Shown one piece after another: positions 1 through 28,917 of a stretch of 28,917 nt of DNA. The notes beneath the pieces are model-generated. The model was given only the letters and a program-made list of their open reading frames with translations, was not told the DNA's origin and did not search any database. This DNA is from a virus (lineage: Duplodnaviria; Caudoviricetes). The stretch spans positions 1 through 28,917 of the IMG/VR virus record IMGVR_UViG_3300017766_002961; one strand, 5' to 3'. A program made the translations under genes and the position numbers. Within the stretch, counting starts at the first letter, position 1. Each line of letters begins with the position of its first letter.

Positions 1-786
1 ACCCCAAATCAAAGAAAGAGCGATTTGCTTGATCAAACGGTATTCAGCCTCATCTTGTCCTTCGTAGAAGAAACCATTCATCTTCTTAGTTCCCATATCA
101 CCATATTCAATCTCCATCCATTGAGGAGCGTTGGTTTTTTGAGTACCAGTCAGTTCATAAGTTTCTTTGAAGATCTGAGTTGTCCAGTTATATTTTTGCC
201 AGAAAGACTGAGATGAAGTTGGTTGATCAGTGCCTTCAGCCCAAGCAGAACCAACAACAATCATAGTTACAGGATTAGTAGCTACCCAAATTCCATTGAA
301 TGCACCTGTAGTAAGAGCGTCAACAGTAACTGTAAATGTGGTAGCTGTAGATGCAGTACCCTGGGTTACTACCTCTACATTAGAAATACGTCCTAATGGT
401 AAAGTAGGTTCAGATGCAAACATCACAACTTGACCAATTTTAGCGTAAATTAAATCAACGTAAGCAGTTGGACTTAAAGTAGGAACACCTTGAGAAGTTA
501 CAGTAATAGTAACTTGGCTAGTGCTAACAGCAGCAAGAACTACACCTGAAATAGAGGTATCGTAGAAACCTTTTTCCCAGTGCCATCCAGTAGTATTCTG
601 AACACCACGCTTCATTCCAAGACCCATCAAAAGTTGGAAGTCAGAAAGACCGTTATCACCATACTTATTTTTCAAAGTACGCAAGTAATGCGGAACTAAT
701 AGTCCGCTTGTATAGCTAGCGTCAAAAAGTGACAATAAGCCACCATTTAATCCTTCGCCAGATACAGGGTTAAAAAAATTAGACAT
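1..786 (-). CDS. Major capsid protein, N-terminal part (runs off the window edge)
   Basis: Not in the ORF track because it has no stop. Manual translation from ATG at 786 gives MSNFFNPVSGEGLNGGLLSLFD...VVGSAWAEGTDQP...TQIFKETYELTGT, open to base 1. It follows terminase-portal-scaffold, and the GSAxxEG / QIxKExYxxTG pattern resembles Bacteroidota phage capsid proteins. Confidence 0.8.
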   Translation of the reverse strand, partial: MSNFFNPVSGEGLNGGLLSLFDASYTSGLLVPHYLRTLKNKYGDNGLSDFQLLMGLGMKRGVQNTTGWHWEKGFYDTSISGVVLAAVSTSQVTITVTSQGVPTLSPTAYVDLIYAKIGQVVMFASEPTLPLGRISNVEVVTQGTASTATTFTVTVDALTTGAFNGIWVATNPVTMIVVGSAWAEGTDQPTSSQSFWQKYNWTTQIFKETYELTGTQKTNAPQWMEIEYGDMGTKKMNGFFYEGQDEAEYRLIKQIALSLIWG

Positions 787-817
787 TTTCGTAAAAAATT
801 AAGGTTTATAAATCAAA

Positions 818-1906
818 TTAATATTGTGATTCAAAATACCTTTGTAATTGAGACTTTTCACTAGATCCACTTGGCCTTTCCTGTTTCACTACTTCAGCTC
901 CGTTATGGAACTCTTTCATGGCTTTTTCTTGGGACTCCCCTCTAACCGCTTGAACGAGTGCCTTATAAATGTTCTTTGCCTCTAAAGCTTCTGCACGCAT
1001 CCGTGCGTAATTCTTAATGGCACTAACATTATTTTCGTCTGGTAGTGATGGATTTGCCGATATAATCCCCATGAGTTCTTGGTTCAATTGGTCTAAAGTG
1101 GCTTGCGACACCGCAGTCTTAACTTTAACACCTTCAACCTCAATCTCTAGATCGTTAATCTTAGCTGTTTGTTCAACTATAGGCTTCCAATCACTTACAA
1201 GTTTTTCAGTGTTTTGTTTATACTCATCAAACTTGCCACGCAAAGATGCAACAAAATCTTTATTCTCACCAATATTTTTTAATTTTTCTGATACAGTATC
1301 TAAATGTTTACCTAACTTCATCTTCATTGTACGAGGAGCATACTGCCCTTCTACATCAACATCACAGTTGTACTCATCAGCAATCGCTTCACAAACTTCT
1401 TCAAAAGACATTGTCTTTAACATGTCTGGATCTTTAATAACCTCAGACAAAGCCATAACTTGAACAGGACTATTTCTCAAATCCTCCTCTGTCTTGCCGA
1501 TAAATTTTCTAGCAATCTCCATGTCTTTAATGCCTGTTGACTTCATGAATGAATTCAAGTTAGCCAAACTATCATCAGCAAAAGGAGACTCTAGCTGCTG
1601 CATAAGAGTTTCTTGATCCTTTATAAAAGGTTCAAACTCATCATACTTAGACGCTTTTTCAGAAAGCATTGAATACTTTTCTTTAATAGAGTCAACATTT
1701 TCAAAGTCTCCAAAGATAGCTTTTAGATCAGAGGCTTTAAATGTAGCTTCATCCGCTACATTAGCATTACTATCATCTACCTCTTTTTGAGAATCGGTTG
1801 ATGAATTTATCACCTGTGATTCATCTTGGGCAGCAGGTGTAACATCCGATGGCTTTGAATTAGCTGCACCGATGTAATCAAAAAAATTAACAGTGTTATT
1901 TTCCAT
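818..1906 (-). CDS. Probable capsid scaffolding protein
   Basis: 362 aa, acidic, low-complexity N-terminus, helical-looking body, located between portal and capsid. Function inferred from synteny. Confidence 0.6.
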   Translation of the reverse strand: MENNTVNFFDYIGAANSKPSDVTPAAQDESQVINSSTDSQKEVDDSNANVADEATFKASDLKAIFGDFENVDSIKEKYSMLSEKASKYDEFEPFIKDQETLMQQLESPFADDSLANLNSFMKSTGIKDMEIARKFIGKTEEDLRNSPVQVMALSEVIKDPDMLKTMSFEEVCEAIADEYNCDVDVEGQYAPRTMKMKLGKHLDTVSEKLKNIGENKDFVASLRGKFDEYKQNTEKLVSDWKPIVEQTAKINDLEIEVEGVKVKTAVSQATLDQLNQELMGIISANPSLPDENNVSAIKNYARMRAEALEAKNIYKALVQAVRGESQEKAMKEFHNGAEVVKQERPSGSSEKSQLQRYFESQY

Positions 1907-1925
1907 ATGTATTTATTTGTGTTTT

Positions 1926-4256
1926 TTATCTTTTTCTAATAGAACCTGTAATTTCGGTCCCTGTCTCCTGTTGCAAATAAGCCTCAGTTTTAATCTCCTC
2001 AATATTACCCTCAGTCTTAGCCTGTATCTCCATTTGCTTTTCTTTCATTCTAATCTCAGCTAATGCTGCTTGTTTTTCAATTTCAGCTTGAGTCTCAGCT
2101 TTAATGATTTCAATCTTGTTCATCATCTTCTGATTTTCAAGATCAATCAAAGACTGAGATTGTGCCTGTTGATTTTGAGCAGCCATTTGATCGTTGTACT
2201 GTCTCTTCTTAGCAGATTTATAGTTGAGATACCATGTAGCTTCTTTAAGCCTTCCTTTTTCAACCATATCTACAATAAGAGTGAAGTCAGCCAATTCAAT
2301 CTCAGGCATACCATTACGACCAACTTTTAATGCAGTTTCAGCAGCTTCTAATATTTTAAACTTCTGAGTTGGAGATATTTTATTAGATAAATTAATACCC
2401 ATCTCATCAAGTGTCAAATCACACCCCGTCATGATCGCTCCAATCGTAGACTGTCCAAATACACCAGAATAATAATCTTTAGTGGCGGCATCATACTTCA
2501 TTGTAGTGATTGCACGAAGTATTATATTTTGAGCTGCTTTTATCTTAATTTGTTCTAGTGCCTGCTGTAATGGCCATAATGCGTTATTAGTAGCCTCAAC
2601 CTCTAACTCCGCAACGCCAACAAGCTTCTCTCCTTTTGCAGGAGACGCAGCAATAGTTGGTGTTATACCTGTAATCTGAAGCAACTTCTCTACATCGTGC
2701 TGGTAAGCAGCGATCCATTCAGATAACTGTTTACCTACACCACCTTCTAGCTCCTCAAATGATTTATTCATTGTAACTTTTCCTCCAAGTAATGAAGACT
2801 TGTAGAAGAAATTACCTGTATGAGAATACACTTGAACTAAGTCAAATGGGGTATATAAAGTACCACCAATACTATTCACATTTAAAGCACCAATATCAAT
2901 GGCAATACCTTTAGGAGCAGCGGCTAATTTAGCGGCTTGTAACTTAAGGTGATTGATCTGCATTGAATCATAGATAGGAATCGCAGTCTCAGTTATAGAT
3001 TTTCCTGGTATTTTCACAAAACGATAAGACAACAATGGTTGTTGCTTGTTAATTCGCTTCATGTTCTTTTGCTTACCACCTAATGTTAAATTAGCACCAG
3101 GTATAAATACACCTTCGTAAATATTATGCCCATCAATAACAACGGTTTTTTTCTTTTCAGTATTTACGAATTCACCAAATTTATCTGGGTAAAATTGAAC
3201 ATTACCATCTCTATTTTTCTTCTTGAAATAATTAGAGTCTTTTGATATATATTCAAATTCTAAAACATCAATAAATAGAGCGTCATACCTCATTCTATCG
3301 GTAATAGTATCTCTTTGAGAATACCATGACCATCCGTATTTATCATTTGCCACAATAGAATCGTATGCAAAACGAGCTACTTTATTTACAAAAGATTCTG
3401 TCTCTTCCTCACTATATCCATTTTGTAAAAGAAGCTTTCTAACTTGAGGTATACTATATTTTTCAAAGTGTCCACCAAATGGGGAATTGTCACCTTGATA
3501 CTCATCTGTCCATGCACAAACAAACTTTGTAGCATCCACATATTTAACTTTTGCGGCTCCAGTATCAGGATCTGTGTAATCCTTAACAACGCAAAAACCA
3601 AAATTCAAACAGTCATCTTTTAACTGCTTTTCTATTTTGGTCCAATCACTTCCTTGAAATCCAAACTCAGCTAATTTCTCAATGCCGATTTCAAATGACA
3701 TTTTGAATCCGCCCATGATTTCATAAAGCTCTAGCTCCGTCATATTCTGCGGAACAAACTGTTCTTCAGACATTTGAGGAGTACCTAATTCTTTCATTAA
3801 AGGCTCCATCTTTGACTTTACAAATAGCTTATATTTATTTAAAGCTCTTTGATTTCTAATATCTGGATTGATAGAATCGGCTTGAATTCTTTGCCCGTCA
3901 GTAGATATAATAGAATGAATAATTCTCTTAAGCTCTGGAGCCATAGAGAATATTTGAAAGTCTATATTTGAATAACCTTTTCTTCTTCCTCTATTTACAG
4001 TTGATCCACCAGCTTTAGGTCCTTTTGTTTTTTCATCCCCTCTGCTCGCCCACATATCAATATACTTTTGCGGACTCTGTCTACCTTCGCTGTAATTCCG
4101 AATCTCAAAAAGTCTAGCTATATCCGCCCTACTAAAATAAGTTTTATTGTTTTCGTAACGATAAAAAATAGCATGGCCAACTTGAGATAACCATTTGCCA
4201 TCTTTCTTTTTAGGATCTATATCATCCTTTGGCCAAAGTACAGTAATTTCGCTCAT
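1926..4256 (-). CDS. Portal protein
   Basis: 776 aa directly downstream of terminase, with ITGI segment and Q/E-rich coiled-coil C-terminus typical of large podovirus-type portals. Confidence 0.8.
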   Translation of the reverse strand: MSEITVLWPKDDIDPKKKDGKWLSQVGHAIFYRYENNKTYFSRADIARLFEIRNYSEGRQSPQKYIDMWASRGDEKTKGPKAGGSTVNRGRRKGYSNIDFQIFSMAPELKRIIHSIISTDGQRIQADSINPDIRNQRALNKYKLFVKSKMEPLMKELGTPQMSEEQFVPQNMTELELYEIMGGFKMSFEIGIEKLAEFGFQGSDWTKIEKQLKDDCLNFGFCVVKDYTDPDTGAAKVKYVDATKFVCAWTDEYQGDNSPFGGHFEKYSIPQVRKLLLQNGYSEEETESFVNKVARFAYDSIVANDKYGWSWYSQRDTITDRMRYDALFIDVLEFEYISKDSNYFKKKNRDGNVQFYPDKFGEFVNTEKKKTVVIDGHNIYEGVFIPGANLTLGGKQKNMKRINKQQPLLSYRFVKIPGKSITETAIPIYDSMQINHLKLQAAKLAAAPKGIAIDIGALNVNSIGGTLYTPFDLVQVYSHTGNFFYKSSLLGGKVTMNKSFEELEGGVGKQLSEWIAAYQHDVEKLLQITGITPTIAASPAKGEKLVGVAELEVEATNNALWPLQQALEQIKIKAAQNIILRAITTMKYDAATKDYYSGVFGQSTIGAIMTGCDLTLDEMGINLSNKISPTQKFKILEAAETALKVGRNGMPEIELADFTLIVDMVEKGRLKEATWYLNYKSAKKRQYNDQMAAQNQQAQSQSLIDLENQKMMNKIEIIKAETQAEIEKQAALAEIRMKEKQMEIQAKTEGNIEEIKTEAYLQQETGTEITGSIRKR

Positions 4257-6664
4257 ATATCGTAATCAAAAGTATCAAACAATAATCCATCAATTTTAGA
4301 AGATTGTTCATTCATTTCTACAAATTTAGGGTAAATTGACTTACTTCCCAAAAGTGCATATCCACCCGAAGTAAATAAGTCATATTTAGTCATTTCCTTT
4401 CTTCCGTCAATATTACCACATTCTTCTAATAATTCAATGTGATTTTCCGTTTCACAACCAACTTTTAAGTATTGCTCCCAAGAATCAAAAATCTCCTGTT
4501 TAGTAGAATTGTTTTGTCCATCAGTAGTAACACGTCCTGGTAAAGGCTTTCTAATCCCATTCTCATCCATGTCATACAAGAGATAACCCCTTAATCCCCA
4601 ATCTAAAAATCTCTCATATAAATGAGTGATGTTCATTTCGGGGTACAACATGGCTCCATAAAACACACAAGCCTTTGCCATATCATCGGCATATTCTTCC
4701 CTGCTTACATCCCTTTGTTTGTAAGTGAGTACAAATTTATCTGAAATCCATTGACTTCGCAACTTTATTTCACTATTATTATCGCCATCTATAGAACTGT
4801 CCTTTTTATAGAACATTGCTCCAGCATGATAAGACTTCTTTTTACCGCTAATTTCTTCTGACTCATACTTTGCAGGGTCAGCCCCCATAACGTACTTATT
4901 CATTACTTGCCATGATGGTTTCCATGACTCTAAGTCTGGATCCCACTCCTTTTGATTTCTTTGTCCTGGAGGAGGCATATGACTTATAATAAATTTACCT
5001 TCGTCATCTGGAACTAATCTAACATTGCTTCCACGTCCCTCTGTCCACTCAAAATTATATCTTCTTGTAACACTTTGCTGAAATGTTAACTCAGTAATTC
5101 TTTTCTTAATTTTAAGTACAGGGAAAGAAGAGTCTTTTGATGCAGACATGAAACATTCTTTTAATGTCCACGGAAAGTTTTGCATTTCTTCAATAAGACC
5201 TGTTTGATCTCCATTTGCTTCAAATGTCTTTCTTTTATTGGACAAATATGTTCTAGCACCGATCATAACAACCCTTCCATCGCTATTCCTTACAGGTCTA
5301 TTAGGATCTTCAATTATTGAGTTGCCATATTCATCTATAAATCCATCTAGCCCATCATAGGCAGGAAAGAAAATGGTAAATAAACCCGAAGCTGTTTGTC
5401 CGTTATCGTTTCTTTCATTATACTTTGAAGACAATATTAACCTCTTCATTTGTTCACCACCACCTCTCTCCATCTCACCAAGAGTTGATGTAAGCAAACC
5501 AAGCCCATGTATATATGGACCTTGTGCCAAACATTTCATCACAACCCTCCATCTTTCAATGATATTGATGTTAATACCTGCCTTTGGGTCTACCTTACCA
5601 ACCTCATCATGGTGTATGAAGTGTAGCTTTTCCATGTCATACGCTCTTTCTCCAGATGGTCGGTGATTTATCCACCCCTCGTGTGGAGGGAGAGATGTTG
5701 TACCTACACTACCTGCTGCACGACTTGCAGGAGCAGTAAAATGAATCGCCTCCTTTGGAACACTTGACCCTTCTGTCATCAGCTTAAAGAAGAATGGCAT
5801 TCTTCGGAGACGTTTCGCTATATGGTCAACAAACACTTGGGTAGAGTGGTAATCAGACATAGACTGAATACCACCAAAACGCTGAATACCCATTGTTGCC
5901 GTGATGTACCAATTCATAAAACCTGCACGAGATGTAGCCCCCTCACGTCTGTGTTTAGGATAAACAACTCCGTACATAGTTCTTTCACCAGTATCAACAA
6001 TAAATTCACCCTCCTCAATATAACTATTACTGTATCGTTCTAAAAACTCATCAACACTTTTTTTCATGTTGAAATATCGAACAAAGTTTTCTTCCCCATC
6101 AGAATAAACAACTTTGTATCTAAAGAAACCATCTTTTGTTTTAAAGGCGTACATAACACCCAAAAACCATCTCCTATCTCTATCCCTATATTCTGGCAAA
6201 CCTGCTTTATTTTTAGGATTACCTATAGGCCAAAAATTTAAATAAGTGTACATACATCCTGGAATGTATGTTGGAGTTCCATTATTAAAAAAGAAATAAC
6301 CCTTATAGTGCCTTCTTATTTGACGCTTAATCCATTGTATTTCCTTAGAGTAATAAGAAGCGTTGTTAAATAACTCCTCATCAATATCCTCAAGCTTTAC
6401 AACATCTTTTGGCTTAAGCTGTTTCTTTCTTCTAATTACAGCCTCTAATTCTGTAAGCTTTGATGGAGTTTCTTGATATTGAAATCTTTGTTTCTCTGGA
6501 GATATTCCATAGCCATCAATTTTTTTTATCGCCTCGTCATAAGGTAAATTATAATACTCTTCTGGAGTAGGCACAGGTATTGAAACTGGGTATAAATCTT
6601 CATCCTCAGAATTAAGCAATATATGATCAATTGCTTTATTATATTTATAAGAGGTATTACGCAT
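4253..6664 (-). CDS. terL: Terminase large subunit
   Basis: 803 aa. Deviant Walker A KHRREGATS, Walker B FIHHDE, coupling motif LTST, RNase H-like nuclease motif MGADP, and MAKACVFYGAMLYPEMN segment. Confidence 0.88.
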   Translation of the reverse strand: MRNTSYKYNKAIDHILLNSEDEDLYPVSIPVPTPEEYYNLPYDEAIKKIDGYGISPEKQRFQYQETPSKLTELEAVIRRKKQLKPKDVVKLEDIDEELFNNASYYSKEIQWIKRQIRRHYKGYFFFNNGTPTYIPGCMYTYLNFWPIGNPKNKAGLPEYRDRDRRWFLGVMYAFKTKDGFFRYKVVYSDGEENFVRYFNMKKSVDEFLERYSNSYIEEGEFIVDTGERTMYGVVYPKHRREGATSRAGFMNWYITATMGIQRFGGIQSMSDYHSTQVFVDHIAKRLRRMPFFFKLMTEGSSVPKEAIHFTAPASRAAGSVGTTSLPPHEGWINHRPSGERAYDMEKLHFIHHDEVGKVDPKAGININIIERWRVVMKCLAQGPYIHGLGLLTSTLGEMERGGGEQMKRLILSSKYNERNDNGQTASGLFTIFFPAYDGLDGFIDEYGNSIIEDPNRPVRNSDGRVVMIGARTYLSNKRKTFEANGDQTGLIEEMQNFPWTLKECFMSASKDSSFPVLKIKKRITELTFQQSVTRRYNFEWTEGRGSNVRLVPDDEGKFIISHMPPPGQRNQKEWDPDLESWKPSWQVMNKYVMGADPAKYESEEISGKKKSYHAGAMFYKKDSSIDGDNNSEIKLRSQWISDKFVLTYKQRDVSREEYADDMAKACVFYGAMLYPEMNITHLYERFLDWGLRGYLLYDMDENGIRKPLPGRVTTDGQNNSTKQEIFDSWEQYLKVGCETENHIELLEECGNIDGRKEMTKYDLFTSGGYALLGSKSIYPKFVEMNEQSSKIDGLLFDTFDYDI

Positions 6665-7322
6665 CTACTTCTGGAAAAACATCTCCTTTATCTTCAAACT
6701 CTCTAATATATTCCTCTGGTCTTATGCCTAAAGAATCCATAAGTGTAAACTCAGTCAACTCATCCTCCAAGTCTTTACTTTTCTCACCTTGCAAGAAATC
6801 ATTTTTTGACGATGCAATTTGAGACATGGTCATATTAATAATTTCTCTTCGTGTTTTTTCTGCCTGTACAATTTTAGCTTGAGCAGCCTCGTCTTCCGCC
6901 TCCAATTTAATCTCCATCTCTGTGTATCTCAACAAAGCCTCCTCGGCAGATTTCCATACCATATACTGCTCCCCACCCATTAAGAGTAAGAAGTATATTG
7001 CCCTTCTATTTACTCCTTTTACTTTCCAAGACAACATGTCTGTAATGTATTTAGGATACGGAGGTTCAATATTTAAACACTGCATGGCCCATGTCTTTCT
7101 TCTTTTCAAATCGGGGATACCTTGACCTGGAGAGCCAAGGTCATACATGTAAATTAAATATCTTAATACAACATCAGGATCTAATCCATGTGGAAGATCT
7201 CGTGCAGAAAATATTACTGAAAATTTAGATAGATCAGAAAACTCAAACAATACGGGTTGATCCATTGGTATTTTATGGATCGGATATTTTAATTTATCAA
7301 ACTCTTTATTGTCGAATTTCAT
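6657..7322 (-). CDS. Hypothetical protein (possible terminase small subunit)
   Basis: 221 aa, overlaps the terL start and the upstream gene, helical C-terminus. TerS role is positional inference only. Confidence 0.5.
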   Translation of the reverse strand: MKFDNKEFDKLKYPIHKIPMDQPVLFEFSDLSKFSVIFSARDLPHGLDPDVVLRYLIYMYDLGSPGQGIPDLKRRKTWAMQCLNIEPPYPKYITDMLSWKVKGVNRRAIYFLLLMGGEQYMVWKSAEEALLRYTEMEIKLEAEDEAAQAKIVQAEKTRREIINMTMSQIASSKNDFLQGEKSKDLEDELTEFTLMDSLGIRPEEYIREFEDKGDVFPEVDA

Positions 7323-7941
7323 ATCCTAATACTTCGTTATGCCTTAATGTATAATAATTTTTTTCTAGCTTACGATTTAAACCAGCTTCTAAAGGAACCC
7401 CTCTTTTTAATTTTGAATACACTATATCACCCACATTAGGTATGGCATCTGTACCAAAAGCTTTTTCTGATATATGACTAGGGCCTCCTACAGCAACAAC
7501 TTCCCATGTATCATATTTATACTTATCCTCCTCACCTTCTAATAAAACTACGAAATCACTTCTTAGTTTTTCTTGCATCACTGGGAGAACTAAAGAAAAT
7601 CCATCATTAGGGATAAGCTCCCCATCTCTTATTGTTAAATATACTAATAAAGGATTAATCATTAAAATTTCCTGCCCCTCATGATAAATAATGCGAGTGT
7701 TTTTTCCTTCGCTATATGCACCTACCACCTCTCTTATCTCATTATATTTAATAAATACCTTGTCGCCTTTCTTCCAATTTTTAAAATCAGAATGTACAAT
7801 GTAATCTACGTTTGTAAAATACTCGGCATCTTGGCCATTCATCCTAACAACCATCTTAAATGATTGATCTCCAATAGTAAATTCTTCTTTTAAAGAACTG
7901 CTATTGTTCAGAATTACAGGTAAATAATTAAGAAATTTCAT
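7306..7941 (-). CDS. GroES-like co-chaperonin (about twice normal length)
   Basis: Two GroES-like signatures: KKGDKVFI and LIPNDGFSLVLP...EVVAVG...VGDIV...YYTLRHNEVLG. Located at the head of the packaging module. Confidence 0.6.
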   Translation of the reverse strand: MKFLNYLPVILNNSSSLKEEFTIGDQSFKMVVRMNGQDAEYFTNVDYIVHSDFKNWKKGDKVFIKYNEIREVVGAYSEGKNTRIIYHEGQEILMINPLLVYLTIRDGELIPNDGFSLVLPVMQEKLRSDFVVLLEGEEDKYKYDTWEVVAVGGPSHISEKAFGTDAIPNVGDIVYSKLKRGVPLEAGLNRKLEKNYYTLRHNEVLGYEIRQ

Positions 7942-8020
7942 ATTTTATGTGCTTAAAGTCCGTACATTTGTGTCGCTCGTTCTGAGCTGTTTTCATAATG
8001 TGTGTTTTATTTGTGTGCGG

Positions 8021-8053
8021 AAAGTGGGGGCAACGGCCCCACTTTTTGTTTTT
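8021..8053. terminator. Intrinsic terminator-like hairpin
   Basis: AAAGTGGGG-GCAACGG-CCCCACTTT followed by T-rich tract on +; only a short U-tail on the - (coding) strand. Confidence 0.6.
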
Positions 8054-8056
8054 CAC

Positions 8057-8935
8057 TTAATGATCACGAACCTGTGTAAAGTTAGGAATCAATAAATTTG
8101 CCGTTGAGCCATTTTCTGACTCATTGACATAGTCAAAAGATAGGATATAACCACCAATTGGTTTAGGGGGTCTACCCTTTTCAATGTGGTATCCAAAGTC
8201 ACCATCTCCATATTCCTCTTTATAAGCGGCTGTTCTAATATGATGAACATACCTGTGCTTGACTGAATATCCAGATCTTGGACTATGCTCCAAAGATTCT
8301 TGAGAGTCAATAACATGGTATAACTCGTGAACGTGACCCTGCCAAATACAATCAGCTCCAGATATCATTACACCCATACGGTTGTTTTGTATAACACCCT
8401 TTGTAACAGGTCCTCCACCTCCCGAACCATGATAATACTTTAAATTAAAAGCATGGTTAGAGTGGTTCTTATATTTCATCTGAATTTTCCACCAACCGCC
8501 ATAACCTCCAGTGTAAATAGATGTCTTGTTCTTATAATTCATAAGATCAACAAATCTTTGGAGTGGATCAGTTTCTGTATTTTTAATAATTGCCGTTTCA
8601 TGGTTCCCATAACCAATCCAAGCAATGTTCTGAGCATATGGACTCCACCAATCAACTGCTGTTTCAATTACAGCGTCCAAATAATTGTGTACGTTATGTT
8701 CAGGTCTGATATCCTTTTTATTTCTACGAGGATCCCACTTACCCTGCATTAAACAAAAGAAATCACCATTTATAACGATGCCCATGTCTTCGGCAATAGC
8801 CATATCTAAATGCCTTTTTAATATATCTCTTTTGCACTTTGGATTATCCCAATGGACATCAGATATCATAAGCCATTTCTTGTCAGATGAGCATTCTGTA
8901 ATAAGAATGTTTTTATTTATCTTGGTTGTAAGCAT
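8057..8935 (-). CDS. Calcineurin-like metallophosphoesterase
   Basis: All five motifs in order: SDVH, NGD, GNHE, YHG, GHVH. Confidence 0.88.
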   Translation of the reverse strand: MLTTKINKNILITECSSDKKWLMISDVHWDNPKCKRDILKRHLDMAIAEDMGIVINGDFFCLMQGKWDPRRNKKDIRPEHNVHNYLDAVIETAVDWWSPYAQNIAWIGYGNHETAIIKNTETDPLQRFVDLMNYKNKTSIYTGGYGGWWKIQMKYKNHSNHAFNLKYYHGSGGGGPVTKGVIQNNRMGVMISGADCIWQGHVHELYHVIDSQESLEHSPRSGYSVKHRYVHHIRTAAYKEEYGDGDFGYHIEKGRPPKPIGGYILSFDYVNESENGSTANLLIPNFTQVRDH

Positions 8936-9248
8936 TGTATACCTCGTTACTTTTTAATAAGTTAAAATATTCGGAGAATGTTTTGAAAGGTTGATCTATA
9001 ATTAGTGGATCATCTGAACCAACTATATAAAGAAGAGTTCTATTGCCTACCGATATAGATCCATTATCTTTAAACTCTACATCAGCCTGTATAGCAGCTA
9101 TTTTTGTTATATCAAAAATTATCGGAACAGCATCACAATAAAGTTGAGCCGAACTAGAAATATCTTCTTCAGTATTCCACACAACACATATTGTACTGCA
9201 TAATGTAGGTAGAGGGGTCTCCTCTTTTTTTCTTTTTCTCCAGAACAT
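8913..9248 (-). CDS. Hypothetical protein
   Basis: Track ORF 8913..9329. Start moved to MFWRKRK (9248) because the extension overlaps the upstream gene and its terminator. Confidence 0.65.
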   Translation of the reverse strand: MFWRKRKKEETPLPTLCSTICVVWNTEEDISSSAQLYCDAVPIIFDITKIAAIQADVEFKDNGSISVGNRTLLYIVGSDDPLIIDQPFKTFSEYFNLLKSNEVYNAYNQDK

Positions 9249-9272
9249 AACTCGTATTTTCCGTAAAAATAC

Positions 9273-9303
9273 AAAAAAGCCCCTTCGCTTTGAAGAGGCT
9301 TTT
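9273..9303 (-). terminator. Intrinsic terminator after the SSB-like gene
   Basis: Minus strand reads GCCTCTTC-AAAGC-GAAGGGGC-TTTTTT just after the stop at 9307. Confidence 0.8.
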
Positions 9304-9306
9304 GTT

Positions 9307-9636
9307 TTAGAAAGGTAGGTCATCGTCACCTTTAGTCTCTACATTTGCCTGTACAGGCTCACTTTTAGAGGGCATTGGGATGTCACCGCTAATATTCCAA
9401 GCTTTTAAGGAGTTGTAAACATTTCCGTTGTACTCACGTCCTTCGATGTTAAAGCTGATTGTAAGATTATCCCCTGGGATATAAGGCTCAATCAAGCTAA
9501 CCTTGTCATTTATTAGCTGAAACTCAACTAATGTTGGATACTTACCAACTGTCTCTACAACAAATTTGCGAATGGTAAACTTTGGAGTTTTTTGTTCGAT
9601 GCTCCCCACCGATTTAAGTTTTCCTTGAAATTCCAT
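9307..9636 (-). CDS. DUF3127-like OB-fold single-stranded DNA-binding protein
   Basis: KYP..VEFQL..DK, SFNIEGREYNG..YNSLKAW pattern of Bacteroidota DUF3127, plus SSB-like acidic tail DDDLPF. Confidence 0.8.
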   Translation of the reverse strand: MEFQGKLKSVGSIEQKTPKFTIRKFVVETVGKYPTLVEFQLINDKVSLIEPYIPGDNLTISFNIEGREYNGNVYNSLKAWNISGDIPMPSKSEPVQANVETKGDDDLPF

Positions 9637-9651
9637 TGTGTTTAATTTTCA

Positions 9652-9769
9652 CAAAGATACATATACTTCATTTTAAAAAATCAATCTATATTTTGAAGTT
9701 TTAAACATTATGATGTTCAAATGTTGTTATTTTTTTCTTGCTTTAAAAACTTATATGTATTTACATTTG
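9652..9769. promoter_or_regulatory. Divergent pair of Bacteroidota-type sigma70 promoters
   Basis: TATCTTTG on - (9652-9659) and TACATTTG on + (9762-9769) match the TAnnTTTG -7 consensus, each about 15-25 nt before a start codon. Confidence 0.7.
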
Positions 9770-9792
9770 CAAAACACAATGTGTATCACACA

Positions 9793-10038
9793 ATGAAAAT
9801 CATACAAAATTACTTAAGAAATATGTTTAAGGTTGAAAAAGACGTTCCAGTACCAAATAGCGGAAGAGGACGCAAGGCATCTTACGAGTTGCCAGATATG
9901 GAAGTTGGAGATTCTTTCTTTATTGAGGGAGAAACATCTAAATATTTAGCTCGTTTGTTTTATCAAAAGAAAAAGAAGAAGTATAAATTGACAGCTAGAA
10001 CTATGGACGGAGGAGTTAGGATCTGGAGAGTAAAATAG
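9793..10038 (+). CDS. Small basic putative DNA-binding protein
   Basis: KVEKDVPVP..GR..Y..PDMEVGDSFFI...GVRIWR is a recurrent small phage protein pattern. Start at 9793 or 9823; the track start 9721 lies upstream of the promoter box. Confidence 0.65.
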   Translation: MKIIQNYLRNMFKVEKDVPVPNSGRGRKASYELPDMEVGDSFFIEGETSKYLARLFYQKKKKKYKLTARTMDGGVRIWRVK

Positions 10039-10057
10039 ATTATTAGCTTTCGTTTTA

Positions 10058-10148
10058 AGTTTGAGTCGCAGCAAACTGAAAACATAAAACATTAGCCCTG
10101 TTGAATGGCGTGAGACTGCGACCTCCCCATTCTTCGGGGCATTTTTTT
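10058..10148 (+). promoter_or_regulatory. Kissing-loop RNA leader / attenuator before the replication initiator
   Basis: Two hairpins with 7-nt complementary loops (GTCGCAG / CTGCGAC); the second is followed by a T7 tract. Confidence 0.6.
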
Positions 10149-10155
10149 CGCACAT

Positions 10156-10881
10156 ATGAACACAGGACAAATAATAAAAGCCAAGTCTGAAAGAGACTTC
10201 ACAATGCTGAGTAATAGATTACTCCAAGACTGTACATTAACAATTGAAGAGAAAGGTCTATTGGTATACTTACTAAGTCTGCCATGTGATTGGATTCTTT
10301 ATAAGAAGAACCTGCCTGAGAAGACTGGAGAGTCTAAGGGGACTATAGATCGAGTGTTTAAACAACTCCAAGAGAAGAAATATATCACATCTGTCAAGGT
10401 TATTGACAATGATACAAAGTTGTTTAAAGGGTGGAATCACATTGTGTATGAAGTTCCGACATCGGAGGAAACCGACATTCGGGAAACACCGACATCGGCT
10501 TTTACCGACCTCGGTCAAAGTATGCCTATACAAATACTAAATACTAATACAAAGAATAATAATAATACAAATACTAATATAGGGAAATCACGTTTTTCTC
10601 CTCCAAGCCTAGATGAGGTTAAGGCATTCTTCAGAGAGAAGGGGTATCGTGAGGACGTAGCTATAAAAGCCTACAACTATTACAGCGATGGTAATTGGCA
10701 TGATAAAACCAATAAACCTGTAAAAAATTGGAGATTAAAAATGCACGTTTGGTTCAGAGATGAAAACAAGATACAAGAAGTTAAGCTGAAAGTAAGAACT
10801 GCGTTTGGGGATGTTGTTGAAGTAACTAAACAACAATATGATTCAGCGGTTCCAGGAACATTAAAACTAATAAACCAATAA
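10156..10881 (+). CDS. Phage replication initiator / replisome organiser (N-terminal winged HTH)
   Basis: FTMLSN.LL.D..L....KGLL.YLLS.P.DW N-terminal domain, N/T-rich linker, C-terminal FSPPSLDEV...YY...W....PVKNW domain. Upstream of the helicase and contains iterons. Confidence 0.8.
   Translation: MNTGQIIKAKSERDFTMLSNRLLQDCTLTIEEKGLLVYLLSLPCDWILYKKNLPEKTGESKGTIDRVFKQLQEKKYITSVKVIDNDTKLFKGWNHIVYEVPTSEETDIRETPTSAFTDLGQSMPIQILNTNTKNNNNTNTNIGKSRFSPPSLDEVKAFFREKGYREDVAIKAYNYYSDGNWHDKTNKPVKNWRLKMHVWFRDENKIQEVKLKVRTAFGDVVEVTKQQYDSAVPGTLKLINQ
10456..10580. repeat. Four palindromic iterons plus AT-rich tract (putative replication origin)
   Basis: CCGACATCGG 10456-10465, CCGACATTCGG 10472-10482, CCGACATCGG 10489-10498, CCGACCTCGG 10505-10514. 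AT-rich tract at about 10530-10580. Confidence 0.7.
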
Positions 10882-10882
10882 T

Positions 10883-12637
10883 ATGAGTAACTATCAAAAA
10901 CTAACCGATCTAGGTATTCAATGTAAGGATAGACAAGGTCAGCAAAAAGTTAACTGTCCATTTTGCAAAGACATCCGTACAAACAAAAGCGACAAAAGTC
11001 TATCTGTAAATGTTGAGCTAGGTGTCTATAAATGCCACTACCCAAATTGCGAGGCATTTATTGGAAAGACTGTGAAGTCATATGATCGTAAGCCAGAATA
11101 TGTAATCCCAGTCTCTAAACTTCAGAAGGTCAGCGACAAAGTTTTATCATGGTTTGAATCGAGAGGTATATCAAACAATACGCTCCTGCAATTTAAAGTA
11201 ACAGAGGAAGAGACATACTTTCCACAAGCATCTGAAAACCGTAAGGCTATTTGCTTTAACTATTACAGGGGGAGTGATTTAATTAATATAAAATACAGGG
11301 ACGCAGCCAAGAATTTCAAGATGGTTAAGGATGCGGAACTCATCATGTATAATTTGAACTCAATAGAGGGCTATAATTGGTGTGTAATTGTCGAGGGGGA
11401 GATGGATGCCTTATCAATGCATGAAGCTCAAATTTACCCTGTTGTAAGCGTTCCTAATGGGGCAACGAAGGGTAACCAAAACCTTAAGTATCTCGACAAC
11501 TGCATTGACCACTTTATAGATAAAGAAAAAATAATCATATTTACAGATAATGACTCCTCTGGGATGTCTCTCAGAGATGAATTAGCCAGACGATTAGGCA
11601 AGGAGAGAATATGGTTTGTAAACTGTCCAGAAGGAAGCAAGGATGCCAATGAGGTAATTGTGAATTATGGGGTTGATGTGTTAAGACAAATTATAGCTGA
11701 GGCATATCAGATCCCAATTGAAGGTATTGAGAAGGCAAGTCATGTAAAGGAAAAAATCTACGACATATATAGAAATGGATTCCCACATGGACTTAAATGT
11801 GGATACAATATGTTTGACGAACATATATCATTCAGAGGTTCAGAATTTACAATAATAACAGGTACTCCAAACGCAGGGAAGTCAACTTTTCTGAGCAATA
11901 TACTTGTCAGACTAGCTTCAAAACATGGCTGGAAAATAGCGATGTTCTCTCCAGAAAAACAACCTACAGAGATCCTATTTTCAGAACTAGCAGAGTTATT
12001 CATAGGTAAGTCTTTCACGTCATTTAATCCAATAAATAAAATGACAGAATCAGAGGTCGAACTCGCAACACGATTTGTTGATGACACCTTCTTTTTTATG
12101 AAGATAGATGAGATGGAAGTTACCATAGATGGAATACTCTCCAAGGCTGAGGAGCTGGTTAAAAGAAACGGTGTAAATTGTCTTGTAATTGACCCTTGGA
12201 ATTATGTCGAACATAAGATTCCACACGGAATGAGCGAGACTCAGTATATATCTGAGGCACTTACAAAAATAAAGAGATTCAAAGATCGTTATGATGTCCA
12301 TGTATTTGTAGTTGCTCACCCAACAAAGATCAGAAAGGAGAACGGAGTGTACATCGTGCCTACATTATATGACATCGCAGGATCTGCACACTTCTTTAAT
12401 AAATGCGATAATGGATTTGTAGTATATAGAGATTATCTATCTGGACAAACTCGTGTATACATACAAAAGATTAGATGGCAATTCATAGGTAAAGTCGGAG
12501 ATGTGCCATTTATATACAGTCCAATAAACAAAAGATTCTCTGAAGTCGGTAGCGATGAACTAACTACATTCAACCCAATTGGAGATTACGAACTACAAAA
12601 TAATCCATATTTAGGCAATGAAGATATACCATTCTGA
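10883..12637 (+). CDS. Bifunctional DNA primase-helicase (T7 gp4/Twinkle type)
   Basis: Zn finger CPFC...CHYPNC, TOPRIM motifs VEGEMD and TDND, Walker A GTPNAGKST, VIDPWN, AHPTK. Confidence 0.93.
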   Translation: MSNYQKLTDLGIQCKDRQGQQKVNCPFCKDIRTNKSDKSLSVNVELGVYKCHYPNCEAFIGKTVKSYDRKPEYVIPVSKLQKVSDKVLSWFESRGISNNTLLQFKVTEEETYFPQASENRKAICFNYYRGSDLINIKYRDAAKNFKMVKDAELIMYNLNSIEGYNWCVIVEGEMDALSMHEAQIYPVVSVPNGATKGNQNLKYLDNCIDHFIDKEKIIIFTDNDSSGMSLRDELARRLGKERIWFVNCPEGSKDANEVIVNYGVDVLRQIIAEAYQIPIEGIEKASHVKEKIYDIYRNGFPHGLKCGYNMFDEHISFRGSEFTIITGTPNAGKSTFLSNILVRLASKHGWKIAMFSPEKQPTEILFSELAELFIGKSFTSFNPINKMTESEVELATRFVDDTFFFMKIDEMEVTIDGILSKAEELVKRNGVNCLVIDPWNYVEHKIPHGMSETQYISEALTKIKRFKDRYDVHVFVVAHPTKIRKENGVYIVPTLYDIAGSAHFFNKCDNGFVVYRDYLSGQTRVYIQKIRWQFIGKVGDVPFIYSPINKRFSEVGSDELTTFNPIGDYELQNNPYLGNEDIPF

Positions 12638-13028
12638 TCCATCACTACAATTAGGACTACGACAATTAGCAATTACTAAAATAAAAGATGGAGAGCTAAT
12701 TGGTTCAAAACAAGATTATTACGAGAATATAGAATGTGTGTATATTTGTTTGGAAAAAAAATATGATAAAATTTTAGAAGTTTTATTTGCATTTTGTGAG
12801 AAAAATGTTAGATATTTGCGTAAGAATAATTTAATAACTCAAACAGTAAGCGAAGAAATAAAGGAAAGGGCTAAAAAAAAGACTTGCAATGAACTTGGGA
12901 TATCAAAACCAGAAGCAAGTGAAAAATACAAAAAGAAATACCTTCAGAACCTTTACAAATTTGTTTATTGGGAGTTCATTAAATCACACACACTAGAAGA
13001 AGTAAAAATTAAATTCAACAAACTATGA
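12618..13028 (+). CDS. Hypothetical protein
   Basis: 136 aa ORF overlapping both neighbours in the same operon. Confidence 0.65.
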   Translation: MKIYHSDPSLQLGLRQLAITKIKDGELIGSKQDYYENIECVYICLEKKYDKILEVLFAFCEKNVRYLRKNNLITQTVSEEIKERAKKKTCNELGISKPEASEKYKKKYLQNLYKFVYWEFIKSHTLEEVKIKFNKL

Positions 13029-13534
13029 AAACAAAATCAATCCACTTTCTGGACATATTGGAATATGTGCCAGATTCAAAGAAAAATCAATTTATTACGG
13101 ACTTAGTTGTTTTTGTTCCACACATTCAAGCCGAGGCTGAAAAGTACAAAAATATTGTTCACGATGTAAACTTTGGAAAAGAGCGTAAAATGTATGTAGA
13201 CACGATGCGTAAAGTAAGCAATTCTATCTGGAATAGTGATGATAGTACAAGAAGAGATTTGAGAAATGTTCAATCTCGTCAAATGCTTTACTACTTTTTG
13301 TACAACACACTCCCATTATCATACATGGATGTTGGAGGGTATTTTGATAAAGATCACTCTACCGTAATACACGGCATCAAAAGATTCACCTCTGATATGG
13401 AGACTTCATCTAGAACAAGATTAATGGTTGAGTTCTTTGTAAATAAAATGGAAGAGAACGGCTACAGACAACCAAGAAGAGCATATGATTTATTAATGAG
13501 TAGAATCGAAGTTTATGGAAATATCAATCAATAA
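13025..13534 (+). CDS. Protein with DnaA C-terminal (domain IV)-like HTH
   Basis: RQMLYYFLYNTLPLSYMDVGGYFDKDHSTVIHG matches the DnaA domain IV pattern RQxxMYL...SxxxIGxxFxxDHxTVxH. No AAA+ domain. Confidence 0.8.
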   Translation: MKTKSIHFLDILEYVPDSKKNQFITDLVVFVPHIQAEAEKYKNIVHDVNFGKERKMYVDTMRKVSNSIWNSDDSTRRDLRNVQSRQMLYYFLYNTLPLSYMDVGGYFDKDHSTVIHGIKRFTSDMETSSRTRLMVEFFVNKMEENGYRQPRRAYDLLMSRIEVYGNINQ

Positions 13535-13751
13535 GCCCCACAGCACAACATTTGAGTTTGAAGGAGAATGTTTCTTAGATATGAAGTATTCATTCACTCT
13601 TACAAAAGTAGTAGACGAATCAGGCACACATTATTTTGTATCAGCCCATCCTCACTCCTCTGAGAGCAATTGGGAAGACTGGAACAATGTGAAGCAGAAT
13701 GTGATTGAAAACATAATAAAAAAACACTTCGAACAAAATGGAGCAGAGTAA
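13515..13751 (+). CDS. Hypothetical protein
   Basis: 78 aa, overlaps neighbours in the operon. Confidence 0.65.
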   Translation: MEISINKPHSTTFEFEGECFLDMKYSFTLTKVVDESGTHYFVSAHPHSSESNWEDWNNVKQNVIENIIKKHFEQNGAE

Positions 13752-13977
13752 AACAACAGAAGAAAATGTATCATACGAATACAAACAGTCTAGCATTGTA
13801 ACCAAAGTTATGGATGATATTAAATCCAGAGAAAAAAAAGGGTTTATGCAATACGGAACAACAGTGGATCGAACAGATTACGATCTAAAAATGTGGTTGC
13901 AAGAAGCGTATGAAGAATGTTTGGACCAGGCGATATATTTAAAAAGTGCCATTGAGAACTTGAAGAAAAAACGCTAA
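13738..13977 (+). CDS. Conserved small phage protein
   Basis: R..KG...YGTT.DR.D.....WL..A.EE.LD...YL pattern, recurrent in phages; all-alpha and acidic. Function not assignable. Confidence 0.75.
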   Translation: MEQSKTTEENVSYEYKQSSIVTKVMDDIKSREKKGFMQYGTTVDRTDYDLKMWLQEAYEECLDQAIYLKSAIENLKKKR

Positions 13978-13986
13978 ATTAGCGTA

Positions 13987-14151
13987 ATGAAACCAGAATC
14001 CAAATACCTAAGAAAAAGCAAATTCTGCAAGAGTAATTGGCTGGTAATAAAAGGAAACAATGAGTATTTAGTCAGATGTAAAACCTGCGGAGTATATCTT
14101 ATGAATGGAGGTATTCCAAAATGTTTACAAATAAATCCAGAAGAAAATTAA
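13987..14151 (+). CDS. Small Cys-containing hypothetical protein (54 aa)
   Basis: Manual ORF MKPESKYLRK...RCKTCG...NPEEN starting 10 nt after the previous stop. Confidence 0.5.
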   Translation: MKPESKYLRKSKFCKSNWLVIKGNNEYLVRCKTCGVYLMNGGIPKCLQINPEEN

Positions 14152-14159
14152 AAATCTTT

Positions 14160-14205
14160 TGTTAATAATTTTCACTTGATTTTCTTTTAAAAAAGATTAT
14201 ATTTG
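14160..14205 (+). promoter_or_regulatory. Bacteroidota-type promoter with upstream TGTTAATAA box
   Basis: TATATTTG at 14198-14205; TGTTAATAA at 14160-14168. Confidence 0.65.
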
Positions 14206-14220
14206 TAACGCATATAAAAC

Positions 14221-14361
14221 ACACAATAGTTCTTTTGGCAATAGAGTCTATTACAAGCTATAAATAGTCGTCTGGATAACGAAGCCATTGAAGCCTCAAC
14301 GGAGGAATTAGTAAATGCAAATAGTGGAGTAATGGATCTATGCCATAAGAACGTGTTTTTT
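14221..14361 (+). ncRNA. Candidate rod-like small RNA
   Basis: Long closing stem (GTTCTT/AAGAAC, TGGCA/TGCCA, GTCTATTAC/GTAATGGAT) with inner hairpins, promoter upstream and T6 downstream. Confidence 0.55.
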
Positions 14362-14377
14362 CATAACACACCAAATA

Positions 14378-14854
14378 ATGACAATAAATTTAACGGAGTC
14401 GGAGGTACACTTTCTTAGAACTATTGCCTCAACAAGGTCCTACTTTAACAGGAATAATAATGTGGTAGACCAAAAGTTTGCCTCTGAAAAATCAGGGTAT
14501 GAAATCGACTTTGATGGATGTCTATCTGAGTACGCATTCTGCAAATGGCATAACATTACATTTAGCCTAGCAGATACTCCAGGACAGCCTGACTGTGTTT
14601 ATAAAAATTTAACCATTGACATTAAAAGCACTCGACTAAAAAATGGAAGGCTCATGGTCAAATTAAATGCAATACCTGTTGATATGTATGTACTTGCAAT
14701 TGTACAAAATGACTACACAATTTTTTTTCCTGGGTATATTCGCTCTGAAGATATAAAAAAGCAAGAAAATATCCGTAACTTAGGAACTGGAGACTCGTAT
14801 GTCTTAGATCAAGATCAATTATTAAGGTTTAAGGAAAATGGAAAGAAAAAATAG
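14378..14854 (+). CDS. Putative PD-(D/E)XK nuclease-fold protein
   Basis: G.LSEYAF...PD.......IDIKST spacing fits E..PD..DxK. Confidence 0.6.
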   Translation: MTINLTESEVHFLRTIASTRSYFNRNNNVVDQKFASEKSGYEIDFDGCLSEYAFCKWHNITFSLADTPGQPDCVYKNLTIDIKSTRLKNGRLMVKLNAIPVDMYVLAIVQNDYTIFFPGYIRSEDIKKQENIRNLGTGDSYVLDQDQLLRFKENGKKK

Positions 14855-15038
14855 ACTGTCAATTACATTCTCGGAGGATGAGTTTGACAAAAATTTAGAA
14901 GTAACCGAATGGTCCAATGGGGCAGGTGTAGACTTTACAATAGAATATAAAGGACATAGAACTACATATCCTTTATCTTATAGAGAACTACACATACTTA
15001 AGAAGCTTACAAAGCATATTCTTAAAAATGTTGAGTAG
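14838..15038 (+). CDS. Hypothetical protein
   Basis: 66 aa, overlaps the preceding gene and converges on the next operon. Confidence 0.6.
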   Translation: MERKNRLSITFSEDEFDKNLEVTEWSNGAGVDFTIEYKGHRTTYPLSYRELHILKKLTKHILKNVE

Positions 15039-15041
15039 ATT

Positions 15042-15311
15042 TTATCTGAAAACCTTTACCTTATTCTTTATTTTTAAAGGCTGACTTATAAATTGTTTGC
15101 CTCTTTTATTTCCTTCTGACTTAGCTTTATTAGTAGCCTTCTTCTCTCCAGAAGTTAAAGAATCCCAAGCAGCTTTAGGTAGATACCTTTTCTTACCCTC
15201 AGACTTAACTTCTTTCGATAAACCTTTGCTTTTATTTGAGTGTGTTCCAGATGTCATCCACTCTTGCTTAGTCCAATTCTTTAGACTTTGTTGTGACTTA
15301 GCTAATGCCAT
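15042..15311 (-). CDS. Conserved basic phage protein
   Basis: Q.SL..WTKQ.W...RYLPK.AW..L...EK.ATN..K....GKQF..QP pattern, typically paired or fused with the next upstream ORF. Confidence 0.75.
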   Translation of the reverse strand: MALAKSQQSLKNWTKQEWMTSGTHSNKSKGLSKEVKSEGKKRYLPKAAWDSLTSGEKKATNKAKSEGNKRGKQFISQPLKIKNKVKVFR

Positions 15312-15499
15312 TACTTATATCCTCCACCTTTAGCTTTATATTCACGAGCAAGCATTTGTGCTTTTCTAGCACTCCACTCTCCAGGATCACCACCTTTGGT
15401 TCCAGCTTTAATCTTATTAAACAAAGACTTTCTCATACCTGGCTTAGTATAATTACCAGCTTGATTTACTTTGCTTGTGGTTTTTTTATTTAACTTCAT
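15311..15499 (-). CDS. Conserved basic phage protein (DUF5872-like)
   Basis: NYTKP.MR......IKAG.KGG.PG.WSARKAQ.LA..YK..GGGY pattern. Confidence 0.75.
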   Translation of the reverse strand: MKLNKKTTSKVNQAGNYTKPGMRKSLFNKIKAGTKGGDPGEWSARKAQMLAREYKAKGGGYK

Positions 15500-15885
15500 T
15501 ATTTATTACGGCCAAATCTTACAACTTTTTTACAGCTAGTAGACATACCTCCCTTTTTATTTCTTTTTCTTGCTAATTCGGAAGCTCCCATATCATAATT
15601 AGCTTTTTTACCTCTTTTATTGTTAGTATTGTTAAAGTTAACAGTGTAATTAAGAGATGATTCTTTCTTTTTACTAGCAGGCTTATTTATATCCTTACCT
15701 TTTGCAACTTGTTTTTGTTGTCTAGGAGATAAAGGCATTCTAGGAGGTGTTCCACCTAAATCACGAGGGTTAGCCTGTCTATTTGCTTCTGCCAAATCTT
15801 TTTTATATTGCTCCATTTTAGATTTATAATCTTTTCTTTGAGCAATTCTAGCTTTAATTCCGTCAATTGGATTTTTTGGTTTCAT
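15499..15885 (-). CDS. Lysine-rich hypothetical protein
   Basis: 128 aa; stop overlaps the next start by 1 nt. Confidence 0.7.
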   Translation of the reverse strand: MKPKNPIDGIKARIAQRKDYKSKMEQYKKDLAEANRQANPRDLGGTPPRMPLSPRQQKQVAKGKDINKPASKKKESSLNYTVNFNNTNNKRGKKANYDMGASELARKRNKKGGMSTSCKKVVRFGRNK

Positions 15886-15900
15886 ATTAGTATAATTTAT

Positions 15901-16521
15901 TTAGCGTTTCATTCTCCTTACTTGTCTATCTCTTCTAGCGGATTTACGTTTTAAAGATTTATTTTTTCTTTTTGTACTAAATAGATCCTTTCCAAAATCC
16001 TCACATTTTTGGATAATACCTTTTTTACTCTTGCAATTCTTATTTTGCTCTTTTAAATCTTTTCTTTTTTGTTTGCTAGACTGAATATTTTCTTTTATGC
16101 TGCTAGCTTTTTTCTTCAGTTTATCTTTAAAAGTGCTACCGCCATCATTTTTAGGAGGAGTGTCTTTAGGTGGCGTATCTTTAGGAGTTCGAGTTATACC
16201 AGGGAAATTTACTTTTGGAAAATTTATATCAAGTGAATTTTTCTTATCGTTAAATTTAACTGATTTATTTACGTTACCCATTTTATCAGTATATGAGTAA
16301 GAGAATTTTTTATTCCCTTCTCCTAATGATTTAGCCATTTTAGAAGCATCCGCTGGATTTAATCTGGTGTAAGATGTCTGTCTTTTTTTGCCTTTTAAAG
16401 CAGTGCTTTTTTTTGTTGCGTAATTAACACCACCAGAACCTACTTGCTCTGCGGCTGAAGGACCTGCTTGCTCTGCTGCTGAAGTACCTTTTTTTCCTCT
16501 TTTTATTTGTAAACCTCTCAT
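15901..16521 (-). CDS. Lysine-rich hypothetical protein with short internal repeats
   Basis: 206 aa with SAAEQxG twice and TP(P)K three times. TATTTTTG promoter-like box on - at 16538-16545. Confidence 0.7.
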   Translation of the reverse strand: MRGLQIKRGKKGTSAAEQAGPSAAEQVGSGGVNYATKKSTALKGKKRQTSYTRLNPADASKMAKSLGEGNKKFSYSYTDKMGNVNKSVKFNDKKNSLDINFPKVNFPGITRTPKDTPPKDTPPKNDGGSTFKDKLKKKASSIKENIQSSKQKRKDLKEQNKNCKSKKGIIQKCEDFGKDLFSTKRKNKSLKRKSARRDRQVRRMKR

Positions 16522-16560
16522 GACATTTTATTTTTTTCAAAAATAATAAATTTTATGTGT

Positions 16561-16872
16561 TTAGCTACCTTTAACCCACTTTTTATTTTTAGGTTGAGAT
16601 GTCTTGCTTGGACTCCATTTAACTTTATCGGCCCAATAGGCGGCACTCATTTTGCCTTTAGATATATTCTTAGCATGACGAGACTTAAAAGCCTCACGTT
16701 GTCCTGCTGTTTGATTTGTCTTTACACCCTGTTGACCAAAGCGAATGGTTTTAACTTGTTCACCCTCCTTTGCCACAACAATATGACTCTTTGTTGGGTG
16801 GCCTGGAGTTCTCTTTGGCTTATTAAAACCAGATACTCCAGCACGAGCTAAACGAGAATCTCTTTTGATCAT
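16561..16872 (-). CDS. Conserved basic phage protein
   Basis: NKPKRTP.HP.KSH.V.AK.G...K.IRFGQQG...F..RH.......SAAYWA..VKW pattern, widespread in aquatic phages. No transmembrane segment. Confidence 0.8.
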   Translation of the reverse strand: MIKRDSRLARAGVSGFNKPKRTPGHPTKSHIVVAKEGEQVKTIRFGQQGVKTNQTAGQREAFKSRHAKNISKGKMSAAYWADKVKWSPSKTSQPKNKKWVKGS

Positions 16873-17354
16873 GATTTCGAAGATTTCTTTAAACCTTTAT
16901 TTGCTCTATAAAGTTCTTTGGCGTATTTTCTATTGCTAGTATTTTTTACAGAAGTTTTATCAGAAACTCCTTTTACTGAATACAAAGGCTTTGAACCTCT
17001 AGACTTCTCCATGGTCAAAGATGTTTTATTACCAGTATTTCTTTTTGTTATAAATAAAGATTTTTTACCACCTTCATTTTTAATGGCAATCATTTTAGAT
17101 TTTTCTGGTGATAATACTGATAAAGTAGTGGCCTTTAACCTTTCTCCACTGTCTGATTTTGTATTCCTCCTTCCAAATGATATAGCTTTATCACCAATTA
17201 CTCTGGATCTTTCAACATTTCTTCCTTTTGTATTAGGATCATAATATTTAGAAACGGATTTTACAATCTTACCGTCCTTAGAAATATTTTTTATTTTAGT
17301 AACACGACCATCGCTAGAAATAGAATAATCAGTTACTTTTTTTCGCTTTTTCAT
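16869..17354 (-). CDS. Lys/Ser/Thr-rich hypothetical protein
   Basis: 161 aa with ATGA overlaps on both sides. Confidence 0.7.
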   Translation of the reverse strand: MKKRKKVTDYSISSDGRVTKIKNISKDGKIVKSVSKYYDPNTKGRNVERSRVIGDKAISFGRRNTKSDSGERLKATTLSVLSPEKSKMIAIKNEGGKKSLFITKRNTGNKTSLTMEKSRGSKPLYSVKGVSDKTSVKNTSNRKYAKELYRANKGLKKSSKS

Positions 17355-17488
17355 TTGCCCTGTCCTTTATATTGTTTCTTATAATTCTTAGATGTTTTGG
17401 TTCTTGATGTTTTTGTCTTTGAATGAATACCAGGTCTAGAAACCTTAGCTTTCTTTTTGAACTTATTATCTGTTTGAACCTTAGCCAT
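17351..17488 (-). CDS. Small basic protein (45 aa)
   Basis: Manual ORF MAKVQTDNKFKKKAKVSRPGIHSKTKTSRTKTSKNYKKQYKGQGK fills the gap exactly, with start/stop overlaps at both ends. Confidence 0.75.
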   Translation of the reverse strand: MAKVQTDNKFKKKAKVSRPGIHSKTKTSRTKTSKNYKKQYKGQGK

Positions 17489-17766
17489 TATTTAAGTTTT
17501 TTAAAAGAATTAATCAATGGAAGATTACCTAAAGAAACCTCCTTTTCCTTTACTTGAGTGTAAGGTTTAAATCCCTTTTCATTTACTCTTACTTTCATCT
17601 TATTAGACTTAATAAAAGAATTTGGACCACTCTGTTTTTGGACGGTAGTTTTTTTTCCTTGTGGAGTAAACTCAACTTTTTTCATTTTTGTTGCTCCACT
17701 TGCCTTGGTAATATATTTTGTTTTAGAATTATCACCAATTACTGTATTTTTTTTTCTTCCAAACAT
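17488..17766 (-). CDS. Lysine-rich hypothetical protein
   Basis: Track ORF 17488..17835; likely start MFGRKK at 17766, 4 nt after the upstream stop. Confidence 0.65.
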   Translation of the reverse strand: MFGRKKNTVIGDNSKTKYITKASGATKMKKVEFTPQGKKTTVQKQSGPNSFIKSNKMKVRVNEKGFKPYTQVKEKEVSLGNLPLINSFKKLK

Positions 17767-17770
17767 GATT

Positions 17771-18268
17771 TTATTTTTTATATGACTTGCGTAATCTTGT
17801 AGCCTTGCCATCAGACATAACTTTTTTAACTCCAAGTCTATTCATGTAAGACCCTGTTTCATCAACCTCAGAATCTCTATAAGCATCAATATAACTAACA
17901 AGCTTACCCTTTTTGTTATATTTAGAAGCCATCTTACTTTCTACTCCACTCTTATCATCTACATAATAATCCACATTGGATTTTAACTGGCCAGATCTAC
18001 CTCTTTTTGTCGTTTTAGAATATTGTGTAGATGGGGTAATTGAGTTTACTCTTCTCTTAACAGTAACCTCTCCTCCATTAGATGGCTTGAATTTTTTAAC
18101 CTTATCAACGGTATATCTTCCAGAAGATTCACCAACAGGAGGCTGAAAAGACTTTGTAGTCTTTTTAGTAATTGTACCTCCAACGGCCTTACGTTTTACC
18201 TCTACTGTTTTTCTATTACCATCTTTAGTTACAGTTCTGCTGTATGAGCCAATTTTAATTTTTTTCAT
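17771..18268 (-). CDS. Lys/Thr/Val-rich hypothetical protein
   Basis: 165 aa, first gene after the minus-strand promoter box. Confidence 0.7.
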   Translation of the reverse strand: MKKIKIGSYSRTVTKDGNRKTVEVKRKAVGGTITKKTTKSFQPPVGESSGRYTVDKVKKFKPSNGGEVTVKRRVNSITPSTQYSKTTKRGRSGQLKSNVDYYVDDKSGVESKMASKYNKKGKLVSYIDAYRDSEVDETGSYMNRLGVKKVMSDGKATRLRKSYKK

Positions 18269-18288
18269 GACATATAAATATTTGATAA

Positions 18289-18373
18289 CAAAGATAGTAA
18301 AGTAAACGAAACAGGCAAAAAAAATAAAATATCAAATCTTCATTGTTTGATAACTCTCCACAGATTATATTTG
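18289..18373. promoter_or_regulatory. Second divergent pair of TAnnTTTG promoters
   Basis: TATCTTTG on - (18289-18296) and TATATTTG on + (18366-18373). Confidence 0.7.
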
Positions 18374-18397
18374 CCTACTCATATAATCAATAAAAAC

Positions 18398-18538
18398 ATG
18401 GATAATAACTACGCATTTCTAAGATCACAAGTAAAAGCATTTCACCCTAACTGGAGTGAGGAGCAAGTCAAAGCTGAAATTGAAAAGATTATGAACGGAG
18501 AGGAAGAAGACGATGGATGTCTCTACTGTGGATCATAA
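18398..18538 (+). CDS. 46-aa peptide with an RNR alpha-like C-terminal CxxCGS tail
   Basis: MDNNYAFLRSQVKAFHPNWSEEQVKAEIEKIMNGEEEDDGCLYCGS; A-rich leader, promoter box 25 nt upstream. Confidence 0.7.
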   Translation: MDNNYAFLRSQVKAFHPNWSEEQVKAEIEKIMNGEEEDDGCLYCGS

Positions 18539-18546
18539 CATTCAAT

Positions 18547-18602
18547 TGTTAATAACTCATTCCAAAAAATATTTTTTATTTTAAAAACATTTGTTACATT
18601 TG
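18547..18602 (+). promoter_or_regulatory. Bacteroidota-type promoter with upstream TGTTAATAA box
   Basis: TACATTTG at 18595-18602; TGTTAATAA at 18547-18555. Confidence 0.65.
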
Positions 18603-18622
18603 TGAAATAATTACAAACACAA

Positions 18623-18865
18623 ATGGAAAAATTCAATTTCACACAAGAGGGCATTAACCAGATAAACAATGTTCTTTTCAACACAATGCTTGAACTTTTA
18701 ATTATGAACTCCTCTCGAAAAAATGAGGAGATATCTTCTGCTTTAAAAGAAGTATTGAATGGGGTTGTTGATGCTATTGCAGGAGATTTTGATGATATAA
18801 GAAAGTCTGATGATTTTATAAAGTCTGTTGAAGAATTTCACAAAGAGTTACAGGATAGAAATTAA
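18623..18865 (+). CDS. Hypothetical protein
   Basis: 80 aa, A-rich leader directly after a promoter box. Confidence 0.7.
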   Translation: MEKFNFTQEGINQINNVLFNTMLELLIMNSSRKNEEISSALKEVLNGVVDAIAGDFDDIRKSDDFIKSVEEFHKELQDRN

Positions 18866-18869
18866 TTAG

Positions 18870-19080
18870 CTCCGTTGGCCAGGAGATCGTAAAACACAGA
18901 CTGCCTCTTAACAATGCACACTATCTGTTCTCATCGTATAGGAGATAGAGTTAGCCTTCTCGATGTCATTTAAAAAGGCAAGTGTTGTTTCCTTGAGAAA
19001 GAAATGTGAGGATTTGCAGAGTAAAAGGAGTTAATACTGCAAGAACGCTCTCACAACACAGAGGACTTCTCATCCTCAAC
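18870..19080 (+). ncRNA. Candidate structured ncRNA with two kissing-loop pairs
   Basis: Several stems in a non-coding gap, with loop complementarities CATCG/CGATG and TGAGAA/TTCTCA. Confidence 0.5.
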
Positions 19081-19083
19081 ATA

Positions 19084-19202
19084 AAAGGAGTCGTGTATTG
19101 GTACATCGGATTGTTATAGCACCGATAGCAAAAAACACATAAACAAGATGTGGTCACTATAATGACTGCTACACAAGGGTTCGAATCCCTTCTCCTTTTC
19201 TA
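19084..19202 (+). ncRNA. tRNA-like element (non-canonical anticodon and variable arms)
   Basis: Acceptor AAAGGAG/CTCCTTT, D-arm GTGT-ATTGGT-ACAT, perfect T-arm AAGGG-TTCGAAT-CCCTT, 3' end T-CTA. About 65 nt between D and T arms. Confidence 0.6.
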
Positions 19203-19214
19203 GATTGAGCAGAT

Positions 19215-19433
19215 ATGAGTAGCAAGAAGCAAACATCGGTAGACACCCTCTTTGAAAGACTATGGGACACCCCAAAAGACAAGTGGGAATGGAACGCTAT
19301 AATCAAGGAGATAAGAGAGGTTCACAAGCAGGAGATGAAGGACCTTTACCTCGCTCATGTGACTAAAACTCCTCGTTTGAGAGAAATCTTCGAGAAGCAA
19401 TTTGAGGAATACTACACGAATACATTTGAGTAA
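19215..19433 (+). CDS. Small phage protein (KQTxV...EYYxxT family)
   Basis: 72 aa; shares terminal motifs with 19688..19921. Confidence 0.75.
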   Translation: MSSKKQTSVDTLFERLWDTPKDKWEWNAIIKEIREVHKQEMKDLYLAHVTKTPRLREIFEKQFEEYYTNTFE

Positions 19434-19435
19434 TC

Positions 19436-19675
19436 ATGACACCAAAAGAAAAAGCATTAGACTTATTTTCTACATTCAGATTTGCTATATCATTTCCTAA
19501 TAATCCACTTGGTGAGGATAAAGATAGAGTAGCAAAGATATGCGCATCTATGGCAGTGGCTGAAATAGAAGAAGCACTTGTGGATTATGGTAGAGGGGAT
19601 TCGCTTCAACTTCAAAACATGGATTCTGAATTTAGATTTTGGGAGCAAGTAAAACAAGAAATAGAAAACCTTTAA
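19436..19675 (+). CDS. Small phage protein (MTPKEKA...WxxVKQEIExL family)
   Basis: 79 aa, starts 2 nt after the previous stop; recurrent N- and C-terminal pattern. Confidence 0.75.
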   Translation: MTPKEKALDLFSTFRFAISFPNNPLGEDKDRVAKICASMAVAEIEEALVDYGRGDSLQLQNMDSEFRFWEQVKQEIENL

Positions 19676-19687
19676 AACTAAATAACT

Positions 19688-19921
19688 ATGGAAAAGAAAC
19701 AAACTGCGGTTGAATGGTTAGCTGAACAATTAGTGCCAAAGGCTATGCTTACCTATGATGCTATAACTTATAATGCTATTCAACAAGCCAAGCAAATGGA
19801 GAAGGAGCAACATTTTGAATCATATAGACAAGGTAACGTCTTCTTAGACTCTGACTCACTTAACTTTAAAGGTAGTTTTGATGAATACTACAACGAAACA
19901 TACGGAGGTAACAATGAGTAA
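19688..19921 (+). CDS. Small phage protein (KQTAVEWL...QAKQMEKEQ...EYYNETYGG family)
   Basis: 77 aa; probable paralog of 19215..19433. Confidence 0.75.
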   Translation: MEKKQTAVEWLAEQLVPKAMLTYDAITYNAIQQAKQMEKEQHFESYRQGNVFLDSDSLNFKGSFDEYYNETYGGNNE

Positions 19922-20186
19922 TTGGATAAGCGTAAAAGAGGCACTGCCAAAATCTATAAATGATGAGTATTATTATAGCGAAAATGTTTGGGTGCTTTGC
20001 GACAATGAGGTAATGGTAATGAGATTGGTCTTAATACAAGATGATGATGGAGATTGGGCTTGGTTATGGGCAAATTGCTATGGAAATGTTTTTGGAGATG
20101 GTAAAGTGGATGATGATTACGAAGTAACACATTGGATGCCATTAGAAATTCCACAAAATTTAGGAGGTCAAGATGAAAACCCGTAA
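19914..20186 (+). CDS. DUF551-like protein
   Basis: WISVK..LP N-terminus and VTHWMPL C-terminus; start at MSNW (19914). Confidence 0.8.
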   Translation: MSNWISVKEALPKSINDEYYYSENVWVLCDNEVMVMRLVLIQDDDGDWAWLWANCYGNVFGDGKVDDDYEVTHWMPLEIPQNLGGQDENP

Positions 20187-20541
20187 ACATCAATGGTTCT
20201 GTGAAAAAACAAAAGTTGCTCAAGCATACACTATACCTTGTGTTGGCTGTGATTTTACTTGTAAGAATGTAGTACGTCAATCTAAATCTCATGTTATAAC
20301 CAGAGCTAAACGTAAAGCAATATTACAACGTGACCGTAAAAGGTGTACACAATGTGGTAACACAGAAAAATTAACTGTAGACCATTTACTTCCTATTTGT
20401 GAAGGGGGTAAAAATGATAGTTGGAATCTTACTACTTTATGTCATGCTTGTAATAACAGTAAAGGAGATAAACTGGTAGATAAATTCTTGAAGTTACGGT
20501 TTAATCAACGGTACGGAATTAAAACTTACATGGGATGGTAG
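20173..20541 (+). CDS. HNH endonuclease
   Basis: RD..CxxC...LTVDH..P...GG.N...NL..LCxxCN..K. Confidence 0.9.
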   Translation: MKTRKHQWFCEKTKVAQAYTIPCVGCDFTCKNVVRQSKSHVITRAKRKAILQRDRKRCTQCGNTEKLTVDHLLPICEGGKNDSWNLTTLCHACNNSKGDKLVDKFLKLRFNQRYGIKTYMGW

Positions 20542-20666
20542 AATTATTTTGGATTATTTTTAAAGAACCTTTTAGAATGGTCAACGATTTTATGTTTGGA
20601 GATAACCATCATATCGTATCTGAAAGAGGTTGGAAAATATTAAATAACAATAAAAGGTCAAGATGA
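20535..20666 (+). CDS. Small hypothetical protein (43 aa)
   Basis: Manual ORF MVELFWIIFKEPF...NNKRSR; its stop overlaps the next ATG (ATGA). Confidence 0.45.
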   Translation: MVELFWIIFKEPFRMVNDFMFGDNHHIVSERGWKILNNNKRSR

Positions 20667-20956
20667 AAAGTAAAAGACTCACAGAAGAAGAAATGCTAAT
20701 AGAAATAATAAACACAATGTTTCTTATAGCTGGTCATGATGCAACATACGAAGATGTCAAAGGTCGACAAGACCAATGGTACACACAATGGACCATGACT
20801 CCAGAACAAGAAAAGAAGTGGATGGAGTGGATGATCTCCTACTACCGTAAGAATAAAAGAATGACAATAAGCTACGCAAAAAGAGCCGCAGCATGGACAA
20901 ACCTAATGTGGGGACTAACCGTAGTACAACCATTAATAGAACAGGAAAATGAGTGA
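20663..20956 (+). CDS. Hypothetical Trp-rich phage protein
   Basis: 97 aa, overlaps the next gene. Confidence 0.75.
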   Translation: MKSKRLTEEEMLIEIINTMFLIAGHDATYEDVKGRQDQWYTQWTMTPEQEKKWMEWMISYYRKNKRMTISYAKRAAAWTNLMWGLTVVQPLIEQENE

Positions 20957-21152
20957 TATAAGCAAGTGTTCGGGTGAAGGATGCCCACACAAAGAAAAGT
21001 GCTTCCGATTCACAGCACCAGCTGACGAGTACCGACAAGCCTATTTCGCAGAGCCTCCAATCAAAGACGATGGATCCTGCGATATGTTCTGGGGACAGAC
21101 ACAAACAGATATCCTCTCCCAACTAAAAGATATTTTGGGAGGTAAATCATAA
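20949..21152 (+). CDS. Small Cys-rich phage protein
   Basis: DI.KC.G..CP.K..C.RFTA......Q.YF..PP......C..FW; probable metal binding. Confidence 0.75.
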   Translation: MSDISKCSGEGCPHKEKCFRFTAPADEYRQAYFAEPPIKDDGSCDMFWGQTQTDILSQLKDILGGKS

Positions 21153-21186
21153 TTTGTATATTTGTTCATTATTAATATTAGAAATA

Positions 21187-21432
21187 ATGGCAATCAAGAA
21201 AAACGGTCCAGGTAAAGGATTTAAAATACAACCAGAGCCGCCTAAAAAAAAGGTGAGCTACTCAGTTAGCGGAGGAGGATCACAAAAGTCATCTAGCTTT
21301 GCAGCAGATATGTCGTATCAAATAACGCCAAGATTATCAGCATCAACCTCTCTTTACGCAGGATCTGGTAAACCATCTGGACAAATATCCTTGACATATA
21401 AAGCTCCAATAAAAAGAAAGAAGAAATCATGA
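21187..21432 (+). CDS. Small basic hypothetical protein
   Basis: Start at MAIKK (21187), after promoter box TATATTTG at 21157-21164. Confidence 0.6.
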   Translation: MAIKKNGPGKGFKIQPEPPKKKVSYSVSGGGSQKSSSFAADMSYQITPRLSASTSLYAGSGKPSGQISLTYKAPIKRKKKS

Positions 21433-21572
21433 TGAACTTAAACTTCGGACCAAAAGACCCAAAGAAAAAGAAATCCTTTGTCATAGTAAATAAGAAAAAA
21501 GTTTACATAGACAGCCAGGAAGATCTAATGAAACTCCTAAAAGATACAGGACATAAACCTTATAAAAAATAG
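21429..21572 (+). CDS. Small basic hypothetical protein (47 aa)
   Basis: Manual ORF with ATGA overlap, ending just before a terminator. Confidence 0.55.
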   Translation: MMNLNFGPKDPKKKKSFVIVNKKKVYIDSQEDLMKLLKDTGHKPYKK

Positions 21573-21585
21573 ATTACTCAAGAAG

Positions 21586-21607
21586 AGCCTCGCAAGAGGC
21601 TTTTTTT
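21586..21607 (+). terminator. Intrinsic terminator
   Basis: AGCCTC-GCAA-GAGGCT with GNRA loop and T7 run. Confidence 0.88.
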
Positions 21608-22367
21608 ATACCCATAAAGTCCCCTATACGTCACAAAAACCCGAAAAATTGTGACACATAAGTCACATTATAGTATGACTCCTCAGTCATTAAAGTCAAA
21701 ATATGGCTTTACGGTCAGCGATCCCACACAATAGTATGGTTTAATAGTCATTTTCTCTCCACAGAACAGTTCTGCATATTTAAATGAGCTAGATGTTATA
21801 AATAACACCCGTCCGATATAAACGGACAACCAACAAAAGACAGTAAACCACTCCTACTGGCAAATGTTTGTCGCAATTATAGTAAACTTTTGCGACAGCT
21901 GTTGTAGATAATTATCACCAGAATCAACACTATCGTTGATAATAATCCCCAACCCCTATAACGAACCCACCGCGTTCGCAATAGTTACATTCTGCAACCA
22001 AATGGTTAGTACCACTAACCAACTCCCAAAAAAAACAAGATCCCAGCAAAATCAGCTATTCCAACGATGGACAAATCGCATTTGGATCAAATTGTTTAGA
22101 ATCTTTTTTGAAAACAAAAAGCTAGAGAGAAGAGTGTAGAGGGGGGTTTCAGCACCAGACATGTATACCGCTCGCCCAGCGAAATCGCCCCTTCCGAACC
22201 CACCCCCCATGAAACCTTGTCCCTCTCCAAGCCCTGCACACAAGGCCTGCTCTACATTCCATGGCATTGTCCAAAGCCCCACAGCCCACAGCGTTTCCTC
22301 CAACGCCAATGATACCAAGGGATACAGAGGCACTAATATCATAACGTTTCCTGCCATATATTCAAGT

Positions 22368-22574
22368 GTGTACTTTATACACTAACTAAGTGTACACAAT
22401 ACACTAACCAATCAGAACCTCTCCTGTTATTGTGCAACACCACCATGAGTTATACACATTGCCATGTTGATAAAGATATGTTAAGGCCAACACAATAAAT
22501 CACGGCACCCATAGTTGACCCAACCCTTGCACTTAGTGTACATTATACACCAACCCTTAGTGTATCCTGTACAC
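22368..22574. repeat. Four GTGTA-N5-TACAC palindromes in two tandem pairs
   Basis: Copies at 22368-22382, 22390-22404, 22536-22550 and 22560-22574. Confidence 0.8.
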
Positions 22575-22794
22575 CTTTGCCCTAATTTCAGCACCAAAAA
22601 CCCAAATTCGGGAACTCTTGGAACACCTGCTAAACCAACATCTTCATCCCATATGCCCTTCTGAAACCCTTGTCATTACTGCGATTCATAAACATTGCGA
22701 TTTTCTTTAATTTTTTTCTCATTGATATTCAGTCAGTTAACTATTTATTTTCATTTTTTTTTCATCCCAACACAATAAACATTTGAGCAATTAC

Positions 22795-23222
22795 ATTATT
22801 ACTACAGATTCCAACGGGAATCACGAAAATTGAAATAGTGTATAACTGCCGCAACTGAATAGTTATAGCTCCATGCATATGTGAATAACCATAGGAGTGA
22901 ATTACAGAGTTATTATACATTATGATATGAATAGTAAGTGGAGCAACCTGCAACCATGATTGGAGGAGTAACTTAACCGATGCTAGAAGGGGTAGTGAAA
23001 CACTGAAGCAGGGACGCACATAGCGGAAAAGCGTATAAAGCCCGCAGTTCTTTGAAGTATGAGAGGAGTTAACAGGAGTAACATTGATAGGGGTCAATGC
23101 CTGTGGAGGAGGTAATCTGAAAAGGGGAGCAGGGCCGTGAGGACTGCACCTTTTCGTTAACGTATCACAACTAGATTCCGAAGGTCTAGCAGTATTCTAC
23201 TGAATACAGACGGGCGAACTAA
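22795..23222 (+). ncRNA. Candidate large structured ncRNA / early leader RNA
   Basis: About 430 nt without a credible ORF, more than ten hand-identified helices including long-range pairings, and a boxA-like AGTTCTTTGAA. Confidence 0.55.
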
Positions 23223-23248
23223 TTACTAACCACTTAATAACTACAGCT

Positions 23249-23359
23249 ATGAGAACCACGCAAATCTTGAGAATCGAGAACGGATTCGAAATTATTGGAC
23301 TATTCGAGGACGGAGTATTAATCCGCGAGATGAAACGTAGAGTCCGTGGATGGGACTGA
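23249..23359 (+). CDS. Small hypothetical protein (36 aa)
   Basis: Manual ORF MRTTQILRIENGFEIIGLFEDGVLIREMKRRVRGWD, preceded by the shared TAACCACTTAA...TACAGCTATG leader. Confidence 0.6.
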   Translation: MRTTQILRIENGFEIIGLFEDGVLIREMKRRVRGWD

Positions 23360-23408
23360 GACGGGGCGGAGTAAACACATTTGTATAACCACTTAAAAAC
23401 TTAATAAC

Positions 23409-23630
23409 ATGGAAAACACGACAGAATTTATCTTACAGGAAAACGTACTAACCAACAACACATTACTTATAGCTGATGAAGGCTATGTATTCAAAGGGGG
23501 CTATGTAGCTGTAATTCGAGAGTATGTTTATGCTAACGAGTGGAGCGACATAGAGGTTGTTAAAAAATTCAGAACACTTGAAAGTTTGAACAAATACCTC
23601 GATAAAAAATACCCAAACTGCGAACTTTAA
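23409..23630 (+). CDS. Hypothetical early-region protein
   Basis: 73 aa with shared leader motif. Confidence 0.7.
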   Translation: MENTTEFILQENVLTNNTLLIADEGYVFKGGYVAVIREYVYANEWSDIEVVKKFRTLESLNKYLDKKYPNCEL

Positions 23631-23652
23631 TAACAACTTAAAACTTAATAAA

Positions 23653-23823
23653 ATGAAAAACGCCACAATTGAAACCCTTTTGTTCTTGAGCATGCTTGTA
23701 TCAACCCTCGGAGTATTCTTTGGTATTGCCTTGCAGTCAATTGAATTTACAACGATGATGATGATTTGCTTCTTCACTGCTTTTGCAGGAATTGTAATCC
23801 ACTTGAGAGAATTAAAAAAGTAA
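23653..23823 (+). CDS. Small two-helix membrane protein (56 aa)
   Basis: Manual ORF MKNATIETLLFLSMLVSTLGVFFGIALQSIEFTTMMMICFFTAFAGIVIHLRELKK. Confidence 0.65.
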   Translation: MKNATIETLLFLSMLVSTLGVFFGIALQSIEFTTMMMICFFTAFAGIVIHLRELKK

Positions 23824-23844
23824 TAACCATAAAACCATAACAAC

Positions 23845-24351
23845 ATGATTGCACGAATTTTAACAGCCCAACAAATCAAGGAATCTGAAGGGCGTAACTA
23901 CAACCCACAAATTTGGTTGTCTAATGTCGATGAAATGGTGAGCAAATACAGGGACGTGGTGTTCTACCATGTGCCGAAGGATGACTTGTTCAGCTACGAC
24001 AGGTACTTTGTCGAGTACACCTTGGATACAGGTCTAAGGCTATTCAAATCTTTCAGCTACAGCAGTAGTATGACCAATGGAGGTTTTTATAGGCTCGATA
24101 AGTTCCCTGTAACAGCCGATGGAAAAGACATGCAGGACGCCATAAGCATGTTTGAGTCGGGTGATACGGAAGGTGCTAAACAGCTATCTACTGAGTTGAT
24201 TAATAACCCTAGCATTTTTAAAATTGAGAGCGGTAAATTCATGACCCAAGATGGCGACATGGTCATGATAAACACTACAAAAGAGGCTCGTGATTGGATG
24301 ACTGAACGTAGTATTCAGTACGGCTTGACATTCACCAAAGGCTTGTTTTAA
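23845..24351 (+). CDS. Hypothetical early-region protein
   Basis: 168 aa with A-rich leader. Confidence 0.75.
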   Translation: MIARILTAQQIKESEGRNYNPQIWLSNVDEMVSKYRDVVFYHVPKDDLFSYDRYFVEYTLDTGLRLFKSFSYSSSMTNGGFYRLDKFPVTADGKDMQDAISMFESGDTEGAKQLSTELINNPSIFKIESGKFMTQDGDMVMINTTKEARDWMTERSIQYGLTFTKGLF

Positions 24352-24356
24352 TTCAC

Positions 24357-24381
24357 GGAGGGGAGCGACTCCACAACGCTC
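24357..24381 (+). other. Intergenic H-type RNA pseudoknot candidate
   Basis: GGAG-gg-GAGCG-a-CTCC-acaa-CGCTC. Confidence 0.5.
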
Positions 24382-24412
24382 ATATTTTATTAACCACTTA
24401 AATTTATAAAAC

Positions 24413-24751
24413 ATGAAAACAACATGGAACATTGGGCTGAACAACAACCCATACACAGCTACATTAATCATTGACGCAATTACCACGGCCTTTCCTCATA
24501 ACGAGGGGTATATAGTGGCCTACAGGGAACACATGGGAGAGTGGGAGGGAAGACCCGAACCGACCCTTGTAATTGAGGTAATTGGAGAGCAGGACGCAGA
24601 TTCTATGGTCATCCTAACCAAAATGATGTGCATAGCTTTCACACAGGACGCAATTGCCGTTCGCAACAACGAAGACGGGGTACTTGTTTACAACCCTAAA
24701 TTTGAAGGTGAGCAGTACACATTCGACCCTCAATACTTTCACGAAATCTAA
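24413..24751 (+). CDS. Hypothetical early-region protein
   Basis: 112 aa; NIGL...G.W.G..EPTLV...QDAIAV pattern; shared leader motif. Confidence 0.75.
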   Translation: MKTTWNIGLNNNPYTATLIIDAITTAFPHNEGYIVAYREHMGEWEGRPEPTLVIEVIGEQDADSMVILTKMMCIAFTQDAIAVRNNEDGVLVYNPKFEGEQYTFDPQYFHEI

Positions 24752-24776
24752 TTATAAACCCTTAAAATTTACAGCT

Positions 24777-25088
24777 ATGACAAAGAGACAATTGAATCAA
24801 TTCGAGAAAGACGTTGCAGATGAAATCAGAAATTTCATCGAGTATTACACCTCTGACGAGGAGGTAGGTATCAGAATGTTTAACACCTTGGATGACTACA
24901 TGGACGAGGTGTACGAACAGCCACGAGAGGTCATGGTATTCACCTTTGACGTACGCAACGGACAGGATATCTTTTGGAAGAAAGCTATCATGGACGAATC
25001 ACCTACAGCGGAGTACATTCCTGCCGAGGAATTGCACCTGTGGGTGGCTAAGTATCGAGGCTATGGGTGGGAGGTAAAGGTTAACTGA
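24777..25088 (+). CDS. Hypothetical early-region protein
   Basis: Start at MTKRQ (24777) after TACAGCT. Its TGA stop lies in the hammerhead core. Confidence 0.7.
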   Translation: MTKRQLNQFEKDVADEIRNFIEYYTSDEEVGIRMFNTLDDYMDEVYEQPREVMVFTFDVRNGQDIFWKKAIMDESPTAEYIPAEELHLWVAKYRGYGWEVKVN

Positions 25089-25136
25089 CGAGTCTTGAGT
25101 AGACGAAACGTGAGGCTACGGCCTCATGTATTAACC
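25079..25136 (+). ncRNA. Type I hammerhead ribozyme
   Basis: Stem I GGTTAA/TTAACC, core CTGACGA, stem II GTCT-TGAGT-AGAC, GAAA, stem III CGTGAGGC-TACG-GCCTCATG, cleavage triplet GTA (25128-25130). Confidence 0.93.
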
Positions 25137-25150
25137 AATACAAAAACACC

Positions 25151-25429
25151 ATGAAGAAATCAGAAATTTTAAATGCCTATGTTACGGCTATCGAGACTGG
25201 CCAATGGGACTTTCCAAAAGGTCATGTGTTCCAAAATGTGAGCGAAATCTACAGCCTAGTCGCGGAGGGGAAGACCATCTACGAATTCGCTGAAGCAGGG
25301 GCTATCAAGTTCGGGACAATTACAGGAACTATCCTTGGGTTCTCCATGCAGAGCAACGGAGTGGGAGGATACGTTAGCCAATCGACTCGTAAGGCTTTAC
25401 GCAAGGCCATCAATTATGTAATCAATTAA
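25151..25429 (+). CDS. Hypothetical early-region protein
   Basis: 92 aa, AAACACC-ATG leader, immediately 3' of the hammerhead. Confidence 0.75.
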   Translation: MKKSEILNAYVTAIETGQWDFPKGHVFQNVSEIYSLVAEGKTIYEFAEAGAIKFGTITGTILGFSMQSNGVGGYVSQSTRKALRKAINYVIN

Positions 25430-25441
25430 AAACAAAAACTA

Positions 25442-25606
25442 ATGAAGACTAAAAGATATATATTAACGCTTCTTAATGATACAGGAGACGTAATTGACGC
25501 TAGGATATTCTACGCTTTGAGTCGAGATGAGGCGTTAAAACAAGCAAAACTCTTTCTCAACTTTCAAGGTCTTAAACAAAAATTCAAACTTAATCTTCTT
25601 AAATAA
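25442..25606 (+). CDS. Small hypothetical protein (54 aa)
   Basis: Manual ORF MKTKRYILTLLNDTGD...KLNLLK filling the gap. Confidence 0.6.
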   Translation: MKTKRYILTLLNDTGDVIDARIFYALSRDEALKQAKLFLNFQGLKQKFKLNLLK

Positions 25607-25614
25607 TAAACGCT

Positions 25615-25833
25615 ATGAACCTGTACGAATTAAAAGTATATGCCAAGGAAAAAATGTTGGCTTACCCTCAATTGAGAGAGGAAATTTGGTCTTACGTTGA
25701 ACTAGCCTATTCGGAAGTCGAGGAGGGGAACAACGAGAGTCGTGAATGCGATATGGCTGTTAATGACATTGACTTTATAATCAATGAAATGATAATTGAA
25801 CATCATATCGAAAAAGAGACTGGCAATAATTAA
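25615..25833 (+). CDS. Hypothetical acidic protein
   Basis: 72 aa in tandem array. Confidence 0.7.
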   Translation: MNLYELKVYAKEKMLAYPQLREEIWSYVELAYSEVEEGNNESRECDMAVNDIDFIINEMIIEHHIEKETGNN

Positions 25834-25854
25834 TAACCCTTAAAAACAAAAGCT

Positions 25855-26361
25855 ATGAAATACACAACACAAGAAGGCTTTACTTGGGAGATTGTAACCA
25901 AGGAGAAAGCAATTGAACTTATTAAATTAGGTGCAGAGGTCTACAAGGTATACGATGACGAGAGCGAGGACTTGATTGACATGGAGGACGAACTATGGGA
26001 CGTTGACGGACTCATGTTCTACGCCATCGATGGAAACACCGCAAGGATTTTTTCAAACCAATCTCCCATCAAATGGGCTAGAGTAGATACGGCCACAGGA
26101 AAAGGAATGAACGAGGGCTTCTGCGTTAACGATGGAGACGCTTACTTCGTAGACAAAGCAGACCTAGTTAAGTACCTTAGAGAAGAGATGAACGTAGACG
26201 AGAACAACGAACTATCGGACGAGTTCATCTTGGAAGAGGCTTACCAAGAAGAGGAGGAGGGCTACTACTACTACACCGAGTGGGACGTAGAAGACGAAGA
26301 GTATTGGTACGAGGAGCAAGAGGATGGAACGCTCAAAGAAGTTTGGGCTGACGAATTATAA
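25855..26361 (+). CDS. Highly acidic hypothetical protein
   Basis: 168 aa, D/E- and aromatic-rich; GKGMNEGF...YYTEW segment. Confidence 0.75.
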   Translation: MKYTTQEGFTWEIVTKEKAIELIKLGAEVYKVYDDESEDLIDMEDELWDVDGLMFYAIDGNTARIFSNQSPIKWARVDTATGKGMNEGFCVNDGDAYFVDKADLVKYLREEMNVDENNELSDEFILEEAYQEEEEGYYYYTEWDVEDEEYWYEEQEDGTLKEVWADEL

Positions 26362-26390
26362 ATTAACATAACCATAAATAACTAAACACC

Positions 26391-26696
26391 ATGAACATCA
26401 ACGAAAGTAAATTTATCTGCACGGAATATGACTCGTACGGAAGTTATGAATCATACAGACGCTTGAGCGGTAAAATAACAAAGCAACGCAGAAAAGCGAT
26501 TGAGAAAATTGTTCGCACATTTAACCACAAATGGGATGCTCCATACGGAGTCTCACCAAACGGATACGCCTACCGATGTGGTCACATACATGATTGTTGC
26601 GGATGCCTTGTTTCCAAGGGGATGTCAGTCGAGTTCAAGAAACTGGGCAAATCACATGTAGCAGTTTTGACAATTTACGAATCTTTTAACCTCTAA
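26391..26696 (+). CDS. Hypothetical protein with CxHxHDCCGC motif
   Basis: 101 aa; CGHIHDCCGC suggests metal binding. Confidence 0.75.
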   Translation: MNINESKFICTEYDSYGSYESYRRLSGKITKQRRKAIEKIVRTFNHKWDAPYGVSPNGYAYRCGHIHDCCGCLVSKGMSVEFKKLGKSHVAVLTIYESFNL

Positions 26697-26707
26697 AACT
26701 AAACACC

Positions 26708-27004
26708 ATGAACACAGAAGAAAAAAAGCTAATTGATTATTTGACGAGCAGAATTGCTCATAAACTTGGAGAACTTCGCTCAGACCGAAAAATGCTCTCA
26801 ATCGATCTTGAAATCGACTATCAAGGCTCAGTGATTAACGTGGAGGGCTATGCTGACTTCTTTGTCAAGGACGAGGAGGAAATGTATGACTTCACCTGTA
26901 CCCGATTTACTATCACCTCCTTTGGAGGGGAGGAATTCATTGATGAGTACATGGATGAATCTGTAACCGAAATGCCAACTAAACTTTTAACCCAAATTAT
27001 TTAA
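26708..27004 (+). CDS. Hypothetical protein
   Basis: 98 aa with AAACACC-ATG leader. Confidence 0.7.
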   Translation: MNTEEKKLIDYLTSRIAHKLGELRSDRKMLSIDLEIDYQGSVINVEGYADFFVKDEEEMYDFTCTRFTITSFGGEEFIDEYMDESVTEMPTKLLTQII

Positions 27005-27008
27005 CACC

Positions 27009-27215
27009 ATGAACATAGACAAACTTATCGCCTATGAGTCGGGAGACTTAAGCGATTCCGAAACAATCAACTTTTTTGCAGACCTTATCAAGACCAAGAT
27101 GGCTTGGAGTTTACAGGGACATTACGGACGTGTAGCATCAGCCATGATAGATGCAGGGTTCATTTCTTCTGAGGGAGAGGTGACCGAGTTAGCTAACGAA
27201 ACATTTAACCACTAA
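27009..27215 (+). CDS. Conserved small phage protein
   Basis: YE.G.L.......F..LI....AW.LQG.YGR.A..MI.AG pattern, recurrent in phage early regions. Confidence 0.75.
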   Translation: MNIDKLIAYESGDLSDSETINFFADLIKTKMAWSLQGHYGRVASAMIDAGFISSEGEVTELANETFNH

Positions 27216-27227
27216 AACTTAAATACC

Positions 27228-27455
27228 ATGAACATCACAATTGAAAAACGCCCAATGCAACAGCACATCGGAGGCTCTTGCGACTATGTATTCCAATCAC
27301 GTCAGAAGGCTTTGTCCAGATTCTTTGAACTGGCGGATGAATTGGACTATGAGGTATCCGTTAGCTATCACAAGAACCTTATCACCTACGAAGGTGGAGG
27401 GAGGGGCTGTGACTATCGAATTGAATTAACCCTAACATCCATAGACCATGAATGA
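27228..27455 (+). CDS. Hypothetical protein
   Basis: 75 aa in tandem array. Confidence 0.7.
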   Translation: MNITIEKRPMQQHIGGSCDYVFQSRQKALSRFFELADELDYEVSVSYHKNLITYEGGGRGCDYRIELTLTSIDHE

Positions 27456-27630
27456 GACAGCGTTGTTTTTAAATGATGTTCTTGGGAGCGGTGTAACCTT
27501 TGAGGTATACCACAACCGAAAACTAATTTACAGGAAACACTACGACCACAAGCGTTCTTTAGCAGACCTCGTGAAGTCTTTCGAGGAGTGGAAAGAAGAC
27601 CAAGAAAACTTTAAAAAGATAATGCCATGA
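27448..27630 (+). CDS. Hypothetical protein
   Basis: 60 aa overlapping neighbours. Confidence 0.65.
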   Translation: MNETALFLNDVLGSGVTFEVYHNRKLIYRKHYDHKRSLADLVKSFEEWKEDQENFKKIMP

Positions 27631-27776
27631 AAATAGACGTGAAAATACCACCAAGCATGGACGTTAAACACGCAATGGAAAGCATCTCGGATGCGTTGTA
27701 CTTCAGTGGAAATGTAACGCAGGAGGAGTATGACTTTGTTTACAACATTCTTCAACAAATACAATTAAAAAAGTAA
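27627..27776 (+). CDS. Small hypothetical protein (49 aa)
   Basis: Manual ORF MKIDVKIPPSMD...QIQLKK with ATGA overlap. Confidence 0.6.
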   Translation: MKIDVKIPPSMDVKHAMESISDALYFSGNVTQEEYDFVYNILQQIQLKK

Positions 27777-27780
27777 TGCC

Positions 27781-27954
27781 ATGAAAGTAAAAATCAACGG
27801 ACAGGTGTATGACGTTATCTCATACCAATCAGAAAATTTAGGGACTCGTGCAAACCCCGAAATGTATCTCAAGGAAGTTACAGCCGATGTCAACGGAGTT
27901 GCTACCACATTCTCAGTAGATAATAATGAAATAGAGTTGGGAGGTGTGCTATGA
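27781..27954 (+). CDS. Small hypothetical protein (57 aa)
   Basis: Manual ORF MKVKINGQVYDV...ELGGVL; stop overlaps the next ATG. Confidence 0.65.
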   Translation: MKVKINGQVYDVISYQSENLGTRANPEMYLKEVTADVNGVATTFSVDNNEIELGGVL

Positions 27955-28244
27955 ACATGGAGCAATTCGATAGATGGATGTACACCGAATACATCAAGGC
28001 CATAGCTGAGATACAGGAGGTATGCCCGTACACGAGGAAAGACATTGACTTTAAAACTTGCGTAGTTGTCGATGGTTACATAGGGGAGGAGGTTTGCTCA
28101 ACTATAGCCTTTCATCCCGATGCTATGAATAAGGAGTCGTTCCTGTATAACTTGAGAAACGATTTTGCCAGGATGCAGATGAGACCCATATTCATGTCTC
28201 TGAATAAAAAAGTAATCAACACAATCAACGCAATTAAAAACTAA
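27951..28244 (+). CDS. Hypothetical protein
   Basis: 97 aa in tandem array. Confidence 0.7.
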   Translation: MNMEQFDRWMYTEYIKAIAEIQEVCPYTRKDIDFKTCVVVDGYIGEEVCSTIAFHPDAMNKESFLYNLRNDFARMQMRPIFMSLNKKVINTINAIKN

Positions 28245-28249
28245 ACGTC

Positions 28250-28417
28250 ATGAACACCTATGAAAAAATTTCCTTGGCCATCGGAGTCATTGTATTTCTG
28301 ATTTGTTTCTTCGCCATACTTTTAAACAATGAGAGGTGGGCTATAGTTGGAACACTTTCTTTGATATCTTTGTGGCTCATAAATAAAATTCAAAACTTAA
28401 TTAACAAATTTCTATGA
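28250..28417 (+). CDS. Small two-helix membrane protein (55 aa)
   Basis: Manual ORF MNTYEKISLAIGVIVFLICFFAILLNNERWAIVGTLSLISLWLINKIQNLINKFL; ATGA overlap with the next gene. Confidence 0.65.
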   Translation: MNTYEKISLAIGVIVFLICFFAILLNNERWAIVGTLSLISLWLINKIQNLINKFL

Positions 28418-28830
28418 AAACAAAAATCGAAAAACTAATTGCACTTGCTGTTAAGTGTAGAGACCTTGCATCTGAATTTTCAGTGTATGGTGAGTACATC
28501 AAGTGCGTCAAAGGAATTGCTGTTTACATTGGAGACAGCAAGCTGGGTTATTCATCCGTGAACTTTACCCTCGGCAATGACTTTGACCTGCTACATGAGT
28601 TTAAGGTGACCATATCGAATGTCAGCGGTATATGTGTATCTATGCCATTCAATGAGGATGTGGAAAAGTACCTTGACGAATTAACCATGGAGGTCACGAG
28701 AAGTTATTCGTCTTGGCTAGAGACAATTGATGACACGTTAAATCAAAAGAGAGTAGAATGGGCAAAGATGAAAAGAAGCCAAATTGAGACCTTAGAAAAA
28801 GAAATCAAAAGACTGGAGGGCGAACTATGA
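28414..28830 (+). CDS. Hypothetical protein with C-terminal coiled coil
   Basis: 138 aa; IETLEKEIKRLE tail. Confidence 0.7.
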   Translation: MKTKIEKLIALAVKCRDLASEFSVYGEYIKCVKGIAVYIGDSKLGYSSVNFTLGNDFDLLHEFKVTISNVSGICVSMPFNEDVEKYLDELTMEVTRSYSSWLETIDDTLNQKRVEWAKMKRSQIETLEKEIKRLEGEL

Positions 28831-28917
28831 AACATTTCATTAAAGACATAACAGACCAAGTTGTATTGGATGTTAAACCATACGGAAGGATGATGTCATT
28901 CTCTCAAATTGCGGATG
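28827..28917 (+). CDS. Partial hypothetical protein (runs off the window)
   Basis: ATGA overlap; MKHFIKDITDQVVLDVKPYGRMMSFSQIAD is open to the end. Confidence 0.5.
   Translation, partial: MKHFIKDITDQVVLDVKPYGRMMSFSQIAD

Follow-up and report, generated by a model that had tools for sequence, protein, structure and literature searches.

The DNA analysed here, referred to as the window, is a stretch of 28,917 nucleotides from a freshwater phage, IMG/VR virus record IMGVR_UViG_3300017766_002961, which is 43% complete. It encodes portal, terminase, SSB and primase/helicase proteins. The terminase has approximately 25% identity to its counterparts in Flavobacterium, Cellulophaga, Tenacibaculum and Maribacter phages, a number of them classed as Pachyviridae, and because of these relatives we infer a Flavobacteriia-type (Bacteroidota) host. 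Terminases 77-99% identical to that of the window are found at 44 IMG/VR loci. The element under study precedes an array of short co-oriented genes on the plus strand (23409-28830), which is probably early. Upstream of the element lie a terminator-like hairpin (21585-21607) and a stretch of 1.2 kb in which no gene was recognised. About five palindrome-like GTGTACA/TACAC repeats (22359-22579), present also in the related genomes G031 and G040, are located upstream of the promoter; they could represent packaging sites, an origin or operators close to the end of the genome. The first ORF behind the element (23249-23359, plus strand) encodes 36 amino acids with a basic C-terminus and has no family in PHROG or Pfam; the gene at this place varies from leader to leader. 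Within the array, the plus-strand gene at 24413-24751 is weakly SAM-lyase-like (PF23780 at an E-value of 0.001, below cut-off; phrog_2226; T3 gene 0.3-like families). This makes it a possible anti-restriction gene, which fits an early region. A type I hammerhead ribozyme (25079-25135, plus strand) with a CUGACGA/GAAAC core and a GUA site is located between early genes (z -4.69) and is unmatched by Rfam at E 1; RAGATH-1-like hammerheads scoring below cut-off occur in relatives. A terminator scan of the array returned one weak plus-strand site and no more. A second non-coding stretch of about 340 nt (18866-19205, plus strand) lies within another operon. G032 and G037 match its first 120 nt at 88% identity, and its 3' end consists of an acceptor-like stem (19083/19192), a T arm (19178) and CTA. 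This stretch probably constitutes another RNA cassette equipped with a tRNA mimic of its own.

The element itself is a real, conserved, non-coding and modular cassette of approximately 420 nt that precedes the probable early array in Pachyviridae-like phages. Its putative promoter is a degenerate Bacteroidota-type -7 box on the plus strand (22778-22785) with one mismatch to TAnnTTTG, which we take to be the consensus of this phylum; the start site is uncertain. A TAnnTTTG or TAnnATTG box occurs within 30 nt of the 5' hairpin in 13 of 23 leaders, and about 20 nt further upstream in the subgroup of the window. A sigma-70 promoter scan was set aside as uninformative for this host group. All further parts are on the plus strand. 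The 5' hairpin (22807-22822) has a C(AACG)G loop, shows covariation and folds with a z of -2.93. It is followed by module D1 (22835-22923), a long interrupted hairpin common to the eight aligned relatives only, and by module D2 (22940-23012), in which GGAGCAA precedes a CCTGC/GCAGG stem that closes a variable junction containing GGAGTAA. The H-type pseudoknot PK1 (23014-23045) ends at a boxA of the Bacteroidota rRNA-operon type (23046-23055). Further downstream are a hairpin with a 5-nt AGUAA bulge (23072-23104), which is also present in leaders L096 and L101, and an acceptor-stem-like hairpin with a GUGA tetraloop cap, followed by G-TTA (23118-23159), which occupies the position of the tRNA mimic of relatives and lacks a T arm. 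The cassette ends in a three-way junction (GTAT/ATAC, CTAGA/TCTAG and CAG/CTG; 23162-23214) with a loop-to-tail pseudoknot (23177-80/23211-14), which is confined to the clade of the window. A Shine-Dalgarno-like AGGAGG at 23107-23117, with no start codon behind it, is invariant in the four domain-3 sequences and is not enriched over the leaders (2 observed, 2.2 expected). Possible likenesses of PK1 (preQ1-I, SAM-II or type III antitoxin pseudoknots), of D2 (the P2 base of c-di-GMP-I) and of the 3' module (a hammerhead or HDV core) are unsupported by Rfam.

When the 44 terminase records were searched with the DNA, three of them matched domains 1-2 at 70-73%, and three others had shorter matches at the same locus. 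Pattern scans of viral contigs contributed 3 true leaders among 5 matches, 15 among 18, 11 among 12, and 9 full-length ones among 17. The last of these used the pattern of a second pseudoknot, PK2; six matches in ORFs and two cut by contig ends were left out. A promoter-plus-hairpin pattern without boxA matched 109 loci, 56 of the 81 distinct ones lying in long frames and being mostly due to chance. L113, L119 and L120, which are identical to the window, and exact duplicates were not counted. After removal of duplicates and chance matches the set comprised 30 leaders, many of them still near-duplicates and most found with patterns that include boxA. The leader-bearing records tested encode terminases 36-83% identical to that of the window. 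Neither the leader of the window nor the stretch of a relative from pseudoknot through boxA to mimic had a blastn match in 50,697 GenBank phages, and domain-3 patterns had no match in viral contigs in both scans. The first-pass annotation had named the element as a candidate for an undescribed system. No Rfam family scored above cut-off for any leader, matches at E up to 10 were at chance level only, and the 601-nt stretch of the window had none at E 10. The searched part of the literature, including portions of PMC5737381 and PMC5725501 and excluding most subscription journals, holds no description of the leader. The IMG/VR csRNA catalogue of Fremin et al. (PMC10690425) contains 8495 models with structures of 29-151 nt; six module strings were absent from those of its supplements that were searched, and the catalogue may list single modules. 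One 185-nt contig of a freshwater metatranscriptome (X16) spans positions 22924-23108 with no differences; it is the sole hint of expression and may be DNA carry-over. Over 20 kb the same metatranscriptome otherwise holds pieces of 18-57 nt only, from other contigs; such contigs are uninformative on strand, ends and level, and uncovered stretches prove nothing.

The region had initially been described as one structured RNA of about 430 nt with three domains, and all strings quoted for its helices are present at the positions given. Its folding energy is unremarkable compared to shuffled sequences (MFE -106.5, z -1.47, 10 of 100 shuffles as good). Across 17 leaders z ranged from -2.7 to +1.7 (25 shuffles each), and folding energy was rejected as uninformative evidence of structure. 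Covarying homologs were found, with a sample of eight relatives for domains 1-2 and three for domain 3. Among the nine aligned domain 1-2 sequences, two-sided changes are present in 18 of 44 RNAalifold pairs. The GATTCC/GGAATC stem of the 5' hairpin is paired in 39 of 48 cells, with two-sided changes in four of six pairs (MAFFT register, three rows shifted), the 11-bp stem of domain 1 in 68 of 88 cells (6/11 pairs), CCTGC/GCAGG in 39 of 40 (3/5 pairs) and GCAG/CTGC in 12 of 12 (2/4 pairs). ACAGG/CCTGT and GAAAAGG/CCTTTTC are kept but invariant. CATTGAT/GTCAATG is paired in 18 of 21 cells. Runs X5 and X9 hold compensatory changes for it, as they do for the hairpin with the AGUAA bulge, and have six further paired substitutions in domain 3 with pairing kept in all.

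Three other proposed helices lack support from covariation. TTACTA/TAGTAA, thought to close domain 1, is paired in 31 of 48 cells without any two-sided change, and its 5' strand is freely variable; TAGTG/CACTG likewise lacks two-sided changes (23/40 paired), and GTATTC/GAATAC (12/18) is replaced by GTAT at 23162 with ATAC at 23204 plus CAG/CTG. GCCCG/CGGGC, proposed to close domain 3, and AGTTC/GAACT, proposed as a pseudoknot over boxA, can pair in three relatives, but neither shows a two-sided change. Their 5' strands are better assigned to stem 2 of PK1 and to boxA, respectively, and an adjacent 5+5 complement of this kind arises in 102 of 2000 shuffles. Two pseudoknots, PK1 and the one at 23177-80/23211-14, had been overlooked. 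The revised domain-3 fold, consisting of bulged hairpin, GUGA hairpin, junction and pseudoknot, is paired in 98% of cells among four sequences, with four two-sided pairs and 1 of 500 shuffles as good. The recurrence of a GGAG[CT]AA motif was borne out (12 observed in 14 leaders against 1.3 after shuffling, spread over seven leaders), the motif having been picked post hoc. The presence of compensatory changes in every domain speaks against the view that this is neutral DNA near the genome end that folds by chance, or a coding sequence on the minus strand. A 111-amino-acid ORF is indeed present there (22762-23097), and the MFE z is weak. However, the frame contains stops in six of eight relatives and has no family match, so that it was rejected as a gene, and chance folding does not account for the compensatory changes. 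Such an origin is thus extremely improbable.

Judged by comparison of sequences, PK1 is the best-supported part of the cassette. Stem 1 is formed by 23014-17/23031-34 and stem 2 by 23023-26/23042-45, and loop 3 is A-rich. Stem 1, which was outside every search pattern used, is fully Watson-Crick paired in all 19 distinct versions, representing five sequence types, compared to a mean of 5.9 when partners were dealt among sequences. The covariation score of PK1, 0.342, was not reached in any of 500 shuffles. A descriptor of PK1 matched 22 of 24 leaders with boxA and 1 of 70 host spacers. The distance between PK1 and boxA is fixed at 0-2 nt, and the two therefore look like a cis unit.

The resemblance to boxA mentioned in the first-pass annotation proved to be an identity with the signal of the Bacteroidota rRNA spacer. 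Positions 23046-23055 harbor the sole GTTC[AT]TTGA of the whole window. Host genomes were searched with the 17-nt extended boxA of a relative, of which the window shares the 10-nt core only, in 8 of 64 parts of GTDB. This string occurred at 122 loci, of which 87 lie 41-290 nt before the 23S start motif and 77 have a tRNA-Ala upstream; among the matches listed, 71 of 80 titles are Bacteroidota names by our own reading. According to parts of PMC13753749 and PMC8632103, boxA of E. coli loads NusB:S10 and is by itself enough to nucleate the rRNA antitermination complex; the interface of NusB and S10 has been examined in four phyla, Bacteroidota among them. The sequence 3' of boxA differs among leaders, and no conserved boxB hairpin was found there. 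Nor was a covarying partner of boxA detected; the 3' strand of AGTTC/GAACT, which is pairable in the clade of the window, would be made 165 nt later.

All nine full-length leaders recovered with the PK2 pattern, which does not include boxA, contain boxA. It is absent together with PK1 in 6 of the 30 leaders, which share the same ends and have about 450 nt of other modules instead. L303, L304, L311, L320, L344 and L354 form a separate family of structured leaders of about 450-480 nt without boxA, in which hairpins with GAGCAA loops covary and which has no Rfam match. Among eight distant records, phi13:2, phi46:3, Gundel_1 and MW202828 have a short-gene array headed by a promoter of the Bacteroidota type and, a short distance behind it, a boxA, with model scores that are weak singly (E 0.006-0.05). 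Gundel_1 and MW202828 have a T-arm element after boxA, the array of phi13:2 holds ArdA, and PK1 was found in none of the four. The other four records (elemoE, Panino, phi38:1 and Calle_1) have no such leader. An exact E. coli-type boxA, unannotated in the records, is located between promoter A3 and gene 0.3 of T7 (813) and T3 (781); in T3 it immediately precedes the RNase III site. This boxA presumably has a functional role; none was found in the literature searched.

All 30 leaders open with a small hairpin, nearly always with the C(AACG)G loop. The same pattern also retrieved four Bacteroides-type tRNA-Ser genes in which this loop comes after the promoter. These loci (L301, L330, L394 and L401) are host-type tRNA-Ser(TGA) genes that have promoter and hairpin loop in common with the phage leaders; where leader and tRNA join, they are similar to the CTTGGAGAGGT within the phage mimic. 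The likeness of the junction and the shared promoter and hairpin hint that the frame of the cassette may be derived from a tRNA-Ser gene. At the opposite end, 24 of the 30 leaders have a tRNA mimic composed of a T arm, a 6-7-bp acceptor-like stem and a CTA end. The T stem is complete (5/5) in 19 leaders and 4/5 in five, the acceptor-like stem is 7/7 in 22, its 5' strand being the best match chosen within a 50-nt span, and CTA follows directly in 23. ARAGORN detected no tRNA in the window, relaxed predictions on relatives gave inconsistent anticodons, and a functional cloverleaf with an anticodon arm was not found in the cassette. The clade of the window has no T arm and carries the GUGA hairpin and the three-way junction instead.

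This replacement raises the question of what the 3' module does. It might be an undescribed self-cleaving or nuclease-blocking RNA (23162-23220) that substitutes for the tRNA mimic as the signal for processing, which would be compatible with the explanation preferred below. HDV-like ribozymes have a defined strand order, with which the module was compared by eye. They form a nested double pseudoknot (P1-P2-P3-P1.1-P4) with the catalytic C first in J4/2, whereas the covarying fold of the module is a three-way junction with one pseudoknot; its first stem has 4-5 bp only, and an extra hairpin breaks the HDV-like order. The module has no Rfam ribozyme match even at E 10, and it is represented by four sequences only, with no further copy in viral contigs. 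On the other hand, its first pair is G-C, its GGGCGAA tail is invariant in 4/4 sequences, and hammerheads lie between early genes of the window and its relatives. Its start, 6 nt past the acceptor-like stem, also corresponds to the position that theta ribozymes take behind phage tRNAs, as reported in part of PMC10879173. Taken together, a self-cleaving or blocking function is unlikely.

The content between the two ends of the leaders is a mosaic. D1 and D2 occur in ten leaders, the covarying pseudoknot PK2 in others, and there are further modules. The window shares D1-D2 with a clade whose terminases are 78-79% identical to its own and not with the 81-83% clade, which its upstream DNA and early genes resemble. 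A minimal leader of 114 nt (L369) has hairpin, boxA and mimic only. In the complete genome G036, the promoter and first-gene family of leader L098 are present with nothing between them, a possible assembly error; on the terminase tree this genome is nested in a cassette-bearing clade with support of 100/99. L118 and L245 carry modules of 300-400 nt 3' of boxA that are unlike each other and unlike domain 3 of the window. A short high-GC contig, apparently from another phage and host group, has a PK2 module with a T-arm-like hairpin (L248:140-157, minus strand).

Because parts are exchanged, boxA is missing in 6/30 leaders and the whole cassette is missing in G036, the cassette is not one three-domain RNA. 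The initial proposal of a large ncRNA or an antitermination leader thus holds as regards the lack of an Rfam family, the covarying homologs and the rRNA-type boxA, but not as regards a single RNA like GOLLD or ROOL. A large ornate RNA of this kind, with one global fold and a function in trans, would be in keeping with a length of 250-500 nt, several pseudoknots, the location on a phage and a tRNA-like neighbour. However, no covarying helix joins the modules, the closing helices proposed earlier fail or show no two-sided change, modules reassort down to the 114-nt version, and the GOLLD and ROOL models do not match. It is very unlikely that the cassette acts in this way.

Among known systems, the antitermination site of rRNA operons (boxB-boxA-boxC with NusB-S10, NusA, NusG, SuhB and S4) is a close counterpart in that the cassette shares the boxA of the Bacteroidota 16S-23S spacer, a structured element before boxA, a long putative untranslated RNA and a tRNA-shaped neighbour. 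The cassette differs by its location on a phage ahead of protein genes, its swappable flanking modules, its being optional, and a pseudoknot that abuts boxA, a fold present in one of the 70 host spacers. Like the cassette with its putative promoter, the early leader of T7 and T3 (promoters A1-A3, a boxA-like 12-mer, RNase III site R0.3 and gene 0.3) combines a host promoter and a host-type boxA with a probable host-nuclease site, followed by short early genes with an anti-restriction flavour; the presumed processing signal is a tRNA mimic in the cassettes, compared to an RNase III stem in T7/T3. Lambda nut and HK022 put are also RNA signals of early phage leaders, and the cassette, like them, likely modifies host RNA polymerase. 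In nut, however, boxB comes after boxA and N is required, whereas the boxA of the cassette comes after a pseudoknot, and the early proteins include none that was recognised as N-like, N proteins being hard to detect. HK022 put is a double hairpin of about 65 nt that needs no phage protein (described in part of PMC8632103). The conserved unit of the cassette is pseudoknot plus boxA without an Rfam match, and as it uses boxA, it is not put-like. GOLLD and ROOL are large, pseudoknotted, phage-encoded and near tRNA-type elements, according to part of bioRxiv 2024.12.08.627333. The cassette shares these traits, but is smaller, mosaic, first in its operon, carries boxA and has no covariance-model match. 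The acceptor-like stem and T arm of relatives, without a consistent anticodon arm, recall mascRNA/tmRNA-type mimics; the mascRNA model gave 24.7-25.9 bits in three relatives, below the 42.5-bit cut-off, and the leader of the window itself lacks a tRNA mimic. The cassette most likely works like a boxA leader of the rRNA-operon or T7/T3 type; it belongs to none of nut, put, GOLLD and ROOL.

The explanation that we consider moderately probable is that the cassette is a swappable mimic of a stable-RNA operon, whose boxA would load host NusB-S10 and thereby allow read-through of the cassette and the gene array. Host RNA polymerase would start at the upstream promoter, and the 5' hairpin would cap the RNA in the manner of host tRNA genes. 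PK1, at the position of boxB, might keep boxA single-stranded or stabilise the complex, and PK1-boxA would load Nus factors, enabling transcription through the untranslated cassette into the early array. In relatives, enzymes of the RNase P/Z type would cut the 3' tRNA mimic and separate the cassette from the mRNA, a task that the replacement modules may take over in the clade of the window. The remaining modules would be cargo on a frame of hairpin, boxA and mimic. This explanation is supported by the minimal leader L369, the identity of boxA with that of rRNA spacers, and the boxA of four of eight distant records and of T7/T3. Counting against it, the array has a single weak plus-strand terminator, so that Rho sites are assumed as the target, the promoter box of the window is degenerate, and half of the distant records have no such leader. 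Moreover, the lack of boxA in some leaders and of the cassette in G036 indicates that antitermination is not essential, and it leaves 300 or more bases of other modules unexplained.

With these modules unexplained and boxA optional, the main rival is that the cassette mainly delivers small folded RNAs, decoys that would work in trans against proteins or defence systems of the host. There, boxA and the tRNA mimic would serve synthesis and release, or would be decoys themselves, titrating NusB-S10 or absorbing tRNA nucleases. As with accessory genes, modules are gained, lost and swapped between phages; three or more distinct pseudoknots are among them, a GAG[CT]AA loop or bulge recurs, the whole cassette is optional, and it lies ahead of an array with a weakly SAM-lyase-like gene, or with ArdA in phi13:2. 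However, comparison with Rfam linked none of the modules to a family of antitoxins, CRISPR repeats or sponges, and the tight coupling of PK1 to boxA has the appearance of a cis unit. We regard delivery of decoys as possible but rather unlikely. In its fullest form, to which we give equally tentative credence, the cassette would be the RNA counterpart of the early anti-defence array, with swapped RNAs, namely pseudoknots, bulged hairpins, three-way junctions and tRNA mimics, that are cut free when infection starts and act in trans as decoys, and PK1-boxA would be a new protein-free Nus enhancer.

If the modules act in trans, phage counter-defence would have an RNA layer that is missed by protein-centred screens. 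If the cassette is a mimic of a stable-RNA operon, a family of Bacteroidota phages would borrow the rRNA read-through signal of its host without a recognisable N protein. New at this locus are the pseudoknot fixed to boxA, the optional nature of both boxA and cassette, and a tRNA mimic that has been replaced in one clade. The cultured phages phi13:2, phi46:3 and Gundel_1 make Nus antitermination in Bacteroidota directly testable, and G036 compared to G014, G016 and G019 provides natural pairs of absence and presence, with L369 as the minimal version. Beyond this, the leaders constitute a pool of undescribed compact RNA folds, three pseudoknots or more among them, which are exchanged in the manner of accessory genes.
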